NCBI GenBank assembly: GCA_964195565.1
Contig: CAXMRN010000063.1
Span: 47,701 to 111,700 of the forward strand
Source: an uncultured Polyangiaceae bacterium
GTDB lineage: Bacteria; Myxococcota_A; Polyangia; Polyangiales; Houyiibacteriaceae
DNA length: 64,000 nt
Direction of reading: 5' to 3'
Shown piece after piece: positions 1 through 64,000 of the stretch. The notes beneath the pieces were generated by a model. It was not told the DNA's origin, did no database searches, and was given only the letters and a program-made list of their open reading frames with translations. A program made the position numbers and the translations under genes. How positions within the stretch are numbered: the first letter of the stretch is position 1; every line of letters begins with the position of its first letter.

Positions 1-1401
1 GGGGTTCTGGGACCAGCGGTGGGTCACGCGATCGAGGGTGATGTCGAAGCGAGGTTCTAGCCGAAGGGGTTTGAGGCTCGTGTGCAACTGGACTCCCGTG
101 TCGCGGTCGGTCCAGGCCTTGACGCGCTCGGCAAAACGAAGTTCGGGCCTCCCGGAGTCGTAGGTGTCCATCGCGCCGCGCACCGGTCTGAAGAACCACA
201 TCGATCCGCCAACGTAGCGCCCTTCGGGGACGATCTGAACGATGCGAATCGCCAGGGGGACGAGAAGCAGCAGCACGCTGAAGCTAACCGCCTTGCCCCC
301 GCGTTCGCGGATCCAGCGCGCCATTGCGAAGAGCGAGACGGGAACGGCAATCGCGACCGCGGGAAGCGTGGGCCACGCCCAGTACGAATGCACAATCGCG
401 CTCCACCGAAACGTCCAGTAGTGAATCAACCCGGCGACCAGGAAGGCGACGGGGATCAAGTCTCGTGGGCGAGCCGTCCCACGGGCGGCGCGAACGCCCC
501 ATGCGGCCATCCAAGCCGCGCACAGTCCAAGAACCGGCGTGGTGAACATCAGCTCCGGAACGACCAACAAGTGCGTTCGGAACCGCACCCAGGAAAGGGC
601 TCGCCGCGTGTTGAACGCCCCCGCCAACTCGTCGAGATTGCCAGAAACCACATCTACCAGGAGAAAATGCCCCGCGAACAACGCGACGACCCATGCGCAG
701 AACACAGCCAGCTGAACGCGTGAGCCGCGCGCGGGTTCCCCGGCCCGCGGCCCGAAGAGCGTCCACCCCCAATGCAACGCGATGCACGCGGCGATGTAAT
801 AGGCCGGCCAGTCCCAGCTCGCTGCGATGGCGAACGTAATCAGGAAGAGGGCGTACTCTCTTCGAGGCCAGGGGGGCGCGCGGCTCGCGCGAACGTACAG
901 GAAGAGTGTGAGCAAGGACCAGAAGATGAAACCAGCCGAGTGGTTGGACATGTTCGTGTAGATCGCGTTGATCGGGAGTGCGACGTAGATCGCCGAGGCG
1001 GCTAGGGCGTGGGCGTCGTCCCAGAGACGCCCGACCACGGCGAATAGCGCGCAGAGCGCCGCTACGCTCCAGAACCCGGCGACGAGGCGGATCGAAGCCT
1101 CGTGGTCACCGAAGAGGTTCACGCTGGCCACGTTGTGCAAGTGCAGCGCAAGTGGCGCGTGCGTGTACACTTGATCTTTGTTGGGAGGGGTGTTGGCGGT
1201 CTCGTATTGGAGCGGGAACAGGACGTCCCAACGGAGCGTATTGCGCGCCGCGTTGTGGTACGCAGCGCCATTCCAGCCGTTGTGGCCGCGCGTCCATTGA
1301 TCGGCGACGCCCCACACGGCCAAGAAGACCTGCAGCGCGAGCACTACGGCAAAAGCGACACGAATCGGCCTTTGCCTGCCGCCGACGCGATCAGGGCCCA
1401 T
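1..1401 (-). CDS. Polytopic membrane protein, GT-C (ArnT/PMT-like) glycosyltransferase candidate. The C-terminus lies beyond the window start.
   Basis: This gene is missing from the ORF track because its stop is outside the window. Hand translation of the minus strand from ATG 1399-1401 gives 467 codons with no stop down to position 1 (MGPDRVGGRQRPIRVAFAVVLALQVFLAVWGVADQWTRGHNGWNGAAYHNAARNTLRW...). It has many hydrophobic segments and G/C-ending codons. Competing track ORFs here are Arg/Pro-rich junk. The family assignment is tentative. Confidence 0.7.
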   Translation of the reverse strand, partial: MGPDRVGGRQRPIRVAFAVVLALQVFLAVWGVADQWTRGHNGWNGAAYHNAARNTLRWDVLFPLQYETANTPPNKDQVYTHAPLALHLHNVASVNLFGDHEASIRLVAGFWSVAALCALFAVVGRLWDDAHALAASAIYVALPINAIYTNMSNHSAGFIFWSLLTLFLYVRASRAPPWPRREYALFLITFAIAASWDWPAYYIAACIALHWGWTLFGPRAGEPARGSRVQLAVFCAWVVALFAGHFLLVDVVSGNLDELAGAFNTRRALSWVRFRTHLLVVPELMFTTPVLGLCAAWMAAWGVRAARGTARPRDLIPVAFLVAGLIHYWTFRWSAIVHSYWAWPTLPAVAIAVPVSLFAMARWIRERGGKAVSFSVLLLLVPLAIRIVQIVPEGRYVGGSMWFFRPVRGAMDTYDSGRPELRFAERVKAWTDRDTGVQLHTSLKPLRLEPRFDITLDRVTHRWSQNP

Positions 1402-1434
1402 CGCTGGGGAGTATGGCCGCTCCGGCCGGACGCG

Positions 1435-3048
1435 TCAGCTTTCGAGAAGCCGTCGCGCCACGACGTGAGCCTGAATCTCGTTGGCGCCCTCGAAGAGGCT
1501 GAGAACGCGTGCGTCGACCAACAGGCGAGATGCGGTGTACTCCTCCGCGTATCCGTTGCCGCCGTGGATCTGGACGTTGGCGTCCGCCGCTTCCCATGCG
1601 GAGCGGGTAGCCAAGAGCTTCGCCATGCCCGCCTGGAGGTCGCAGCGCTTCTCTTGGTCCTTTTCGCGAGCGCTGAAGTATGTCATTTGCCGAGCCGCTT
1701 GGATGCGGACGATCATGCGACCAATCTTCCGCGCGACGCGCGGGAACTGGAAGATCGGTCCACCGAACTGCTCTCGCTCCGTGGCGTAGAGGATCGCATC
1801 TTCGAGCGCCGCCTGCGCCACGCCCACGCCCCGGGCGGCGGTTTGAATGCGCGCACTCTCGAACGTACGCATGAGTTGCTTGAAGCCCGCGCCCTCTTCG
1901 CCCCCTAGCAGGGAGTCCGCCGGGAGCTTGAAGTCTTCGAAGCTCAGCTCGTATTCCTTCATGCCCCGATAGCCGAGCACCGTAATCTCGGTTCCTGTCA
2001 GGCCTTCGTCGACGAACTCGGCCTCACCGCCTTCGCCGGTGCGGCGTGTCTTGCTGGCGAGGAACATCGACAGCCCGCGGTACCCTGGCTCATCCGCGTT
2101 GGTGCGAGCGAGGACGGTCATCAAGTCCGCGCGTGCGGCATGGGTGATCCAAGTCTTCTGCCCATTGAGCACGTAGCTGCCGTCGCCTTGCTTCACCGCG
2201 CGAGTTCCGAGGTGCGCGAGGTCCGAGCCGATGTTCGGCTCCGTGAACACCGCTGTCGACAGCACCTCGCCAGCCGCGAGCCTCGGCAACCACTCCTTCT
2301 TCTGCTCTTCTGTGCCGCCGCCCATGATCAGCTCGGCCGCGATTTCGGAGCGCGTGCCGAGAGACCCCACGCCGATGTATCCGCGGGATAGCTCCTCGGT
2401 GACGACGCACATCGCAACCTTGCTCATGCCGAGCCCGTCGTACTCCTCCGGGATCGTCAGCCCAAACACGCCGAGCTCACTCATCTGATCGACGATGTCC
2501 ATCGGGATCAAGATGTCCTGTCGGTGGATGTCCTGGGCACGCGGAATCACCTCCGCGTCCACGAACTTCGAGAATTGCGAGCGAATCTCCTCGAGCATTT
2601 CGTCCTCGAACCCAGGGTTCGGGAAACCGTGCTCCAGCGCATGTGCCGCGAGCTCCAGATAGACGTTGCCGCTTGCGTGCTCCGCGGAGAAGGCGACGAC
2701 TTCGGGGCGGAGCACAGTCTCGCGCAGGTCGCCTTCGGTGATGCCGAGCTCCCAGAGTCCGATATTCTCGCACGCGCCGAGATCGACTCCGCCGAGGATC
2801 GAGCGCGCGACCTCACCCACGTAGGCCCGGGCGACTTTGCTTTCGTAGTCGCCGCCGACACGCTCGGCCCAGGCGGCCATCTGACGACACGCTTCGAGCT
2901 CCGTGGCCAGGTAGGCGACCGCGTGCGCTGCGAGCTGGTTCTCGTTGAGCTTTTTGGGGCTGATCCGATCGCCTTCGGTGACGATCGCCTTCACGTTGTC
3001 GTGAGCTCGTTGGTAGACACCCTCAATGGCTTCGATCACTTGCTGCAT
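1435..3048 (-). CDS. mcd: Acyl-CoA dehydrogenase with a long N-terminal extension, probably (2S)-methylsuccinyl-CoA dehydrogenase
   Basis: This is track ORF 1435..3129 trimmed to the internal ATG (MQQVIEAIEG...), because the upstream gene stops at 3057. It is 537 aa with an ACAD-like core (GGNGYAEEY, LFEGANEIQ). Its position directly after ccr fits the ethylmalonyl-CoA pathway. Confidence 0.75.
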   Translation of the reverse strand: MQQVIEAIEGVYQRAHDNVKAIVTEGDRISPKKLNENQLAAHAVAYLATELEACRQMAAWAERVGGDYESKVARAYVGEVARSILGGVDLGACENIGLWELGITEGDLRETVLRPEVVAFSAEHASGNVYLELAAHALEHGFPNPGFEDEMLEEIRSQFSKFVDAEVIPRAQDIHRQDILIPMDIVDQMSELGVFGLTIPEEYDGLGMSKVAMCVVTEELSRGYIGVGSLGTRSEIAAELIMGGGTEEQKKEWLPRLAAGEVLSTAVFTEPNIGSDLAHLGTRAVKQGDGSYVLNGQKTWITHAARADLMTVLARTNADEPGYRGLSMFLASKTRRTGEGGEAEFVDEGLTGTEITVLGYRGMKEYELSFEDFKLPADSLLGGEEGAGFKQLMRTFESARIQTAARGVGVAQAALEDAILYATEREQFGGPIFQFPRVARKIGRMIVRIQAARQMTYFSAREKDQEKRCDLQAGMAKLLATRSAWEAADANVQIHGGNGYAEEYTASRLLVDARVLSLFEGANEIQAHVVARRLLES

Positions 3049-3056
3049 GGTGGATC

Positions 3057-4277
3057 CTATCCGTTCGCGATCGCTGCGAGCGTTTCTTCGAGGTTCTTGA
3101 GCCCAGGCCGGGGCGCCCCGACCAGGCACGCGACGGTGCCGTGGAGCTTGTTCTCGTACATGAGCTGATGGGCCTCAGGAATCTCTTCCCAGGTGAAGAG
3201 GCGCGTCATGACCGGCTTGATCTTGTCCTGGATGACAAGGCGGTTTGCGCGGCCGGCGGAGTCGGCGTCCGCGAAGTGCGAGCCGATGATCTTCTTTTGA
3301 CGCATCCAAAGATGGCGCACGTCGAAGTTGAGATTGTAGCCAGTCGTGGCGCCGCAAATGACGATGCGACCGTACTTCGCCGCCAGGAACACGCTGGCCG
3401 GGAAAGTCGCCTTGCCGACATGCTCAAAGACGACGTCCGGCCCCTTGCGCTCGCCGAGAATCTCCCAGATGCGTTTGCCGAAGCCCTTGAGGTCGGCGCT
3501 GTGCGCCTTCTGCTCTTCGGGTGTCATGTCGTCTTTGTACTGAAGGGCCGGAAAGTCCCTCCGGTTGATGACGCCGTGGGCACCGAGTTGCATGACGAGC
3601 TCGGCCTTGTCGTCGCTCGACACCACCGCGATCGCCCGCGCGCCCATGATCTTGCAAAGCTGCACGGCGAATACGCCGAGGCCGCCGCCAGCACCCCAGA
3701 TGAGGACGTCCTCTCCGGGCTGGACCTTGGCGCGGTCGACCAACATGCGGTGGGCGGTGTAGTAGGTGAGGCCGTAGCTCGAGGCGTCTTCCCAGCTCAG
3801 ATGCGGGGGCTTCGGAAGCACCTGCTGCGCCTGCACTTTCGTGAACTGCGCGAACGAGCCGTCGGGCGTCTCGTAGCCCCAAATGGTTTGCAGGTCGTTG
3901 GTGCCGGGGTTCACGAGGTGGTTGCAATGCAGAACCACTTCGTCGCCGACCTTGTGGTCGTTGACGCCGGGGCCCACTCCCCACACCACCCCCGACGCAT
4001 CGGATCCTGCGATGTGGAAGTCGAGCCCGTGGCCCTTGAGCACGTTGACGGGCTTGCCGAGCCCCGCCCAGATGCCATTGAAGTTGACGCCGGCCGCCAT
4101 GACCTGCACCAACACCTCGCCCGGACCGAGCTCCCAAACCGGGAGCTCCTCGTGTTGGAAGGATTGCTTGGGCTCCCCGAAACGCTCTGGGCGAATCGCG
4201 TACGCGTGCATCTTTTCGGGCACGACGCCTAGCTCTGGGAGTTGGCCAACGGGGACGATATCTGGACGTTCACTCAT
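3057..4277 (-). CDS. ccr: Crotonyl-CoA carboxylase/reductase
   Basis: The 406-aa product shows strong Ccr-like blocks: LVQVMAAGVNFNGIWAG, HIAGSDASGVVWGVGPGV, IWGYETPDGSFAQF, LIWGAGGGLG, FEHVGKATF, IIGSHFA. A GAGGAAG RBS sits 5 nt upstream of the ATG. Confidence 0.85.
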   Translation of the reverse strand: MSERPDIVPVGQLPELGVVPEKMHAYAIRPERFGEPKQSFQHEELPVWELGPGEVLVQVMAAGVNFNGIWAGLGKPVNVLKGHGLDFHIAGSDASGVVWGVGPGVNDHKVGDEVVLHCNHLVNPGTNDLQTIWGYETPDGSFAQFTKVQAQQVLPKPPHLSWEDASSYGLTYYTAHRMLVDRAKVQPGEDVLIWGAGGGLGVFAVQLCKIMGARAIAVVSSDDKAELVMQLGAHGVINRRDFPALQYKDDMTPEEQKAHSADLKGFGKRIWEILGERKGPDVVFEHVGKATFPASVFLAAKYGRIVICGATTGYNLNFDVRHLWMRQKKIIGSHFADADSAGRANRLVIQDKIKPVMTRLFTWEEIPEAHQLMYENKLHGTVACLVGAPRPGLKNLEETLAAIANG

Positions 4278-4284
4278 GTCTTCC

Positions 4285-5292
4285 TCACGGAGTTTTGCCG
4301 AGCGCTGCTACATACTCTCGGCTCAAGTGTTCGCAAAGGCTCAAAGGCGTCTCGCCGCTGTCGAGGTCTCGCTCGGCACGCGCTTGGAGCTGGGCTGCTC
4401 CCCCTAGGGTCGAAACGCCATGCTCGCCATGTTTGCGGCTGAAAAGGTCGACGGTCCACTGCACTTCGCCTCGTCGACGGTGGGCCGCGAGGGTCTGCGC
4501 GAGGTGCGAACGATGCTCGTCGAGTGCTTCGATCAGCTCGTCAATTCCGGTGCCGTGAGTCGCGCTGGTCGCGATGATCGGCGTGTCCCAGCTCGCGTCT
4601 TGCCCGCCGTCGGCTCCGACCGCGTGGGCGGTTTGAAGCGCGCCGCGTAGGTCGGCGACCGCGCGCTGCGCGAGGTCGTCGTGGTCGGCTTTGTTTACAA
4701 CCAATATATCTGGGATCTCCATGATGCCGGCCTTCAGGAACTGAAGGACGTCGCCGCTTCCAGGCTGAATCACCAACACGACCGTGTCCGCGACGTGGAT
4801 GATGTCGATCTCCGACTGGCCAACTCCGGTGGTCTCGATGACCACCATGTCGTAGGCGGCGGCGAGGACGCGTACCGCCGAGTTGGCGGCGTAGGCGAGG
4901 CCGCCCACCTCGCCAGCCGTGGCGAGCGAACGCACGAACAAGCCGTCGTCCGAGGGGTCGAAGCTCATCCGAGCGCGGTCGCCGAGCAACGAACCTCCGG
5001 AGCGAATGCTGGATGGATCGACCGCGACCACGCCGACGGTGCGGCTACGTTGGCGGACCGCGCGCGCGAGCGCGGAGGTCAGGGTGCTCTTTCCCACGCC
5101 AGGTGGGCCGGTGAGGCCGACGCGGTGGCCGCCCGCTGCTTTGGGTGCGTCCTTGAGTGCGGCCAGGAGTTCGGTCACGCCCGCCTGCGCTCCCGGACGC
5201 CGATCCTCGACGAGGTTCAACGCGCGGGAGACCGCCGCCTTGTCCGCCGACATCACGTTCGCGGCGTCTTCGCGGAGATCACTCGGCGGCAT
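4285..5292 (-). CDS. meaB: MeaB/ArgK-type G-protein chaperone of B12 mutases
   Basis: The P-loop GPPGVGKSTL and the VVNKADH motif are present. The gene overlaps the ecm stop by 14 nt. An alternative start (MSADK) lies at 5253. Confidence 0.85.
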   Translation of the reverse strand: MPPSDLREDAANVMSADKAAVSRALNLVEDRRPGAQAGVTELLAALKDAPKAAGGHRVGLTGPPGVGKSTLTSALARAVRQRSRTVGVVAVDPSSIRSGGSLLGDRARMSFDPSDDGLFVRSLATAGEVGGLAYAANSAVRVLAAAYDMVVIETTGVGQSEIDIIHVADTVVLVIQPGSGDVLQFLKAGIMEIPDILVVNKADHDDLAQRAVADLRGALQTAHAVGADGGQDASWDTPIIATSATHGTGIDELIEALDEHRSHLAQTLAAHRRRGEVQWTVDLFSRKHGEHGVSTLGGAAQLQARAERDLDSGETPLSLCEHLSREYVAALGKTP

Positions 5293-7285
5293 GCTGGCGG
5301 TCCACCAGGTCGATCAGGTCGCTCATGATGCTATCGAGCTCGTAGTCTTTGGGCGTGTAGACCGCCGCGACCCCTTCGCGGCGCAACCGCGCTGCATCCA
5401 CCTCAGGAATGATGCCCCCGGCAACTACTGGGACATCGCCAAGCCCTGCTGTCTGCAGCCGCTGCACGACTTCGGGCACCAACGCGAGGTGTGAGCCACT
5501 CAGAATACTGAGTCCGATCAGATGCACACCTTCTTCGAGCGCAGACGCGACGATTTGTTCCGGCGAGACACGAATGCCTTCGTACACCACGTCGAAACCC
5601 ACATCCCGCGCCTTGATCGCGATCTGTTCTGCGCCGTTGGAGTGCCCGTCGAGTCCGGGCTTTCCCACCAACAACTTCGCTCGCCGACCCATCCGCACTT
5701 CGAGCTCATCGAGCCGCTTGCGCAGCCGAGCGATAGTCTCCGCGGCAGGGCCGGACCCGGAGGTCTTCACCGTGGCGCCCGCGACCCCCGTCGGCGCGCG
5801 GTACTCGCCCCACACCTTGCGGAGCGTGTTGGCCCACTCGCCGGTCGTGACGCCCGCATGTGCAGCGGCGATCGAAGGAGCCATCATGTTCTGGTCGGTT
5901 CTCGCTACGCGTTCTAGCTCAGCCAGTGCTTTCTCGGCGGCGTCGTTGTCGCGTTCCGCTTTCCAGCGACCGAGCGCTGCACGTTGAGCCGCGTCAACCT
6001 CGGGATCGACCGTGAGGATAGCCTCATCGAGGTTTTCGGTGAGCGGCGAGGGGGCCCCCTCGACGTACTTGTTGACGCCGACGACCACCTGGTCGCCGTT
6101 CTCGATCGCTCGAATCCGTGCGGCATTGGATTCGACGAGCCTCTGCTTGATGTATCCGCTCTCCACGGCTTCGACGGCACCGCCCCGTTTCAAGACCTCT
6201 TGCACCTCGGCCCACGCGGAGTCGACGAGGCGCTGCGTTTCGGCCTCGACGACTTCGCTGCCTTTGAAAAGGTCCGCGTACTCGAGAAGGTCAGTCTCGT
6301 AGGCGAGGATCTGCTGCGCACGCAGCGACCACTGCTGGTCCCACGGGCGCGGCAGGCCGAGCGCCTCGTTCCAAGCCGGGAGCTGGATTGCCCGGGCCCG
6401 AGCGTCTTTGCTGAGTGTGACCGCCAGCATTTCGAGGACGATTCGAATTACGTTGTTCTCGGGCTGCTGCTCGGTGAGCCCGAGGGAGTTCACCTGCACG
6501 CCGTAGCGGAAGCGCCGATGCTTGGGGTCGGTTACGCCGTAGCGCTCCTGCGTGACGCGGTCCCAGAGTTCGACGAACGCGCGCATCTTGCACAGCTCTT
6601 CGACGAAGCGAATGCCGGCGTTCACGAAGAAGCTCATGCGTCCGACCACTTTACCGAACTCGGCTTCGGGCACGCGGCCGGTCGCCTTGACCGCATCGAG
6701 CACTCCGATCGCGGTGACCAAAGCGTACGCGAGCTCTTGGGTCGGCGTCGCGCCGGCTTCCTGCAAGTGATAGCTGCAGATGTTGATCGGGTTCCACTTG
6801 GGGACCTCATCGACGGTGTAGGTGATCAAATCGGTGATCAACCGCATCGACGGGGCGGGCGGGAAGATGTGGGTACCGCGGGACAGGTACTCCTTGATGA
6901 TGTCGTTTTGTGTGGTCCCACGGAGGACGCTGTGGTCGACTCCCTGGTCCTCGGCTGCGGCGACGTACAGCGACAGCAGCCAAACCGCGGTCGCGTTGAT
7001 CGTCATCGACGTGTTCATCTGGTCGAGAGGCAAACCGTCGAAGAGGGCGCGCATGTCACCGATGTGCGACACGGGAACCCCGACTTTGCCGACCTCGCCG
7101 CGGGCGAGCGGATCGTCCGGGTCGTATCCGGTCTGGGTCGGCAGATCGAACGCCACACTCAGGCCCGTTTGGCCTTTGGCCAGGTTGGTCCGATAGAGCT
7201 CGTTCGATGCGGCCGCGGTGCTGTGACCCGAGTAGGTCCGCATGATCCACGGTCTGTCGCGCTCCCGCTTGCCGTCCTCCGCCAT
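5279..7285 (-). CDS. ecm: Ethylmalonyl-CoA mutase (MeaA/Ecm-type fused B12 mutase)
   Basis: The N-terminus RPWIMRTYSGHSTAAASNELYRTNLAKGQTGLSVAFDLPTQTGYD is typical of MeaA/Ecm. The C-terminal B12-binding domain carries GLDGHSNG. I chose the ATG at 7285 (MAEDGK) because AGGAAGG lies upstream. The track instead starts at the TTG at 7306. Confidence 0.85.
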   Translation of the reverse strand: MAEDGKRERDRPWIMRTYSGHSTAAASNELYRTNLAKGQTGLSVAFDLPTQTGYDPDDPLARGEVGKVGVPVSHIGDMRALFDGLPLDQMNTSMTINATAVWLLSLYVAAAEDQGVDHSVLRGTTQNDIIKEYLSRGTHIFPPAPSMRLITDLITYTVDEVPKWNPINICSYHLQEAGATPTQELAYALVTAIGVLDAVKATGRVPEAEFGKVVGRMSFFVNAGIRFVEELCKMRAFVELWDRVTQERYGVTDPKHRRFRYGVQVNSLGLTEQQPENNVIRIVLEMLAVTLSKDARARAIQLPAWNEALGLPRPWDQQWSLRAQQILAYETDLLEYADLFKGSEVVEAETQRLVDSAWAEVQEVLKRGGAVEAVESGYIKQRLVESNAARIRAIENGDQVVVGVNKYVEGAPSPLTENLDEAILTVDPEVDAAQRAALGRWKAERDNDAAEKALAELERVARTDQNMMAPSIAAAHAGVTTGEWANTLRKVWGEYRAPTGVAGATVKTSGSGPAAETIARLRKRLDELEVRMGRRAKLLVGKPGLDGHSNGAEQIAIKARDVGFDVVYEGIRVSPEQIVASALEEGVHLIGLSILSGSHLALVPEVVQRLQTAGLGDVPVVAGGIIPEVDAARLRREGVAAVYTPKDYELDSIMSDLIDLVDRQHAAE

Positions 7286-7313
7286 CGCCGGTCCCTTCCT
7301 CTGCAATCCGCAA

Positions 7314-7340
7314 TCTGCCCCATCTATCCAGGGGGGCAGA
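7314..7340 (-). promoter_or_regulatory. Hairpin in the presumed ecm leader (tCTGCCCC-N11-GGGGCAGa)
   Basis: An 8-bp inverted repeat was read directly from the sequence. It lies 29-55 nt upstream of the ecm ATG. Its function is unknown. Confidence 0.3.
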
Positions 7341-7390
7341 AGCCTACATCGTTTTTCGCGTTGCTTGCGTTCTAGGCCCGCGTGACCGTT

Positions 7391-7433
7391 GCGGTGCTCT
7401 TTACAGCTTCACACGGTCGAGCCCGGTGCTCTT
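7391..7433. promoter_or_regulatory. Two perfect 11-bp direct repeats CGGTGCTCTTT, a candidate operator in the divergent ecm/regulator region
   Basis: The repeats occupy 7391-7401 and 7423-7433. The start-to-start spacing is 32 bp, about 3 helical turns. Confidence 0.35.
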
Positions 7434-7535
7434 TGGACTATCATACGGCCGGTAGGGGTCAAGCAGCCGGGAAACATGGGTTTTCGAGTGTTCGCCCGCC
7501 TGGTGGATCCTGTAAATTTGCGGTAAACGACCCGG

Positions 7536-9041
7536 ATGGCGGAGACGAACGCAGCGATGGGGCAGCGTTTGCGGGAGCTTCGGCTGCGGCGGGGGTTGCA
7601 GCAAAGCGAAGTCGCCCGCCGCCTCAAGATCTCGCCGGCGTACTTGAGCCTCATCGAGAAGGGCAAGCGCGTAGTTCAGTTGCCACTCCTGTTTCAGGCA
7701 CTCGAGCTGTATGGCGTCGCGGTCGAAGACTTCATGGCGAGCCTCGGCGAGCGCCGGGTCGACGAGGGGCTCGCCCGCCTTCTCGACGAGCCCCTGTTGC
7801 GCTCTCTCAACCTGAGCGAGGAAGACCTGGCCAGCATCAGCGGGGAGCCGCGGATGGTGGCGACTATCACGGCGCTTTTCAATCTCTACAAGAACACCCG
7901 GAGCCAACTGGATCACGTCATGGCGAGCTTCGCGCAGATGGAGCGGGAGGCCGACGATGATTCCGTTCGGTTCGACTACAGCCCGTACGACGAGGTGACC
8001 GACTTTCTCGAGCAGCATGCCAATTGGTTCGAATCGCTAGAAGAGCGTGCGCAGCAGTTTCGACGCGACTGCGCGCTCGGCCGGCGCGTCACGAGCGACG
8101 ACCTCGAGCGGGGGCTCTTGGCTGAAGTCGGCGTGCGCGTGCACCGGACTCCCGACCCCGCGGACAGTTCAGTCATTCGCACGTGGGACGCCGAAGAACG
8201 AATCGTCACGGTATCCGATGATCTGTTCGAGCAGCGCTTGAAGTTCCAGCTCGCGCATACGGTCGCACTAGGTCTCTTCGATGAGGAAAAGCTACATAGG
8301 CCAATCCTGGAGGGCTACCGAGGCCAGCACTCCGAGACCCGGAAGCTGATCAAGATCCATCTTGCCAACTACTTCGCGGGCGCGCTCCTGCTCCCCTATC
8401 CGGATTTCTATCGTGAGGTCACCAGAACTCGCTACGACGTCGAGCTCCTCGCTCAGCTGTTCGAATCGTCATACGAAACGGTGGCCCACCGGATGTGCAA
8501 TCTGTCGGACCCGCGCCGCCGCGGGGCCCCGATGCACTTCCTGAGGGTCGACGTCGCGGGAAACATCTCCAAACGCTACTCCGGGGATGGAATCCGATTC
8601 CCGCATCAGGACGGCTCGTGTCCCAAAATGGCCGTGCACCTGGCGTTCCTCACTCCGAGCGTGATTACCAAGCAGTACTCTGCGTTTCCCGACGGATCGA
8701 CCTATTTCTGCTTTGCGAAGGTCGTGAGCGAACCGGAGCAGGGTTCACTCGTCAAGGGCACGACCTATAGCATCGGGCTCGGCACTCACGCGGACAACGC
8801 CCGACACTTTGCATATGCAGACGATCTGCCGTTCGCCGACCCGAAAAAAATGGCAGTCCCAGTAGGAACGACCTGCCGGTTCTGCGAGCGCACCGACTGC
8901 AACATGCGCTCGGCTCCAAGCTACAAGTTCGCATTCCGCGTCGACGAGTACACCAAGAAGGACAACTTCTTCTCGCCGCTCGTGAGTCGGGACCCGGGGG
9001 TGGACGTGCACAAGCCGGCTCGCCGCAAGCCGGCGCCGTGA
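7536..9041 (+). CDS. XRE-family HTH regulator of the ScfR/RamB/PrpR type (HTH, ImmA/IrrE-like domain and Cys-rich C-terminal domain)
   Basis: The N-terminal HTH reads MGQRLRELRLRRGLQQSEVARRLKISPAYLSLIEKGKR. The C-terminal region contains GSCPKMAVH and TCRFCERTDC. The product is 501 aa. Confidence 0.8.
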   Translation: MAETNAAMGQRLRELRLRRGLQQSEVARRLKISPAYLSLIEKGKRVVQLPLLFQALELYGVAVEDFMASLGERRVDEGLARLLDEPLLRSLNLSEEDLASISGEPRMVATITALFNLYKNTRSQLDHVMASFAQMEREADDDSVRFDYSPYDEVTDFLEQHANWFESLEERAQQFRRDCALGRRVTSDDLERGLLAEVGVRVHRTPDPADSSVIRTWDAEERIVTVSDDLFEQRLKFQLAHTVALGLFDEEKLHRPILEGYRGQHSETRKLIKIHLANYFAGALLLPYPDFYREVTRTRYDVELLAQLFESSYETVAHRMCNLSDPRRRGAPMHFLRVDVAGNISKRYSGDGIRFPHQDGSCPKMAVHLAFLTPSVITKQYSAFPDGSTYFCFAKVVSEPEQGSLVKGTTYSIGLGTHADNARHFAYADDLPFADPKKMAVPVGTTCRFCERTDCNMRSAPSYKFAFRVDEYTKKDNFFSPLVSRDPGVDVHKPARRKPAP

Positions 9042-9065
9042 TATGGTCGCGCCCCGGAGGTTCAC

Positions 9066-9551
9066 ATGCCGTCGTTCGATGTCGTTTCCAAAACCGATCA
9101 GCACGAAGTCGACAATGCACGCAACCAGGCGAGCAAAGAGATCGCTCAGCGGTACGACTTCAAAGGCACCGACAGTAAGATCGAGCAGACCGAGGAGGGG
9201 ATTGTGATTCGGTCGAACAGCGAAGGGCGGCTCGACGCTGCCCGCGACGTGCTCGAAAGCAAGATGGTGCGAAGGCAGGTGTCGCTGAAGTCGCTCGACA
9301 CGCAGCAGCCCCAACAGGCGGGCGGCCAGATGTGGCGACAGCTCATCAAGCTCAAGGAAGGCGTATCCAAAGAAAAAGCAAAGGAAATCGTCAAGAGCAT
9401 CAAGGACGCCAAGCTCAAGGTGCAGGCGTCCATCCAAGGTGACTCGGTGCGGGTCTCCGGCAAGAAGCGAGACGACCTCCAGGACACGATCGGGTTCCTC
9501 AAGGAGCAAGATTTCGACCTGCCGCTCCAATACGTGAACTTCCGAGACTGA
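9066..9551 (+). CDS. yajQ: YajQ-family nucleotide (c-di-GMP)-binding protein (UPF0234)
   Basis: The sequence MPSFDVVSKTDQHEVDNARNQASKEIAQRYDFKGT is typical of YajQ. A GGAGG RBS is present. Confidence 0.85.
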   Translation: MPSFDVVSKTDQHEVDNARNQASKEIAQRYDFKGTDSKIEQTEEGIVIRSNSEGRLDAARDVLESKMVRRQVSLKSLDTQQPQQAGGQMWRQLIKLKEGVSKEKAKEIVKSIKDAKLKVQASIQGDSVRVSGKKRDDLQDTIGFLKEQDFDLPLQYVNFRD

Positions 9552-9562
9552 GGCGACGTGCT

Positions 9563-10426
9563 TTGACCCAGACGAAAGTAAAGCTCGTGGTTGGCTACCA
9601 GGGCGCCGAGGGCGCGTACAGCCAGCTCGCTGCGAAGAATCACTTCGCCGGTACGGACGCGCAGGTGCGTTGCGTCGGCTACCACAGCTTTCGGGAGATG
9701 CTCGAGGCGCTCAAGGCGGGGGAGGTTGATTTCGCAGTGCTCCCCATCGAGAACTCCATCGCCGGGTCGATCAACGACAGCTACGACCTGCTTGCCGAAA
9801 CGGGACTGTCTCTGGTGGGAGAGGAGTTTCAGCCCATCGCACACTGCCTGATCGGCGCCGCAGGTGTGCCCGTTGCCGACATTCGCCGGGTCTATTCGCA
9901 TCCGGTCGCGCTCGCGCAGTGCGGCGAGTTTCTCGAGACCCTCGAGGACTGCCACGTGGAAGCGTTCATCGACACCGCTATGGCCGTCGAGCAGGTCAAG
10001 AAGGACGCCGACCCCACGCAGGCGGCCATTGCCAGCGAAGAAGCGGCGGTGCTCCATGGTTTGCCAATCTTGCGCAGGGAGATCGCCGACCATCCAGAGA
10101 ACTACACTCGTATGGTGATTGTCGCCCGGCAGCCTGCGCACCATGAGCCTGGCGTCGCGTGCAAGACCTCACTGATCTTTTCTACGATTCACGAGCAAGG
10201 CGCGCTCGCCCGCTGCATCTCGATCTTCGCGGAACGGGGCCTGAACCTCACGAAGATCGAATCGCGCCCCAAACCGCTTACGCCGTTCGAGTACGTGTTC
10301 TACGTCGACTTCGAAGGCAACGTGGATCGCGAGACGACACAGGCGGCGCTAGGAGACCTCGAGGAGGTCACCACCTTCCTCAAGGTGCTCGGTTCGTATC
10401 CGATCGGCCGCACTCGCGTCAGCTAG
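9563..10426 (+). CDS. pheA: Prephenate dehydratase (PDT plus ACT domain, no chorismate mutase domain)
   Basis: The start codon is TTG. Supporting motifs are VGYQGAEGAYSQ, ENSIAGSI and LTKIESRP. Confidence 0.85.
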   Translation: MTQTKVKLVVGYQGAEGAYSQLAAKNHFAGTDAQVRCVGYHSFREMLEALKAGEVDFAVLPIENSIAGSINDSYDLLAETGLSLVGEEFQPIAHCLIGAAGVPVADIRRVYSHPVALAQCGEFLETLEDCHVEAFIDTAMAVEQVKKDADPTQAAIASEEAAVLHGLPILRREIADHPENYTRMVIVARQPAHHEPGVACKTSLIFSTIHEQGALARCISIFAERGLNLTKIESRPKPLTPFEYVFYVDFEGNVDRETTQAALGDLEEVTTFLKVLGSYPIGRTRVS

Positions 10427-12743
10427 CGATGGCCTCTGCAACATGGGAGAGGCGATTGGCGTCGCTCTCGAGTCCCGCTGCGAGACAGGTCGCCGACACC
10501 ATCTTCAATGCGGCTGCTTCTCCGGGCCCGTCCTCTTGGTCGCGTGCAGCCGCCAGGGCCTCGAGCGCATCGATCATCGCGTCACGGCCGCGCCCTCGCG
10601 CAAGCTGCAAGCAAGCCGATGCGATTGCGATCCGGATTGCGCCGCCAGGGGTCTGGTTCGGGCTCTTCTTCGCCGCGTCGAGAGCTTGCTTGGCGGCTGG
10701 AACGTCTTCTCTGCTGATATAAGAGACGACGCGCAAGCAGTGGGCACCGGTGAGGTCACCGCCGGCCGCAATCAACGATTCGACCAGGGCATCGAACTGG
10801 TCGTGGTCCCGTTCCTTCAGCGACCGCACTAGCTCGTCGGAGCGATTCTCGAGCTCCTCTTCGAGGTCCGGAAGCGTTGGCCGCTCTTCGTCCTCCTCCT
10901 CCCGTGGCGGGCCGGACGGAAGCCGTACGGCCCGGCTGATCTCGGAGGCGCCCTCGCGGGTCTCCGGGTCGGGCTGGTACTGCACCGCTGCCGCGGCAAG
11001 GCGCACCGCCGCATTGGTGTATCCATTGTCGGCAGCGAGGGAGCCGGCTTCGAGGATTGCGTGCGCGCCGCGTCCGAGATCCCCTCCTTCACAAAGATAG
11101 GCGCCGATGGTGGCTGCCATCGACGGCCCGACCAGCGGCTCCGCCGTATGAAGGGCCTGCGCGACGAACCGGTAGACCTCGGTCCGGCGGGCCGGCGGCA
11201 TGCGTTGCACCACGGCCCTGCGAAGGAGTTCCGAGTCGGGCTTCGCTTGGGGCGTCAGCAGCCCGTCGTTGACCAGTGCTTCGAGAGCCCTTTGCCGGGT
11301 GTCCGTCGGTATCCCGTCCAACGCGACGGCAGCGTCGACGACCTGTGCGGACGACGCGGGGAGAGCGGTGCATGCGACCTCGAGGAAGCGCATGGACGAT
11401 GTGTCGAGCGTTGCGAACCGTTCTTCGAGGAGCGCGCGTGGCCCGAGGTGTTGTCGGCGCTCCGCCGACGCTTCGCGCCACACGAAGGTGCTACCGTCGC
11501 GTACGATGTCGCCGGTGGCGATCATGGTTCGTGCGGCCTCCATGATGCCCAACACCGTCGTCCCGCCGGTGATCACGAGCTGCGTGGCGATCTCGGCATC
11601 GGTATCCTGCCCGAGGATGCCAGCCGCCACCAGTAGCGCTTCGTTCGGATCGAGCGAAGGAAGGTCGATCTTCGCCGCCCGCTGCAAGCCACGAAGGCCC
11701 GCCGGGATACTCGACTCGGTCGTTCGAATGCAAAGCATGGCGGCCACCGTCTCGTCCGACAGCGCGGCGCCAATGACACTCAGGGTGGCGGGGTCGACGG
11801 CCGAGACCCGGTCGATGTAGATCCACGGGATACCGTGCTCCGATCGCAGGGCGCGGAACGTCGCCTTGAGCGCGTGGATGGCCGCTTCGCGAGGCGGAGG
11901 CGCCGCGCAGGCGATCGATTTGAGCGCGTCGGCCACGCCGGGCTCGGTCTTCTTGAGGGCCTGTCGAGTGGGCTCGAGCGCTCGCCAAGCTCCGAGGAGC
12001 GCCAGGCGAAGCCCACCAAGTGGCTCGAGCCCGCCGGGAACCGCGCCGATCTCGAGGAATGCGGGTGGGCGAAGCTCGTCACGTAGCGCGAAGACACCCG
12101 CGCGCGCGCCAATGCCCAGCTCCCCCGTCAGATAGAAGACGCACGTCTGGGACCCAGCGGCGGACTTCTTCAGCGGCTCGAGCGCATGGCGAATGCTCGC
12201 TGGAACGGGCGCGGGGTGGAGCAAGCCCACGGCCCGCCGGCATTCTTCGAGCAGCGGGCGGCTTCGGTCGATGGCCTCTCCCTGCAACGCGAACGAGGTC
12301 GTGCTGACCGACCGTCCGAACAGATAGGTCCGCGACGCGGCTTCGCGAGATTCGACGTCGAGAACGACTTCACCGGCGCGGGCCTGGTTGGCCAGTAACT
12401 GCGCGCGATCGATCGCACTACCGTTATTGGTGAGATGGCCTGCGTCGTCCTTGGCGCGTTGGACGTCGCCACTAGCGATGCCAAACGCGATGGGAAGGCC
12501 ACCGGCTGGCACAGGCTGCGATTCGGCCTCCACGAGGAGGCGGAGCGCCAAGTTGATCGCGGTCTTGAGTTCATGAAGGGTGAAGTTCGCCACCACCGTG
12601 CCGGCGAGGGACGAGATCACCTCGCCTCCCGCTCCCTGCACCTCGTTCGTGACGTAGCGCGCCCATTGCCCCGCGGCCGCGGTGGTCTCCTCTTCTTCGA
12701 AGGCGGGAGGCAGGATCCTGTGCCAGAGGACGAAACGTTCCAT
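10419..12743 (-). CDS. Large signalling-scaffold-like protein: degenerate class III nucleotidyl-cyclase-like domain, degenerate P-loop NTPase and a helical C-terminal region
   Basis: The product is 774 aa. Cyclase-like blocks are GGEVISSLAGTVVANF, IGIASGDV and GSAIDRAQLLANQARAGEVVL. The P-loop-like segment reads LTGELGIGARAG. The 3' end overlaps the pheA stop by 8 nt in a convergent arrangement. Confidence 0.6.
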   Translation of the reverse strand: MERFVLWHRILPPAFEEEETTAAAGQWARYVTNEVQGAGGEVISSLAGTVVANFTLHELKTAINLALRLLVEAESQPVPAGGLPIAFGIASGDVQRAKDDAGHLTNNGSAIDRAQLLANQARAGEVVLDVESREAASRTYLFGRSVSTTSFALQGEAIDRSRPLLEECRRAVGLLHPAPVPASIRHALEPLKKSAAGSQTCVFYLTGELGIGARAGVFALRDELRPPAFLEIGAVPGGLEPLGGLRLALLGAWRALEPTRQALKKTEPGVADALKSIACAAPPPREAAIHALKATFRALRSEHGIPWIYIDRVSAVDPATLSVIGAALSDETVAAMLCIRTTESSIPAGLRGLQRAAKIDLPSLDPNEALLVAAGILGQDTDAEIATQLVITGGTTVLGIMEAARTMIATGDIVRDGSTFVWREASAERRQHLGPRALLEERFATLDTSSMRFLEVACTALPASSAQVVDAAVALDGIPTDTRQRALEALVNDGLLTPQAKPDSELLRRAVVQRMPPARRTEVYRFVAQALHTAEPLVGPSMAATIGAYLCEGGDLGRGAHAILEAGSLAADNGYTNAAVRLAAAAVQYQPDPETREGASEISRAVRLPSGPPREEEDEERPTLPDLEEELENRSDELVRSLKERDHDQFDALVESLIAAGGDLTGAHCLRVVSYISREDVPAAKQALDAAKKSPNQTPGGAIRIAIASACLQLARGRGRDAMIDALEALAAARDQEDGPGEAAALKMVSATCLAAGLESDANRLSHVAEAIAS

Positions 12744-12904
12744 CGCGATGTACAGCTAGGCGCGCCCGGGCGCCGACTTCACGTCGGTCACCGTCTCAAA
12801 GATGCCCATGCCCCCTTATGAGGTCACGATCCCACGCAGACGGCCCCGTGTAAAGGGACTGAGGTTTCTCGACTTCCCAGTTCCGTTTGTGCTAGCTGGG
12901 AATC

Positions 12905-13870
<966 letters not shown>

Positions 13871-13871
13871 G

Positions 13872-14969
13872 GTGACGGAGGCCGCTCCGCGGGTATACGA
13901 TCTCGCCGCCGCGCATCCGGATGGTTGGTTCGAAGAGGTGCTCGCGCAGTCCCAGGATTTCGAAAAGGCGTGCGAGATCATCGGCCGCAGCACCTTAGGC
14001 CTCGCGCTGATCGCCGGCGCGCGGATTCTCAGTCTCACCGCCAACCCGCACGCGTCCGATCTGACCACTGTCGAGTTCTCGATTGGCCAAGACCCCGCTG
14101 TTCGGCAGGTGCCATTGTCCGAGTTCCGTGAGACCATTGGCCAGTTCCTCCTGACGCCCCTCGAGAGCTGGAGCCTACCGGACGACGCCGACGCGGAAGC
14201 CCTCCAGGCACACATCGGCGGGCGCTACATGCTAGAGGCGTCCTTGTTTCAAGTGCAGCCAATCGAGCTTCGCCATGACCTGGGGCTCTCCGAGCTGACA
14301 CTCCAGTTTAACGAGCTGCGCCATGTCTTGGCACTCGACGACTTCCGAGAGGTGCTCGACGAGCGCGTGCGATCCGAGCTCGAACTCGACCGGCGCGAGG
14401 GCGACGCGATCGACTTGGCGATCGTAGATCAGGCGGAAGAGGCGAACGCGGATGGCAACTGGGGTGCCACGGTCGCCATGCTCAACCCCTGGCTGAACTC
14501 GATCGCGATGCTTCTTCGCACGGGGGAGTCCGAGACCCTCGCCGAGGAGATTCATGGACGCTTGTCAGTCAGCCTCGACCTGCTTGGCACGGCGTACGCG
14601 AACATGGGCGAGCTCGATGCCGCCAACGAAGTGTTGCGACTCGGCATTCAGTGGGCTGGCGAGTCGGGCAAGGCGGGTGGTCTGTATCTTGCGTTGGGGC
14701 GGGCATCGGTTGCGGGCGACAAGCATGGTGAGGCGATCGGCTTGTTGCGGCGGGCGATTCGCTTGGGTGCCGAGGAGCGTGACGCGCTGCCCTTGTTGGC
14801 GCAGTCTCTGAGCGCCCGCGACCAGAGCATCGCAGCGATGGTGTGCAATGAGCGAGCCCGCGAGCTCGGTGCCGATGCCGACGAGCTGAAGGCGGTCGAG
14901 GCACTGCTCGAGGGGCGCCTAGGTGAGGCCTGGCCGCGGTTTCAGGCCTGGTTGAGCGACCCCGAGTAG
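13872..14969 (+). CDS. Hypothetical acidic protein with a TPR-like helical C-terminal half
   Basis: The GTG start lies 1 nt after the epimerase stop. GC3 is high. I recognised no family. Confidence 0.55.
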
Positions 14970-15012
14970 CCGCTTTACTTTGCTCCTGAGGCTTCGTACC
15001 GTAGCCGTTCGG

Positions 15013-16512
15013 ATGTCGGGCTTTCTTTTGTCGATCGATCAGGGAACCACGGGTTCCACCGCGCTGCTTTTGTCTCCCTCGGGGCAGATCTTGGCGCGCG
15101 CCAATCACGAGTTCCCGCAGCATTTCCCAAAGCCCGGGTGGGTCGAGCACGACCTCGAGGAGATTTGGAAGAGCGTCCTCGACGCTGTCCGGGACGCCAT
15201 CGAGAGGGCCGGTGTCGCGGCTACCGACTGCCTGGCGATCGGCATCACCAACCAGCGTGAAACCACGGTTGTGTGGGACCGAAATACCGGCAAGGCGGTG
15301 CACAACGCGATCGTCTGGCAGGATCGCCGCACGGCCGACCGGTGCCAGGAGCTCAAGGACGCGGGCAAAGAAGAGATGTTCCGTCAGCGCACCGGCCTGG
15401 TGCTCGATCCGTACTTGGCTGGAACCAAGCTCGAATGGCTGCTCGACCACGTCGACGGGGTGCGGGCTCGCGCAGAGACGGGCGAGCTCGCCTTCGGCAC
15501 GATCGACTCTTGGTTGGTGTACCGTCTCTCGGGCGGAGAGGCGCACGTGACCGACGCGAGCAATGCCTCGCGGACCCTCTTGTACGACATTGCCCAAGGA
15601 CGGTGGGACGAGGAGCTCGCCGCAGAGCTGAACGTTCCGATGGTGCTGCTCCCCGAGGTCCGGAGCTGCTCGGAAGTGTATTCGCACACCTCGGGCGTCC
15701 CCGGGTTTCCTGACGGGGTTCCGATTGCGGGCATGGCCGGCGACCAGCAGGCCGCCTTGTTCGGCCAGACATGTTTCGAGGTCGGCGACGCCAAATGCAC
15801 CTACGGCACCGGCGCGTTTCTGCTCATGAACACGGGAACCGATTTGGTGCGCTCCGAGAACGGGCTTCTCACGACGATCGCGTGGCGCCTTGGTGACCAA
15901 ACCGTGTACGCGCTCGAAGGCAGCGCCTTCATCGCTGGCGCCGCCGTTCAATGGCTCCGCGACGGATTGGGGCTGATCGACTCCTCCGACCAGATCGAGG
16001 CCAAGGCCAGAGAGGTCGATGAGACGGGGGACGTCGTGTTTGTCCCGGCATTGGCGGGTTTGGGGGCACCGCATTGGGACCCGCATGCGCGGGGCCTCAT
16101 CTATGGACTAACGAGGGACACGACCGCAGCGCACCTGGCGCGCGCAACCCTCGAGGGAATAGCTTTCCAGATCGTCGATCTGGTGGATGCGATGCAGGCC
16201 GACGCCGAACGTTCTATAACGCGTTTGAGGGTCGACGGTGGCGCGGCCCGCAATGACTTACTCATGCAATTTGAAGCTGACATGCTTGGGGTGACGATCG
16301 ACCGTCCCGAGAATGTCGAAACGACTGCCTTAGGAGCTGCTTACTTAGCCGGCATGGCCGTCGGTGTATTCGATGGTCTTAGTTCTATTGTAGATGCTTA
16401 CCGTATCGAACGTAGCTTTGAGTCTCAGGCCACCCCGGAACAAAGGGACCGGCATTTGAGGCGATGGCGCGACGCGGTGCGGCGGGCGCGAAGTGAGATG
16501 GGAATAACATGA
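15013..16512 (+). CDS. glpK: Glycerol kinase
   Basis: This is track ORF 14980..16512 trimmed to the ATG ([19 protein letters not shown]). Further supporting blocks are [12 protein letters not shown] and [10 protein letters not shown]. Confidence 0.9.
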
Positions 16513-17252
16513 GCGAGAATGATGTCGGGCAAGACAAACCAAACGAAGAAGAACTAGATGTACCGGTAGCTTGGGAGGCACTCGAAGACGCATTTGAAAA
16601 CAACGCACCCGAGGTGCATAGCTACTTGCACTTCGATACGGGCGAGGTGATTCGCATCGTCGATGGGGTTGCCGACCCGTCGATGCACACGCGCATCATC
16701 GGTGACAGCCGGTATCTGCGGATCGATCCTGTTTCATCGCGCGAGCAGTATCGCTGGATGGAACGCTTCATTGCGACGGCCGAGGACGAAGAGCTACGAC
16801 GCCGCCTCAACATTGCGATCGACGGGAAGGGCGCGTTTCGGCGCTTCAAGGATGCGCTGGTGAGTCACCAGGTCGACCGGGAACGCTGGTTCGCGTTTCG
16901 GTCCGAACGCCTGCGCTCTTGTATGGAATCGTGGCTCACGGCGCATGGAATCCACTCGGTGGAGCGCCCGACTTGGCACGTGCCGACCGCAGAAGAGGTC
17001 CAGCCCGAGGCAGAGGCAGAGGCCGAGCCGCAGAGCGAGGCGCCCGCGGAGCCGGCCAGTCAGGCCCCCACGGGTCACGCCCATCGGGGAAGGCTCCATG
17101 AGCTGGTCGACCGACTCTCGTCGCGCGACATCGAGGCGGCCGAGACCTTCCTCGCGTACCTCCAGGATCGACGCCCCTCGTCGAAACCTCCGGCCAAGAC
17201 CGCCCCGGAGCCCGCGCTCGTCGAGGTGGCCCAGACCGCCGAATCCGAGTAG
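16509..17252 (+). CDS. UPF0158-like hypothetical protein with an acidic/Pro-rich tail
   Basis: The start overlaps the glpK stop in an ATGA arrangement. The block [27 protein letters not shown] resembles UPF0158 proteins. That family call comes from memory. Confidence 0.55.
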
Positions 17253-17419
17253 GAACCCCGGCAGCGGCCAGGTCCCAGGTCAACCGTAGGCAAGCGAGCC
17301 TAGGCAGGCCACAATATATAGTGGGGGTCACACACTGACCCTCCCTTCTGGTCGCGCAAAGCGTTGCAATATCGTATGTTCAGTGATAGCCACGTCCAAC
17401 TACTCCTTTGGGGGGCATC

Positions 17420-20400
17420 GTGAAGATTAAGAAGCTCCAAATCGTTGGCTTCAAGTCCTTCGTCGACCGGACGACGGTCCACTTCGACCACGACATTACC
17501 TGTGTCGTAGGGCCGAACGGGTGCGGCAAATCCAACATCGTCGACGCCATCAAGTGGTGTATGGGGGAGCAATCCCCATCCCGTCTACGCGGCAAGCAGA
17601 TGGAGGACGTGATTTTCAGCGGGGCCGAGGGCCGAGGGCCGCATGGCTTCTCGCAGGTCACGCTGACGTTCGACAACACCGACGGCCTCGCCCCACCGGA
17701 GTACAGCGACTACGCGGAGATTCAGGTCACCCGGCGTCTCGATCGCCAGGGCAACAGCGACTACTCGATCAATCGCACACCGGTCCGGCTCCTCGACATC
17801 ACCAACTTGTTTTTGGGCACCGGCGTCGGCAAGCGAGCGTACTCGATCATCGAGCAGGGGCGCATCGGTTTGATCGTGACCTCCAAGCCGGAGGACCGCC
17901 GATCGATGATCGAAGAGGCCGCAGGGATCAGCAAGTTCAAGCTGAGCAAGCGGACCGCCGAACGCAAGATGGACCAAACGCGCCAGAATCTTCTGCGCGT
18001 CACCGACATCATCGGAGAGCTCGAGCGCAGTCTCGCGTCGCTGAAGCGGCAAGCGCAAAAGGCGGAGCGCTACAAGCGCTACAAGAAAGAGATGCGAGAC
18101 CTCGATCTATGGGTCGCGTCGCACCGCTTCCTCGAGCTGCGTGGACAGATCAGCTCTGCCACGATGTTGTTGTCGAAGGCCAGCGAAGAGGTGCAAGCAA
18201 ACCGTCACGCGTTGGTTGCGAAAGAGGCATCCGTCGAGGCTGATCGTGTTTCGTTGCAGCAGATGGGCTCTGAGGTCGAGCGCGGCCAGGGTCGCGCGTA
18301 CGAGCTCGACAACTTGGTTCGACAGCTCGAAGGGTTGATTCGTCAACAACAGGATCGACAGGCCGCGTTGGTCGAGCGCAAAGAACTCGCGACTCGGGAG
18401 CTTCACCAACTCGAAGAACGGCGGGCTGGGTTGCACCAGGAAGTGTCGACCGTTCGGCTCTCCCTCAGCGAGCTCGAGTCTCTCGAGGCCGAAGCCGGGC
18501 AGCTTTTGGCCACGGTCGAGGCTGAGCTCCAAACCCGTAAAAACACAGCAGAAGAGGCCGAAGCAGCGCTACAGAACGCGCGCGCCCGCCTGGCGGAAGG
18601 CCACGCGCGGGTTGTGGGCGCCGAGGCGGTGCTCGACGGCTACGGCGCGCGGCGCGACGACATTCGCGGGCGTCTCGAACGCTTGCAAGAGGAGTTGCAG
18701 GCACTGGCGACACGCGAAGTCGAGTTCACGCAACAGAGCGGAGAGCTCGGGGCTCGGATGGTTGGGCTGCGCAGCGGCAGGTCAGCGACGGCCGAGCGTC
18801 AAACCGAAATCGAGACCTCGCTGTCGACCGGCAAAGAAGCGTTGCGCCGCGCAGACGCTGAGGTCGACGCTCTCCGAGAGAAGTTTGCGGTCACGAGTTC
18901 GAGGCTGCGGTCGCTCAACGAGATTCACGAGCGTTTCGAAGGCGTCGGTGCCGGCGCACAAGCCGTCATGACCGGGTATGCAAACGCCTCGGGTGACTTT
19001 GGGCGTTCGGGCTTGGTCGGTCTGGTTGCCGATCGCTTGGAGTGTCCGGCCGAGCACACGCGCGCTCTCGGCGCAGCGCTTGGGGGTTCGCTCGAGTACT
19101 TGCTGGTTCAGGACACCGATGCGGCACTGCGAGCTGCTGACTTTCTGGCGCGCGGTGAAAAGGGTCGCGCGACATTCCTTCCGCGTTCGCCGAGCGGCCC
19201 GCCGCGCATCGTGCCGCCGTTCCCCACCGGGACGGGAGTTGTTGGCCCGCTGCTGACGCTCGTCCGCCACTCGCACGCCGATCAGGACTGGGTCCGGTAC
19301 TTGTTGTTCGATGTGCTAGTCGTCGACACCCTCGAGACGGCGGCTCGGCTTCATCGCCAGGGCTTCCAGGGGAAGCTCGTCACGCTCGACGGCCAGGCGC
19401 TGCTCAGCGACGGCGCCGTCGTCGGAGGCGCCAAAGACGAGTCGGCAGCCCATCTGCTGCGGCTGAAGCGCGAAATCCGCGAGCTCGAAGAGGCCGCGGC
19501 GTCCGAGAGCGCCGAGCTCGAGCGCGCGACCGCGAATCAGGGCCGTCTTCGCGCGAGCATCGCCGAGCGCCAGGCCGCGATCGATTCCGCGAGGACCGAG
19601 GCCCACGATGCCGAGCTGCAGATCCTGGGCGCGGAGCGCGATCTACGCGTCGTCGACCTGGAGCTTCGCCGCATCGAGGAGCGCCGCCAGGAGATCGCCA
19701 AGCTCGACGCGGAGGGCCGCGCGGCCCTGTCCCAGGTCGATGTCGATGAGGGCAATACCAAACGGCAGCTCACCGACGCGCAGCGGGACGTCGCGAACGC
19801 CGAAGAAGCCACGCAAGTCGCCGGGAGCGTCCTCGCCGAAAGGCGTCGCGTCGTCGAGGAGCAGGCCGCCAAGGCCACCGAGGTCAAGGTAGGTGCGACG
19901 CAGTCTCGCGAGCGCGCCGATCGCGAGCGTTCCTTGCTCGGGCAACTCGATCGCTCGATCTCGGAGCTCGACGCGCGCGAGGATCGCTTGCGCGAAGACG
20001 TGGCGATCGCCGATCGCGATCAAGGACAGGCGGCCGGCCGCATCCTCTTGCACGGAGGGCGCTTGAGCGAGACAGCGCACAAGGCCGCCCTCGCTCGAGA
20101 GGACCTTTCCAATCAGCGCGGGCGCTACGACGAAGCTCGAACCCAGCTCGGCGAGTCAGAGGCGTCGCTCAAGCGGTTGCGCTCCACCATCGACGAGCAG
20201 TCCACAGAGCTCAACCAGCTCACGCTTCGCGAACGCGAGCTCACATTGTCTCTCGAGCACCTCAACGAGCAGGTCTTCGAGAAGCATCGGGTCGAGCTGG
20301 CGTATGTCATCGGTGACCACCATGCGCGACCGGTACCTGACGCCGAAGTCACCGCGCGTGCGGAGGAGCTGCAGCGGCTGATCGACCGCATGGGCGAGAT

Positions 20401-21025
20401 CAACCTCACGGCGATCGAGGAGTACGAGGAGAACGCCGAGCGCTACGAGTACCTCACCAGCCAGCGCAGAGACCTCGAGGATGCGCTCACCAAGCTCGAA
20501 AAGGCGATTCGGCAGATGAACCGGGAGAGCAGGGCACTGTTCCGTGAAGCGTTTGCTGCGATCAACGAGCGCTTCAAGCGCATTTTCCCCATGCTCTTCC
20601 GTGGTGGAAAGGCCGAGCTCCGGTTGACTGAGCCGCAAGACATGTTGGAGACAGGCGTCGAGATCATCGCGCAGCCTCCCGGCAAGCGTCTAGGCTCGCT
20701 CGAGTTGATGAGCGGCGGAGAGAAAGCCCTGACAGCGGTGGCGCTGATCTTCGCGATCTTCCAGTACAAGCCTAGCCCGTTCTGCCTCCTCGATGAGGTC
20801 GACGCCCCGCTCGACGAGGCCAACATCGGTCGCTTTGCTGAGACCATCCAGCAAATGACAGACCGCTCCCAGTTCATCATCATCACCCACTCGAAGCGCA
20901 CCATGGAGTTCGCCGACGTCTTGTACGGCGTCACCATGGAACAACCTGGCGTCTCCAAGCTCGTCTCCGTCGAGCTCCGCGGCGAGAAGCGCCCCATCTC
21001 CGCAGCCGTCGAAGCCGCCGAATAG
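17420..21025 (+). CDS. smc: Chromosome segregation ATPase SMC
   Basis: The N-terminus reads VKIKKLQIVGFKSF...VGPNGCGKSNIVDAIKWCMGEQS. Long coiled coils follow, and the C-terminus carries LSGGEKALTAVALIFAIFQYKPSPFCLLDEVDAPLD. I prefer the GTG at 17420 (GGGGGG lies upstream) over the track's TTG at 17408. Confidence 0.9.
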   Translation: MKIKKLQIVGFKSFVDRTTVHFDHDITCVVGPNGCGKSNIVDAIKWCMGEQSPSRLRGKQMEDVIFSGAEGRGPHGFSQVTLTFDNTDGLAPPEYSDYAEIQVTRRLDRQGNSDYSINRTPVRLLDITNLFLGTGVGKRAYSIIEQGRIGLIVTSKPEDRRSMIEEAAGISKFKLSKRTAERKMDQTRQNLLRVTDIIGELERSLASLKRQAQKAERYKRYKKEMRDLDLWVASHRFLELRGQISSATMLLSKASEEVQANRHALVAKEASVEADRVSLQQMGSEVERGQGRAYELDNLVRQLEGLIRQQQDRQAALVERKELATRELHQLEERRAGLHQEVSTVRLSLSELESLEAEAGQLLATVEAELQTRKNTAEEAEAALQNARARLAEGHARVVGAEAVLDGYGARRDDIRGRLERLQEELQALATREVEFTQQSGELGARMVGLRSGRSATAERQTEIETSLSTGKEALRRADAEVDALREKFAVTSSRLRSLNEIHERFEGVGAGAQAVMTGYANASGDFGRSGLVGLVADRLECPAEHTRALGAALGGSLEYLLVQDTDAALRAADFLARGEKGRATFLPRSPSGPPRIVPPFPTGTGVVGPLLTLVRHSHADQDWVRYLLFDVLVVDTLETAARLHRQGFQGKLVTLDGQALLSDGAVVGGAKDESAAHLLRLKREIRELEEAAASESAELERATANQGRLRASIAERQAAIDSARTEAHDAELQILGAERDLRVVDLELRRIEERRQEIAKLDAEGRAALSQVDVDEGNTKRQLTDAQRDVANAEEATQVAGSVLAERRRVVEEQAAKATEVKVGATQSRERADRERSLLGQLDRSISELDAREDRLREDVAIADRDQGQAAGRILLHGGRLSETAHKAALAREDLSNQRGRYDEARTQLGESEASLKRLRSTIDEQSTELNQLTLRERELTLSLEHLNEQVFEKHRVELAYVIGDHHARPVPDAEVTARAEELQRLIDRMGEINLTAIEEYEENAERYEYLTSQRRDLEDALTKLEKAIRQMNRESRALFREAFAAINERFKRIFPMLFRGGKAELRLTEPQDMLETGVEIIAQPPGKRLGSLELMSGGEKALTAVALIFAIFQYKPSPFCLLDEVDAPLDEANIGRFAETIQQMTDRSQFIIITHSKRTMEFADVLYGVTMEQPGVSKLVSVELRGEKRPISAAVEAAE

Positions 21026-21027
21026 AA

Positions 21028-21090
21028 GGGACACTCTCCGGGTCCTCAACCCTGCGGAATCAGGGCACTCCTGCGGCAAAGATCGCAGCG
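21028..21090 (+). repeat. Repeat unit copy A: GGGACACTCTCC-N33-GCGGCAAAGATCGCAGCG
   Basis: The unit starts 2 nt after the smc stop codon. By hand alignment, 55 of 63 positions match the reverse complement of 32568-32630. Confidence 0.7.
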
Positions 21091-21103
21091 TGCCCCGACG
21101 GGG

Positions 21104-23386
21104 CTAGCCAACGATCGCGTCGAGCGCGGTCGAGTGCGAGTGGGCGAGTTCCTCGACGGACACCTCGCAGGCGCCGTCGATGTTGAGCATCTCGCCTGTC
21201 ACGCGTCCGATCTTCTCGAACGGAACGCCGTAGCGCTTGCAGATGTCTCCCACCTCGCTGGCGTTGGCTGCCGATAGGCTGACGATGATGCGCGACGGCT
21301 CTTCGCTGAAGAGCAGAGCGTGTGCGGGGGCGTCCTCGCTCGAGGGGAGGGTGACGCGCGCGCCGTGCCCGTTTGCGATGCAAGCTTCGGCCACGCATAC
21401 GGCAAAGCCGCCATCACTGATGTCGTGCGCGCTCTTGAGCAATTTGCCGCGCGCGAGTTCCAGCGTCGCGTGCTGAAGGGCCGCCTCGGCTTCGAGGTCG
21501 ATCCCGACCGGCGCGCCAGTGATTGAGCCGGTGTGCTGGACGAGCCATTCCGAACCACCGAGGACGCCGCGAGAGGGCCTTCCAAGGTGCGCGATGACGT
21601 CGCCTTCGAGGACGAAGCCGAGCCCCAGTCGATGCTCGGGGTCTTCGAGCTGGCCGACCACGGCGACTGTCGGCGTCGGCAAGATCGCATTGCCGTCGGT
21701 TTCGTTGTAGAGGCTCACGTTGCCCGACACGACCGGCGCGCCAAGCGCCGTGCATGCCGCTGCCAGGCCGTCGACGGCCTGCGCGAACCGCCACATCTGC
21801 TCGGGAATCTCGGGATTACCGAAGTTGAGGCAGTCGGTGAGGCCCAACGGTTTGGCCCCAACGCACACGATGTTGCGGGTGCACTCGGCGACTGCCATCG
21901 CGGCTCCGCCGTAGGGGTCGAGCTCCACGTGCCGACCGTTGCAGTCGGACGAGATCGCGAGAAACTTCTCGCGCGTCCCCGAGGCGTCTTCGCAGAACAC
22001 GCGAACCACTGCCGCGTCGCCTTCACCCGGACCAAGGACGGTGCCGTCGCGGACGATGTGATCGTACTGACGCCAGATCCAAGAGCGGCTTCCGATGTTG
22101 GGCGAGCCGATCAATCGGACGAGTTCCGCGCCGAGGTCATCGGGGGCATCGCCGGTCATCGTCACCAAGGTCGCGCTCTCGGGGCGTGCTTCTTGCGGTC
22201 GATCGTACTTGGGGGCTGCATTCGTCAGAAGATCGACCGGCAGGTCCACCACCACGACCGGGTCCGGCTTACCGGTGCCGTCGAATGGGTCGTATCCCGG
22301 GGTGGCCTTGCACACGAAGCGGCTGGTGTCGGTCACGCGCCCCACAATCGATGCATCCAAATCCCACTTCTCGCAGACGTCGAAGACCTCTTGCTCGCGT
22401 CCCTCTTTGGCCACCATGAGCATGCGCTCCTGCGATTCGCTCAAGAGCATCTCGTACGGGCTGAGCGCTTTTGTGCGTCGCGGAATCGCGTCCAGGTCGA
22501 GCTCGATGCCGTTGCCGGCGCGGTCTGCCATTTCGACCGATGAGGAGGTGAGGCCCGCCGCGCCCATGTCTTGGACGCCTGAGAGACAGTCCGTCGCGAA
22601 GATCTCGAGACAGGCCTCGAGGAGCAGTTTCTCCATGAAGGGGTCGCCGACCTGCACAGTGGGGAGCTTGCTGTCCGTCTCCTCCCCGAACTCGGCACTG
22701 GCCATCGTCGCGCCGTGAATCCCGTCGCGGCCGGTCTTGGCCCCGACATAGATGATCGGATTTCCGACCCCTTCGGCGACCCCGAAGAAAAGCTCTTCGG
22801 TTCTGGCGACGCCGACGGTGAACGCGTTGACCAAGATGTTTCCGTCGTAGCTCGCGTCGAACTGGACTTCGCCGCCCACGGTCGGGACACCGATGCAGTT
22901 ACCGTAGCCGCCGATTCCGGCGACGACGCCCTTGAGCAGGTAAGGGGTCTTGGGATGGTCGGGTCGACCGAACCGTAGCGAGTTCAGAGACGCCACCGGT
23001 CGAGCGCCCATCGTGAAGACATCGCGCAAGATGCCGCCGACACCCGTCGCCGCGCCCTGGTACGGCTCGATGTAAGACGGATGATTGTGCGACTCCATCT
23101 TGAACACCGCGCAAAACCCGTCGCCGATGTCCACCGCGCCGGCGTTCTCGCCAGGCCCTTGAACCACCTGAGGCCCCGTCGTCGGCAGCCGTCCGAGGTG
23201 AATTCGCGATGACTTGTACGAGCAGTGCTCAGACCACATGACACTGATGACCCCGAGTTCCGCATAGCTCGGCGCGCGCGCTAGTGTACTCAGAACACGG
23301 TCCCATTCGTGCTCCGCCAACCCGAACTCGCGGGCGATTTCGGCAGAGCTGTCGGGCTCTCCAGGAAAGTTGGCTGGTGTGCTCAT
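21104..23386 (-). CDS. purL: Phosphoribosylformylglycinamidine synthase subunit PurL
   Basis: The 760-aa product has typical small-PurL blocks (HCSYKSS, ESHNHPS). Confidence 0.95.
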
Positions 23387-24078
23387 TCGAAACCCAGGTG
23401 ACGCCGAAGCGATTTAAATAGAGTGAGCCCGTCGTCGTTACCGAGGATGGCTTCGCTTGCTCGTTCGGGGTGCGGCATCATGCCGAGAACGTTCTTGTCG
23501 CGGCTGTATACGCCCGCAATGTCGCCCACCGAGCCGTTTGGGTTGGCGTCGCTGCCGTTCGGGGGGTCGCCCTTTCGAGTGCAATAGCGGAATGCGATTT
23601 GCCCGTGGCGCTCGAGCTCCGCGAGGCCCTCGTCGGTCGTATGATAGCGGCCGTCCGCGTGTGCGATCGGCAAACGGAGGACCGTGCCCTCGCCCATGTC
23701 GGTGAACGGACCTTCGTTTGCGACCCGCAAGTGGATGTCGCGGCACTCGAAGCGAAGGTGAGCGTTGCGCGTCAACGCGCCTGGCAGGAGCCCCATTTCG
23801 GTGAGGATCTGGAAGCCGTTGCAGATTCCAAGGACCGGCCCGCCTCGGCCTGCAAACTCCCGAACAGCGTTGTCGATGGGGCTGAAGCCCGCGATCGCGC
23901 CGGCGCGCAGGTAGTCGCCGTAGGAGAAGCCTCCTGGGATCACGACGGCGTCCGCGTCGCCTAGGCTGGTCTCTTTGTGGAAGGCATACCAGGCGTCCGC
24001 GCCCAGGACGTCGCGCACCGCGTGCAGGGCGTCCCAGTCGGCATTTGAGCCAGGAAATTGTACGACAGCGACTCTCAT
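23383..24078 (-). CDS. purQ: Phosphoribosylformylglycinamidine synthase glutaminase subunit PurQ
   Basis: The track ORF is trimmed to [12 protein letters not shown]. Supporting blocks are GICNGFQ and MPHPER. The gene overlaps the purL start in an ATGA arrangement. Confidence 0.9.
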
Positions 24079-24147
24079 CGGGCTTTCCGTTGTCCTCGGC
24101 GCGCGGAGCATAGATCGGACCGGGCTTCAGGCAACGCGGAAGCGACG

Positions 24148-24774
24148 CTACCTGATCAGCTGGAAATAACCGTGGGCGATAGCGTCATCGAGGCCGTCGA
24201 CCGGGGTGACCCTGAAGACGATCGTTCCGCGACAGGTCGACGCCCTCACGACCCCATACGCCCGGCTGTCTTGTCCTCTGTAGGCCCTGAAGTCGCCGAG
24301 TAAAAAGAGGTCGCCCTCGGGGACTTCGGTCTCGTGCACCAGGTGCTGGGCGTTCACCCCCATGAAGATGCCGTGCGCGTTGGGCCCAAATGACTCCTCG
24401 CCCCACACGACCGTCTTCTTCTGGTCCACGTCGGCGTTGTAGAACGTCGTTTCTCCGACCTGATTGAATACCACGGACTTTCCGTCGATCTTGAGCTCGC
24501 TTCCGAACGAATCGATGGTCATTCCTTCGGTCGCGGCGACCCGACCCACGACCCAACCATCCTCCGTGGGATGCCTGCAGACCGCGATGGAACCGATCTC
24601 CGGGGCAGCTCTCTTGTTGATCAGAACGCGCTCTCCTCGGAGCAATGTAGGGGCCATTCCGTTGTGTCCGACTTCCGCCATGTCGAACAGCAAGACCTTG
24701 AGCACCAGCGCAACGACGATGATGCCCGCACCCAACCACGACAGGCATCCGAGCCCACTGCGAACCGCTCCCAC
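24148..24774 (-). CDS. Signal peptidase I (S26) homologue, predicted catalytically inactive
   Basis: The GTG start is followed by an N-terminal TM segment. The S26 boxes are present, but with GHNGMAPTL in place of SM.PTL, VVGRVAATEG in place of .KR..G.PGD, and GDFRAYRGQDSR in place of GDNR.NS.DSR. Confidence 0.75.
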   Translation of the reverse strand: MGAVRSGLGCLSWLGAGIIVVALVLKVLLFDMAEVGHNGMAPTLLRGERVLINKRAAPEIGSIAVCRHPTEDGWVVGRVAATEGMTIDSFGSELKIDGKSVVFNQVGETTFYNADVDQKKTVVWGEESFGPNAHGIFMGVNAQHLVHETEVPEGDLFLLGDFRAYRGQDSRAYGVVRASTCRGTIVFRVTPVDGLDDAIAHGYFQLIR

Positions 24775-24782
24775 AACGCTCG

Positions 24783-25421
24783 CTATTCACCGTTTGCGAG
24801 GCTCTTGTCAAGCTCGCGCATGAACTCGGCCAGCGCCTCAGCTGGCTGCGTCGCCTCGTAGATCGCCCGGCGGATGGCAACGCCGAACGCGCCCGCCGCG
24901 AGCAAAGGTCCACAATCCCGGGCTTGAATGCCCCCCAACGCGTATGTCGGAATCCCGACATGGGCGATCTGGCTTTGAAAGCCATGGATGCCGATCGGCG
25001 GCGTCTTGCCGGGGACGTTGAAGATCGGGCTCAGGAACGCGTAGGTCGCGGAGTCTTGCTCGGCCGCGCGTAGGCCGGGCCGGTCGTGTCGCGAGACTCC
25101 AATCATCGCAGGAGACGGCCATTGCTGGCGGATCTCGGCGGCGGGCAGGCTGCGCTCGGGGAGGTGCACTCCGTCGGCGCCGACGATCTGCGCGACGTCC
25201 ACCCGACGATTGATCGCCAATGGGCTGCCTGCGGCATCGGTGAGCTCGCGAAGCTCGCGGCCCCAATCGACCAGTTGGCGATCCGACGCGTGCTTTGCTC
25301 TGAGTTGCACGCCCACCCGGCCTGGTGCGGAGGCCTCGAGTGCGCGGCGAACCGGGGCGACCGGGCCAGTCGGGTGGCTTGGGTCCGTGATGATCCAGAT
25401 CCGCGGAAGCGTTGGGCTCAT
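24783..25421 (-). CDS. thiE: Thiamine-phosphate synthase
   Basis: The product is 212 aa and ThiE-like. It lies downstream of thiG and thiS. Confidence 0.85.
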   Translation of the reverse strand: MSPTLPRIWIITDPSHPTGPVAPVRRALEASAPGRVGVQLRAKHASDRQLVDWGRELRELTDAAGSPLAINRRVDVAQIVGADGVHLPERSLPAAEIRQQWPSPAMIGVSRHDRPGLRAAEQDSATYAFLSPIFNVPGKTPPIGIHGFQSQIAHVGIPTYALGGIQARDCGPLLAAGAFGVAIRRAIYEATQPAEALAEFMRELDKSLANGE

Positions 25422-25431
25422 CGTCGTGGTG

Positions 25432-26229
25432 CTAGGAGCGGCCGTCTTGGTCCGAGCCGATGACGCCCTCGAGGGGACTCGACGCCGTGGCGTAGAGCTT
25501 GCGTTGGATTCGGCCGGCGAGGAACGCGTCGCGGCCGGCCTCGACGCCGGCTTTCATCGCGCGGGCCATCCGGACTGGGTCTTTCGCGCCGGCGATCGCG
25601 GTGTTCATCAAGACGCCATCGATGCCGAGCTCCATGGCGACCGCCGCATCGGACGCCGTGCCGACCCCCGCATCGACGATGACCGGCACGTTTGCATGTT
25701 TCACGATGATCTCGATGTTGAACGGGTTGCGGACGCCAAGGCCGCTGCCGATCGGCGCGGCAAGCGGCATGACCGCGGCGCAGCCGAGATCTTCCAGTCG
25801 TCGCGCGGCGACCGGATCATCGTTGAAATAGGGGAGGACGGTGAAACCTTCGTCCACCAGGGTCTTGGCGGCTTCGAGGGTTGCCGGCACGTCCGGGAAG
25901 AGGGTTTTCTCGTCGCCGATGACCTCGAGCTTCACCAAGGGGGTGTCGAGAAGCTCCCGTCCCAAGCGCGCAGTCCGGAGCGCATCGTCGGCCGTGTAGC
26001 AGCCCGCCGTATTCGGAAGGAGTGTGTAGTTACCTTCGCGTAGGACGGTCATGATCGAATCGGCTCCCGTCGCCTTCAAGTCGACGCGACGGACCGCGAC
26101 CGTGACTACTTCACAACCCGAGGCCCCTAGCGCGCCCCTCGCGGTATCGAGATCAGGGTACTTGCCGGTCCCCGTGAACAACCGCGAACGGAACTCGAAA
26201 CTGCCGATCTTCAGAACATCTTCGGACAC
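25432..26229 (-). CDS. thiG: Thiazole synthase
   Basis: The start codon is GTG. The sequence [19 protein letters not shown] is typical of ThiG. Confidence 0.9.
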
Positions 26230-26430
26230 CTAACCGCCTCCTACGAAATGAACCACCTCGACCCGGTCGCCTTCGTGGAGTTCGGTACTCTCGTGCCGCG
26301 CGCGCGGCACGACGTCTTCGTTGCGCTCGACGGCGACCAGCGTGTCGGCCAGCCCCAGGGAGGCCAGCAGCTGCTTGACCGTCGTGCTTTTGCCGACCTG
26401 CCGTTCTTCGCCGTTGACCACGAGTCGCAT
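26230..26430 (-). CDS. thiS: Sulfur-carrier protein ThiS
   Basis: The track ORF is trimmed to the ATG at 26430. The 66-aa product runs [12 protein letters not shown]...HFVGGG and ends in Gly-Gly. Confidence 0.85.
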
Positions 26431-26516
26431 CGACTGTGAGAGTAGGGCGGCCCCCACAACGCTGCAAGCGGGTTCGACGATGTGCGCGCCCATCGGCGGA
26501 TGATAGGCTCGGACGC

Positions 26517-27386
26517 GTGAAACGAATCGTGCAGGGAGACAATCTGGAGGTCCTCGAGACCCTCCCGCGCGAGCATGCTCGTCTGATTTACATCGACCCG
26601 CCGTTCAACACTGGGCGAAAACAGGCGCGCCAGCGCATGCAAGTTCGTGCAGCCGAGGACGGGGAGCGGCAAGGGTTCGGCGGGAGGCGCTACGAGGTCG
26701 AACGCCTCGACAGTCCGACGTACGAAGACGAGTTCGATGCGTACCTACCGTTCTTGATGAGCCGGATCGAAGCAGCGCTTCCGTGTCTGACCGCCGATGG
26801 GTCGCTCTTCGTGCATCTCGACTATCGGGAAGTGCACTACGTCAAGGTCGCGCTCGACCGCCTGTTGGGGCGCGATCGTTTTCGGAACGAGATCATTTGG
26901 GCGTACGATTTCGGAGGGCGACCGAAGCGCTGGTGGCCGGCAAAGCACGACACGCTTCTTTGGTACACCCTCGACCCCAAACGCTACGTGTTTCAGTTCG
27001 ATGAGATGGATCGGATTCCGTACATGGCGCCTGGGCTCGTCGGCAAAGAGAAGGCAGCGCGCGGCAAGACTCCGACCGACGTCTGGTGGCACACCATCGT
27101 TCCGACCAACGGCAAAGAGAAGACAGGGTATCCCACTCAGAAGCCGCTGGGGGTGCTGGAGCGGATCATCAAGGTGCACACTGAGCCGGGCGATACGGTC
27201 TTGGACTTCTTTGCGGGCAGCGGGACGACCGGCGAGGCCGCGGCGCGCAACGGCCGCGGATTCGTGCTCGTCGACGAGAGCCCGGACGCAGTCGAGGTCA
27301 TGCGAACCCGACTCGCCCAGTGGGAGCCCGAGGTCGAGGTGTTCAAGCGCGGTCAGCGCGGAACGAGCTCGACTTCGAACACGTGA
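26517..27386 (+). CDS. Beta-class N6-adenine/N4-cytosine DNA methyltransferase (orphan)
   Basis: Motif IV ([10 protein letters not shown]) comes before motif I ([13 protein letters not shown]). The start is uncertain: I prefer the GTG at 26517, while the track uses the GTG at 26436. Confidence 0.8.
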
Positions 27387-28252
27387 GGCCACAGCTTGCC
27401 GGTAAGCAGGAAGGTGTTCGACTCCGGTTTGTACGCGATCCCGTTGAGAACGTCCGCGCGCCTTGCCTCACTGCGCGTGAGGAGGCCGCTCGCGTCGATC
27501 GTCGCGGTGACGCGCCCGCTCTTTGCGTCAATGCGAAGGATCTCGTCGCGCCGCCAGATGTTCGCGTAGATCTCGGAACCGACGCATTCGAGCTCGTTGA
27601 GCTGTCGGACGGGCTGCCCGTTCTTCAATACGCTCACTTCACCGAGGAGCTCCATCGACTGCGGGTCGCGCAACTCCAGCATCGAGGAGCCATCGCTCAT
27701 CACCAACGCCGTCCCGTCGTAACAAAGGCCCCAGCCTTCACCCGCATATCGCAGGGTCTTGCGTTCTTCGAGCGTCCCGACGTCGGACACGAATGCGAGT
27801 CCTGCGCGCCAGGTGAGTTGAATCAAGCGATCGCCAATGCGCGCCAAGCCCTCGCCAAAGAACCTCGATTCGAGTTTACGCTGTGAGAGCACTTTGCCGT
27901 CCTCGAGTCGGACCCTGCGTATCGACGACCGTCCATACTGACCCGTGCTTTCGTACAAGGCGCCCGCGTGCCAGATGAGTCCCTGCGTGAAGGCGTCCGT
28001 CGCGTGCGGGTACTTGCGGATGACGTGTGCGCGGAGCTCCTCGATCTCGGGCGGCGCTACGGCCGGCAGGTTCTCGCCTGGCGCGACGGTGACCGGGCTG
28101 ACCGTCTCTTCGGGCCGCTCGCGCAAGCCCGGAGAGAGGGCGATGCCGACCGCGATGAGCCCTCCGGCGAGCATGCCGCCCCAGAGCACGCGCGAAGACC
28201 GCTGGTCGGCGCGCTTCACTGTCTCCGTGTGGCGTCGTTGAGCCCGTCCCAT
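27353..28252 (-). CDS. Glutaminyl-peptide cyclotransferase (beta-propeller type) with an N-terminal membrane anchor
   Basis: Supporting blocks are FTQGLIWHAGALYESTGQYGRSSIR and GEGWGLCYDG. The 3' end overlaps the methyltransferase by 34 nt in a convergent arrangement. Confidence 0.8.
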   Translation of the reverse strand: MGRAQRRHTETVKRADQRSSRVLWGGMLAGGLIAVGIALSPGLRERPEETVSPVTVAPGENLPAVAPPEIEELRAHVIRKYPHATDAFTQGLIWHAGALYESTGQYGRSSIRRVRLEDGKVLSQRKLESRFFGEGLARIGDRLIQLTWRAGLAFVSDVGTLEERKTLRYAGEGWGLCYDGTALVMSDGSSMLELRDPQSMELLGEVSVLKNGQPVRQLNELECVGSEIYANIWRRDEILRIDAKSGRVTATIDASGLLTRSEARRADVLNGIAYKPESNTFLLTGKLWPHVFEVELVPR

Positions 28253-28328
28253 GCGGTCGGGAGCCTAACCCCGCTGCGTGGGGACGCCAATGCTTGACGA
28301 GAGCGATGGCAACCGTTAGCTCCAAGCC

Positions 28329-29483
28329 GTGAAGTCCGATTCCCCTACGCCACTGAGGCCGCGCGTGCAGAGCGCGGACGCGTCCCTGAGGGCGACGCGT
28401 GCAGAGGTGTTGCTCGATGCGATCGGGCACAACTTGCAAGTCGTGCGAAGCGCGGCGAAGGGGCGCAAGGTCCTCGCGGTCGTCAAAGCCGATGCCTATG
28501 GGCATGGGGTGGTTCCCGTGGCGAAACGGTTGCAGGCGGACGGCGTCGATGGGTTCGGGGTGGCGCTCGCCGAGGAGGGCATCGAGCTTCGGGAGGCCGG
28601 CATCGACCGAGCGATTCTGGTGCTCAACGGGATCAGTGGCGGCGCCCATCGGGACATCATCGCGTCGGGGCTCACTCCCGTTCTGTACGAGCTTGCGGAA
28701 GCGAGCGCTTTTGAAGCGGTGTCGGGCGATCGGCCGATCGACGTGCATCTCAAGGTCGACACCGGGATGGGCCGTCTCGGCGTGCCGCTTGGCGAACTGA
28801 CCGAGTTCCTTCGGGAGCTTCGGCGGTTCCCTTCGATTCGGATCGCGGGCCTCATGACCCATCTGTCGACGGCTGATGCCGATCCCGACTACGTGGCGGA
28901 ACAGATCGCCGGCTTCGCGCACGCGCAGGGCCTCGTTCGACGCTTTGGCCATGAGCCAGCGGTTCTGCACGCCGCGAATAGCGCGGCTTGTTTCCGCCAC
29001 CCGGAGACCCACTTCGATTGGGTGCGCCCGGGGCTGGCACTCTACGGTTACCCAGGCTCCGACGCGGTGGACGCTCCACTTCGGCCTGCCATGCGGTGGC
29101 GTACCGAAGTGCTTCGAGTACGGACGCTGCAGCCCGGAGAGTCTGCTGGGTATGGGCGCTCGTTTAGAGCCTCCGTGCCTACGCGCCTCGCCACCATTCC
29201 GGTGGGCTATGGCGACGGCCTGCTGCGCTCCGCCTCGAACCGCGGCCAAGTCTTGATCCGGGGTGTCCGGTGCCCGATCGTCGGCAACATCGCGATGGAC
29301 CTCACCACCATCGACGTGTCCGACGTTGTCGGCGCGACGATCGGCGACGAAGCGTTGCTGCTGGGGGAGCAGGGCGGTGCGGTCCTCGATGCACGCGACC
29401 TCGCAAAGGCGGCCGGAACCATTCCGTATGAAGTGTTGACGAACGTGTCGCGCCGAGTCCCTCGCGTCTATTTGAATGGCTGA
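28329..29483 (+). CDS. alr: Alanine racemase
   Basis: The start codon is GTG. The PLP-lysine motif AVVKADAYGHG is present. Confidence 0.9.
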   Translation: MKSDSPTPLRPRVQSADASLRATRAEVLLDAIGHNLQVVRSAAKGRKVLAVVKADAYGHGVVPVAKRLQADGVDGFGVALAEEGIELREAGIDRAILVLNGISGGAHRDIIASGLTPVLYELAEASAFEAVSGDRPIDVHLKVDTGMGRLGVPLGELTEFLRELRRFPSIRIAGLMTHLSTADADPDYVAEQIAGFAHAQGLVRRFGHEPAVLHAANSAACFRHPETHFDWVRPGLALYGYPGSDAVDAPLRPAMRWRTEVLRVRTLQPGESAGYGRSFRASVPTRLATIPVGYGDGLLRSASNRGQVLIRGVRCPIVGNIAMDLTTIDVSDVVGATIGDEALLLGEQGGAVLDARDLAKAAGTIPYEVLTNVSRRVPRVYLNG

Positions 29484-29515
29484 CGTCTCGAGCCCGAACC
29501 GTGTTATGACGCCTC

Positions 29516-30364
29516 GTGCCTGACGCCGCGCCCACTGCGTCCACGACCGACGAAAAAGCGCCGAAGCTCCGCGCAGCGGCACGTGGCGTGGGCGAGTGGA
29601 TCGCCAAGGTGCTCTTGTCGCCTTTCGTTGAGATCGGCGCGCTCGGGAAGCTTCTTTGGGAGACGGTTTTTTGGGGGATCCGTCCGCCCTACCGCGCTCG
29701 GCTCCTCGTCGAATCGATGGAGTTCATCGGCATCGGCTCGATATTCATCATCTCGTTGACGGCGTTCTTCGTCGGAGCGGTGCTCGCCCTGCAGCTCGTC
29801 GACGGCTTTCGTGATTTCGGCGCCGAGAGCCAAAGCGGGGCTGTCATCGGCCTAGCGTTGGCCAGGGAGGTCGGACCGGTCTTCGCCGCTCTCATGGTCA
29901 CGAGCCGGGCAGGCAGCGCGATGACGACCGAGATCGGATCCATGCGGGTCACCAATCAGATAGACGCGCTGGTCACGATGGCGGTCAATCCGGTGCAGTA
30001 CTTGGTCGTGCCGCGAGTGGTTGCAGGGTTCGTGATGCTGCCGGTGTTGACGATGCTGTTCAACATCGTCGGCGTGTTCGGCGCGTTCCTCGTGGCCGTG
30101 TCTCTGCTTGGCCTCGACCCTGGCGTGTTCATGGACCGGTTGAAGTGGCTGGTCGATTGGGAGGACGTCTCGCAGGGATTGATCAAAGCGATGGTGTTCG
30201 GCGTTGCGGTGTCTTTGATCGCGTGCCGACAGGGATTCTACGCGAAGGGCGGCGCAGCCGGCGTAGGGCGCGCGACCAATCGCGCGGTTGTGCAGAGCGC
30301 CATTGCAATCCTCATGCTGGACTATCTCGTGACGGGCCTCGTCTTGGGGCAGGGGCTCTTCTGA
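29516..30364 (+). CDS. mlaE: MlaE-family ABC transporter permease
   Basis: The start codon is GTG. The product is a polytopic, MlaE/Ttg2B-like protein (REVGPVFAALMVTSRAGSAMT). Confidence 0.8.
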   Translation: MPDAAPTASTTDEKAPKLRAAARGVGEWIAKVLLSPFVEIGALGKLLWETVFWGIRPPYRARLLVESMEFIGIGSIFIISLTAFFVGAVLALQLVDGFRDFGAESQSGAVIGLALAREVGPVFAALMVTSRAGSAMTTEIGSMRVTNQIDALVTMAVNPVQYLVVPRVVAGFVMLPVLTMLFNIVGVFGAFLVAVSLLGLDPGVFMDRLKWLVDWEDVSQGLIKAMVFGVAVSLIACRQGFYAKGGAAGVGRATNRAVVQSAIAILMLDYLVTGLVLGQGLF

Positions 30365-31176
30365 TGAAGGTCTTTCGAGGCAACTTGATGCGATTGACTC
30401 GGCCGCCGCTGCCCCCGCAGGTAAAGGACGATCCCGTTCATGTCCGGATTCGCGACGTGCACAAAACGTACGGGGATCAGCACGTCCTCGACAGCGTTTC
30501 ACTCGACATCCATCGCGGAAAGACAAACCTGATCATCGGGCCCTCCGGGTCAGGTAAGACCGTTCTGATGCGCCAACTGATCCGTTTGGAGAAGCCTGAT
30601 TCGGGCCAGCTCCTCGTCAACGGGGTGGACTTCGCCAAGCTCGAGGGCCTCGACCTCGCCGCCATGCGACGCACGTTCGGGATGGTATTTCAGATGTCGG
30701 CCCTCTTCGACTCCATGACGGTGTTCGACAACGTGGCGTTCCCAGTGAGAGAGCATACCGATCTGTCACGCAAAGAGGTGCGGGACCGCGTGATGGATCG
30801 CCTGGCGGCCCTCGGGATCGCAGGCGCGGCCCAAAAGCTCCCCGCCCAGCTCTCCGGAGGCATGCAGAAGCGTGTCGCGGTGGCGCGCGCCATGATCCTC
30901 GAAAGCGAGATCCTGATCTACGACGAGCCCACCACCGGCCTCGATCCGATCACCACCGAGATGGTCGACGACCTAATCGTCGAAGCGGAGGAAATGTTCG
31001 GCGTCACCTCCATCGTCATCAGCCACGACATGGCGTCGGTGGTACGCATCGCCGACCACCTCAGCTTCCTCCACCAAGGCCAAATCGCCGCCACCGGCAC
31101 CCCCCAAGAACTCCTCCACACCGACCACCCCGCCACAGCAGAGTTCATCCGAGCCTCCAGAGTAACCCTCGACTAA
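30364..31176 (+). CDS. mlaF: MlaF-like ABC transporter ATP-binding protein
   Basis: Track ORF 30145.. is trimmed to the ATG that overlaps the mlaE stop (ATGA). Walker A GPSGSGKT, the signature LSGGMQKR and Walker B ILIYDEPT are all present. Confidence 0.85.
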   Translation: MKVFRGNLMRLTRPPLPPQVKDDPVHVRIRDVHKTYGDQHVLDSVSLDIHRGKTNLIIGPSGSGKTVLMRQLIRLEKPDSGQLLVNGVDFAKLEGLDLAAMRRTFGMVFQMSALFDSMTVFDNVAFPVREHTDLSRKEVRDRVMDRLAALGIAGAAQKLPAQLSGGMQKRVAVARAMILESEILIYDEPTTGLDPITTEMVDDLIVEAEEMFGVTSIVISHDMASVVRIADHLSFLHQGQIAATGTPQELLHTDHPATAEFIRASRVTLD

Positions 31177-31192
31177 AAAACGGCGTTGTGGG

Positions 31193-32512
31193 GTGCTACG
31201 TTCGGCCGCCGTGAGCCATCGAGCACAAGACTCTGCGGCATCCAGCCCGCGTGCCCGTTGGGCGCTGACCGTCCTGCTGCTGGCCTACGTCCTTTCGTTC
31301 ATCGATCGCAACGTCATGGCGATCCTCGTTGGGCCTATTCGTAGGTCGTTCGATATCACGGACTTTCAGTACGGATTGCTGCACGGGCTAGCTTTCACCG
31401 TCTTCTACACGTTTCTGGGTCTCCCGATCGGCCGCCTTGCGGATAGCAAGAATCGCCGGGCGATCATCGGCGTGGGTGTGTTGTTCTGGTCGGTGATGAC
31501 TTGCGCGTGCGGCCTGGTGCGGAGCCTCGGCGGCCTGTTCGTTGCTCGCATGGGCGTCGGCCTCGGTGAGGCTGCGTTGTCCCCGCCGGCGCACTCGCTC
31601 TTGAGTGATCTCTTTCCAGCGAAGCTACTCCCGCGCGCCATGTCGATATTCACACTTGGAATCACCATCGGCGGTGGCATGGCATACATGATCGGCGGCT
31701 GGGTGTTGGGCGCCCTCGGCGACGCCGAACTATCTCTACCGATGCTCGGTTCGCTCGAACCCTGGCAGCTCACCTTCATCCTGGTGGGGCTGCCCGGTTT
31801 TGCGGTCGGCTCGCTGGTCTGGACGATTCGCGAGCCCAAGCGTCGCGGCCTTGCTCGCTCGGAAGGGGAGGGGGTGCCGGTTCGCGAGGTGATCGGCTAC
31901 TTCCGCACCCATGCGCGGCTTTACGGATCGATCCTAGGCAGTGTCTCGATGTTGTCAGTCCTCGGGTACGGTACGATCACTTGGTACGTCGAGATGCTGA
32001 TTCGCAACTACGGCGCCGAGGCAAGCGTAGTGGGTCCGAAGTTTGGTTGGATCTTCATCATTGCTGGGAGCGCGGGCGCGCTGAGCGGAGGGCTTTTGGC
32101 GGAGCGAATGGGCCGTCGATACGAAGACGCCAACCTGCGCGTCGTTGTCGTAGCGGCGTTGCTGTGGCTCGGACCCGGCATCCTCGGGCCGCTGATGCCC
32201 ACAGAACGAGGTGCGCTGCTCATGGCCGCCCCGATACTCTTCTTGATGAGTAGCTATTTCGGGCCGGCGATTGCGGCGTTGCAGACGTCGACGCCGAACG
32301 AGATGCGCGCACTGGCTTCGGCGCTTCTGCTGTTCGCGGCGAACCTATTCGGGCTGGGACTCGGACCCCCGTTGGTCGGGGCGTTGACCACCCACGTTCT
32401 CGGTGGCGACCAGACGCTGCACCTCGCGCTCGCCGGCCTCTCGGCGGTCTTCGCACCGTTGGCCGCGATCATGGGCGCTTGGGGATTACAGGGACACTCT
32501 CCACCCCCCTAA
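31193..32512 (+). CDS. MFS transporter
   Basis: The 439-aa product has 12-TM character and the MFS motif GRLADSKNRR. Its last codons lie inside repeat unit B-left. Confidence 0.8.
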   Translation: MLRSAAVSHRAQDSAASSPRARWALTVLLLAYVLSFIDRNVMAILVGPIRRSFDITDFQYGLLHGLAFTVFYTFLGLPIGRLADSKNRRAIIGVGVLFWSVMTCACGLVRSLGGLFVARMGVGLGEAALSPPAHSLLSDLFPAKLLPRAMSIFTLGITIGGGMAYMIGGWVLGALGDAELSLPMLGSLEPWQLTFILVGLPGFAVGSLVWTIREPKRRGLARSEGEGVPVREVIGYFRTHARLYGSILGSVSMLSVLGYGTITWYVEMLIRNYGAEASVVGPKFGWIFIIAGSAGALSGGLLAERMGRRYEDANLRVVVVAALLWLGPGILGPLMPTERGALLMAAPILFLMSSYFGPAIAALQTSTPNEMRALASALLLFAANLFGLGLGPPLVGALTTHVLGGDQTLHLALAGLSAVFAPLAAIMGAWGLQGHSPPP

Positions 32513-32631
32513 CCACTCGAATTGGCACCGCTTCTCCGGCAAAGATCGCAGCGTGCAATACCAGCGCCGCTGCGATCTTTGCCGCAGAAGTGGCGTGGTT
32601 TCGCGGGGTTGGGTACCCGGAGAGTGTCCCC
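32491..32631. repeat. Head-to-head dimer of the 63-nt repeat unit (B-left 32491-32553, B-right 32568-32630 inverted)
   Basis: The outer arms are GGGACACTCTCC and GGAGAGTGTCCC. The perfect 17-bp inner inverted repeat is CGGCAAAGATCGCAGCG / CGCTGCGATCTTTGCCG, separated by 14 nt. The dimer fills the MFS/dam convergent junction exactly. Confidence 0.75.
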
Positions 32632-33510
32632 TTAGTAGTTGCGGGCTATTATTTCGGTTACTTTGCCGCGTTTTTTTGGGTCGCAGTTGATGGCTCGGGG
32701 GGCGGCTACTGTGGCGATGTTGAAGTCTTTGTAGAGCTCTCGGGTGAAGGGGACGTCGCTGTTGGAGAGCATGAGCTTGCAGCCGCGGCGGTCGAGGGCT
32801 TTGTAGACGTCGCGTAGGCGGGTTTGGTCTTCTTGGGAGAAGCCGTCTCGGGCGTACGCGGTGAAGCTAGCGGTTTGGGAGACCGGCTCGTAGGGCGGAT
32901 CGAAGTAGACGAAGTCGCCGGGCTTCGCGTTCTCGAGCAGTGCGTCGAACGGCGCGCACCTCAGTTGGGCGTCTCGTAGTGCGAGGCTTGCCGCGCGCAG
33001 ACCGTCCTCGTTCAGAATCCGGGGATTCTTGTACGACCCGACCGGTACGTTGAACTCGCCTTTGCGGTTCACCCGGTGCAACCCGTTGAAGCAGGTCTTG
33101 TTGAGGTAGATGAACATCGCTGCACGCTTCGAGACGGAGACCCGCCGACCTTGGTTGTAGCGTTCGCGGACTTGATAGTAGCTTTCCTTCGAGTGGCGGC
33201 CGGCCAGTCCGCGCAGCGCCACGATCACTCGACCGACGTCGTCGCGGATCGCGGAGTAGGCTGCCACGAGAGTCGGATTGATGTCCGTCAGCAGCGCTCG
33301 CCCTGGGCGGCGCGAAAAAAAGAGCGCGCCGCCGCCGACGAATGGCTCGACGTGGCGCATGTGCTCTACCCCTGAAGGGAGCAGCGGTCGCAGTTGGCTG
33401 AGCAATCGGCCCTTTCCCCCCACCCACTTCACAAAGGGGGCTGCCTCCCGTGGCTGTTGCTCTAGCCTCACCGCGACCGCTGCAGATGTCGTCATGTGTA
33501 GTATGATCAC
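32632..33510 (-). CDS. dam: Dam-family (D12 class) N6-adenine DNA methyltransferase (orphan)
   Basis: Supporting motifs are FVKWVGGKGRLL and FVYFDPPY. An alternative ATG start lies at 33495. Confidence 0.85.
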   Translation of the reverse strand: MIILHMTTSAAVAVRLEQQPREAAPFVKWVGGKGRLLSQLRPLLPSGVEHMRHVEPFVGGGALFFSRRPGRALLTDINPTLVAAYSAIRDDVGRVIVALRGLAGRHSKESYYQVRERYNQGRRVSVSKRAAMFIYLNKTCFNGLHRVNRKGEFNVPVGSYKNPRILNEDGLRAASLALRDAQLRCAPFDALLENAKPGDFVYFDPPYEPVSQTASFTAYARDGFSQEDQTRLRDVYKALDRRGCKLMLSNSDVPFTRELYKDFNIATVAAPRAINCDPKKRGKVTEIIARNY

Positions 33511-33588
33511 CTACACAAGCCGCAAAGCGCAAAATCACGGCGTTAGCAGGGCGAATTCCGACCTGGTTTCGGTTGGTTGCGGCTGCGC

Positions 33589-34866
33589 CTATTCGGCGTC
33601 GGCAACCATGGTGCGGAGCCGATCGATGGCCTGTTCGAGCACCGGCATCGGTGGGCCGAACGAGAAACGCATGTGCTCGACGAAGCGCGAGGGCCGTCCC
33701 GTTCGGCGCTTGCCGGGGTTCACGTCGAAGAAGTGCCCGGGGACGCAAATGACCTGGCGGTCGAGAGCCGCCTTGAAGAAGTCGTCGCTGTTGCGGAGCG
33801 ACGGCGGGAGGCCGCTCAGGTCACCCCACGCGTAGAAAGTGCCCTGTGGCTCGAGGTCAAAGCGCACGCCGATGTCCCGCAGGTTCTTCACCAAGAAGGC
33901 TCGCTTCTTCTCGAACTCGGTTTGGATGGCCTGCGTTTCGGCGAGCGTCGGCTCTTTCTGGACGAGGTCGATGGCGGCGCGCTGCATGGGGGCAGCCCCG
34001 CCGCCGTCGAGGAACGAGCCGGCACTTGCCGCCGACTCGATGACTCGCTTCGGTCCCACGATCCAGCTCACTCGGAACCCGGGGTAGCGCCAGTTCTTGG
34101 TGAGGCCGTCGAACACGACGACCGGATCCTTGTCCACGTCCTCTACGTATTGCGCGGCGCTGACGACCGATTGGTCCCCGGACCAGACGTAGTGCGAATA
34201 GAACTCGTCGAGCAGAAGCGCGCAGTTCAAGTCCCGTGCGGTCTCGACCCAGCTCGCCAAGGTGTCGCCCTGGACGGCCTTGCCCGTGGGGTTGCAGGGG
34301 TTGCTAGCCAAGATGGCACTCAGGCCTCGGCCGAGGATCTCTTCTTCGAGCTGTTCGCGGCTGAACTCGTAGCCTTGTTTCGGATCGAGCAAGATCGGGA
34401 TGGGCAAGAAGCGTCGGAAGACGTCGAGGAGCTCCTCGTACGCCGTGTAATCCGGTAGAAAGTGCCCGAGATGAATCGGCGCGATCGCGGCGCAGGCGCG
34501 CATGACGGCCACGCGACCACCGCCCGCAATGCACACGTTCTCGGCGGAGTACCGTGACTTCATCCCGCGGCGGAAGAGGTTGTTGTAGAGCCCAGCCACC
34601 GCCTCGCGCAGCTCCCACAGGCCAGCGACGGGCGCGTAGTCGAGGTCGCCGGTTTGGACGGGGATGTTCGTCACGCGTGCCGGCGCACCCGGAAGGTGGC
34701 CCGTGTCGGGCTGGCCTTGCCCCAGATTGCACCAGCCCGGCGCGTCTAGGCTGAAACCGCGTTTCTGTGCCTCGACCGTGACGTAAATGACGCCGGTGCG
34801 CGGAACCGGCCGAAAGGCAGCCACCTCCGCGATGTCGTTCAAGGGACTGGAATCGGGTGGACTCAA
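33589..34866 (-). CDS. Class I/II PLP-dependent aminotransferase
   Basis: The product is 425 aa. The PLP-lysine context LTKNWRYPGFRVSW is present. The start codon is TTG. Confidence 0.8.
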   Translation of the reverse strand: MSPPDSSPLNDIAEVAAFRPVPRTGVIYVTVEAQKRGFSLDAPGWCNLGQGQPDTGHLPGAPARVTNIPVQTGDLDYAPVAGLWELREAVAGLYNNLFRRGMKSRYSAENVCIAGGGRVAVMRACAAIAPIHLGHFLPDYTAYEELLDVFRRFLPIPILLDPKQGYEFSREQLEEEILGRGLSAILASNPCNPTGKAVQGDTLASWVETARDLNCALLLDEFYSHYVWSGDQSVVSAAQYVEDVDKDPVVVFDGLTKNWRYPGFRVSWIVGPKRVIESAASAGSFLDGGGAAPMQRAAIDLVQKEPTLAETQAIQTEFEKKRAFLVKNLRDIGVRFDLEPQGTFYAWGDLSGLPPSLRNSDDFFKAALDRQVICVPGHFFDVNPGKRRTGRPSRFVEHMRFSFGPPMPVLEQAIDRLRTMVADAE

Positions 34867-34914
34867 AGCAGCGCGACTCTAGCAGAAGTCTCGAAATGGG
34901 ATAGCCTTGGTGCC

Positions 34915-35661
34915 ATGGACGTCCTGCGCATCGAGGAGCTGATGGTCGACTGTGTCGTCGGGGTGTACCCGCACGAGCGCAACACCTCTCAGCCGCTCCG
35001 CGTCGACGTCGAGATGCGGCTCGACACCGAAACGTCCGCGGTCAAGGAGAGCTTGCGTTCCACCATCGACTACGCGGCGACCGCGTCGCAACTGGTGTTC
35101 CTGCTGCGGAGTTGCCGCTTCCGCCTTCTCGAGACCGCCGGCCACGTGCTCGCGCGTTATCTTCTTGCGCCTCCGGCTCCTGACGAGCGCCGCGCTCGAG
35201 TCGAGTCGGCCGTAGTGCGCCTCACCAAGCCCGGCGCGCTTCGCGGGCTTGCGGTCCCCTCGCTCGAAGTCGAGCGCAAGGCCACATGGTGCGAATTCGA
35301 AGTCGAGACCAAGCCGTTTGGAACCGTCGATGTAATCTACGAGACCAAGGGCGCCGGCATCTATCGGCTCAACCTGGCCCCGGGCCGGAGCATCCCGCTT
35401 CACATGCATCGTGAGATGCGAGAGTCGGAAATGGTGTTGGGGGAAGGGCTCATGTGCCAGGGGCAACCGTGCCCGCCGGGCACCGTGCACCGATGGCCCC
35501 GAGGCGCCGCGCACACCTACACGAACCCAACCGAGCGACACCAGACGATCCTCTGCGTCGACTTGCCGCGCTTCATTCCTGAGGACGAAATCGAGATCAC
35601 GGGAGAGCCTGCGGACGTTCCCGCAGAGCCCCCGTGGGGCCCGATCGCAGGGTTGGGTTGA
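34915..35661 (+). CDS. Dihydroneopterin aldolase/epimerase-like (FolB/FolX fold) domain fused to a C-terminal cupin
   Basis: The N-terminus reads LRIEELMVDCVVGVYPHERNTSQPLRVDVEM...TIDYA. The C-terminal cupin carries PLHMHREMRESEMVLGE...HTYTNP. Confidence 0.7.
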   Translation: MDVLRIEELMVDCVVGVYPHERNTSQPLRVDVEMRLDTETSAVKESLRSTIDYAATASQLVFLLRSCRFRLLETAGHVLARYLLAPPAPDERRARVESAVVRLTKPGALRGLAVPSLEVERKATWCEFEVETKPFGTVDVIYETKGAGIYRLNLAPGRSIPLHMHREMRESEMVLGEGLMCQGQPCPPGTVHRWPRGAAHTYTNPTERHQTILCVDLPRFIPEDEIEITGEPADVPAEPPWGPIAGLG

Positions 35662-35662
35662 G

Positions 35663-36436
35663 ATGACGGTTTCAGAAGGAACGGTCATCGTGACCGGCGC
35701 GACGCGCGGGATAGGGCGCGCGACGGTCGCGGCGATTCTGGCGCGTGGTGGCAGAGTGGTCGCGCTCGCTCGCGACGAGGAAGCGCTGGCGATGCTCGAG
35801 GCTTCCGAGCCGAGCCGGATTCGAGTGGTCGCGGCCGACCTTTTGGAGGTTGCACGTGTCCCCGACGCGGCCAGGCGCGCCATCGAGGCATTTGGTGCCG
35901 TGGATGGTTTGGTGAACTGCGCGGGCGTGGCCCGCTATGAGCCGATCGTCGCCGCCGGTCTCGAGTCGATCGAGGCCCAGCTTCGCGTCAACCTCGTTGC
36001 CCCGCTTCTCTTGTCGCAGGAGGTCGCGAAACATCTTCGCGGGCGTGAGGGGGCGATCGTGAATGTGTCGAGCACGTTGTCCGAGCGCGTCGCGCAGAGC
36101 ACCGTCGTGTATGCGGCCACAAAAGCGGCCCTCAATACGCTCACGAAGGGTTTGGCCCTCGAGCTTGCGCCGGCCGGCGTACGGGTGAACGCGGTGCTGC
36201 CAGGTGGCGTGGACACCGACATGCTGCGAGCGCCGCGCATGCTCCCCGGGGAGTCCCTCACCGCGGCGGAGATCGAGCAGCGAGTCGCTTCTCAGCTTGA
36301 GGCATTGGCTGCGTTGCACCCGCTCGGGCGACTAGGAAAACCAGAGGAAGTCGCTGCGGTCATCGTCCAGGTGCTCGATCAAACTTGGCAGACCGGGAGC
36401 TTGGTCACCATCGATGGGGGCCTGTCGGTCGCCTAG
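35663..36436 (+). CDS. Classical short-chain dehydrogenase/reductase
   Basis: Track ORF 35411.. is trimmed to the ATG 1 nt after the upstream stop. The TGATRGIGRA and YAATKAAL motifs are present. Confidence 0.85.
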   Translation: MTVSEGTVIVTGATRGIGRATVAAILARGGRVVALARDEEALAMLEASEPSRIRVVAADLLEVARVPDAARRAIEAFGAVDGLVNCAGVARYEPIVAAGLESIEAQLRVNLVAPLLLSQEVAKHLRGREGAIVNVSSTLSERVAQSTVVYAATKAALNTLTKGLALELAPAGVRVNAVLPGGVDTDMLRAPRMLPGESLTAAEIEQRVASQLEALAALHPLGRLGKPEEVAAVIVQVLDQTWQTGSLVTIDGGLSVA

Positions 36437-36476
36437 GCTTGAAGGCCCGGGTGTTTTCACACACACTCCGCCGAAC

Positions 36477-37016
36477 GTGGCTCGAACCCAGAAGGTCGTA
36501 CTCGATGCGGACGCTATCCAACGGAGCATTCGCCGCATTGCCGTCGCGATCCTCGAAGCGACCTCGGGCATCGAGGACCTGACGCTGGTCGGCATTCGCC
36601 GCGGCGGGGTCTCTCTCTCGAATCGCATCGCAGACGAGATCGCCAAGGTCGAGGGCAGGCCACCCCCGGTCGGAACGGTGGACATCTCGCTCTACCGCGA
36701 CGACGCCGCCACCGCGCTCCCCAACCCCAAAATCGGCCCGAGCGACATTCCTTTCGATGTGAGCGGCCGTCACGTGGTGCTCATCGACGATGTTCTCCAC
36801 ACGGGGCGCACCGTGCGGGCAGCCATCGAATGCCTTCAAGACCACGGCCGCCCCGCGCGGATCTGGTTCGCGGCACTTTGCGATCGCGGAGGCCGTGAGC
36901 TTCCCATCGCGCCGGATTTCATCGGTCGAACCATCGAAGTCGAAGACGGCGCCCGGCTGGACGTATGGGTCGACGCGGCAGGGCCCGACCGCGCGGTGGT
37001 GACGGAGGCCGGCTGA
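36477..37016 (+). CDS. pyrR: PyrR (pyr operon regulator / uracil phosphoribosyltransferase)
   Basis: I chose the GTG at 36477, giving 179 aa. The PRPP motif [13 protein letters not shown] is present. Confidence 0.85.
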
Positions 37017-37969
37017 TGGAGGCATTCGCCCACCGGAGCCTCCTCGACATCGAAGGGCTCACCCGTGTTGACGTCGAGCGAATCCTCGACACCGCGGAGG
37101 CGTTCCTCGAAGTTTCGCGACGGCCGGTGCGCAAGGTGCCCACACTTCGAGGAAAGACGGTCATCAACCTCTTCTACGAGGCTTCCACGCGGACCCGGAC
37201 TTCGTTCGAGCTTGCGGGCAAGCGCCTCAGTGCCGACGTCATTAACATGAGCGTGTCCGCGTCGAGCGTGAAAAAGGGCGAGACTCTTCAGGATACCTGC
37301 CGAACGCTCGAGGCGATGCACCCCGACGTCATCGTCATCCGACACGATGCGTCCGGTGCGCCGAGCTACGTGGCCTCGAAGATCAGCTGCAGCGTCATCA
37401 ACGCAGGCGACGGGATGCACGCGCACCCGACGCAGGCCCTCCTGGACGCGTTTACGATTCGACGCGAGAAGGGGACGCTCGAGAACCTGGTCGTCACCAT
37501 CGTGGGTGACATCGCGCACTCCCGTGTCGCACGCTCCAACGCCCACCTGTTGAACCTGTTCGGGTGCGAAGTTCGAGTGGTCGGTCCGCGCACGCTGTTG
37601 CCAGCAGCGGTCGATTCTCTCGGCGTGCGGGTGTTCGACCAACTCGATGAGGCGCTCGACGGCGCGGATGTCGTCATGGTCTTGCGGATTCAAAGAGAGC
37701 GCCTCGAAGGGGCGCTCCTGCCGAGTCTTCGCGAATACGCGCGGACGTATGGGATCGGCCCGGCCACACTCGCCCTCGCGAAGCCCGATGCGATCGTCAT
37801 GCACCCGGGGCCCATGAACCGCGGCATCGAGATCGAGAACGTCGTCGCCGACGGCGAGCGGAGCGTGGTCCTCGAGCAGGTCGAGGCGGGCGTTGCGGTG
37901 CGGATGGCGCTCCTCTACCTGCTCGCAGGCGAAACCACCGAGGCGCCGGCCGTCGGCGAAGTCGATTGA
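37016..37969 (+). CDS. pyrB: Aspartate carbamoyltransferase catalytic subunit
   Basis: The ATG overlaps the pyrR stop. Supporting motifs are [17 protein letters not shown] and HPGPMNRG. Confidence 0.9.
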
Positions 37970-39138
37970 CCGGCGTTCGCACGGGTCTCGACCGGATAGG
38001 TGACGGCGAGCCGGCCGCGGTCCGTCTGGTGAGAGGGCGCGACGTGGGGTTGCTGGCGCACTCGGCTAGCGTCGATCGTTCCCTTCGCCCGGCGGCTTCG
38101 GTCTTGCGACAGGCGGGCGCGAATGTCTGTGCGCTTTTTGGTCCGGAGCACGGGTTTGCTGGCGCTGCCCAGGACATGGTCGGTGTCGGGAGCCACGACG
38201 CAGAGGTTCCGATCTACTCTCTCTATGGTGACGACCCGCAAGACTTGAGCCCCAAGCCAGAGTGGCTGCGCGGCCTCGATGCGATCGTGATCGACCTGCA
38301 AGACGTCGGTTCTCGCTACTACACCTACGTCTGGACTGCCGCCCTCACGATGAAGGTCGCCGCTTCGGTCGGGACCGAGGTCGTGCTCCTCGATCGTCCC
38401 AACCCCCTCGGCGGCTCCCGCGTCGAAGGCGCGCCACAGCGCGATGGCTATCTCTCGTTTGTGGGATTGTATCCGATCGCCGTGCGGCACGGCCTGACGA
38501 TCGCAGAGCTCATGGGATGGGTTTGCGACCGAGAACGCATCGACCGCGATGTCCTCCAGGTCGTGGAGTTGGACGGGTGGGCGCGTGCCATGGAGTGGCG
38601 AGACACCGGCCTTCCCTGGGTGATGCCATCCCCAAACATGCCCACACTCGACACCGCGCAGGTGTATCCGGGTGGATGCCTCGTCGAGGGGACCAAGCTC
38701 TCCGAAGGGCGGGGGACGACGAGGCCGTTCGAGCTCTGGGGGGCGCCCGACCTCGACGTGAGCTCTTTGTTGGCGCTCGATCTACACGGCGTCTCGCTGA
38801 GGCCCGTCGAGTTCACGCCGACATTCCAAAAGCATGCGGGGCGAGTTTGCTCCGGCGTGCAGCTGCACGTCACGGACCCGTGGGTGTTTCGCCCCTACGA
38901 CGCCTATCTTCGAATGCTCGCTGCGGTGCTTCCATCGGTGGCCCTCGAGGCGCGCTGGCGGACGGAAGTCTATGAGTACGTGTCCGATCGCCCCGCGATC
39001 GACCTGCTCACCGGCGGTCCCGAGTTTCGCAACTCCGTGGACGCGGGCGCATCGGTCGCAGAGGTGCTTGCGGAGGAGGCGCGCGGCGCAGCGAGGTTCG
39101 AAGACGAGCGCCGTTCGGCGTGGATCTACGAGAAGTGA
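37966..39138 (+). CDS. DUF1343 family protein (NamZ-like exo-muramidase family)
   Basis: The TTG start overlaps the pyrB stop. Supporting blocks are [25 protein letters not shown] and MPSPNMP. Confidence 0.75.
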
Positions 39139-40076
39139 CGGAATCCCGTTTGGTCGAGCTCGATCGGCCGACCGGCCTCGTCGAGCACCCGAACGCCGGA
39201 GCCGTCGGTGACCTCTCCGATTTTGGTTCCTAGCGATTCTGCCTCGGAGGATTCGGGTGCGGTGAACAGCAGCTCGTAGTCTTCGCCGCCGGTCAGCGCG
39301 AGCGTGGTGGAATCGAGGCCCAGCGCCTCGCATGCGCCACGGTATCCCGATGCGCTTGGGAGCGCGTTGGCGTGCAGGGTCGCGCCGACGTTCGACGCGG
39401 CGCACAAGTGTTGAAGGTCTTGGGCGCAGCCATCAGAGACGTCGACAGCCGCGGTGGCGAGGTCGGCAATGCCTTGGGCCGCCTGACCGTTTATCGGGGG
39501 CCGCCGCCACCGTTCGACGAAAGCTGAAGCGTGACTCGACTCTTCCGCCTCGCGCTGAAGGATGGCCAAACCAAGCGCGGCCGAACCCAAGGTCCCAGTC
39601 ACGTACACCGCATCGCCAGGCCGGGCGCCAGCGCGCGTGACGGACTTTGCGATCGGCAAGCCAAAGACGGTCGTGGTCACAGTCAGAGACGGGCCCTGGC
39701 TCAGGTTTCCGCCGACGACTCGTCCCCCGGTGCGGCGCGCGGCCTCCGCGAGTCCCTCGATCAACTCGCGGAAGGCTTCATCCGGCAAATCCTTCGGGAG
39801 CGTGAGGGCGACGACGGAGGCGCTCGGCATCGCGGCCATGGCCCAGACGTCGCTGGTCGCCGCGACCATCGCACGGTACCCGAGGTCCCGACACGAGATC
39901 AGGTCGCGCGTGAAATGAACACCCTCGACCTGAGTGTCGACAGTGACGATGGTTGGCCGGTCGCCGAAGTCGATCACCGCTGCGTCGTCGCCAATTCCGA
40001 CGAGCACCTTCTCCGCGTCGCCGTCGAGATCGAAGCGGCTCTTCAACCAGTCGATCTTGGCAAACTCATCACGCAT
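39126..40076 (-). CDS. thiL: Thiamine-monophosphate kinase
   Basis: The product has an AIR-synthase-like fold (IGDDAAVI...VTVDTQVEGVHF). The start overlaps the histidine kinase stop by 8 nt. Confidence 0.85.
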   Translation of the reverse strand: MRDEFAKIDWLKSRFDLDGDAEKVLVGIGDDAAVIDFGDRPTIVTVDTQVEGVHFTRDLISCRDLGYRAMVAATSDVWAMAAMPSASVVALTLPKDLPDEAFRELIEGLAEAARRTGGRVVGGNLSQGPSLTVTTTVFGLPIAKSVTRAGARPGDAVYVTGTLGSAALGLAILQREAEESSHASAFVERWRRPPINGQAAQGIADLATAAVDVSDGCAQDLQHLCAASNVGATLHANALPSASGYRGACEALGLDSTTLALTGGEDYELLFTAPESSEAESLGTKIGEVTDGSGVRVLDEAGRPIELDQTGFRHFS

Positions 40077-41475
40077 CGTGGTTGGCGGCGGGAAGCGTCA
40101 CGGTGAAGATTGTGCCCTCGCCAAGCGTGCTGGTCACCTCGATCTTGCCGTCATGGCTGTCGACTAGCTGTTTGACGATCGAAAGCCCCAGGCCCGCGCC
40201 CCCGTGAGCCCGCGTCGTTCCCGCGTCTACCTGGTAGAACGCATCGAAAATTCGGGCGAGATTCTCCTCGGGGATGCCCATTCCAGTGTCACGCACGGTG
40301 AGGACCACCCCGGGTCGGCTTGCGGTGAACAACGCCGCGCCTAGCCCTCCTGGGCCTCCGGCATCGAGCTCCCCTGCCTCCGCCCGCAGGACAACGGTTC
40401 CGCCCTCGGCACTGAACTTCATCGCGTTGTCCGCGAGGTTGAGCACGATCTGCTGGAGTCGAACCGGGTCGCCCCAAATCTTGGGGGTGTCATCGGCGAC
40501 CTCGATGTCGAGCGCGACGTTGCGCCGATTGGCGTTCGGCACGATCGTCGACCCCACATCGGAGAGTAGGGCGCGAGGGTCGACGGCCTCGCTGTGAAGC
40601 TGGAGGTTCTGCGCCTCGAGGTGGCCGAGGTCGAGGAGGCTGCTGATCAAGCCGAGCAGTTGGTCTGCTTTGCCACGAATGGTCTTGAGGAACTCTGTCT
40701 GGCCATCACTGAGCGCGCCGGCAGCACCGCTTTCGAGCATCTCCGCATAGCCGATGATCGAAGTGAGCGGGGTTCGGAGCTCGTGGCTCACTGTAGCCAG
40801 GAACGTGGACTTGAGTTGGTCGAGTTGCTTCAGCTCGTCGTACGAGGTCTTCAGCGCGTCGTTCTTTTCCGCGAGCTCTCGGTAGTTCTCTCGCACGCTC
40901 GCGACCTGCATCGTCGAGGCGAGCTGCGCGCGATGGCCCGAGAAGACGAGCTGTTCGAGCACGCCTCGGAGGTGGGCACAAAGCTCCTCAGCGATGTCTT
41001 CCCGCACCCGCGGCATACGGTCGAAATGTTCGCGGGCGGTCGGTACGTCGATATCGCCATCGATCGAGGTGAGGGACGCGGGCGGGGTCTGGGTCTCCGC
41101 AGGCACGTATGGACCTAAGATGATGCGACCGATCGGACGACCCTGGTACTCGAGCAACGCGATGCGGTAGACGGCGCCGGTGAAACAAGGGTGCACGATG
41201 GCCTCGCCGTCGGGCTCCAAATCACGAACGACCCCGACGGTATTCGAGCACTCGCGTTCCCCGTTGCTCAGGGTGTTGAGGTAGTTGCACAGCGGCCGAT
41301 CACGATGCACGTCTGCGAGAAGGTCTCCTTCGTGGGAGATCACGCGAACGGGCAGGCCGAACAGGGCGAAAAACGACTTGGCGACCGACGTCACTGAATC
41401 GCGGCTCAGCACGTCTTCCAGCCGAACGACGTCTCCCATCAAGATGTCGGCGGCGTTGGTGTCGTCTTGCATCAT
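40069..41475 (-). CDS. Soluble sensor histidine kinase with an N-terminal PocR-like sensory domain
   Basis: I saw no TM segment. PocR-like Cys/His blocks are present (PLCNYLNTLSNGERECSNT, IVHPCFTGA...GRPIGRIILGP). The H-box SHELRTPL, the N box and the G boxes (RDTGMGI, GGAGLGLSI) are also present. Confidence 0.85.
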   Translation of the reverse strand: MMQDDTNAADILMGDVVRLEDVLSRDSVTSVAKSFFALFGLPVRVISHEGDLLADVHRDRPLCNYLNTLSNGERECSNTVGVVRDLEPDGEAIVHPCFTGAVYRIALLEYQGRPIGRIILGPYVPAETQTPPASLTSIDGDIDVPTAREHFDRMPRVREDIAEELCAHLRGVLEQLVFSGHRAQLASTMQVASVRENYRELAEKNDALKTSYDELKQLDQLKSTFLATVSHELRTPLTSIIGYAEMLESGAAGALSDGQTEFLKTIRGKADQLLGLISSLLDLGHLEAQNLQLHSEAVDPRALLSDVGSTIVPNANRRNVALDIEVADDTPKIWGDPVRLQQIVLNLADNAMKFSAEGGTVVLRAEAGELDAGGPGGLGAALFTASRPGVVLTVRDTGMGIPEENLARIFDAFYQVDAGTTRAHGGAGLGLSIVKQLVDSHDGKIEVTSTLGEGTIFTVTLPAANHDA

Positions 41476-42146
41476 CGTTCCTGTCGCCCCGGGTCGTGCT
41501 TCAGCTTCAGTTCGACCTCGTTCATGAACCGGGCCGGGCTGATTCCGAATTTGTTCTCGATTTGGTGCTCTTCCTCGAGTTTGTCCCAGGTCTCCCGAAC
41601 CAACCCACGAAGCGTCTGCATCACACCGTAGCCGCGCGTCGCGACCGCTTTGTAGATAGGCTCTCGACTTTGTTTGGCGATCGCCTCGAGCTCCTCATCG
41701 GTGCGAACATCGTCCATATCGCGTTTGTTGAATTGAATGATGATCGGCACACGCTCTGGGTCGATCCCGTTCTCCTCGAGGTTCCGTTTGAGGTTCAGGA
41801 ACGACTCGCGGTTCGCGTCGGCTTCGCTGCGCTGTGAGTCCGCGATGAAAGCCACACCATCCGTTGCTTGCAGGACCAATCGTCGCGTCGCGTTGTGCAT
41901 TACTTGCCCGGGGACGGTGAACAACTTCAGCCGAATCTTCAGACCGCCTTCAGAGCTGACCGTGATCGGCAGCATGTCGAAGAACAGCGTGCGGTCGTTC
42001 TTGGTCTCGAGGGTCATCAACTCGCCGCAAGCGTCCGAGGTGCCGAGCCAGTGAATTGCCCTTAGGTTGGTCGTCTTCCCGCTGAGCGCCGGCCCATAGT
42101 AGACCAGCTTCACGGTGAGCTCTTTCGCGGCGAAATCTACCTGCAT
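41472..42146 (-). CDS. MglA-like Ras-superfamily small GTPase with a roughly 30-aa C-terminal extension
   Basis: Supporting motifs are KLVYYGPALSGKTTNL, NDRTLFFDMLP, FTVPGQV and QFNKRD. The gene overlaps the histidine kinase start by 4 nt (ATGA). Confidence 0.85.
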   Translation of the reverse strand: MQVDFAAKELTVKLVYYGPALSGKTTNLRAIHWLGTSDACGELMTLETKNDRTLFFDMLPITVSSEGGLKIRLKLFTVPGQVMHNATRRLVLQATDGVAFIADSQRSEADANRESFLNLKRNLEENGIDPERVPIIIQFNKRDMDDVRTDEELEAIAKQSREPIYKAVATRGYGVMQTLRGLVRETWDKLEEEHQIENKFGISPARFMNEVELKLKHDPGRQER

Positions 42147-42174
42147 CTCAGTCGCGGATCCGCTCCGACGAGGA

Positions 42175-42525
42175 CTACCCCCGTAGCAAGAGCAACATCC
42201 CCGCCCCCATCAACACCAACATGATAAAGAACGCGGCCCATGTCAGCGTCCTTTTGTGCTCCGTGCCGGCCGGTCGGACGCGGGTGTCCTGCAACTGCTG
42301 TGTGGCGAGGACGATCAGGGTGTCGATCTGCTTGGCCGCGTAGTCCCGGCGGCCCGGGTCCGTCTCGCGGACTTCGCGATAGCGTTTTCCCGCCTCCGGA
42401 AGCCGATCGAGCGCGACGCACACACCGACGAAGCGCCGATGAGCGTCCTCGTTCCCCCATTCGGCCTCGATCTTAGCCCACGCTTCGTCGATCGGGTCCA
42501 CCGACGCCGAGGTTAGCATGTTCAC
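42175..42525 (-). CDS. Small tail-anchored protein (helical cytoplasmic domain plus C-terminal TM)
   Basis: The product is 116 aa with a GTG start (an ATG lies 2 codons in). GC3 is high in this frame. The C-terminus WAAFFIMLVLMGAGMLLLL is hydrophobic. Confidence 0.6.
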   Translation of the reverse strand: MNMLTSASVDPIDEAWAKIEAEWGNEDAHRRFVGVCVALDRLPEAGKRYREVRETDPGRRDYAAKQIDTLIVLATQQLQDTRVRPAGTEHKRTLTWAAFFIMLVLMGAGMLLLLRG

Positions 42526-42722
42526 GAAGCGACAATACTGGCTTCTTACAGCAATATTGATGCCAAATACGCTCGTGTCGCTGGAGTGAGGAAGCTCGGA
42601 CCGACTCCCGCGCGTTCATGTGGACAGGGTGGGGATTTCCCACCACGAATCCCACGTCCGATACCCACCTACATCATCCCGAAAAACCTTTTGAATTCTA
42701 TCACTTGGAGTACAGAAAGAAG

Positions 42723-42752
42723 TTGACACCAGAGGACCTCGGGCCTTAGTTT
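42723..42752 (+). promoter_or_regulatory. Candidate sigma70-type promoter of the dcw cluster
   Basis: A perfect -35 TTGACA sits at 42723-42728. After a 17-18 nt spacer comes a weak -10 (TTAGTT or TAGTTT). The MraZ boxes lie immediately downstream. Confidence 0.4.
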
Positions 42753-42761
42753 CCAGCCCTG

Positions 42762-42786
42762 GTGGGAACTTGTGGGATCAAGTGCC
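42762..42786 (+). promoter_or_regulatory. MraZ-type operator: three direct repeats with 10-bp periodicity (GTGGG-N5-GTGGG-N5-GTGCC)
   Basis: The repeats are at 42762-66, 42772-76 and 42782-86, starting 57 nt upstream of the mraZ start. This matches the E. coli MraZ operator architecture. Confidence 0.6.
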
Positions 42787-42818
42787 ATCTAGCCGCAAGC
42801 TAGGACGAGAGGGTTAGG

Positions 42819-43271
42819 TTGTTCCGAGGACGCTACGAGCACAGCATCGACGCCAAGGGCCGCACCTCGGTTCCGTCTCGCTTCCGTGAGGTGATGACGG
42901 CGCAGGGCGACTCGAAGCTCGTGGTGACGACGGGGCTGGACACCTGCCTCGTCGCGTACCCGATGGCGGAATGGCTCGCGTTCGAGAAGCGCCTGTCGGA
43001 GCTACCGCAGTTCGATACGGACGTCGTGACGCTGAAGCGCATCTACGTATCGGGCGCGGTCGAATGCGAGGTGGACAAAGTTGGACGGCTTCTGATTCCC
43101 GCGGCGCTTCGCAAGCATGCCGGACTCAAGCGCGACGCACTCTGGGCAGGGATGGGGAGCTATATCGAGCTCTGGGCGAAGGAGAGCTTCGAGGAGCTTC
43201 GTAAAGACGTCCTAAGCGATGCGGCTCGCCGTTTGGAGATCGCCAAGCGACTTGCGGAGCTCGGGTTGTGA
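42819..43271 (+). CDS. mraZ: Transcriptional regulator MraZ
   Basis: The start codon is TTG with a GAGAGGG RBS. The N-terminus reads MFRGRYEHSIDAKGRTSVPSRFRE, and a second DxxxR-type half follows. Confidence 0.9.
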   Translation: MFRGRYEHSIDAKGRTSVPSRFREVMTAQGDSKLVVTTGLDTCLVAYPMAEWLAFEKRLSELPQFDTDVVTLKRIYVSGAVECEVDKVGRLLIPAALRKHAGLKRDALWAGMGSYIELWAKESFEELRKDVLSDAARRLEIAKRLAELGL

Positions 43272-44158
43272 GCGGGTTTGAGCACACGTCCGTTCTGCTC
43301 GACGAAGTGCTCGAGCAGCTCGCGCCAGTAGCGGGTGGCGTCTACGCCGATGTGACGCTCGGAGGAGGGGGTCACGCACGAGCAATATTGGAGCGCAGTG
43401 CGCCGGACGGCCGCTTGATCGGCACGGACCGCGACCCGAGCGCTCTCGAAGCCGCAGGTATGGCGCTCGCCGACTTCGGCGAACGCGCGACGCTTCGCAA
43501 AGCTCGGATCAGCGACCTCCGTGACGTGCTGACTTCGCTAGGCATCGAGCACGTCGACGGCATCATCGCCGATCTCGGGGTCAGCTCGGCGCAGCTCGAC
43601 CAGCAAGAGCGGGGCTTTTCCCTTGCCAGAGAGGGGCCGATCGACATGCGAATGGACCCCACTGAAGGGGACAGCGCGTTGGATCTGATTGCCAGTTGTG
43701 ACGCCGAGGAGCTGGCAAACTTGATCTACAAGTACGGCGAGGAGCATCGGTCGCGAAAGATTGCTCGGTCGTTGCGAAGGGCCTACGAAGAAGGCGAGCT
43801 CGAAACCACCGCCGACCTCCGTCGCGCGGTGCATCGGGCCACTGGCGGTCGACGGGGGCGCATCGACCCGGCCACCAAGACCTTTCAAGGACTTCGCATC
43901 GCGGTGAATGAGGAGCTCGCCGAGCTCGGTGCGTTGCTCGACCAACTCCCAAGCGTGCTGCGGGTCGGCGGAGTCGTTGCGGTGATCAGCTTTCACTCGC
44001 TGGAAGACCGAATCGTCAAACACACGTTCCGTGACAGCGAGCACCTGTCGCCGCTGACGAAGCGTCCAATCATCGCCTCCGACGAGGAACGCGAGAACAA
44101 CCGGAGGTCGCGCAGCGCCAAGCTGCGGGCGGCGCGACGCGTGGAGGTGGCAGCGTGA
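43268..44158 (+). CDS. rsmH: 16S rRNA (cytosine1402-N4)-methyltransferase
   Basis: The GTG start overlaps the mraZ stop. Supporting blocks are HTSVLLDEV, DVTLGGGGH and SFHSLEDR. Confidence 0.9.
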   Translation: MSGFEHTSVLLDEVLEQLAPVAGGVYADVTLGGGGHARAILERSAPDGRLIGTDRDPSALEAAGMALADFGERATLRKARISDLRDVLTSLGIEHVDGIIADLGVSSAQLDQQERGFSLAREGPIDMRMDPTEGDSALDLIASCDAEELANLIYKYGEEHRSRKIARSLRRAYEEGELETTADLRRAVHRATGGRRGRIDPATKTFQGLRIAVNEELAELGALLDQLPSVLRVGGVVAVISFHSLEDRIVKHTFRDSEHLSPLTKRPIIASDEERENNRRSRSAKLRAARRVEVAA

Positions 44159-44460
44159 AGGGCCGATTTCTACCGCTGTGGTGCGTCGCGGTCTTCGCGA
44201 CGGCCGCCGCGTTCGTCGTTCATCTGTCCATCCGGTTCGAGACGGTCCGTCTCGGATACGAAGTGAGTGAGGAGCGGGGTCGGCAACGCGAGCTCCTTCA
44301 GAACCGCGGCATGCTCTCGATCGAAGCGGCGACGCTTCGGCAGAGCGGTCGCATCGAGACCATCGCGCGCGGGACGCTCGGCATGGAGGTGCCGAAGCCG
44401 ACCCGGATCGTGACGATGAAGGAGACGCCAAGTCGCGCGGCCGCGGGGAGGGTGCGGTGA
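44155..44460 (+). CDS. ftsL: Cell division protein FtsL-like
   Basis: The 101-aa product has a single TM followed by a coiled coil. It occupies the canonical position between rsmH and ftsI. Confidence 0.65.
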   Translation: MKGRFLPLWCVAVFATAAAFVVHLSIRFETVRLGYEVSEERGRQRELLQNRGMLSIEAATLRQSGRIETIARGTLGMEVPKPTRIVTMKETPSRAAAGRVR

Positions 44461-46511
44461 AGAACCGGCGACAGCGATGGTTTCGGGCGCGAATCGCCTT
44501 GCTTGGCTTCTGTGTGATGTGCGTCGCGGTGCTCGTGGTGATTCGCGCTTTTCACGTTCAGATCGCATCGGGCGATCGTCTGCGTGAGATGGCGGAAGAT
44601 CAGCATCTCCGCCACCTCCGAGTCTCCCCCCGACGCGGCGCGATCTACGATCGGCACGGGGCGGAGCTTGCGGTCAGCGCAGACGTCGACAGCGTCTACG
44701 CCAACCCTCGCCGTCTCAAGGCGATGGAGCAGAACCCGCGAACCGTTGCGAGGCGCATCGCCAAGGTTCTCGACGTCGACCCTGAGCGGCTGGCGAAGCG
44801 GTTGTCGGCCGATCGCTTTTTCGTCTGGATCGAGCGTCGCGTCACCCCGCACGAGGCGACTCGCATTCGGGAGCTCGACATTCCCGGCGTCGAGCTGACA
44901 ACGGAGTCTCGACGCTTCTATCCCAACCGACACCTCGCGGCTCACCTCGTAGGGTTCACCGATATCGACGGACGGGGCATCGAAGGCATTGAGCTCGCGT
45001 ACGAGGAGCGACTCCGGGGCTCCGATCGGCGGGTCGAGGCCATCCGTGATCGGCGTGGTCACGTCGTCTTCGCGGACGATATGGAAGACGACCGGACGAT
45101 CCAAGGGCAGAGCGTCGTGCTCACCATCGACAAGGCAATTCAACACATCGCGGAGCGTGAGCTCGCATTGGGCGTGCGCACGTTCGAGGCGCGGGGGGGC
45201 AGCGTTGTCGTGATGGATCCCTCGAGCGGCGAGATCCTTGCGCTGGCGAACTACCCGCCGTTCAATCCTAACGAGCCGTCCAAACATCCCACGGCGCACC
45301 GGCGCAACCGCGCCGTCGTCGACCGCTTCGAACCTGGATCGACCGTCAAACCGTTCACCATGGCGGCCGCATTGGCGGCCGGAGCGGTCAAGCCAAATCA
45401 GTCGATCAATTGTGAGAACGGGGTCACGCGCATTGGCGGGCGCCTCCTTCACGATGCCCACCCGTACGAGTGGCTGACGCCGACCCAAATCCTCGCCTAC
45501 TCGAGCAACATCGGCACCGCGAAGATCGCGCAGGACCTCGGGAAGAAGGGTCTCTACCGTGGGTTTCGGCGATTTGGTTTCGGGGAGCCGACCGGCTTAG
45601 GGGTGCCCGGTGAGACCGCTGGCATCCTTCACCACTATCGGCGTTGGTACGAGATCGATACCGCGGCGGTCTCCTTTGGCCAGGGCATGAGCGTGACGAA
45701 CGTGCAGCTCGCCACCGCGATGAGCGCGATCGCGAATGGCGGTCGGCTGATGCAACCCATGCTGGTGAGGCGTCTGTCTGATGGGCATGGCGCGACTATC
45801 GAAGAGATCAAGCCCCGCGTTCGCCGGCAGGTGGTTCCGCGACGCGTCGCCAATTTGGTGGGACAGATGCTGACCGCCGTCACGGAGCCGGGCGGCACCG
45901 CGATCGAGGCGGCGGTCGATGGCTATCTCGTCGCTGGCAAGACCGGCACCGCCCAAAAGGCGGACTATGTCCGCGGCGGCTACGCCAAGGACAAGTGGCT
46001 CGCGTCGTTCATCGGGTTCGCTCCTGCCGAACGGCCCGCGGTCGTGATTTCCGTCGTCATCGATGAACCGGTGATCGCGCACTACGGAGGGACAGTGGCG
46101 GGTCCGGTCTTCCGGCGCATCGCCGAAGTTACCCTGCGGCACATGGGCATCGCGCCGGTAGGCCGACAGGCGGTCCTCGCGCAGAAGAAGCAACAGGAGA
46201 TCGCCATTGCGGAGGTGGAGCCCGCTCCCGAGAAAGAGTCGGTCGAGAAGGGGGAGAGCGCGGTGCCGGATGTGCGCTCGCTTCCGCTGCGGCAGGCGAT
46301 CATCGCCCTACACGCCGAATCGCTGGTGGCCGAGGTCGAGGGTTCGGGGCTCGTGGTCTCCCAGCAGCCATCGCCGGGAAAGGCTGTGGCGCACGGGTCA
46401 GCGGTCCGTCTTCAATTGGAACGGCGGCGCTTCGACGCCGACGCGGCCGACTCCCAACTGCGCTCGAGGACACTGACTGCGGCGGTATCCCGGGGGCCGC
46501 ATGCGCCCTGA
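44457..46511 (+). CDS. ftsI: Peptidoglycan D,D-transpeptidase FtsI (PBP3) with a C-terminal PASTA-like domain
   Basis: Transpeptidase motifs are present (STVKP context, KTGTA). The C-terminal segment VPDVRSLPLRQAIIALHAESL...VRLQLE is PASTA-like. Confidence 0.9.
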   Translation: MKNRRQRWFRARIALLGFCVMCVAVLVVIRAFHVQIASGDRLREMAEDQHLRHLRVSPRRGAIYDRHGAELAVSADVDSVYANPRRLKAMEQNPRTVARRIAKVLDVDPERLAKRLSADRFFVWIERRVTPHEATRIRELDIPGVELTTESRRFYPNRHLAAHLVGFTDIDGRGIEGIELAYEERLRGSDRRVEAIRDRRGHVVFADDMEDDRTIQGQSVVLTIDKAIQHIAERELALGVRTFEARGGSVVVMDPSSGEILALANYPPFNPNEPSKHPTAHRRNRAVVDRFEPGSTVKPFTMAAALAAGAVKPNQSINCENGVTRIGGRLLHDAHPYEWLTPTQILAYSSNIGTAKIAQDLGKKGLYRGFRRFGFGEPTGLGVPGETAGILHHYRRWYEIDTAAVSFGQGMSVTNVQLATAMSAIANGGRLMQPMLVRRLSDGHGATIEEIKPRVRRQVVPRRVANLVGQMLTAVTEPGGTAIEAAVDGYLVAGKTGTAQKADYVRGGYAKDKWLASFIGFAPAERPAVVISVVIDEPVIAHYGGTVAGPVFRRIAEVTLRHMGIAPVGRQAVLAQKKQQEIAIAEVEPAPEKESVEKGESAVPDVRSLPLRQAIIALHAESLVAEVEGSGLVVSQQPSPGKAVAHGSAVRLQLERRRFDADAADSQLRSRTLTAAVSRGPHAP

Positions 46512-48027
46512 AGCGAGCCAAGTCATGACGCTAGCGCAACTCCAAAGCAGCGGTGTCGCCGGCCGGATCACGGGCGCGGCGACGCAAGCGGTGAGCGGCG
46601 TTCAGCACGATTCGCGCGAGGTGAACGCCGGAGACCTGTTCGTGGCAGTGCCCGGCGAAACCCACGACGGCGTGAGCTTCGTCGGCGACGCGTTGGCGCG
46701 TGGGGCTGTCGCTGTCATGGCCGAGCAACTCCTCAGCGAAGACGTCCCACAGATCACCGTCCCAGATTCGCGAGTTGGCCTCGGGCGCGCAGCGGAAGCC
46801 GTCTACGGAGCGCCGAGCAGCTCGCTACGCACAGTCGGGATCACAGGCACCAATGGCAAGACGACGACGGCGTATCTCCTCAAAGAGGCGATCGAAGGAG
46901 TGTCCTTCAAGCCCGCGTTGGTCGGGACGACGGGGCTCGTGGCAGCGGGCGTCGATCGGCCATCGCTGCACACGACGCCGGAGGCAGACGACATTTCGCG
47001 CTTCGCACGGCAGGCGCTCGACTCTGGGGCGACGCATCTAGTGCTCGAGGTGTCCAGTCACGGGCTTGCCATGCATCGTGTCGATGCGCTCGATTTCGAG
47101 GTCGCGGCTTTCACGAATCTCTCTCGAGACCACCTGGACTTCCACGAGAACATGCAGCGCTACGGCGAGGCCAAGGCCCGCCTGTTCACCGGCCTGTCCC
47201 CCGAGCACGCGGTCGTTCATGTCGATGACGCCTTTGGCGCAGAGCTTGCGACCCGCCTCTCTGGGTCGATCGTTCGATGCTCACGCCGACCTGGCAGTGA
47301 CGCCGAGATCGTCGCAACCGAGTGGTCGGCGACCCGTGCTGGGATCCACGCCACGGTGCAGACTCCGGCGGGGCAGGTCGAGCTCCGAAGCCCGATGCTC
47401 GGGGAACACAACCTCGAGAACCTTCTCGTCGCGCTTGGCTGCGCGCACGCGCTTGGGCTGGATCTGAACGCGGTGGCGCGCGCGTGGGAGTCCGCAGCAG
47501 GAAGCCCCGGGCGCCTCGAAAGAATCCCTCACCCCCACGACGTTGCGGTCCTCGTGGACTACGCGCACACGCCCGACGCGCTGCGGCGGGTGTTGGACAC
47601 GATGCGTGCGGTGACGCCGTGCCGTTTGATCGTCGTGTTCGGTGCCGGCGGCGACCGCGACAAGGGGAAGCGGCCGGAGATGGGTCGCGTAGGGGTCGAG
47701 AGCGCCGACCTCTGTGTTCTGACCAGCGACAATCCCCGGAGTGAGGACCCTCGGCGCATCCTCGACGAAGTGGAAGCGGGGGCGGAGCGGAGTGGTGGCG
47801 CGCGTCTCGAGCCGGCCGAGCTCGCCACGGCGAGCGCCGGCTACTGCACGCTGATCGACCGCCGGGAGGCGATTGCGGCTGCGGTCGGAGCCGCCCGGGC
47901 GGGGGATACCGTCCTTTTGGCAGGTAAGGGCCACGAGACCTACCAGATCATCGGCACGGAGCGGACGCACTTCGACGATCGCGAACAGGCGAGGGCCGCG
48001 ATTGCGCGGGTCGCGGGAGGCGGGTGA
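46501..48027 (+). CDS. murE: UDP-MurNAc-L-Ala-D-Glu:meso-diaminopimelate ligase
   Basis: Supporting motifs are GITGTNGKTTT and a DNPR motif (SDNPRSEDP). An alternative ATG start lies at 46525. Confidence 0.9.
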   Translation: MRPEASQVMTLAQLQSSGVAGRITGAATQAVSGVQHDSREVNAGDLFVAVPGETHDGVSFVGDALARGAVAVMAEQLLSEDVPQITVPDSRVGLGRAAEAVYGAPSSSLRTVGITGTNGKTTTAYLLKEAIEGVSFKPALVGTTGLVAAGVDRPSLHTTPEADDISRFARQALDSGATHLVLEVSSHGLAMHRVDALDFEVAAFTNLSRDHLDFHENMQRYGEAKARLFTGLSPEHAVVHVDDAFGAELATRLSGSIVRCSRRPGSDAEIVATEWSATRAGIHATVQTPAGQVELRSPMLGEHNLENLLVALGCAHALGLDLNAVARAWESAAGSPGRLERIPHPHDVAVLVDYAHTPDALRRVLDTMRAVTPCRLIVVFGAGGDRDKGKRPEMGRVGVESADLCVLTSDNPRSEDPRRILDEVEAGAERSGGARLEPAELATASAGYCTLIDRREAIAAAVGAARAGDTVLLAGKGHETYQIIGTERTHFDDREQARAAIARVAGGG

Positions 48028-49433
48028 TGGCGACCCCGATTTCCACCAATCAGGCGCAGTTCGGTCGAGATGAGGTGATCTCCGCAACCGGTGGCACGCC
48101 GGGCGGGCCGGCCTGGGAACGCGTACGCGGGGTCGTGACGGACTCCCGCGCCATTGAGCCAGGGAACCTATTCGTGGCGTTACGAGGCGAACGGTTCGAT
48201 GCGCATGAGTTCGCCGCGGATGCCGCGGAGGCCGGAGCGACCGCGGTGATCGTCGAGCGTGGCACGTCGCTACCCGCGCACGTGAGCGCCGTGGAGGTGG
48301 AGGACACCCTGCACGCCCTCGGCAACCTCGCGCGGGCTCATCGAGATGCCTGGAATGGAAAGGTCGTGGGGATCACCGGGTCCGTCGGCAAGACTACGAC
48401 GAAGGACCTCACGGCCGCCGCGCTGCAATCTTCGGGTCACCGCGTGCTCAAGACCGCCGGCAACCTCAACAATCGCATCGGCGTCCCAATGACCCTATTT
48501 CGGCTCGACGAGAGCGTCGACACCGCCGTGATCGAGATGGGGACCAGCGAACCTGGCGAGATAGCGCGGTTGGCGGAGATCGCTGCGCCCGATGTGGGGA
48601 TCGTGACCCGAGCGAGCCTCGCCCACACCGAGGGCCTCGGCTCGGTGGAGGCCGTGGCCGATGAGAAAGTCTCGCTCCTGCACGCCATCGCACACGACGG
48701 TGTCGCGGTCGCGTACGGCGATGACCCGCCGCTCAAGAAACGCGCGTCGGTAGTCGGGGTCAAGCGCAAGCTCTTCTACGGTCGCACTGCCGGCAACGAC
48801 GTGCGCGTCATCGATTGGGATGTCGCCGCGGACGGTACCGAGGCTCGGTTTCAAGTTCGCGGCCAGGAAGTCGAGATCGCGATGAGATTGTTGGGGGAGG
48901 GCGCCGTCCTCAATGCGGCCGGCGCTCTCGCAATCGCCTTCGGCTTGGACTCGCCACTCGAAGACGCGGCGCGCGGAATCGCAGGGGTCGCGCCGTCGCC
49001 CGGTCGCATGCAGCCGAGGTCCGGAACCGGCGAACGCCTGATCATCGACGACACCTACAACGCCAACCCCGCATCCCTGGAGGTCGCGTTGAACACGGCC
49101 CGTGCGGTCGCCGAAGGGCGTCAGGCGCCTTTGGTTGTGGTTCTCGGAGACATGAAGGAGCTCGGCGCGCACAGCGAGGATGCGCACCGGAAGGTCGGCG
49201 AGCTCATCTCCGACGCCGGCGTCTTCCTGTTCGTGGGTTGCGGCGAGGCGATGCGAAAAGCCGTCGACACTGCGAACCCTCGCGGTGTCGACACCCTCTG
49301 GTTCGAGACCGCGAGCGAATGCGAAGGGCTCTCCGAGCGCCTTCCTTTGAATGCAGTGGTCTTGGTGAAGGGGTCGCGGTCGATGGAAATGGAACGCGTG
49401 GTCGGGCCGCTCCTCGGGGGAGAGCAACGATGA
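48024..49433 (+). CDS. murF: UDP-MurNAc-tripeptide:D-Ala-D-Ala ligase
   Basis: The motif GITGSVGKTTTK is present. The start overlaps the murE stop. Confidence 0.9.
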   Translation: MMATPISTNQAQFGRDEVISATGGTPGGPAWERVRGVVTDSRAIEPGNLFVALRGERFDAHEFAADAAEAGATAVIVERGTSLPAHVSAVEVEDTLHALGNLARAHRDAWNGKVVGITGSVGKTTTKDLTAAALQSSGHRVLKTAGNLNNRIGVPMTLFRLDESVDTAVIEMGTSEPGEIARLAEIAAPDVGIVTRASLAHTEGLGSVEAVADEKVSLLHAIAHDGVAVAYGDDPPLKKRASVVGVKRKLFYGRTAGNDVRVIDWDVAADGTEARFQVRGQEVEIAMRLLGEGAVLNAAGALAIAFGLDSPLEDAARGIAGVAPSPGRMQPRSGTGERLIIDDTYNANPASLEVALNTARAVAEGRQAPLVVVLGDMKELGAHSEDAHRKVGELISDAGVFLFVGCGEAMRKAVDTANPRGVDTLWFETASECEGLSERLPLNAVVLVKGSRSMEMERVVGPLLGGEQR

Positions 49434-50557
49434 TCTACTACTTGCTCTACCCGCTTCACACGCACGAGTCGTTGTCGTTTCTCAATGTTCTTCGATACGT
49501 TCCGTTCCGTTTCCTCATGGCCACGATGACGTCACTTCTGCTGACGTTTGGTCTGTACCCGTGGTTCATTCGGCGCCTGCAGCGGAAGCAGATCGGGCAA
49601 GTCATTCGCGCGGACGGTCCTGAGTCGCACTTTGCGAAGGCCGGGACCCCGACCATGGGCGGAGCCCTCATGCTGCTCGCGCTCGTCCTGTCCACGGTGC
49701 TGTGGGCGGACCCGTCCAACTCGATGGTCTGGGTGGTGACGTCGATCACGGTCGCGTACGGCGTCGTCGGGTACATCGACGATACGTCCAAGATTCGAAC
49801 GCGTTCCACGGGCGGGCTCTCGGGCCGCTACAAGCTGCTCCTGCAGTTCACCACCGCGATTATCGTGTGTAGCTGGCTCTACTACGGCGACGCCGGCCTC
49901 CCGAGCGACTGGCTCGAGATTCGTCACCGTCTCGCCGCTCCGTTCTTTGCGTTCTCGAAGTATCCCATCGAACTGCCACCGTGGCTGTACGTGATCTTCT
50001 CCTCGTTCGTCATTGTTGGCACATCGAACGCAGTGAATCTCACGGACGGACTAGACGGTTTGGCCATCGGTCCGGTGATGATCTCGGCGGGCACCTACGC
50101 CATTCTCGCGTATCTCGCGGGTCTGACGTTGTTCGGCAATGTGGTCGCCGGCTACCTCGATATTCCGCACATCGAGAGCGCAGGCGAGCTAAGTATCTTC
50201 GCAGCGTCGATGGTCGGGGTCGGCTTCGGCTTCCTTTGGTACAACACGTATCCCGCACAGGTCTTCATGGGCGACGTGGGTTCTCTCGCACTAGGCGGAG
50301 GCCTCGGTGCGCTCGCAGTCGTCACTAAGAACGAGCTGTTGTCGGTGATTCTCGGCGGCATCTTCGTCGTCGAGGCAGTGAGCGTCATCCTGCAGGTCGG
50401 CTATTTCCGTCTCACCGGTCGGCGGATCTTCTTGATGGCGCCCATTCACCACCACTTCGAGAAGAAGGGGTGGCCTGAGCCCCGCGTCATCGTTCGATTC
50501 TGGATCATCGCAATTGTGTTGGCCGTGTTCAGCCTAGCCACGTTGAAGTTGAGGTGA
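49430..50557 (+). CDS. mraY: Phospho-MurNAc-pentapeptide translocase
   Basis: Track ORF 48815.. is trimmed to the ATG overlapping the murF stop (MIYYLLYPLH...). The product is 375 aa and polytopic. Confidence 0.9.
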   Translation: MIYYLLYPLHTHESLSFLNVLRYVPFRFLMATMTSLLLTFGLYPWFIRRLQRKQIGQVIRADGPESHFAKAGTPTMGGALMLLALVLSTVLWADPSNSMVWVVTSITVAYGVVGYIDDTSKIRTRSTGGLSGRYKLLLQFTTAIIVCSWLYYGDAGLPSDWLEIRHRLAAPFFAFSKYPIELPPWLYVIFSSFVIVGTSNAVNLTDGLDGLAIGPVMISAGTYAILAYLAGLTLFGNVVAGYLDIPHIESAGELSIFAASMVGVGFGFLWYNTYPAQVFMGDVGSLALGGGLGALAVVTKNELLSVILGGIFVVEAVSVILQVGYFRLTGRRIFLMAPIHHHFEKKGWPEPRVIVRFWIIAIVLAVFSLATLKLR

Positions 50558-51912
50558 CCGTGGAGCTCTCTCGGAAAAACACGATGGTGGTTGGGCTCGG
50601 CGAGAGCGGGCTGGCGGTCGTGCGTTTCCTCACGGCGCATGGTGCCCACGTCGTGGTGAATGATCAGCGCGACCGTGGTGCGCTCGGCGCCGCCGGCGAT
50701 GAAGCCGAGGCGCTTGGCGCGGAGCTGGTGCTGGGCGGGCACCCCGACAGCGCGTTCGAGGGCTTGGATCTCATCGTCGTCTCGCCGGGTGTGCCTCCGC
50801 TCGCGCAACTCGATAGAGCCGAGCAGCGCGGGGTGCCGGTGGTCAGCGAGGTCGAGCTCGCTGCACGATTCATCGACGCGCCGATCGTCGCCATCACCGG
50901 CACCAACGGCAAGAGCACCGTCACTACACTCATTGGCGAGATGAGTCGCCGCCTAGGCCGTCCCGTCTTCATCGGAGGCAACTTGGGTCGACCCATGATC
51001 GAAGCGGCCGGTACGGACGCCGGAGCCAAGGGCGGTCTCGTGGTCGTCGAGCTGTCGAGCTTCCAACTCGAGCGCGTATCGCAGATGAAGGCGCACATCG
51101 CCATTCTGCTCAACATCACCCCTGACCACCTAGACCGATACCCTTCGTTCGAAACCTACGCGGCCGCCAAGGCCCGCATTTTCGAGCGGCAGGAGGCCGA
51201 AGACTTCGCGGTCCTTCCGGCTGATGCCGCCGATCTCCGGGAGCTCATCGAGGACGACGGGACGGTGGTGCTGTTCGGAGGTCGAGCCGGGGACGTCCGC
51301 GTCGTCGACGGAGTGCTCGTCGATTCGGGGAGCGCCCTTCAGGTGCCGGTCCGCGACCTGAAGATTCGCGGGTCGCACAACGTGTCGAACGCGTGCGCGG
51401 CTGTGCTTGCGGCGCGCCTACTGGGTGTGTCCGATGACGACATTGCGTCGGTTCTCGGTGCGTTCGAAGGCCTGGCCCACCGAACGCAGTACGTCGACTC
51501 GGTCGAAGGCGTCGAGTACATCGACGATTCCAAAGCGACCAACGTGGGTGCGGCGGTTGCCTCGATCGATGGGCTCACCGGGTCGGGGGGAAAGATCGTC
51601 CTCATCGCCGGCGGCGTCGACAAGGGAGGGAGCTACCAGCCCCTCCGAGAGCGGATGTCGGAGGAGGGACGGGCGGTTGTGGTCCTCGGCGAGGCTGCCT
51701 CGCTGTTGGAACGCGCGTTTGCCGGCTCTCCGGTCGAGGTCCGTCGCGCATCCTCGATGGGCGATGCCGTCACGCACGCCGCGGCGCTGGCCCGCCCAGG
51801 AGATACTGTGCTCCTTGCACCCGCCTGTTCGAGTTTCGATATGTTCCGCTCCTACGCCGAGCGTGGCGAACACTTCCAACGAGCCGTCCAAACCCTGGGA
51901 GAGCAACCATGA
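50554..51912 (+). CDS. murD: UDP-MurNAc-L-alanine:D-glutamate ligase
   Basis: The GTG start overlaps the mraY stop. The motif ITGTNGKSTV is present. Confidence 0.9.
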   Translation: MTVELSRKNTMVVGLGESGLAVVRFLTAHGAHVVVNDQRDRGALGAAGDEAEALGAELVLGGHPDSAFEGLDLIVVSPGVPPLAQLDRAEQRGVPVVSEVELAARFIDAPIVAITGTNGKSTVTTLIGEMSRRLGRPVFIGGNLGRPMIEAAGTDAGAKGGLVVVELSSFQLERVSQMKAHIAILLNITPDHLDRYPSFETYAAAKARIFERQEAEDFAVLPADAADLRELIEDDGTVVLFGGRAGDVRVVDGVLVDSGSALQVPVRDLKIRGSHNVSNACAAVLAARLLGVSDDDIASVLGAFEGLAHRTQYVDSVEGVEYIDDSKATNVGAAVASIDGLTGSGGKIVLIAGGVDKGGSYQPLRERMSEEGRAVVVLGEAASLLERAFAGSPVEVRRASSMGDAVTHAAALARPGDTVLLAPACSSFDMFRSYAERGEHFQRAVQTLGEQP

Positions 51913-53108
51913 CACGCGCGTCGAAACCAGCACCCCCGATGGAGCCCGGTCCACCCGACGTGACGCTCGCGGCGACGCTCGTGGGCCTAATCGCGTTCGG
52001 CGTGGTCATGGTCTACAGCGCCAGTGCGGTCTACGCGAGCAACATGTTCGGAAACGGCTACCATTTCCTCGGCCGGCAAACGATCTTCGCGGCCGCCGCC
52101 TTTGGCGTCCTCTTCCTCTTCACTCGCATCGACATCAACCTGCTGCGGAGCTCGACCTATCCGGTCTTGTTGACGGCGGTGTTGCTCATGGTGGCGGTAG
52201 CACTTGGGTTCGGGCGTAGTGCGGGCGGTGCGACCCGCTGGCTCGCCGTCGGTCCCGTCAACGTGCAGCCCGCGGAGCTGGCGAAGCTCGCTATGATCAT
52301 GTGGCTCGCCCACTCCTTGGCGAAAAAATCCAACCGGGTGCGTACGTTCTCCATCGGGTTCCTGCCGCACGTTCTCGTCGCCGGCCTCTTGATGCTCCTC
52401 TGCCTGGCGCAGCCCGATTTCGGCAGTGCGGTGATGATCGCCCTCTTGACCTTCGTGGTGCTCTTCGCCGCAGGCGCCAAAGCGGGTTACCTGCTCGGTT
52501 GCGTGCTGGTCGCCCTTCCGGTCGGCTACGCAGCCATCGCATCGTCTCCCTACCGAATGCGCCGCATCAAAGCGTTCCTCGAACCATTCGAGCACAGACA
52601 GGGCGCGGGCTACCAGATCACAGAATCCTTGATGAGCTTCGGCTCCGGCGGCTGGACCGGCGCCGGTCTGGGTGACGGCCGCCAGAAGCTTCTTTTCCTG
52701 CCGGAGGCCCACACCGACTTCATCAGCGCGATCATCGGCGAAGAGCTCGGCTTCGTCGGGATCGTGTTGCTTTGTGCGGCCTTCGCCTGGGTCGTGTTTC
52801 GCGGTCTTCGGGCGGCGTGGCGGGCGCAAGATGAATACGCCGGCTACCTCGCCGCTGGCATGACCTTGTTCATCGGCCTCCAGGCATTCACCAACCTTGC
52901 GGTCGCCATGGGGCTTCTGCCCACCAAGGGTCTCGCGCTTCCTTTCGTCAGCTACGGCGGTTCCTCGCTCCTCGTAAACGCCGCCGCGGCCGGCATCATC
53001 CTCAACACTTCGCGTTACGGCGTGTCTCGGGCGGTCGATGCTCCGGCCGCTACCAAACCCAAGAAACTCCAGCCGCGGCTACGGACGGCCAGGGGAGGTG
53101 CAGGATGA
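51909..53108 (+). CDS. ftsW: SEDS-family lipid II polymerase/flippase FtsW
   Basis: The product is polytopic with SEDS blocks (QPAELAKL, LPEAHTDF). Confidence 0.9.
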   Translation: MTRASKPAPPMEPGPPDVTLAATLVGLIAFGVVMVYSASAVYASNMFGNGYHFLGRQTIFAAAAFGVLFLFTRIDINLLRSSTYPVLLTAVLLMVAVALGFGRSAGGATRWLAVGPVNVQPAELAKLAMIMWLAHSLAKKSNRVRTFSIGFLPHVLVAGLLMLLCLAQPDFGSAVMIALLTFVVLFAAGAKAGYLLGCVLVALPVGYAAIASSPYRMRRIKAFLEPFEHRQGAGYQITESLMSFGSGGWTGAGLGDGRQKLLFLPEAHTDFISAIIGEELGFVGIVLLCAAFAWVVFRGLRAAWRAQDEYAGYLAAGMTLFIGLQAFTNLAVAMGLLPTKGLALPFVSYGGSSLLVNAAAAGIILNTSRYGVSRAVDAPAATKPKKLQPRLRTARGGAG

Positions 53109-54379
53109 TCCAACGCATCATGGTTGCCGGCGGTGGCACAGGAGGGCACCTCTTTCCGGGGCTCGCCGTGGTCGAAGAGCTTCGGCGGCGCGTCCCTGGG
53201 CTGGAGGTGCGATTCGTGGGCACGGCGCGCGGCATCGAGGCGCGCATTCTTCCCGGTCGCGGCGAGGCCCTGGAGCTCCTGAAGGTGACTCCTCTCAAGG
53301 GTCAGGGGCTAGGCGCTCGGTTCAAGAGCCTCGCGCGCATCCCAACCGCAATGAAAGAAGCGTCGTCTCTCCTGCGTGACTTCGAGCCGGATCTGGTGTT
53401 GGGTGTCGGCGGCTACGCGTCCGGCCCCGTCCTGATGTCGGCGTCGCTTTCGGGGCGGCCCACCGCGATTCTCGAGCAGAACGCCCATGTCGGGATGACC
53501 AATCGTATCCTCGCTCGCTTCGTCGACCGCGCCTACATCGCGTTCGAACAGACCGAGCAGGTCTTCGGAAAGAAGAAGTCTCGACTGACCGGCAACCCTG
53601 TTCGGCAGGAGTTCGTCGAGCACGCACGCCTTGCGATCGCAGATCCAGAAGGCTTCGAGTCCCGTGCGCGTACCGTACTCGTTCTCGGTGGCTCGCAGGG
53701 CGCTCGGAAGCTGAACGAAGACGTGCCGCGTGCGCTCGCTCGGGCCGGCATTTCTGGGCGTGACCTCGAGGTCGTGCACCAGACCGGGGAGTCGATGCGA
53801 GAAGAAGTGGAGGCGACCTACCGGGAGCTCGGCATCCGCGCCAAGGTCGTGACCTTCATCGACGAGATCGCGCGCGCCTACTCCAACGCGGCGCTGGTCG
53901 TTGCGCGGGCGGGCGCCACTACCTTGGCAGAGCTCTGCGCCATCGGACGTCCATCGATCCTGATCCCGTTCCCGTTCGCCGCTGACGACCATCAAGCAAA
54001 GAACGCGATGGCGCTCGAAGAGCAGCGCGCGTCGATCTGCGTTCGGGAGTCGGATCTCGACGTCGACGGGCTAGGGGAGCTGATCGGCGGCCTGCTGGAC
54101 GATCCCGCGAAGCGGCAAGCGATGGCACGAGCAGCGCGAGATCACGGTAGGCCTGACGCTGCGGCAGCCATCGTGGACGATATGATGGGTTGGCTCGGTG
54201 GCGCGCAGCCCGTTGGTGAACCCGAGGCCGCGCCCGAGAGTGAGCCGCCGCCGGGCGTTCAATACGCCGGCCTCGGGATGTCGCCCATCCTGCGTCTTGG
54301 CTATTCCCAAGTCGGCATGCGCCCCGCGAGCCATCGCCCACGCCGCCCGGTTGTCGTCGATGGAGCCGTGTGGGAGTAA
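53105..54379 (+). CDS. murG: UDP-GlcNAc:lipid I GlcNAc transferase MurG with a roughly 59-aa C-terminal tail
   Basis: The N-terminus carries GGTGGHLFPGLAV. The MurG-like core ends near aa 365 and the ORF continues to aa 424. Confidence 0.9.
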   Translation: MIQRIMVAGGGTGGHLFPGLAVVEELRRRVPGLEVRFVGTARGIEARILPGRGEALELLKVTPLKGQGLGARFKSLARIPTAMKEASSLLRDFEPDLVLGVGGYASGPVLMSASLSGRPTAILEQNAHVGMTNRILARFVDRAYIAFEQTEQVFGKKKSRLTGNPVRQEFVEHARLAIADPEGFESRARTVLVLGGSQGARKLNEDVPRALARAGISGRDLEVVHQTGESMREEVEATYRELGIRAKVVTFIDEIARAYSNAALVVARAGATTLAELCAIGRPSILIPFPFAADDHQAKNAMALEEQRASICVRESDLDVDGLGELIGGLLDDPAKRQAMARAARDHGRPDAAAAIVDDMMGWLGGAQPVGEPEAAPESEPPPGVQYAGLGMSPILRLGYSQVGMRPASHRPRRPVVVDGAVWE

Positions 54380-54385
54380 GCGACC

Positions 54386-55759
54386 ATGTTTCGCGGCAGA
54401 ATTCGGTCCATCCATTTCGTAGGAGTCGGCGGCGTCGGCATGAGCGGCATCGCGGAGGTGCTGCTCGACTCGGGCTTCGAAGTGACCGGATCCGACCTCC
54501 GCGACAACGACTACACGAACCGCCTCGCTGAGAAAGGGGCCAAGATCTATCTGGGCCACGAGGCCAAGCAGGTGACCGACGCCGATGTCGTCGTCTTTTC
54601 GTCGGCGGTCCCGCCGACCAACCCCGAGTTGGTCGCGGCACGGGCGGCAGGGGTGCCTGTGATCCCCCGCGCGGAGATGCTCGGTGAGTTGATGAGGCTC
54701 AAGGACGGCATCGCCATCGCGGGATCGCACGGCAAGACCACCACGACATCTTTAGTAGCGACCGTCCTGCGCGGGGCAGGCCTCGACCCGACCGTCATCA
54801 TCGGCGGCAAGCTCAACGCACTTGGATCGGGTGCAGCCATGGGTGCTGGGGACCTGCTGGTGGCCGAGGCCGATGAGTCCGACGGTTCCTTCCACCATCT
54901 GATTCCCTCGGTGGCCGTGATCACCAACATCGACCCGGAACACCTCGACCACTATGGAAGCCTCGATGCCGTGAAGGAAGCCTTCGTGGACTTCGCGAAT
55001 CGTGTTCCCTTTTACGGGCTGGTCATCGCGTGTCTCGACCATCCCAACGTGCAGGACGTCTTGCCGCGGCTCGACAAACGCATCGTGACGTACGGGTTCT
55101 CGGCGCACGCTGACTATCGAGCGCGCAACCCTGTGTTTTCTGGACTGTCGGTCGGCTTCGATGTCGAGCATCACGGCAAGAGCTTGGGTCAGTTCGAGGT
55201 TCGAATGCCGGGCATCCACAACGTCTTGAATGCCCTTGCGACCATCGCCGTTGCAGACGAGCTACGGGTCGACCACGACCAGGTTCGCTCTGCCTTGCGC
55301 AGCTTCGAGGGCGTGCAGCGGAGGTTCTCGATCGTCGGGGAAGAGGCGGGGATCACGATCGTCGACGACTACGGACACCATCCAGCCGAGGTGGAAGTCA
55401 CCCTCGAAGCAGCCCAAAAAGCTTACGGCTCCCGAATCGTCGTGGCCTTCCAGCCGCATCGCTATACGAGGACGCGAGATCTCTTCGACGAGCTCACCAG
55501 AGCCTTCAATCGGGCTGATGTCCTATTCTTGACCGAGGTCTACGCGGCGGGCGAAAAACCAATCGAGGGGGCCGATGCGCGCCGACTCGCCGAGGCAATT
55601 CGCGCGCACGGGCATCGGGACGTGACGTTGGTGGAAGACCGGAAGAAATTGGCCGAGGCGATTGGAGCACGCGCGCGCGAGGGCGATGTCGTGATCACGC
55701 TCGGTGCCGGGGACATTACGCGCACAGGCCCGGAGCTCCTCGAGGTGCTCCGCCGATGA
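54386..55759 (+). CDS. murC: UDP-MurNAc:L-alanine ligase
   Basis: Supporting motifs are [15 protein letters not shown] and [10 protein letters not shown]. Confidence 0.9.
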
Positions 55760-56838
55760 ACCGGAGAAGGCCACCATCGGCAACCGGGAGGAAACCGGCG
55801 CGCAAGAAGCCGGTTCCAAGGAAGCCGACCAAGAAGAAGAGCGCCGCGAAGCGTCCCGTTCGAAAGAACGTCGCGGCCAAGAAGGCAGCGCCGAAGAAAG
55901 CGGCCCGCAAAGCGGCTCCGAAGAAGGCTGCCCGCAAGAGGGTCGCAAGGAAGGCGGCCCCTACAGATCGCGCGCAGAATCGACGCCGGCCGGTCCCGAA
56001 GAAGCCACGTCGCACCGAGCCCAGGAAGAGTTGGCGGGAGCGTGCCCAGGGCATGCGGGAGAACCTGGGCGGCTGGGTGATTCAAAGGAGGGCGCTGCTG
56101 CGCCGCGGGGCCCAGACCATCGTGGCGGGACTCGTGCTGTCCGCCTTGGCGTGGATCGGCGACCAAACGGTCCAGTACGCCCACGGCGCCGATGCCTTCG
56201 CCATTGGCGAGATCATTATTGAGGGCAATCACCAACTCGAGGAGATCGATGTCCGCAGGGCAGCGCGGCTCCAAATTGGTTCAAATATTTTCGAGGTTTC
56301 GAACGAAGATGCCCGTAATCACTTGCTTCAACATCCCTGGATCGAGGAGGCGAATGTGGTTCGAAAGCTTCCCGCGCGGATCCGCATCGAGATCGTGGAG
56401 CGGCAGCCGGTGGCCTTGGTCGCGTTGGACCAGCTTTACCTGGTGAGCGAGGAGGGCGCGGTCTTCAAACGTCTCGGCGTCGACGACCCCGTCGACCTTC
56501 CGGTCATCACCGGCATCGCGTCCGAGCGCTTCTACGACGACCTCGACTACCGGACGGCGATCCTTCTACGGTCGATGGCGGTCCTACAAGACTACGAGGG
56601 AGCAGGCCTCGCGAAGCGAGAGCCCGTGTCGGAAATTCATTTCGAAGGCGTCAATGGAATCGAGCTCTTCGTAGGCGGCGACGGCATGAACGTCCGCCTC
56701 GGCAACGGCCAGCACCGCCAGAAGCTCCGCCGCCTCCGCCAAGTCCTCGAACGACTTGAGCGAGAGAAAACGCGACCTTCCTACGTATACCTCGACAACG
56801 TCCGAAGTCCCGAACGAGTAACCGTCCGCCTCCCCTAA
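55756..56838 (+). CDS. ftsQ: Cell division protein FtsQ with a very basic Lys/Ala/Pro-rich N-terminal extension
   Basis: The start overlaps the murC stop (ATGA). About 95 aa of basic repeats are followed by a TM segment and a POTRA/FtsQ-like periplasmic part. Confidence 0.8.
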
Positions 56839-56865
56839 CCAAAAAGGGGACAGTCCCCTTTTTGG
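56839..56865. terminator. Perfect palindromic hairpin CCAAAAAGGGGAC-A-GTCCCCTTTTTGG directly after the ftsQ stop
   Basis: The 13-nt arms were read directly from the sequence. The A and T tracts on either side give it a bidirectional intrinsic-terminator shape. Confidence 0.55.
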
Positions 56866-56886
56866 AAGGGTTAATTTCTAGCGAAC

Positions 56887-56912
56887 AAAAAGTGGGTTTC
56901 GGCCCATTTTTT
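56887..56912 (+). terminator. Second hairpin AAAAAGTGGG-tttcgg-CCCATTTTTT followed by more T residues
   Basis: The stem is 10 bp including one G-T pair. The T-run continues to 56913. Confidence 0.45.
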
Positions 56913-56970
56913 TCTGCATAAAAGTTGTCTCGCCAAATCCCGTTTCGGTATGGGTCAGAGAGAGGCACGG

Positions 56971-58200
56971 ATGGCGGAACACGAGATCATTGCAGGATTG
57001 GATTTGGGTTCGACGAAGGTCTGCGCGATCGTTGCGGAGCAGACCGAAGAAGGCCTAGACATCATCGGGATAGGCTCCGTACCTTCAAAGGGTTTGAAGA
57101 AAGGCGTCGTCGTCAACATCGAGTCGACCGTGCAGGCGATTCGGGCGGCGGTCGAGCAAGCCGAGACGATGGCAGGCGTGGAGATCAACGCGGTCTACGC
57201 GGGCATCTCCGGGAGCCATGTGCGCGGCATGAACCAAGATGGTGTCGCCGCCATCGCCAATCGCGAGGTCGCGATCGAGGATGTCACCCGGGTGCTCGAG
57301 CAGGCCAAAGCCGTTCCGCTCCCCGGCGACCGTCAAGTGATTCACGTGCTCCCACAGGAGTACATCGTCGACGAGCAGGACGGCATCAAGGAACCGATCG
57401 GCATGGCTGGGGTTCGCCTCGAAGCGCGCGTGCACATGGTGACCGCCGCCTCGACCAGCGTGGCCAATGTGACCAAGTGCGCGGAGCGCTGCGGACTCTT
57501 CGTCGAAGAGGTCGTGTTGCAGCCACTCGCGAGCGCGCACGCCGTATTGAGCGGCGACGAGCGAGAGATCGGCGGCGTCCTCATCGACGTCGGTGGCGGC
57601 ACTTCGGACATCATCATCTACGTCGACGGCGCCGTCGTGCACACGAGCTCGATTCCCATTGGCGGGATCAACCTCACCAGCGACATCGCCACCGGTCTGC
57701 GGACGCCGATGGCCGAGGCCGAGCGAATCAAGATCAAGTACGGTTGCGCCGCGTCTCGCATGGTGGACGACGATGAAACCATCGAGGTGCCTTCCGTTGG
57801 CGGCAGGCCTTCGCGCTCGCTGCCTCGCCGGGTGCTCTGCGACATCATCGAGCCCCGCGTGGAAGAGATCTTCGCAGCGTGCCGTCACGTCATCGCGGAG
57901 ACCGGCTACATGGACATGTTGGCTTCTGGAGCGATCGTCACCGGTGGGACGACGCTCCTAGATGGATTGCCTGAGCTTGCCGAGGAAGTGCTTGGCCTGC
58001 CAGTGCGTCGTGGTGCACCCACGGGCATCGGTGGATTGATCGACGTCGTGAAGAGCCCCTCCTACGCAACCGGTGTGGGATTGGTGAAGCACGGAGCGGA
58101 CCAACTAGCGGGAACGTCCGCGCCCGAGCGTACAGTCGAAGTGACCGCGAGTCGTGGACTCAGTCGCAAGATCGGCGCGTGGTTTAGAGAAGTTTTTTAG
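56971..58200 (+). CDS. ftsA: Cell division protein FtsA
   Basis: The track ORF is trimmed to MAEHEIIAGLDLGSTKV. The product has an actin-like fold. Confidence 0.9.
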   Translation: MAEHEIIAGLDLGSTKVCAIVAEQTEEGLDIIGIGSVPSKGLKKGVVVNIESTVQAIRAAVEQAETMAGVEINAVYAGISGSHVRGMNQDGVAAIANREVAIEDVTRVLEQAKAVPLPGDRQVIHVLPQEYIVDEQDGIKEPIGMAGVRLEARVHMVTAASTSVANVTKCAERCGLFVEEVVLQPLASAHAVLSGDEREIGGVLIDVGGGTSDIIIYVDGAVVHTSSIPIGGINLTSDIATGLRTPMAEAERIKIKYGCAASRMVDDDETIEVPSVGGRPSRSLPRRVLCDIIEPRVEEIFAACRHVIAETGYMDMLASGAIVTGGTTLLDGLPELAEEVLGLPVRRGAPTGIGGLIDVVKSPSYATGVGLVKHGADQLAGTSAPERTVEVTASRGLSRKIGAWFREVF

Positions 58201-58209
58201 GAGGAATCG

Positions 58210-59427
58210 ATGGCTATCTCGATCGAGTTCGCAGACGACGCAGAACTTCATGCACGTATCAAAGTTGTTGGCGTCGGTGGCAGCGGCGGCAATGCGCTCA
58301 ACACGATGATTCAGGGCGGGCTCGACGGCGTCGAGTTCATCGCGGCCAACACCGACGCGCAAGCGTTGGATCGCAGCCTGGCTCCCGTGAAGATTCAGCT
58401 CGGCCCGCAGCTTACGCGTGGGCTTGGGGCAGGGGGCAATCCGGACGTCGGTCGCAAGGCCGCACTCGAGGATGTGCAGCGCTTGTCCGAAGCGCTCGAG
58501 GGCGCCGACATGGTGTTCGTCACCGCCGGAATGGGCGGCGGCACCGGCACCGGCGCGGCCCCGATCATTTCGCAGGTCGCGCAGGATCAAGGCGCGCTGA
58601 CCGTCGGCGTCGTCACGAAGCCCTTCCTCTTCGAGGGGCGCAAGCGCTCCAAGAACGCCGAGCGCGGCGTTCAAGAGCTGATCGACACCATCGACAGCAT
58701 CATCACCATTCCGAACCAGCGGCTGATGTCGCTCGGCGACGACGACATCACCATGCTCGATGCGTTTGCTCGGGCCGACGACGTGCTTCTTCAGGCAGTG
58801 CAGGGCATCAGCGACCTCATCATCAATGCTGGCATGATCAACGTCGACTTCGCGGACGTGAAGACCATCATGGCAAGCAACGGCCGCGCACTGATGGGCA
58901 CCGGCATCGCGAAGGGCGACCGACGCGCGCTCGAGGCCGCCGAGATGGCCATCAACTCACCCCTGCTCGACGAGGTGTCGGTACAGGGTGCGACCGGGAT
59001 CCTCATCAACTTCACCGCCGGTCCCGATATCAAGCTTCGCGAAATCAATGAAGCCGCCGGACTGGTTCAACAAGCTGCGCACGAGGAAGCAGAGATCATC
59101 TTCGGCGTGGTCACCGATCCGGAGTTGGCGGACACGGTCAAAGTCACCGTCATCGCCACCGGCTTTGAGAAGATGGCGCACGCACCGATTCCGCTGGGTC
59201 TCCACCATGCGGTGTCGAGCAATCAGAGCTCCAACGCTGCTACAGCCAATAGGGCTATGCGAGGCGCACCGCCGCGAGCCGAGGATTTCTCGTCAACGCT
59301 CGAAGGGGTACCCGCGGCGGTTCCGCAGCAGGCGGGGACAAGGGCATTCGGCGCGAGCGCGCTGCACGATGAGGCGGTCCTCGACATCCCGGCCTACCTA
59401 CGCCGCGGCACGCCTGGGGCCGAGTAA
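58210..59427 (+). CDS. ftsZ: Cell division GTPase FtsZ
   Basis: An AGGAGG RBS is present. Supporting motifs are GVGGSGGNA and the tubulin signature GGGTGTGAAP. Confidence 0.95.
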   Translation: MAISIEFADDAELHARIKVVGVGGSGGNALNTMIQGGLDGVEFIAANTDAQALDRSLAPVKIQLGPQLTRGLGAGGNPDVGRKAALEDVQRLSEALEGADMVFVTAGMGGGTGTGAAPIISQVAQDQGALTVGVVTKPFLFEGRKRSKNAERGVQELIDTIDSIITIPNQRLMSLGDDDITMLDAFARADDVLLQAVQGISDLIINAGMINVDFADVKTIMASNGRALMGTGIAKGDRRALEAAEMAINSPLLDEVSVQGATGILINFTAGPDIKLREINEAAGLVQQAAHEEAEIIFGVVTDPELADTVKVTVIATGFEKMAHAPIPLGLHHAVSSNQSSNAATANRAMRGAPPRAEDFSSTLEGVPAAVPQQAGTRAFGASALHDEAVLDIPAYLRRGTPGAE

Positions 59428-59456
59428 GCTAAGAGTTATTTCATACACTTAGCTTG

Positions 59457-59486
59457 AAGCCCGGCATCGTCCGGGCTTTTCACTTT
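59457..59486 (+). terminator. Rho-independent terminator after ftsZ
   Basis: The 8-bp stem AAGCCCGG / CCGGGCTT has a 6-nt loop and is followed by TTCACTTT. Confidence 0.6.
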
Positions 59487-59662
59487 GGGGATCACGGGGC
59501 GCGTCGGCGCGGCTGTATGCTGCCCCCAGGTAAACGTTACGTAAAATTAGCAGGAATCACTTTGCAACCTGGGGCAAACCCGATAGTTTCCTTCAGAGGG
59601 CTGGTTTGAGTTCCGTTCCAATTTCACCCCTCTAGCTTAAAGATTTTCGTTCGGGTATACTT

Positions 59663-60073
59663 TTGGATGGGTTGATGAAGCAGGGTGTTCAGCTGAGTGT
59701 GAGTGCGCAACGTAGGTGCCCCTGCTTCGGGGTCTTATGCTTTCTGTGTGCCCTGATTAGCAGCATGTTCGGAGCCACAGACGCGTCGGCTGACGCGCCG
59801 CCTCTTCCCGCAATCAAGACGACTCCTCTTGCCGCGCCGTCCGCTGTACTCGGGATGACGAACCCGTACCTCGTTGCGGCCGCCATGAAGAAGCCCACGA
59901 TCCGAGGCTTCACCTTCTCGAAGGACATCAGGGAGTTTTACCAGCGCGTCGAGACCCTCGCGATTCACGGTGTCGATCTAAACCAGCGCAAGCCCCAGCA
60001 AACGGAGAAGCTGAACCTTCGCGTGCAGGGCAACCTGGGCGGCGGCGTGCTCCAGCTTCGCTACCGACGCTGA
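59663..60073 (+). CDS. Small hypothetical secreted protein
   Basis: The start is TTG (an ATG lies at 59675). The sequence CFGVLCFLCALISSMFGATDASA looks like a signal peptide. I recognised no family, and the region has lower GC. Confidence 0.45.
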   Translation: MDGLMKQGVQLSVSAQRRCPCFGVLCFLCALISSMFGATDASADAPPLPAIKTTPLAAPSAVLGMTNPYLVAAAMKKPTIRGFTFSKDIREFYQRVETLAIHGVDLNQRKPQQTEKLNLRVQGNLGGGVLQLRYRR

Positions 60074-60151
60074 CCCCGTAGAATCGACGCTGCGCACCGA
60101 TCGCGGCGCGCCGAGTGTCCGCGCATGGCGCCGTGGTAGGGTGCGTTCGTC

Positions 60152-61270
60152 ATGAGCCGTCCTCGGCATCACATTGTACTCGTGCCTGGATTGTTTGGCT
60201 TCGCCAAGCTCGGAGGGTTCGACTACTTCATACACGTCGAGGAGGCGCTCGCGAGCCGGTTCTTGGAGCGCGGCGCGGACTGCGAGTTCGTGTTGGTGTC
60301 GTCACCCCCGACGGGGTCTATCGTCCATCGCACACAGGTGCTGATGGACGCGATTCAGCAAGCGTGCTCGGACGATGCCGGCGCGATTCATCTCGTGGGC
60401 CATTCGACCGGCGGACTGGACATCCGCCTCCTTGCATCGCCGACGACGTGGCCCGACCTGCCGGATTGGTTTGACCGCGTCCGCACCGTGACGAGCATCT
60501 CGACCCCGCACTACGGCACGCCGCTCGCCTACTTCTTCACGACGATGGCGGGGACCCGGCTCCTCGAGGCGCTCTCGCTGCTGACGTACATGACGCTTCA
60601 GGCCGGGGGCCCGCCGCTCACCATTCTGACGCCCGTGCTTGCTTCGCTGAGCCGTGTCGATGAAGCCCTTGGGATCGAGAGCAAGGTTCTCGAGACGACG
60701 ACGGGGGTGCTCCTCAGCTTCCTCGGGGAAGAGGGGCAGAGCGAGGTTCGAGAATGGTTCGACGGGATTCGGAGCGATCAGGGTGCGATCATCCAGCTGA
60801 CACCCGAGTCGATGGACATCTTCAACGCAGGCGTCGAGAACAACCCAAGTGTTCGATACGGGTCGGTCGTCACCCGGATGCCGCCACCCGGTCCGGTACG
60901 TCTGTTCAAGAGCGTTCGCTCTCCCATCGACGCGCTCTCGGCTGCTGTCTTCTCGACGCTGTACGTGGGCGCGGGGCGCACATCGAAAGTCTATCCGCCT
61001 CCAGGCCCCGTCCCAGAGGTTCGCGACTACCTCGAGAAGAAGCTATCCCTCGAGCTCGACAACACCCTCAACGACGGTCTCGTCCCAACCACGAGTATGA
61101 TCTGGGGCGATGTCTTGTGGGCGGGCACCGCCGATCACTTGGACGTCCTCGGCCACTTCCAAGGCGACCGCGACTCCTCCCACACCGACTGGATGGTCAG
61201 CGGCGCCGGCTTCCGCGAAGATGACTTCGACGAAGTCATGGACGCCATCGCTGAATTCCAGCTCCAATAG
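60152..61270 (+). CDS. Alpha/beta-hydrolase, lipase/esterase-like
   Basis: The nucleophile elbow HLVGHSTGG is present. The N-terminus reads IVLVPGLFGF. Confidence 0.75.
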   Translation: MSRPRHHIVLVPGLFGFAKLGGFDYFIHVEEALASRFLERGADCEFVLVSSPPTGSIVHRTQVLMDAIQQACSDDAGAIHLVGHSTGGLDIRLLASPTTWPDLPDWFDRVRTVTSISTPHYGTPLAYFFTTMAGTRLLEALSLLTYMTLQAGGPPLTILTPVLASLSRVDEALGIESKVLETTTGVLLSFLGEEGQSEVREWFDGIRSDQGAIIQLTPESMDIFNAGVENNPSVRYGSVVTRMPPPGPVRLFKSVRSPIDALSAAVFSTLYVGAGRTSKVYPPPGPVPEVRDYLEKKLSLELDNTLNDGLVPTTSMIWGDVLWAGTADHLDVLGHFQGDRDSSHTDWMVSGAGFREDDFDEVMDAIAEFQLQ

Positions 61271-61284
61271 CGACGCTGCCAGCG

Positions 61285-62208
61285 TCAGTCGAGCCCGTAC
61301 TTGTCTCGGTGCCCCGCCAAGTACTCGATGTAGTACTCCGTCGGCTTCTCGGCTTCGACTTCGCCTGCCTCTACAGCCGCGGTCAGCTGCTTGATCAACT
61401 TGCCGAGGCGCTTTGAGGGCGGGACGCCAAACTCTCGCATGATGACGGTGCCGAGGCCCTTCGGGAGCGGAGCGACTTTGTTGTCCTCGTCTTGAAGATC
61501 CCGGATCCGTTTCGCGAGCAGACTGATCTGGCGTACGCCTCTCTGTCGCTTCTCCGGGCGCTTGGTCGTGATGTCTGCGCGGCTCAAGTCCAACAGATCC
61601 CGGAGGCCGTCGGACATCTGGTTGTAGAAGCGGCGGACGGCGGCGTCGGTCCAGTCGTCTTCATACTGCGCGGCGCGGAGGTGGTGCAGAATCAGGAAGT
61701 GGACGCGCTCACGCTCGGCGCCTTCGAAGCCGATGCGGTCCGCGACGCGTTTTCGAAACATGGCGGCGCCGACTTCCGCGTGGCCGTGGAAGCTGACGGT
61801 GCCCCGGTCGTCGATGCGCCGCGTCTTGGGTTTGCCGATGTCGTGGAGTAGGGCGCCCCAGCGAACCTCGACGCGTGGCACCGATTGCTTCACCACCTGC
61901 TTGGTGTGTTTCCAGACGTCTTTGTGGCGCCACTCGTTGTCACCGAAGCCCACCATCGCCGCGACCTCAGGTAGCCATACGTCGAGGCAGCCGACCGATT
62001 CGACGGCATCGAGCCCAGGCTCGGGGTGCTTTGAAGTGAGCAGACGGTCCACGTGCTCGCGGAACACCAGCTGCGGCACTGCGCGCCACTCGGCCGGCGT
62101 CGGTCGCTCGGGCTTGTGCTCGAGCAGGGCGGGGTCAGCGGCCACATTGGCCGCCCAGGTCAACGCCTCAATCGCCCGATCGGGCGTCGTCTCTCGTGCT
62201 ACGGACAT
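61285..62208 (-). CDS. HD-domain protein resembling the body/tail plus HD part of CCA-adding/poly(A) polymerase enzymes, without the nucleotidyltransferase head
   Basis: Supporting blocks are WRHKDVWKHT and ALLHDIGKP. I found no GG.VRD/DxD head motif. Confidence 0.7.
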   Translation of the reverse strand: MSVARETTPDRAIEALTWAANVAADPALLEHKPERPTPAEWRAVPQLVFREHVDRLLTSKHPEPGLDAVESVGCLDVWLPEVAAMVGFGDNEWRHKDVWKHTKQVVKQSVPRVEVRWGALLHDIGKPKTRRIDDRGTVSFHGHAEVGAAMFRKRVADRIGFEGAERERVHFLILHHLRAAQYEDDWTDAAVRRFYNQMSDGLRDLLDLSRADITTKRPEKRQRGVRQISLLAKRIRDLQDEDNKVAPLPKGLGTVIMREFGVPPSKRLGKLIKQLTAAVEAGEVEAEKPTEYYIEYLAGHRDKYGLD

Positions 62209-62211
62209 CGG

Positions 62212-63306
62212 CTAGCCTAGTATATCGCGGAGCGCCTCGATGAGACGCTGATTCTCTTCAGGGGTTCCAACAGTGATCCGGATGCAGCTGCGGACTCGCA
62301 AATCCCCGGACGAAAACCGCCGAACGGCGATGCTGCGGTCGAGTAACGCGGTGCACAGCTCCCCCACATCGACGGCGCACTCTACCAACAAGAAATTCGC
62401 GTCACTTGGGAAGCACTGCAGCGATTCGTGCGAGTCGAGTTCGGCTTCGAGCCGTTCGCGCTCGGCGACGATGCTAATGATGTGCTCCTCGAGCAGCGGG
62501 GCAAGGTCGGTCAAGGCGAGTGTAGCGATCTCCTGCGACGCGGTGTTGAGGTTGAACGGTTGCCGCACCTTCTCGAGCTCGGCCGAGAGAGCTTCATGGA
62601 TACGTACCCACCCGACCCGAATGCCGGCGAAGCCCACCTTGGATAGCGTTCCCATCAATGCGCAGTGGGCTCGCTCCTCGGCGAAGGTGGCAAACGATTG
62701 CCCGGAGTAGGGACCGTACGCTTCGTCGATGACGTGTAACGAGTCGGGGAATGCGTCGACGAGCCGTTCGATCCTGTCCCGCGAAAAACAATTGCCGGTC
62801 GGATTGTTGGGGCTCGCGTAGTAGACGACGTTCGGCCTGGTGCGTTCGAGCGCGTCGGCCATGGCGTCTGCGTCGAGATCCCACGCACCATCGAGCGGTA
62901 CTCCGACCGGTCGCCAGCCATGTGCGCGACTCGTCATGCCGTACATCACGAACGTCGGCTCGGGGAACACGACCACGGGGCGCTCGGCATCCGTTCGCGG
63001 ACGGCACATCGCGGTCGCCATCAGCGAGATGAGCTCGTCCGACCCAGCCCCAAGCACATACTCGTCCGGGCTTCCGCCGAGCCCACGGGCCAGCGCGGCA
63101 CGTAGCTTTGTGGCTCGCCCATCGGGATAGCGACGCAGCTCGGTCGCGTGCAACGCGGTCGCGATCCGAGCCCTGGCCTCGGGCGGCAACGGCCACGGGC
63201 TCTCGTTGGCATCCAGCTTCACGGCCGGCGGTGCAGGGGGCACCCGGTACGCGGCTAGCTCATCGAGCTCAGGCCGAAACAGTGCTTTGAGGGATTCGAT
63301 CGACAT
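62212..63306 (-). CDS. hisC: Histidinol-phosphate aminotransferase
   Basis: The 364-aa product has HisC-like blocks (LDANESP, NPNNPTG, TLSK.FG.AG.R.G). Confidence 0.85.
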   Translation of the reverse strand: MSIESLKALFRPELDELAAYRVPPAPPAVKLDANESPWPLPPEARARIATALHATELRRYPDGRATKLRAALARGLGGSPDEYVLGAGSDELISLMATAMCRPRTDAERPVVVFPEPTFVMYGMTSRAHGWRPVGVPLDGAWDLDADAMADALERTRPNVVYYASPNNPTGNCFSRDRIERLVDAFPDSLHVIDEAYGPYSGQSFATFAEERAHCALMGTLSKVGFAGIRVGWVRIHEALSAELEKVRQPFNLNTASQEIATLALTDLAPLLEEHIISIVAERERLEAELDSHESLQCFPSDANFLLVECAVDVGELCTALLDRSIAVRRFSSGDLRVRSCIRITVGTPEENQRLIEALRDILG

Positions 63307-63371
63307 GCGGGACTCACCGGTCGGGCCGAGTCATTGCACGCCATGGGCTGGTGTAAAGTGGCCGCCCGAAA

Positions 63372-64000
63372 TCAGTGCAAGACCTGGTCGGCTTGCGCCC
63401 GCGCCTCTTCGAGAGCGCGGCTGATGACGTGTGCGTCCTTGGCGTCCGGTCGCGCCTCGAGGTAGGCGGCCAAGTCCTCGGAGGCGGCTCCGTACGTGCG
63501 TAGGGCGTGGGCGAGCAAGCCGCGGTCGCGTTGGTGCTCCGGCGCCTGCGTGAGCTCGACCAAGTGGTCACACGCGAGCATGGCTCGGGCGTAGTCGCCT
63601 TGGCGGCGATGCGCGGCCTTGAGGTTCGCCAGCATGCGAATCGCGATGGTGTGGCAATCGACCGGCTCGAGATAACTCGGGTGGAGTGCCATTTCGGCGC
63701 CGAGGAACTCCGCCGCGAGCTTTCGCAAGCCGTGACCGTCGAGAAGCTCGCCACCATGGAATGGGTCTTGGTACACACCTTCGGGCCCGCCAACGCGAAC
63801 CAAGAAGTGGCCGGGGAACCCGACGCCTTCGACGTCCATCCCGGCTCGCTCACCAACCGCCATGGTCAGAACCGACAGGGAAATCGGAATCCCCTTGCGG
63901 CGAATCATCACTTTGTCGAGATAGCTGTTGTACGGGTTGTAGTAGTCGTCGTGCTCGCCTTCGAAACCGAGCTCTTCGAAAAGCAGCTCCGCGAGGATTC
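63372..64000 (-). CDS. SirB1/UPF0162-like protein (transglutaminase-like plus TPR). The N-terminus lies beyond the window end.
   Basis: The track ORF 63372..63911 continues upstream in frame to the window edge (...LFEELGFEGEHDDYYNPYNSYLDKVMIRRKGIPISLS...). Confidence 0.75.
   Translation of the reverse strand, partial: ILAELLFEELGFEGEHDDYYNPYNSYLDKVMIRRKGIPISLSVLTMAVGERAGMDVEGVGFPGHFLVRVGGPEGVYQDPFHGGELLDGHGLRKLAAEFLGAEMALHPSYLEPVDCHTIAIRMLANLKAAHRRQGDYARAMLACDHLVELTQAPEHQRDRGLLAHALRTYGAASEDLAAYLEARPDAKDAHVISRALEEARAQADQVLH

Follow-up and report, generated by a model that had tools for sequence, protein, structure and literature searches.

Three copies of a 63-nt unit and their neighbouring genes

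The window, the whole stretch of 64 kb of DNA that was analysed, contains three copies of a 63-nt unit of the form GGGACACTCTCC-N34-CGGCAAAGATCGCAGCG at two gene junctions. At the first junction the smc gene (17408–21025, plus strand; Pfam SMC_N, 228 bits, and SMC_hinge) is convergent with purL (21104–23386, minus strand; Pfam AIRS, AIRS_C and FGAR-AT_linker). Unit A, a solo 63-nt arm of the G-type, lies between them at 21028–21090 on the plus strand (profile-HMM score 51.9 bits, E 7.5e-14). Its outer box GGGACACTCTCC is situated 2 nt past the smc stop (TAG, 21023–21025) and its inner box CGGCAAAGATCGCAGCG 13 nt short of the purL stop; a GC hairpin, GCCCCGACGGGGC (21092–21104), overlaps the latter stop (21104–21106). 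At the second junction an MFS transporter gene (31211–32512, plus strand; Pfam MFS_1, 121.6 bits) faces a gene for a D12-class (Dam-type) adenine methyltransferase (32632–33471, minus strand; Pfam MethyltransfD12, 214 bits). Here two units form a complete inverted doublet, with the C-type unit B as the left arm (32491–32553, plus strand; 58.6 bits), a 14-nt spacer as the loop (32554–32567) and the G-type unit C as the right arm (32568–32630, minus strand; 55.0 bits). Units A and C are 87% identical (55/63), A and B 72%, and B and C 76%. Both the 12-mer and the 17-mer of the unit occur exactly three times in the window with zero mismatches; when up to three mismatches were allowed, the 17-mer gave four matches against 0.75 expected, a number reached in none of 100 shuffles.

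The outer box of unit C is 1 nt away from the methyltransferase stop (32632–32634). The MFS stop (TAA, 32510–32512) corresponds to unit positions 20–22 of unit B and is thus located within the unit, so that the last six MFS codons (GHSPPP*) are element sequence. Compared with the orthologue in the related genome L246, the MFS C-terminus has been swapped for this element-encoded GHSPPP*, and the C-terminus of the methyltransferase is intact in comparison with L246, L247 and L248. Relative to the empty MFS/Dam site of L246, about 50 nt of the junction have been replaced by the element, which is not a simple insertion. The earlier note, made from the letters of the window, had reported the three 63-nt copies, their positions and the 55/63 match of A and C, and all these sequence statements hold; Pfam verified the identities that it gave to the convergent smc/purL pair, the MFS gene and the Dam gene. 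It had also placed a unit end close to a same-strand stop in all three cases, to which the position of the MFS stop within unit B is a refinement.

In L244 and L247 a solo unit orthologous to A likewise lies directly at the smc stop; the unit is missing from this stop in the syntenic relatives L245, L246, L248 and L249. Counting the window, three related genomes thus have the orthologous solo unit and four lack it. Another gene separates purL from smc in each of the six relatives that were compared. Copy A is probably what is left of a doublet that lost its other arm, and its position at the smc stop predates the divergence of the window lineage from L244 and L247. The GC hairpin GCCCCGACGGGGC does not belong to the repeat family, since no such hairpin follows the orthologous units of L244 and L247. 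No T-tract terminator was predicted in the region of GCCCCGACGGGGC, and the fold of this region was not significantly better than those of shuffled sequences (z −1.0 to −2.2).

Family structure, folding and placement at gene ends

At least 231 units were identified in 0.96 Mb of fetched Myxococcota DNA, and 222 of 227 were exactly 63 nt long. The REP-like repeat reading of the earlier note is supported in that copies number hundreds beyond the window. Among the matches listed for the 17-mer alone in a genome collection, most were chance hits in unrelated phyla; when these were filtered for the 12-mer, the full unit was found in MAGs of Myxococcales/Polyangiaceae. It was also present on at least 120 metagenome contigs, and a search of 2.9 million viral contigs gave zero matches to the repeat pattern. 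Judged from the window, 118 kb of unselected DNA of relatives and the extra copies in selected loci, the density of elements is about one per 50–100 kb. Rfam gave no match in the window at the gathering threshold, and a relaxed search around B/C returned only spurious sub-threshold matches to miRNA hairpins (22 bits vs 93).

The majority of the units (184/231, 80%) form 92 doublets, in every one of which the inner boxes face each other; the remainder are solo like copy A, and B/C shows the typical doublet layout. Neither tandem nor outward-facing neighbours occurred within 300 nt of any of the 231 units. Each arm carries an outer box GGGGACACTCTCC and an inner box (C)GGCAAAGATCGCAGCG, the inner boxes facing each other over a spacer of 4–93 nt whose sequence is unconserved and whose lengths cluster at about 12–15, 21, 35 and 47–50 nt. 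Two arm types can be told apart, and these differ within one doublet in 48 of 82 cases. Directly 5′ of GGGACAC the flanks share the consensus (A/T)AG, similar to GTAG without its first base. The basic, replicating entity is the inverted doublet of two 63-nt arms, of which B+C in the window is a complete example. Where L169 has a doublet, the orthologous sites of L161 and L199 carry a solo unit. Profile scores of solo and paired units were alike (50.2 vs 49.9, p = 0.74), a comparison that is biased because exact matches to the boxes had served to retrieve the loci. At orthologous sites the boxes were 93–94% identical, the flanks 76% and the middle 71%; these figures compare occupied with occupied sites among selected loci, and those for the boxes are partly circular because the copies were found by their boxes. 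No clean empty site defining the insertion boundaries was found among the selected loci, the MFS/Dam site of L246 being a replacement. Target-site duplications of 2–5 nt were absent from 80 non-redundant doublets in registers 0 to 2; the maximum was 11/80, at 2 nt, and lengths of 3 nt or more stayed at the level of shuffled sequence.

The B/C doublet (32491–32630) was predicted to fold strongly both as RNA (−96 kcal/mol, z −11.5) and as single-stranded DNA (−52.6 kcal/mol, z −9.3). Most of this pairing is due to the two conserved boxes, as the arm middles of partners do not co-vary: the identity of the variable middles was 0.506 for true partners and 0.526 for shuffled partners. This lack of co-variation indicates that what is conserved is not the long hairpin as such, on which the REPIN model puts the emphasis. 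An internal helix within the unit likewise had no covariation support, the pairing frequency at all column pairs being that predicted from column composition, and the column pairs of highest mutual information in the unit alignment were non-complementary. Solo copy A folded no better than shuffled sequences. With its 63 nt the unit is not a canonical short imperfect palindrome of about 20–40 nt, and GTAG is absent from both strands of its consensus. Intrinsic terminators with a GC-rich stem and a T-tract were found at zero sites in 20700–21400 and 32200–32900, and the unit had stops in all three reading frames no more often than shuffled sequence.

Placement of the elements was far from random, as the earlier note had suspected from its three copies. 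A same-strand gene end was within reach of 46% of the units vs 8.7% of random positions. Among 102 edges facing a gene 3′ end, 94 (92%) had the stop at most 5 nt away or inside the element, and the median gap from an element to start codons was 43 nt. The elements lie between genes or extend a few codons into a gene end, and in nearly half of the anchored cases the host gene takes its stop codon and its final residues from the element. Gene calls on 71 doublets, made with a caller based on codon usage, assigned 68% of the doublets to tandem junctions, and divergent junctions were depleted (6% vs 17% background). An impression gained from nine loci, that the doublets are specific to convergent junctions, was rejected on these calls. 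Intergenic spacing is compact, with medians of 6 nt at convergent and 23 nt at tandem junctions. Survival next to stops may result from compact genomes and selection against insertion nearer to the next start, or from targeted insertion. Asymmetric doublets showed a weak bias relative to the direction of transcription (18 to 7, p = 0.04), the cases being non-independent.

A transposase gene bracketed by inverted arms

The 64-kb window contains no RAYT gene. The earlier note had proposed a search for one, and a RAYT-type transposase bracketed by copies of the unit was found in other loci. In L212 and L162 two inverted arms, facing inward as in the doublets, enclose an ORF of 217 aa. Its product matches Pfam Y1_Tnp (PF01797) with 44–48 bits against a cutoff of 23, and the best NCBIfam model is REP_Tyr_transpos (E ~1e-16), at about 60 bits and thus under the equivalog cutoff of 80. 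The same arm-transposase-arm arrangement was observed in L241 and L242, at protein identities down to 56%, and L240 has an arm on one side only. In these five genomes the gene occupies a conserved locus with mglB/mglA-like genes, RAYT and leuS. A RAYT of 49% identity in a different genomic context, in L243, is also bracketed by inverted arms, which share a perfect 16-nt outer box and have a different inner repeat. All RAYT loci but one are orthologous, and the association thus amounts to about two independent cases. Clusters of transposase homologues comprised few contigs each, and no second copy was detected beyond orthologues in about 2 Mb of fetched DNA. Judged from these sequences, the gene looks like an apparently single-copy, vertically inherited gene for a RAYT-like HUH/Y1 transposase, vertical inheritance being suggested by the one chromosomal position that is kept across proteins diverged to 56% identity.

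Residues H60 and H62 (HUH), Y120 and N124 were invariant in 31 homologues. A PDB sequence search with the transposase gave only a weak match to the HUH motif. The AlphaFold model (pLDDT 87.5) had as its top Foldseek match 4ER8, the E. coli RAYT with a REP hairpin (E 1.3e-7, TM 0.74, 164/165 residues). Chains of the IS200 family ranked below it, with E values of about 2e-5 and about 125 aligned columns. By the Foldseek rank of the predicted structure and the best NCBIfam model, the protein appears nearer to RAYTs than to IS200/IS605 enzymes.

Interpretation of the element

The unit most probably represents a single arm of a non-autonomous mobile element of the REPIN type in uncultured Polyangiales-like Myxococcota. 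The inverted doublets, the preferred spacings, the singlets as probable remnants and the RAYT with its flanking repeats fit the published REPIN definition (PMC3116915; PMC5581495). As in the GI-GIII REPINs of Pseudomonas fluorescens SBW25 (Bertels & Rainey 2011, PMC3116915), most units are paired in inverted orientation, the spacers having preferred lengths and an unconserved sequence, singlets probably derive from doublets by decay, the many copies are extragenic, target-site duplications are absent, and the repeat occurs on both flanks of a Y1 transposase gene that is apparently single-copy and vertically inherited. They differ from those REPINs in an arm of 63 nt that is bipartite with a fixed spacing of 34 nt and has neither a palindrome of its own nor a GTAG/GTGG head; moreover, the arm middles do not co-vary and 48/82 doublets mix arm types. 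The host is a member of the Myxococcota and not of the Gammaproteobacteria, and the anchoring to stop codons is far tighter than any described for REPINs. The system is thus of a known kind, REPIN/RAYT, with an unusual arm that is long and bipartite, is no palindrome itself and lacks a GTAG head. A literature search found no report of a REPIN/RAYT system in Myxococcota.

The E. coli REP/BIME repeats with TnpA-REP, the 'REPtron' (4ER8; Corneloup et al. 2021, PMC8266576), provide the best fold match (TM 0.74), with conserved HUH motif and catalytic Tyr, inverted copies of a dispersed repeat bracketing the gene and many copies near stop codons. Protein identity to TnpA-REP is, however, only about 15%, the myxococcal protein has an extra C-terminal region of about 50 residues, and E. 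coli REPs are imperfect palindromes of 29–37 nt in which a GTAG is essential and a bulge occurs; both features are absent here. Reasoning from the transposase family, the enzyme would recognise, in single-stranded DNA, the pair of conserved boxes with the constant 34-nt distance between them, and would excise and re-insert the doublet without target-site duplications. Where an element reaches into the end of a gene, the final few codons and the stop come from it.

It is rather improbable that the unit is primarily a 3′-end module selected by the host, such as a terminator, an mRNA stabiliser or a translation attenuator, with a secondary or historical link to the transposase. Such a module would agree with the extreme anchoring to stops as opposed to starts, the excess of same-strand gene ends near units, the depletion at divergent junctions, the very stable doublet hairpin and the higher identity of boxes than of flanks or middles at orthologous sites, although this last figure is biased by the way in which the copies were found. 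E. coli REPs at most 15 nt from a stop reportedly cause ribosome stalling and lower expression (PMC12306157). However, compact spacing together with selection against promoter disruption can yield such anchoring without function, no T-tract terminator lies at either site of the window, and reading-frame closure is no better than in shuffled sequence. A structural role would depend on pairing, but co-variation between partner arms is absent and the folds of solo arms are not significant; two exact boxes at a fixed spacing suggest recognition by a protein over generic structure. Orthologous junctions of close relatives, furthermore, are without the element and without any evident replacement. 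Roles as a terminator or a 3′UTR RNA, both raised in the earlier note, remain as possible additions to the REPIN reading and not as alternatives to it.

Less probable still is an active, ordinary selfish insertion sequence of the IS200/IS605 type, with the arms as its ends and the doublets as its PATE-like miniatures, in place of a domesticated single-copy RAYT with REPINs. These elements move by single-strand 'peel and paste' chemistry without target-site duplication and yield short non-autonomous derivatives, so the absence of duplications is equally expected of them. The Y1 HUH catalytic domain is common to both systems; Pfam places the protein only in the general Y1_Tnp (IS200-like) family, the RAYT-specific NCBIfam model stays under its cutoff, and the arm-bracketed gene resembles a compact insertion sequence of about 840 nt. 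Known IS200/IS605 elements are, however, multi-copy and horizontally mobile, have asymmetric ends with subterminal hairpins, and insert beside a fixed tetra- or pentanucleotide, whereas the arms described here are symmetric without internal hairpins, no fixed target motif was found, and the gene is syntenic and apparently single-copy. Its one position despite the divergence of the protein points to vertical descent and not to repeated insertion. Except for orthologues, no further copy occurred in the roughly 2 Mb of fetched DNA. The RAYT structure was matched over its full length and IS200-family enzymes over a core of about 125 residues only, and the viral contigs without a single pattern match also speak against such an element. 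A classical cut-and-paste MITE of the Correia, ERIC or RUP-like kind, in which a DDE transposase acts on terminal inverted repeats, is very improbable. The size of about 140–175 bp, the perfect terminal inverted repeats of 12–13 nt, the intergenic location and the multiple copies would fit, and ERIC and Correia elements are likewise imperfect palindromes of about 100–170 bp in transcribed intergenic regions near gene ends. Correia elements, by contrast, have TA duplications, an IHF site and DDE-type mobilisation, ERIC has no known transposase, and neither is linked to a Y1 transposase. The MITE part of the earlier proposal is disfavoured in its classical sense by the absence of target-site duplications in any register among the 80 doublets and of a DDE transposase, the only gene found between arms being that of the Y1 HUH enzyme; MITEs also lack a further box inside the element that is strictly conserved at a constant distance.

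Four further ideas were dropped. The boxes do not fit the RYYYAAC/GTTRRRY pattern of integron attC sites, for which the arms are also far too long, and the GG-N10-GC of a sigma-54 promoter is absent. A link between the GATC of the inner box and the Dam-type gene was rejected, as the methylase is syntenic in relatives without the doublet. The 11.6-kb interval between A and C contains housekeeping genes that are syntenic in relatives, and is not a composite transposon bounded by these units.

With the REPIN-type element as the preferred reading, it is conceivable, though doubtful, that the family represents a structurally distinct REPIN class, recognised by two boxes exactly 34 nt apart in a long, non-palindromic arm and not by a mini-hairpin with a GTAG tag, and that its members have been co-opted as stop-abutting 3′ modules. 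If so, termination, mRNA stability or translation output might be set genome-wide by these elements in a little-studied branch of the Myxococcota. Among mobile DNA that is kept within bacterial lineages through vertical inheritance, REPIN/RAYT systems have been studied best. Experiments on them concern a few Gammaproteobacteria, in which recognition depends on a GTAG head and a small hairpin. The system of the Myxococcota would show a RAYT scaffold that recognises another substrate, namely long, bipartite, non-palindromic arms, and the inner box, which changes along with the transposase next to a constant outer box, would offer a natural series for the study of specificity. The near-universal abutment of stops, often with rewritten C-termini, would make it a good test system for distinguishing tolerated parasites from elements that serve the host at gene 3′ ends. 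Annotators of MAGs from these bacteria should expect palindromes of about 140–175 bp at gene ends, artificial protein tails like GHSPPP, and assembly breaks at these sites.

The repeat unit and its family

The window carries three copies of a 63-nt unit, GGGACACTCTCC-N34-CGGCAAAGATCGCAGCG, with copy A at 21028-21090 and copy B at 32491-32553 on the forward strand and copy C at 32568-32630 on the reverse strand. Each end motif occurred exactly three times in the 64 kb, the 17-mer well above shuffle expectation. As the earlier note had described, A and C matched at 55 of 63 positions (87%); B and C were 76% identical and, inverted with a gap of 14 nt, together formed a 140-nt near-palindrome. 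The predicted hairpin of this B/C doublet was extremely stable, at -96 kcal/mol (z -11.5) for RNA and -52.6 kcal/mol (z -9.3) for single-stranded DNA. Copy A by itself was predicted to fold no better than shuffled sequence, and no T-tract terminator was found at either window site. Pfam searches confirmed the identity of all four flanking genes, which encode SMC, PurL, a transporter of the MFS type and a Dam-type methyltransferase (D12 class). A stop codon had been placed near the unit end in all three copies; this held for smc, which ends 2 nt ahead of unit A, and for the methyltransferase, whose stop is 1 nt from unit C, but the MFS stop falls within unit B (unit positions 20-22). A GATC (Dam site) could also be observed in the invariant core of the inner box (21082-21085, 32545-32548 and 32573-32576), and the methyltransferase gene (32632-33471) adjoins the GATC-bearing doublet, an adjacency that looks coincidental because the gene is syntenic in relatives without the doublet.

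A 17-mer scan with one genome per species gave chance matches for the most part; among the matches listed, several loci held a complete unit or an evident variant of it, and the unit-bearing genomes were all Myxococcales, Polyangiaceae, Sandaracinaceae or 'delta proteobacterium' MAGs. A relaxed two-box pattern found at least 120 loci in metagenome contigs, and a profile built from the retrieved loci, many of them orthologous to one another, detected 231 units in 0.96 Mb, in agreement with the earlier claim of more than chance similarity. Unit length was exactly 63 nt in 222 of 227 copies, with the consensus GGGACACTCTCC.cccccccAAcc.cccGaaAtcac.....TtCTc.ggcAAAGATCGCAGCG; about 75% of copies had G at flank position -1, and positions -2 and -3 were A-rich. 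No Rfam family matched the unit, and its pattern had zero matches in 2.9 million viral contigs. Two solo units (L215:277-339 and L216:54-116) preceded a tRNA gene by about 80 nt, with the tRNA-like sequence GCGTAGCTCAGCTGGATAGAGCGCTCCCCTCCGGAG after the inner side of the unit.

Pairing of the units followed a single arrangement: 184 formed 92 doublets, always with the inner boxes facing, and no other arrangement of neighbours within 300 nt was found among the 231 units. Doublet spacers measured 4-93 nt, clustered in length and unconserved in sequence, and 48 of 82 doublets combined a 'G-type' with a 'C-type' arm. One doublet, at L189:9300-9497, had an unusually long spacer, filled by a short (CTGACACTG/CCCCTGACACTG-like) tandem repeat, ahead of the partner's outer box. 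About 36 units were true solos of the copy A type. An origin of solos by decay of doublets would fit L169, where a doublet occupies the site at which L161 and L199 have a solo.

At orthologous sites the boxes were 93-94% identical, the flanks about 76% and the middle 71%, the box figures being partly circular, as the copies had been located through these same boxes. No column pairs within the unit paired above the frequency predicted by composition, indicating that a single arm is no palindrome, and the variable middles of partner arms were no more alike than those of random arms (0.506 vs 0.526 ± 0.010). The constraint thus lies on the two boxes and their exact spacing, which suggests a putative sequence-specific protein recognition and not selection for a long helix. 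No target-site duplications were found around doublets. Directly 5' of GGGACACTCTCC (flank -4 to -1, unit 1-12; e.g. 21024-21039) an (A/T)AG consensus and a possible mini-hairpin GGGA-CAC-TCTC loosely resemble the canonical REP 'GTAG plus short stem-loop'; all positions concerned are invariant, so that covariation is uninformative on pairing.

A transposase gene between the arms

L212 and L162 each have two inverted units that lie about 716 nt apart, rather than a few dozen, and enclose a 217-aa ORF encoding a Y1 HUH transposase (Pfam Y1_Tnp, 44-48 bits; cutoff 23). Its top NCBIfam model was 'REP-associated tyrosine transposase' (RAYT; E ~1e-16, under the equivalog cutoff). There were 477 homologues at E < 1e-10, those with a named source always being Polyangiales, Myxococcales, Sandaracinaceae or Myxococcota, and the HUH histidines and catalytic tyrosine were invariant. 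The best match of the AlphaFold model (pLDDT 87.5) was 4ER8, the complex of the E. coli RAYT with a REP hairpin, over the whole chain (TM 0.74); IS200/IS605 transposases matched only over a core of about 125 residues. The RAYT search that had been advised thus led to a transposase bracketed by the unit in other genomes; no homologue was present within the 64-kb window.

The gene position is conserved, with mglB/mglA-like genes on one side and leuS on the other, and the unit also brackets the gene in L241 and L242 (56% protein identity). As these leuS-adjacent loci are orthologous, they were counted as one association. On L240, the sole closed chromosome sampled (CP070713.1), the RAYT is annotated as partial (202 aa; interval L240:9928-10606); the left flanking unit alone is present, and a NUDIX gene stands in place of leuS on the right. 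In this lineage the transposase may be decaying, although doublets (L067) persist. A second association was found in L243 (Sandaracinaceae), where the transposase is 49% identical and lies in a different neighbourhood; its arms share the perfect 16-nt outer box GGGGACACGCTCCCCC, with a different inner repeat of 38 nt. In the interval L243:8599-13838 this RAYT has an MFS transporter gene on one side and PEPCK on the other, and a D12 methyltransferase is adjacent; the gene types MFS and D12 also flank the B/C doublet. Chance probably accounts for the match, but a RAYT could once have occupied the B/C site.

Placement at gene ends and history of the window copies

Genes were called on the loci with a self-trained codon-usage caller built for this analysis. 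Doublets lay at 48 tandem, 19 convergent and 4 divergent junctions (background 64%, 19% and 17%); the element avoids divergent promoter regions and has no specificity for convergent junctions. The proposed 3'-end association was confirmed: of 102 edges facing a gene 3' end, 94 had the stop at most 5 nt away or inside the element (median -1), and edges facing a start codon had a median gap of 43 nt. Stops fell at -6 to -2 relative to the unit or at discrete internal positions (+19, +27, +32, +44). Much of this anchoring could be explained by the compactness of the genomes, whose element-free junctions had median gaps of only 6 nt (convergent) and 23 nt (tandem), together with selection against disrupting the control region of the next gene; targeted insertion or a putative host function are possible sources as well. 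Of 25 asymmetric doublets at tandem junctions (L120-L239), 18 had the C-type arm beside the stop of the upstream gene, a weak bias (p = 0.04, cases not fully independent) that could reflect strand-specific insertion. In E. coli, REPs close to stop codons were known before and are reported to stall ribosomes (PMC12306157). A putative terminator, mRNA-stability or translational role is plausible in addition to a REPIN-type nature of the element.

PurL comparison placed the window among uncultured Polyangiales-like MAGs (best match 93%), and its sites were compared with six syntenic relatives (L244-L249). L244 and L247 also have a solo unit directly at the smc stop and L245, L246, L248 and L249 have none there, indicating that copy A is an inherited solo arm at a presence/absence-polymorphic site; L248 has no space for an element, as its smc stop is overlapped by the following gene. 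In all six relatives a further gene separates smc from purL (L244:4023-5423, L247:12270-13664, L248:12285-13592, L245:12289-13511, L246:12394-13667, L249:12491-13641), variably an amino-acid permease, an unknown 403-420-aa ORF or a 305-aa ORF, and the window has none (21091-21106). The missing stretch starts at most 13 nt from the inner edge of unit A, and the repeat possibly marks or promotes indel breakpoints. Beside the Dam-type methyltransferase, the window (31211-32631) and L246 (1714-3905) have the MFS gene, L247 (1011-2221) and L248 (1076-2220) a small DUF5522/CxxC ORF with a gap of about 340 nt, and L245 (1-1114) an arylsulfotransferase. In L246 the element is absent and the methyltransferase and MFS genes overlap by 10 nt; compared with it, the doublet in the window exchanges the last ~17 MFS codons for GHSPPP and a stop, with the methyltransferase C-terminus intact. 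Both window elements therefore lie at points of varying gene content.

Relation to REPIN/RAYT systems

The finding is real, and the repeat and transposase are best explained as a family of REPIN-type doublets (REP doublets forming a hairpin) with a RAYT-like transposase, in line with the REP-like reading of the earlier note. The family figures derive from sequence comparison of sampled loci (0.96 Mb), and mobility is predicted. REPIN/RAYT is an already known kind of system (PMC3116915, PMC5581495, PMC8266576); a literature search found no report of one in Myxococcota. The canonical REP unit is a short palindrome with a GTAG head, whereas the Myxococcota unit has neither of these defining features. 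For this reason the Myxococcota system is filed as departing from canonical REP and as resembling REPIN/RAYT in its way of working.

Follow-up and report, generated by a model that had tools for sequence, protein, structure and literature searches.

A REPIN-like inverted repeat doublet, very probably of a REP-RAYT system, at the junction of convergent MFS and dam genes in an uncultured Polyangiaceae bacterium

A palindrome of 140 nt lies between the convergent genes for an MFS transporter and a dam methylase in the 64-kb stretch of Polyangiaceae DNA analysed here (the window), and its left end runs into the coding sequence of the transporter. Was this palindrome inserted at the junction as a member of a repeat family, or did it evolve there as the terminator of the two genes, and what did it do to the gene end that it overlaps? 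An inverted-repeat search divided the palindrome into two 63 nt units that face each other head to head across a 14 nt spacer and are 76% complementary (Table 1). The outer ends of this doublet are the 12-mers GGGACACTCTCC on the left and GGAGAGTGTCCC on the right, and its inner arms are the perfect 17-mers CGGCAAAGATCGCAGCG and CGCTGCGATCTTTGCCG; the counts of the outer and inner motifs were each reached in 0 of 100 shuffles. A third unit, copy A, occurs as a singlet elsewhere in the window. The left unit is identical to copy A at 44/63 positions, the right unit to copy A at 55/63 and the left unit to the right unit at 48/63, and the window units thus differ among themselves at 8–19 of 63 positions. 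The coordinates, arms, spacer and identity counts recorded in an earlier note on this DNA agreed with ours to the base. That note had attributed the poorer match of the left unit to copy A to constraint or decay where the unit overlaps coding sequence. Instead, the left unit has the highest score of the three against the family profile (Table 1), and its ACCCCCCTAAC is a variant that recurs widely in the family, also where other genomes carry the unit outside coding sequence (e.g. L062 and L067). What sets the left unit apart from copy A is the variant at columns 13–16, C-type in the one and G-type in the other.

Table 1. Features of the MFS/dam junction and the singlet unit copy A, in window coordinates.
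Feature	Position	Strand	Basis
MFS transporter gene, native C-terminal tail replaced	31193..32512	+	Pfam MFS_1, E = 4.6e-35; orthologues
Left REP-like unit, C-type at columns 13–16	32491..32553	+	Full-length nhmmer match to family profile, 57.3 bits
First 22 nt of left unit: last MFS codons and TAA stop	within 32491..32553	+	Sequence
Element-encoded MFS tail GGA CAC TCT CCA CCC CCC TAA (GHSPPP and stop), preceded by cag (Q)	32492..32512	+	Sequence; orthologue C-termini differ
Hairpin tip: perfect 17-bp inner arms, a GATC in each, around the spacer	32537..32584		Motif search and folding
14-nt spacer, the doublet loop	32554..32567		Sequence and inverted-repeat search
Right REP-like unit, G-type, inverted	32568..32630	-	Full-length nhmmer match to family profile, 54.6 bits
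Dam-family N6-adenine DNA methyltransferase gene, C-terminus ...RNY and stop intact, outside the element	32632..33510	-	MethyltransfD12, E = 4e-63; TIGR00571, 294 bits, above cut-off
Copy A, singlet unit, G-type, flanked by the stops of SMC and the purL-like gene	21028..21090	+	nhmmer match to family profile, 52.1 bits

The earlier note had suggested that the palindrome is an inserted repeat element, a reading against which an absence of further copies would have counted. A first scan of species-representative genomes used the 17-mer alone and returned mostly chance matches, with 9 of 119 loci among the 17-mer matches listed being true family members. These nine loci lie in Sandaracinaceae, Polyangiaceae and Myxococcales MAGs, carry GGGGACACTCTCC about 45 nt upstream of the 17-mer, and are nearly all head-to-head doublets with a variable centre; a single MAG holds three separate loci (L024, L048 and L094). 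A second search, of metagenomes with the pattern GGGACACNCNCC-N28-42-AAAGATCGCAGCG, identified at least 120 loci. Among the matches listed, 154 of 161 units were exactly 63 nt long and 146 of 161 were unique. The consensus of the unit reads GGGACACTCTCC..AA..GAAATCAC..TTCT..AAAGATCGCAGCG in short form and GGGACACTCTCC.cccccccAAccccccGaaAtcaca....TtCTc.ggcAAAGATCGCAGCG in full, and the GTAG motif is absent from it. Columns A21, A22, G29 and T42–T45, which lie outside the search pattern, are 87–100% conserved, a range that partner arms without a pattern match share, and the internal blocks (columns 21–22, 29–36 and 42–45) are spaced about one helical turn apart. Columns 13–16 are occupied by ACCC or CCCC (C-type) or by GGGT or GGGG (G-type). 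The pairing of a C-type with a G-type unit, as in the window, is the commonest doublet combination (25/56).

A profile search extended the family to at least 236 units, recovered from pattern-ascertained metagenome loci, including 93 doublets (186 units) and 32 true singlets; head-to-head doublets hold about 85% of units in this sample, which was ascertained by pattern and is not an unbiased genome count. Doublet spacers range from 4 to 97 nt across the family, and the commonest class, 12–15 nt, includes the 14 nt of the window. The outer flank of the units has the consensus W-A-G, and in about one third of units the GGGGACAC end directly adjoins a stop codon, TAG or TAA. These searches identify the three window units, at the level of sequence, as members of a large repeat family of marine-sediment Myxococcota (Polyangiales-like). 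The boxes of the unit resemble the YYYAAC and GTTRRR boxes of integron attC sites; that candidate was dropped, as copies lie between housekeeping genes and not in cassette arrays and the gene associated with them encodes a Y1 transposase, not an integrase. A functional link between the dam gene and the conserved GATC of the unit was also set aside: with the family at more than 100 unrelated sites, the adjacency was judged a coincidence.

The RNA of the + strand was predicted to fold into one long hairpin, as the earlier note expected, at −95.0 kcal/mol (z = −11.3). The corresponding values were −93.1 kcal/mol (z = −9.5) for the − strand RNA and −51.8 kcal/mol (z = −9.9) for single-stranded DNA, and no shuffle was as good in any of the three folds. 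A 5x5 internal loop in the fold reflects the C/G type of the window doublet. Single units folded no better than shuffles (z between −1.6 and +1.9), the unit not being itself a palindrome, and no Watson-Crick covariation was found within units by mutual information. A very stable hairpin placed exactly between convergent genes, at the spot where relatives have a terminator hairpin, might be a bidirectional terminator or a structured regulatory RNA that evolved locally at the MFS/dam junction, with no insertion of a repeat. We consider such an origin extremely improbable in view of the 63 nt units at more than 100 unrelated sites in both orientations and of the lack of base-pair covariation within units or between arms. 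The hairpin is G+C-rich and has no direct U-tract on either strand (the bases that follow are UUAGUAGUU on the + strand and UGUAAUCCCC on the − strand), which places it outside the class of intrinsic terminators, and a consensus terminator scan flagged nothing at the doublet hairpin. An Rfam scan of the whole window found no family at the gathering score; below threshold, the locus matched only eukaryotic miRNA precursor families, which any long hairpin resembles.

The first base of the left unit is the third base of a Q codon of the MFS gene, and the six codons that follow (GHSPPP) and the stop come from the element, giving the ORF the ending QGHSPPP. The TAA stop itself corresponds to the family consensus, whose column 20 is T or C and whose columns 21–22 are AA. 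At the other end of the doublet, the single base 32631 separates the right arm from the dam stop (TTA on the + strand, 32632–32634). MFS orthologues are plentiful (74–98% identity), and the C-terminus of most of them is ...GLKAYRLRL(V/A)xAxx. The proposal that the element donates the C-terminal codons and stop of the MFS gene was borne out by this comparison, in which ...KAYRLRLVGADV is the ending of orthologues and ...QGHSPPP that of the window and its nearest relative. That relative (L240, 98% MFS identity) carries the same doublet with one difference in 140 nt, and its MFS protein ends ...GLKAYRLQGHSPPP.

At the other junctions compared, the MFS and dam genes overlap at their stops by 7–13 nt (L244 and L245; the P0050 contig has the same overlap, known from its gene table only), or are separated by one copy (L246) or two copies (L243) of a small hairpin, AAAAAGGGGACWGTCCCCTTTT, or by an arylsulfotransferase gene (L241). 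No REP-like unit was found at the MFS/dam junction in the scanned DNA of relatives besides L240, with the P0050 contig represented by its gene table only, and the dam tail ...RNY is identical in all junctions compared. The junction is thus filled in the window and L240 and empty in the other relatives, and, since the dam tail is the same throughout, the doublet is a recent arrival in the line of descent that led to the window. The comparison points firmly to an insertion, a donated C-terminus and empty sites in relatives, in agreement with the earlier note's reading of an inserted palindromic repeat element, for which there are now hundreds of family copies in addition to the empty site. The ends of the orthologues indicate that the doublet cut off what originally followed KAYRL in the MFS protein and put QGHSPPP and the stop in its place, and that a later in-frame deletion of 15 nt (KAYRL) took place at the boundary between gene and element in the window's lineage. 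An exact empty site in a very close relative was not found among the junctions compared. Locally, the junction offers a clean, dated case in which insertion of a repeat rewrote the 3' end of a gene, which then underwent a further deletion of 15 nt, and in which the terminator that first separated the convergent genes was probably displaced by the insertion. Annotators of genomes from this clade should be aware that protein C-termini of the ...GHSPPP kind derive from a repeat.

Inspection of the flanks of family copies revealed no consistent target-site duplication, and the flanks differ between the two sides of the copy in the window, L003, L047 and L067. This bears on the reading of the palindrome as a MITE, that is, an internally deleted derivative of a DDE-type IS with terminal inverted repeats GGGGACACTCTCC that moved by cut-and-paste with target-site duplication. 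The size of about 140 bp, the terminal inverted repeats and variable centre, the TA on both sides of some copies (e.g. L062 and L094) and the W-A-G flank consensus are features that such an element would have. The unequal flanks argue against it, as do singlets that are both common and conserved, and the sole gene found bounded by units encodes a Y1/HUH transposase (eight loci); we regard a MITE origin as highly improbable.

In three of these eight loci (L231, L157 and L228), an ORF of 217 aa lies between two inverted units that are separated by about 750 bp and point their inner ends at each other. Two further loci (L248 and L249) have a transposase homologue with a unit on both sides, and three (L247, L126 and L128) have a unit on the single visible side of the transposase gene, the other side being masked or cut. 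The transposase ORF matches Pfam Y1_Tnp (IS200-like; PF01797) with E = 1e-13 and 51 bits (cut-off 23). Its sole NCBIfam match is NF047646, REP-associated tyrosine transposase, at 61.7 bits, below the cut-off of 80, and the JGI label "REP-associated tyrosine transposase" is attached to two homologues. The protein contains the HUH motif NHVHLLL and the motif YIDLNPVRA. A phmmer search of PDB sequences with E up to 10 gave no significant match to the transposase, and the weak matches, all to chains of ISDra2 TnpA, arose from the HUH motif (E = 0.23). Homologues are numerous in MAGs of Polyangiales and Myxococcota, each on few contigs.

The transposase gene keeps its place in the order mglB-mglA-RAYT-leuS down to 55% amino-acid identity, and in three further homologues it adjoins mglA, leuS or both. 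The gene order is mglB-mglA-RAYT in L247, RAYT-leuS in L248 and mglB-mglA-RAYT-leuS in L249, and one of these three loci is on chromosome CP070713, which also carries the doublet L067. The RAYT cassette directly adjoins the stop codons of mglA and leuS, and the core of the REP stays the same among loci whose RAYTs share as little as 55% identity. A tblastn search of the 64-kb window found no RAYT, so that the link to the transposase rests on relatives. As units bracket the Y1 transposase in those relatives, we conclude that the palindrome is very probably a REPIN-like REP doublet, part of a REP-RAYT system whose IS200-like Y1/HUH transposase gene occupies a single locus, and that it was inserted at the MFS/dam junction. 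Shared with such systems are several interspersed copies, the flanked Y1/HUH gene of relatives, a hairpin-forming inverted doublet and doublets in excess of singlets; a palindromic single REP, co-evolution of the arms and a within-genome master sequence were not found.

By analogy with IS200/IS605 and REP-RAYT (PMC3116915), the RAYT would have mobilised the doublet as a single-stranded DNA hairpin, and the conserved blocks of the unit may be the determinants of RAYT recognition and cleavage. Once in place, a hairpin of about −95 kcal/mol at the 3' ends of both convergent transcripts could act as a barrier to transcription or RNA decay. Such a function is plausible, as E. coli REP/BIME elements are known to influence mRNA stability as well as termination (review cited in PMC3337134). 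Relatives that lack the element carry a small canonical terminator, made up of an A-tract, a hairpin and a T-tract, at the MFS/dam junction, which makes it plausible that the doublet is a functional replacement and that its hairpin took over from theirs. Co-option of REP doublets as terminators has been described in other systems (PMC3337134).

The arms of the doublets and the copies at orthologous sites provide a view of how the family is maintained. Partner arms were 0.538 identical over columns 18–50 and randomly paired arms 0.550 (Mann-Whitney p = 0.84), indicating from sequence comparison that the arms of a doublet do not co-vary or co-evolve. Since partner arms are no more alike than random ones, the long hairpin is a by-product of members that stand head to head and not a selected or co-inherited structure. 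No within-genome homogeneity was detected in the genome fragments compared, where units of the same locus were 0.44 identical and units of unrelated loci 0.43 identical at variable columns. Near-identical units in different contexts are only a few; recent mobility thus appears barely documented, with little sign of recent bursts. Singlets scored 48.9 bits and doublet arms 48.1 bits, and singlets are therefore not clearly more decayed. Singlets such as copy A are also kept at orthologous sites; the orthologous place of copy A in L225 holds a unit.

Across 203 orthologous unit pairs matched by their flanks, divergence per site was 0.042 in conserved columns, 0.229 in variable columns and 0.135 in the flanking DNA, which is mostly coding, in a comparison where the outer blocks are partly fixed by the search pattern and some of the pairs look like replacements (17/24 variable columns differ). 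Because the conserved columns diverge less than the flanks, the blocks appear to be held in place while the rest of the unit drifts. These values would fit a family that now survives chiefly because selection on the host retains it as a chromosomal site with a function, with mobility largely historical and the window doublet persisting because it is useful, whether as a DNA platform that might bind protein on one face or as a possible insulator or terminator between genes. In favour of host selection are also the conservation of the pattern-free columns in non-ascertained arms, the fixed length of 63 nt with internal blocks about one helical turn apart, the lack of within-genome homogeneity, and a REP core that stays constant as the RAYT diverges. 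Turnover could mimic constraint, however, as copies that lose the recognition blocks would stop being copied and would vanish or escape detection, and the fixed outer blocks and the replacements weigh against the same comparison. We regard host-level selection as the main keeper of the family as possible, though on balance unlikely. A more specific proposal, which we hold with less confidence still, is that the unit is a domesticated DNA/RNA site maintained by the host, with its five blocks, rigid 63 nt frame and invariant GATC under long-lasting purifying selection, free drift at the intervening positions and the RAYT at mglA-leuS as its keeper. If it were true, the doublets would be genome-wide functional marks at gene ends and may be terminators, insulators or a methylation-sensitive platform for protein binding.

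The REP-RAYT reading, which we prefer, can be set against several known kinds of element. Correia and NEMIS MITEs of Neisseria are likewise palindromes of about 100–150 bp with terminal inverted repeats that lie beside genes and are able to change both the ends of genes and their transcripts. TA duplications accompany Correia elements, whereas no consistent duplication is seen here, and we know of no Y1 transposase associated with them. IS200/IS605 elements and their miniature derivatives share with the system described here the Y1 HUH transposase (PF01797) and a reliance on DNA hairpins. They are multi-copy and have subterminal hairpins without terminal inverted repeats, whereas the transposase gene here has one syntenic locus and a long inverted unit on either side. 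The E. coli REP/BIME and TnpA-REP system resembles ours in having inverted REP pairs at the 3' ends of genes and between convergent genes. E. coli REPs are imperfect palindromes of about 35 nt with a 5' GTAG, whereas the unit here has neither the palindrome nor the GTAG.

REP-RAYT systems have, to our knowledge, been studied almost only in Gammaproteobacteria, and a master-sequence population structure has been described for the REPINs of Pseudomonas. The REPIN-RAYT systems of Pseudomonas and Enterobacteria consist of short extragenic repeats, mostly inverted doublets that form hairpins in single-stranded DNA or RNA (PMC3116915, PMC5581495), and this likeness extends to a cognate Y1/HUH transposase gene that is flanked by the same repeats and has a single conserved place on the chromosome, as would fit vertical inheritance. 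A 2017 survey tied only two RAYT groups to abundant repeats (PMC5581495). Compensatory changes between arms have been reported for Pseudomonas REPINs (PMC3116915), whereas the family described here has neither compensatory arm changes nor a within-genome master sequence. It differs further in its host phylum (Myxococcota), in a unit of fixed length (63 nt) with five conserved blocks that is not palindromic alone, in singlets that are not clearly more decayed than doublet arms, and in a transposase that scores below the NCBIfam cut-off. A literature search for REP or RAYT in Myxococcota and for the sequence strings returned nothing relevant, and the doublet thus appears to be an element of a known kind, in a phylum for which that search gave no description of it. 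The family would extend REP-RAYT to marine-sediment Myxococcota and supply a contrasting case, with long units of fixed length, block-wise conservation in orthologous copies and arms that do not co-evolve, and this contrast bears on the long-running question of whether such repeats are selfish replicators or elements that benefit their host.

In each of the loci examined (L231 5890-9821, L157, L247, L248 and L249, all from related genomes or metagenomes), the cassette of RAYT, a 217-aa Y1/HUH transposase gene flanked by REP units in relatives, directly adjoins mglA, leuS or both. Wherever both neighbours are visible, the cassette lies between mglA and leuS, flush with both stop codons. This synteny is kept down to 55% RAYT identity, and the core of the flanking repeat is unchanged.

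The sequence GATC occupies columns 54-57 of every 63-nt REP unit, within the most conserved block. No recovered unit departs from it, and in arms not matched by the search pattern its conservation is 92-100%. Because every unit carries it, the window's REP doublet, two units head to head between the MFS and dam genes, has two Dam sites in its hairpin tip. The immediate neighbour of this doublet is the dam gene itself, a proximity that looks like coincidence. The conserved GATC could have a role in transposase or protein binding.

At the boundary of MFS and the element, 15 nt (codons KAYRL) that are present in L240 (4296-4316), the closest relative with the same doublet and 98% MFS identity, are absent from the window (32486-32491). 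This absence is a secondary in-frame deletion, later than insertion of the REP doublet. In one relative an arylsulfotransferase gene is inserted between MFS and dam (L241 4310-5629), and the junction therefore varies for reasons besides the repeat. Two other relatives (L243 and L246) carry at this junction, instead of the REP doublet, a smaller second repeat, AAAAAGGGGACAGTCCCCTTTTT followed by nnAAGGGTTAR. With its GGGG/CCCC stem, A-tract and T-tract, it has the appearance of a bidirectional intrinsic terminator, and its GGGGACA start is similar to the outer end of the REP unit.

Several singlet REP units have a tRNA gene (sequence GGACGCGTAGCTCAGCTGGATAGAGCGCTCCCCTCCGGAG...) at a distance of ∼40-60 nt. 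A short G+C hairpin, GCCCCGACGGGGC (21091-21103), comes after copy A, the singlet between the SMC and purL-like genes of the window (21028-21090), and directly before the purL-like stop; a relative (L225) has ∼300 bp of extra sequence between the unit and purL, with an apparent small gene.

Coordinates of GATC sites, tRNA-proximal singlet units and copies of the smaller repeat
Feature	Location	Remark
GATC sites of window doublet	window 32544-32547 and 32574-32577	
Singlet units near tRNA gene	L153 ∼100-165; L198 ∼150-275; L199 ∼120-200	
Smaller repeat	window 56840-56875	directly after a gene end
Smaller repeat	L243 4286-4355	
Smaller repeat	L246 3812-3845	
Smaller repeat	L200 9293-9405	3 copies
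Smaller repeat	L145 3282	
Smaller repeat	L223 335	

Across the REP family, columns 13-17 alternate between two reverse-complementary forms, ACCCC and GGGGT. The same switch occurs between copies at orthologous sites with flanks 93% identical (L204 5626 versus L178 4176), a sequence pattern that suggests a small inversion, or conversion with the opposite arm as template. Near-identical units, with 2-3 differences in 63, occur in two unrelated flanking contexts (L191 1665 versus L154 13493, L156 2756 and L130 558), one of the few hints that units have moved recently, or that recombination has taken place at a unit.

Follow-up and report, generated by a model that had tools for sequence, protein, structure and literature searches.

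Bacterial signalling relies on two main kinds of switch, small Ras-like GTPases and two-component systems. To our knowledge, the two are firmly wired together only in the actinobacterial conservons, and such a link is predicted for Rup systems. In the 64-kb stretch of DNA analysed here (the window), the gene of an MglA-like GTPase runs into that of a histidine kinase. This raises the question of whether the two proteins act as one signalling unit and, if so, which of them controls the other. In the best-studied myxobacterium, MglA/SofG-type GTPases of the Group 1 class control both motility and cell polarity. All sequence features that a preliminary description of the locus had reported were found where it had placed them.

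The locus comprises, on the minus strand, genes for a small tail-anchored protein (42175–42519; 114 aa from the ATG at 42519), an MglA-family GTPase (41472–42146, 224 aa; assigned by phmmer, Foldseek, motif conservation and subfamily tests), a histidine kinase (40069–41475, 468 aa; Pfam domains, conserved boxes and TM scan) and ThiL, thiamine-phosphate kinase (39126–40076, 316 aa; TIGR01379, 260 bits, cutoff 184). For the small protein an alternative GTG start would give 42175–42525 and 116 aa; the ATG is favoured by most gene callers. Direct reading of the sequence showed a 28-nt spacer between the small gene and the GTPase gene, a 4-nt ATGA overlap of GTPase stop and kinase start at 41472–41475 (GAA CGA TGA / ATG ATG) and an 8-nt overlap of the kinase gene with thiL at 40069–40076 (ATGCGTGA). 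No terminator-like site was found within the operon formed by these genes, and thiL probably closes the GTPase-kinase transcription unit. Upstream, a divergent intergenic region (42526–42818) leads to mraZ, which starts at 42819. A double TGGGA box on the plus strand (42763–42777) adjoins mraZ at a fixed distance and is conserved among loci with dcw context; neither a sigma-70 consensus nor an Rfam match was detected in this region.

The GTPase shows the MglA hallmarks that had been ascribed to it. Its P-loop GPALSGKTT (residues 18–26) is encoded at 42069–42095, the intrinsic Arg52 of DRTLFFD (D51-R52-T53) at 41991–41993 and Gln81 of TVPGQ (T77-V78-P79-G80-Q81) at 41904–41906; NKRD occupies residues 140–143. 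Across 314 sequences of GTPase relatives, K24, T25, R52, T53, Q81, N140 and D143 are invariant (R52 and T53 in 314/314), as are the GPALSGKT, TVPGQ and NKRD motifs. The best solved relatives in a phmmer search of the PDB were MglA structures (6h17, 5ymx and 3t12; E ~1e-49), and the protein is ~50% identical to MglA of M. xanthus and T. thermophilus, with an identical catalytic set. The top 14 Foldseek matches were all MglA (TM 0.84–0.90, E 1e-17 to 1e-23), and Rab/Arf came next (E 1e-9). The G1 (GxxxxGK[ST]) and G4 ([NT]KxD) motifs, an Arg finger adjoining the G2 threonine, a G3 motif reading TVPGQ and not DxxGQ or GTPGQ, and the homology to MglA place the protein in Group 1 of the MglA family. 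Judged by its motifs, it is a working, catalytically competent switch, in keeping with its lower divergence compared with ThiL (mean distance 0.59 versus 1.00).

Within Group 1, sequence comparisons assign the GTPase to a separate, kinase-linked subfamily. His84 in switch II (41895–41897) is 100% conserved in this subfamily, whereas all other MglA-like proteins have Tyr. In leave-one-clade-out HMM tests the kinase-linked clades scored +37 to +72 bits compared with −81 bits for MglA, and in reciprocal HMM tests the G domain alone was separable from MglA by ~80 bits. Furthermore, the GTPase is longer than MglA by ~30 aa at its C-terminus. This extension of 30–40 aa, absent from MglA, was delimited by MglA alignment, conservation in the 314 sequences and AF2 to residues 186–224 (41475–41591, minus strand) and carries the conserved motif TW..L(E/D)...L..KFG.....F.......L. 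With AF2 helices at 175–194, 196–200 and 204–215 (pLDDT ~87–90 up to residue 210), it is predicted to form a helical hairpin. In the source annotations, relatives of the GTPase are called 'gliding motility protein', 'MglA' or 'SRP receptor beta subunit'.

In the kinase, the PocR domain (residues 21–180, 40936–41415) reached 50.7 bits against a Pfam gathering score of 23.9 and spans the whole PF10114 model; Pfam further identified HisKA (residues 222–288, 40612–40812; 74.5 bits) and HATPase_c (residues 335–464, 40084–40473; 103 bits). The phospho-acceptor His231 (40783–40785) lies in SHELRTP, and this motif is conserved across the orthologues together with NLxxNAxKF, DxGxG, FxxFYQ and GGxGLGL, so that the H, N, G1, F and G2 boxes are kept in all orthologues aligned. 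The HELRT phosphatase motif is retained as well, and the DHp helix is strongly conserved. No hydrophobic or TM segment was detected in the kinase (maximum KD19 1.48), and Pfam returned neither a HAMP domain nor any sensor domain other than PocR, which bears out the earlier view of a cytoplasmic kinase with a Cys-containing PocR domain as its only sensory module. By these features the kinase is soluble and catalytically competent. Its C-terminus reads ...TLPAANHDA, and the sole LPxR is at residue 41, within PocR. Three PocR cysteines, Cys63 (41287–41289), Cys76 (41248–41250) and Cys97 (41185–41187), are conserved in most orthologues, which suggests a genuine sensory input; a sequence search for a solved PocR relative gave none. 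PocR scored 82 bits in a distant orthologue (L078) and was weak or absent in three others (L053, L055 and L070). PocR in several lineages has lost its Cys-bearing middle part, while the N-terminal ~40 sensor residues and the linkage to the GTPase are retained.

The adjacency of the two genes is conserved in relatives, and the lack of conservation that the preliminary description had named as grounds for rejecting its idea is thereby decisively ruled out. Among loci whose flank extended to 2.2 kb or more, the kinase directly followed the GTPase in 77/77, in 76 of them as a separate downstream gene on the same strand and in the remaining one as a fusion; the loci were gathered from the GTPase side, and some orthologues of the kinase may lack a GTPase partner. 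The linkage persists down to 46% GTPase identity and with no fewer than six kinds of upstream neighbourhood. The −4 overlap is shared by most of the close loci and by several distant ones; in the others the distance is −1 to +26 nt. The fusion (GTPase-PocR-HisKA-HATPase) comes from a single 6.5-kb contig and a search of JGI metagenomes yielded no relatives of it; a frameshift introduced during assembly at an overlapping junction could explain it. The GTPase also stands beside a kinase on L086, a divergent contig that is possibly not myxobacterial; the catalytic core of that kinase is of a different subtype. The hosts are dozens of species-level genomes from several lineages of uncultured Myxococcota, and metagenomes hold thousands of homologous sequences; no cultured organism was among the matches. 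An arrangement that recurs in 77/77 loci is far beyond chance. What was observed directly is the order and coupling of the genes, the conservation of their motifs and the identity of the GTPase subfamily. A literature search found no paper describing this cassette, and the conserved, usually overlapping GTPase and kinase genes point to an undescribed signalling pair.

The preliminary description had proposed a three-part composition, of which the GTPase and kinase stood as the core and the small protein did not. It is, as described, a small helical protein with a C-terminal TM segment (residues 96–114, KD19 2.45, encoded at ~42181–42249). AF2 (pLDDT 80) placed helices at 9–19, 24–36, 40–53, 58–79 and 87–113, modelled as four cytoplasmic helices (TPR-like hairpins) followed by the TM helix. 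It was found in 38 of 85 loci by tblastn and 45 of 91 by jackhmmer, confined to Polyangiales, Sandaracinus-like, Haliangiales and some Polyangia lineages. None of its 183 homologues was assigned a Pfam or NCBIfam family, and a PDB search gave no significant match, the weak matches being TPR-like. According to a review, MglA-GTP partners are recurrently TPR proteins, e.g. SgmX. In contrast to its earlier treatment as an incidental neighbour, thiL follows the kinase in 54/73 loci and is thus more persistently linked than the small protein. Since there is no evident functional reason for its retention, linkage alone can persist here. The upstream genes vary (mraZ/dcw, lon, phoU-like, dynamin-like, Sua5/His-phosphatase, DHOD-type and polA) and dcw adjacency is specific to the window's own clade, so the neighbouring dcw promoter, previously taken as a hint of a division function, gives no real support for such a role. 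With the kinase linked throughout, thiL less regularly and the small protein lineage-restricted, the conserved core is a two-gene cassette.

Neither Roadblock/MglB in the window (Pfam on ~40 genes; phmmer with an approximate MglB query) nor Robl_LC7/mglB in the Pfam-annotated 6–10 kb flanks of related loci was found; the designation 'MglB-less' therefore applies to the window and these flanks only. Similarly, the reported absence of a response regulator nearby was confirmed for the window (Pfam Response_reg; phmmer with CheY) and for the annotated 6–10 kb flanks. The window contains no second kinase or second MglA (Pfam on ~40 genes; phmmer with MglA), and DUF742 was found neither there nor in the flanks. 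No OmpA-domain or coiled-coil partner adjoins the GTPase, and no GAP or GEF for it was identified at the locus.

The reading we favour, with a probability of roughly 45%, is a vertically inherited two-gene cassette of Myxococcota in which the GTPase and kinase form a complex, the state of the GTPase sets the kinase and a response regulator is encoded elsewhere. Physical interaction, signalling direction and cellular role are what we infer. Both proteins would be made from the same transcript, usually by coupled translation. The N-terminal PocR-type domain of the kinase would sense the nucleotide state of the GTPase via its switch regions. Depending on that state, the kinase would shift its balance between kinase and phosphatase activity, or change its location, and would in turn signal to the distant response regulator. 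In the window's lineage, the probable role of the tail-anchored TPR-like protein is to hold the GTPase at the inner membrane or to regulate it there, and a second input (redox, metal or small ligand) may come through the three conserved cysteines of PocR. In favour of this reading are the persistent linkage, the intact catalytic motifs of both proteins and the lack of any obvious kinase input besides PocR; the mirror-tree signal, the persistence of thiL and the failure to find a response regulator, GAP or GEF in the regions searched speak against it. More speculatively, the PocR-type domain might have been recruited as a GTPase effector, such that a membrane-tethered, GTP-loaded MglA/SofG-like switch directly toggles the kinase, and the kinase may be the missing partner of SofG-type GTPases across Myxococcota. 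If true, bacteria would possess an equivalent of kinase activation by Ras, in which a Ras-like switch acts straight on a His-Asp phosphorelay. The cassette offers a simple two-protein system to probe crosstalk between nucleotide state and phosphorylation, and its kinase is a candidate regulator or effector for GAP-less orphan MglA paralogues. Diagnostic markers for annotation are the His in switch II, the TW...KFG extension at the C-terminus and a PocR kinase encoded downstream.

Alternatively, and possible though doubtful, the direction could be reversed: the PocR kinase would sense a cytoplasmic ligand or redox state and control the GTPase, which would be the output on polarity, pili or other effectors. 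The kinase would then act as a GAP/GEF-like scaffold or via phosphorylation, as proposed for conservons. This would fit the absence of a response regulator from the window and every 6–10 kb flank, the absence of an encoded GAP/GEF (the relative SofG likewise has no known GAP), the conserved PocR cysteines and the proposal that the GTPase is the output of conservons (Wuichet and Sogaard-Andersen, 2014, PMC4316618). However, the kinase retains all phosphotransfer motifs, HELRT and the conserved DHp helix, which argues for a conserved cognate response regulator, and several of the lineages with the pair have a degenerate PocR. Myxococcota commonly carry orphan kinases, which also weighs against a reversed direction.

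It is unlikely that GTPase and kinase are co-transcribed but independent, in an ancient GTPase-kinase-thiL operon that a shared promoter and coupled translation have preserved. The GTPase would then work in a SofG- or MglA-like manner with unlinked partners, and the kinase would be an unrelated orphan sensor. The retention of thiL with its overlapping start, and with no evident signalling role, is consistent with such independence, and the mirror-tree analysis showed no GTPase-kinase co-evolution beyond that with ThiL (partial r 0.57 for GTPase-HK versus 0.65 for HK-ThiL, a signal that does not discriminate). However, retention in 77/77 loci exceeds that of thiL (54/73) and the small gene (38/85), the pair outlives every rearrangement seen, it occurs once as a fusion protein, and in L086 the GTPase is again found beside a kinase even though the catalytic-core subtype differs. 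An ordinary MglA orthologue with mglB and a polarity module elsewhere in the genome and an incidental kinase neighbour is very improbable, since the ~50% identity with an identical catalytic set, the annotation of relatives as 'gliding motility protein' or 'MglA' and the restriction of the mglB search to window and flanks are opposed by the ~80-bit separation of the G domain, the invariant Tyr-to-His change, the conserved C-terminal extension and the lack of mglB from all these loci, compared with its presence within four genes in 390/449 surveyed MglA-family members.

How does this cassette compare with known systems? It shares with MglA/MglB of M. xanthus and T. thermophilus the fold, P-loop, intrinsic Arg by the G2 Thr, TVPGQ and NKxD. 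The neighbourhoods of Group 1 MglA-family genes were reported to 'vary widely', with occasional PATAN links only (Wuichet and Sogaard-Andersen, 2014, PMC4316618). In contrast to MglA, the GTPase described here has no MglB in window or flanks, an invariant His in place of the switch-II Tyr and an added helical extension, and in every case a histidine kinase gene comes directly after its own.

SofG is an orphan MglA paralogue of M. xanthus that, with the bactofilin BacP, places PilB/PilT. SofG (MXAN_6703; 239 aa) belongs to Group 1, has the intrinsic Arg and is longer than MglA, as is the GTPase of the cassette; it is not stimulated by MglB and no GAP is known for it. It alone in the M. xanthus MglA family matches in size and orphan status and is thus the only candidate orthologue there; orthology is plausible, the likeness being one of size and orphan status. 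No kinase partner of SofG is reported in the literature examined, whereas the present GTPase is kinase-linked.

Bdellovibrio bacteriovorus MglA is likewise an MglB-less Group 1 protein with a two-component-type partner (RomR), and also has a TPR-protein partner. Unlike in the cassette, these partners are not encoded beside mglA and include no histidine kinase. Group 1 Rup GTPases are similarly encoded with a signalling output protein, sometimes a histidine kinase, and with small uncharacterised partners, one membrane-anchored (Wuichet and Sogaard-Andersen, 2014). However, they lack the catalytic Gln, present and invariant here as Gln81, and form another family; their coiled-coil and OmpA-domain partners have no counterpart next to our GTPase, and their kinase/GGDEF partner carries an N-terminal Gln-containing domain instead of PocR. 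From a classical two-component system, whose kinase boxes are all present, the cassette differs in having no cognate response regulator beside the kinase.

In the actinobacterial conservons (AGPS), too, a small MglA-family GTPase is genetically bound to a histidine kinase, and their loci contain no response regulator gene. A conservon comprises the histidine-kinase-like CvnA, Roadblock CvnB, DUF742 protein CvnC and GTPase CvnD. Its GTPase is of Group 2, with GTPGQ, a deviant G4 and no intrinsic Arg, whereas the present one has Arg52, TVPGQ and NKRD. Its kinase, a membrane protein, contains HAMP and bears an LPxR motif at the C-terminus, whereas the PocR kinase is soluble and has neither. Roadblock and DUF742 are obligatory in conservons, which are confined to Actinobacteria; neither holds for the cassette, in agreement with the original view that its composition is unlike that of conservons. 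GTPase-kinase coupling at this locus is thus a real, strongly conserved and new variant, in which each locus examined pairs a Group 1 MglA/SofG-type GTPase with one kinase.

Four minus-strand open reading frames were recovered at the exact positions given in the preliminary description. They encode the small protein (42175–42525; 114 aa from the ATG at 42519, the start chosen by most gene callers), the GTPase (41472–42146; 224 aa), the histidine kinase (40069–41475; 468 aa) and ThiL (39126–40076). Between the small gene and the GTPase start lie 28 nt, the GTPase and kinase genes share an ATGA overlap at 41472–41475 (GAA CGA TGA on ATG ATG), and the kinase gene overlaps thiL by 8 nt (ATGCGTGA), all as described before. 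Between 38.5 and 43.5 kb no terminator-like site or sigma-70 consensus was detected, promoter and terminator scans giving nothing above background, and no Rfam match at E ≤ 1, be it a TPP riboswitch or another RNA element, was found upstream of the thiL-containing operon. Because of these overlaps and short spacings and the lack of such elements in this interval, the four genes appear to be transcribed as a single unit running divergently to mraZ (42819). The thiamine gene thiG lies apart from thiL, at 25435–26229. On the mraZ side of the intergenic region, a TGGGA-N5-TGGGA double box (42763–42777, plus strand, 10 bp apart) is located approximately 45–55 nt 5′ of mraZ and recurs at the same fixed distance in all loci with a cell-division (dcw) context, about 30 related loci; it looks like a candidate operator for MraZ. 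The opposite strand carries a triple TGGG repeat on the operon side (42642–42667), which is not conserved in 39 loci and was discarded as an operator.

Scanning a single genome for each GTDB species yielded 80 related loci, all from Myxococcota-type MAGs save two contigs with other labels; extra loci were obtained by contig look-ups. The adjacency of GTPase and kinase is conserved in related genomes: where 2.2 kb or more of downstream sequence was available, the kinase catalytic core lies directly downstream on the same strand in 76 of 77 loci, and the 77th encodes a single 665-aa GTPase-PocR-HisKA-HATPase protein. This pairing persists from 92% to 46% GTPase identity, and throughout this range the two genes commonly overlap by 4 nt or lie very few nucleotides apart. 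thiL follows the kinase gene in 54 of 73 loci, and the small protein was found in 38 of 85 loci by tblastn and in 45 loci among 91 by jackhmmer; the jackhmmer matches include a Haliangiales MAG and three Polyangia MAGs in which the gene lies on the opposite strand, approximately 3.5 kb off. Upstream of the cassette, the mraZ/dcw genes of the window's clade are replaced in other lineages by lon, a phoU-like gene, a dynamin-like gene, Sua5 and His-phosphatase genes, or DHOD-type genes. Locus counts, identity range and the varied upstream genes together show that the conserved core consists of GTPase and kinase, with thiL as a frequent passenger. Of the three-part module proposed initially, the GTPase and the kinase are therefore borne out as core, with the small protein as a third component limited to certain lineages. 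Since the dcw adjacency is confined to one clade, the division role derived from it is rejected.

Two further features of the neighbourhood were observed. thiL follows the kinase, often with its own start overlapping the kinase gene, even where GTPase identity is only 47–50%. In several distant lineages (loci L046, L053, L083 and L094) the Lon protease gene stops 0–30 nt before the GTPase start, with grpE-dnaK-dnaJ and M50 peptidase genes further upstream of lon in L094; this lon/chaperone neighbourhood may represent an older, proteostasis-linked setting of the cassette.

Pfam searches of about 40 genes in the window returned housekeeping functions only (mcm/meaB, SMC, purL/Q, thiG, alr, mlaE, pyrR/pyrB, namZ) together with the complete dcw cluster, mraZ through ftsZ. 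In agreement with the absence of MglB and of a response regulator noted before, neither these genes of the 64-kb window nor the Pfam-annotated flanks of the related loci contain a Roadblock protein or a receiver domain, nor was a second kinase or a second MglA found there. Two DNA methyltransferase genes, at 26418–27383 (plus) and 32635–33510 (minus), lie among the housekeeping genes and encode an N6_N4_Mtase and a D12-class Dam-like enzyme; none of the scanned genes was recognised as coding for a restriction enzyme. Two large open reading frames (10422–12755, minus, 778 aa; 13812–14966, plus, 385 aa) have coding-type GC3 and no Pfam match at E ≤ 1e-4.

PocR is the sole recognised sensor module of the kinase (Pfam: PocR 21–180, HisKA 222–288, HATPase_c 335–464), and the protein has no hydrophobic segment, consistent with the cytoplasmic location assigned to it. 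No solved relative of the sensor part was found. Orthologues keep the H box (FLATVSHELRTPLTS, His231) as well as the N, G1, F and G2 boxes, so the kinase should autophosphorylate. An HExxT motif is a mark of phosphatase activity on the cognate regulator, and by this motif the kinase should also act as a phosphatase. Within PocR, C63, C76 and C97 are present in most orthologues and missing in a Sandaracinus-like clade. The middle of the domain is deleted entirely in several lineages, Pfam detecting no PocR in loci L053 and L055 and a weak one in L070. The first approximately 40 residues of the sensor (L.ELLD...F..V..SF..L..I.....D..G..L) are kept everywhere.

Compared with Pfam and NCBIfam, the GTPase gave Arf and small_GTP matches only, all below threshold. 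Among solved structures, MglA of M. xanthus and of T. thermophilus matched at E ~1e-49 and nothing else better than 0.03. A structure search with the AF2 model (pLDDT 84, pTM 0.86) returned MglA chains as the first 14 matches (E 1e-17 to 1e-23, target TM 0.84–0.90), followed by Rab/Arf proteins at 1e-9. The MglA hallmarks read from the sequence earlier are present (Arg52 beside Thr53, TVPGQ, NKRD), as is every feature by which Wuichet and Sogaard-Andersen (PMC4316618) define Group 1. By every sequence criterion the protein thus falls into Group 1 of the MglA family, yet it is an 'orphan' lacking the coupling to MglB. Because the catalytic residues are invariant in 314 distinct relatives (K24, T25, R52, T53, Q81, N140, D143), the GTPase is predicted to be a working switch and not a pseudo-GTPase. 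It diverges less than ThiL, with a mean Kimura distance of 0.59 vs 1.00.

Among 5958 MglA-like proteins found in a library-wide search, the kinase-linked GTPases (216–278 aa) fall outside the large clade of a neighbour-joining tree that holds M. xanthus MglA together with many long (300–800 aa) MglA-like proteins. The G domain by itself was put through a leave-one-clade-out test, in which each kinase-linked clade was scored with an HMM of its fellow kinase-linked clades and with one of the remaining MglA-like proteins; every such clade scored 37 to 72 bits better with the kinase-linked HMM, and MglA scored 81 bits worse with it. Residue 84 in switch II, three residues past the catalytic Gln, is fully diagnostic: 100% of the kinase-linked proteins have His there, and all (100%) of the remaining ones have Tyr. 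The C-terminal extension is real: approximately 30–40 aa are conserved (T186, W187, L190, K199-F200-G201, F207, L215), are absent from MglA in the alignment and form a confidently predicted AF2 helical hairpin that prolongs the last G-domain helix.

Several loci depart from the usual arrangement. The fused protein (P0254, 665 aa; locus L089, 3045–5042) combines GTPase, a weak PocR, HisKA and HATPase_c in one open reading frame, known from just one low-GC MAG contig. It forms a singleton cluster, a scan of JGI metagenomes brought up no relatives, and it is possibly a frameshift artefact at the overlapping junction; it is weak evidence for a GTPase–kinase link. The 90%-identity cluster of the window GTPase (P0541, P0544, P0547), of which 40 of 291 members were inspected, also has 467/468-aa PocR kinases, one kinase being the representative, which suggests bridging fused ORF calls in the clade or a clustering artefact. 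In L090 (8001–8672) and L091 (711–1382), the GTPase (P0346) sits in a gene order identical to that of the window (mraZ, small gene, GTPase, PocR kinase, thiL, namZ), with identities to the window's proteins of only 45% for the GTPase, 66% for the kinase core, 58% for ThiL and 61% for the small protein. Its G3 motif, AVPGLQ, has Leu in place of the catalytic Gln, a change like that of the GTP-locked MglA mutant Q82L. P0346 may thus be a switch that is locked by nature, or has degenerated, yet retains its kinase. In L001 (5569–8245 of CP070713.1, a closed 3.5-Mb MAG), the cassette lies between polA, upstream, and a sulfate transporter. The 2.7-kb block from the small gene to the first ~175 nt of thiL is 99.5% identical to dcw-context strains (range 99.2–99.6%), with a breakpoint inside thiL; it reflects either a recent event (translocation or duplication) or an assembly error in the closed MAG, and was not counted as an independent upstream context. 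A contig labelled Acidiferrobacteraceae (L086, 4049–4672) carries a divergent GTPase (49% identity) with a downstream kinase that has a different H-box type (HEINNPL), no recognisable PocR and a first ~40 residues resembling the sensor start; it reflects either transfer outside Myxococcota or a mis-binned contig. The Coxiellaceae-labelled contig L031 shows full Polyangiales synteny and is probably mis-binned.

Searches found 183 homologues of the small protein, which belongs to no Pfam, NCBIfam or PDB family. As anticipated, the AF2 model (pLDDT 80) is helical, with four helices and a C-terminal TM helix. Foldseek and PDB profile searches gave nothing significant, the faint matches being TPR-like, and on the model the protein is best described as tail-anchored with a TPR-like cytoplasmic domain. 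TPR proteins such as SgmX (cited in a review) are partners of MglA, and by analogy the small protein would tether or regulate the GTPase.

Conservation of the GTPase–kinase cassette is well supported, and a functional pair is better supported than any direction of signalling; the mechanism is plausible. Tentatively, we favour the GTPase as input to the kinase (probability roughly 0.45), since the kinase has no other evident input, and its full phosphotransfer capacity and very conserved DHp helix imply a conserved regulator. Likewise, the Cys-bearing ligand part of PocR can be lost from lineages that retain the N-terminal sensor segment and the GTPase linkage, and the subfamily-specific change affects switch II, the surface that reports the nucleotide state. 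The reverse, a GTPase that serves as output, has been proposed for conservons (PMC4316618); we consider it unlikely here. Mere co-transcription is less probable again: the linkage of thiL shows that it can occur, and mirror-tree comparisons of GTPase and kinase, with ThiL serving as the control, gave correlations among all three (r 0.89–0.94), partial correlations not singling out the GTPase–kinase pair, and against it stands the pairing retained throughout the loci. That the protein is an ordinary MglA orthologue is very improbable, being contradicted by the leave-one-clade-out scores and the His/Tyr split at residue 84.

SofG (MXAN_6703) may be the closest characterised protein, by likeness in size and orphan status: it has 239 aa, no other M. 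xanthus member of the family matches in size, it does not respond to MglB, and no GAP is known for it. A look-up of MXAN_6701 to MXAN_6704 returned MXAN_6704 alone, a GNAT. No named isolate with cassette proteins appeared among the homologue searches, the genome scan and the cluster look-ups. The 2014 survey (PMC4316618) described widely varied Group 1 neighbourhoods and reported no kinase link, and a full-text literature search found no paper joining MglA, PocR and histidine kinase, or on an MglA paralogue–kinase pair in Myxococcota. Closest in working are the conservon/AGPS systems and the Group 1 Rup systems, which share with the cassette the fixed link of a small GTPase to a histidine kinase. 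In contrast to conservons, the cassette has no Roadblock or DUF742 protein, no membrane HAMP kinase with LPxR, no Group 2 GTPase and no actinobacterial host; unlike Rup, it shows neither loss of the catalytic Gln nor OmpA and coiled-coil partners. Coupling of a GTPase to a kinase is already known as a type, and the cassette of PocR kinase and Group 1 GTPase represents a new form of it.
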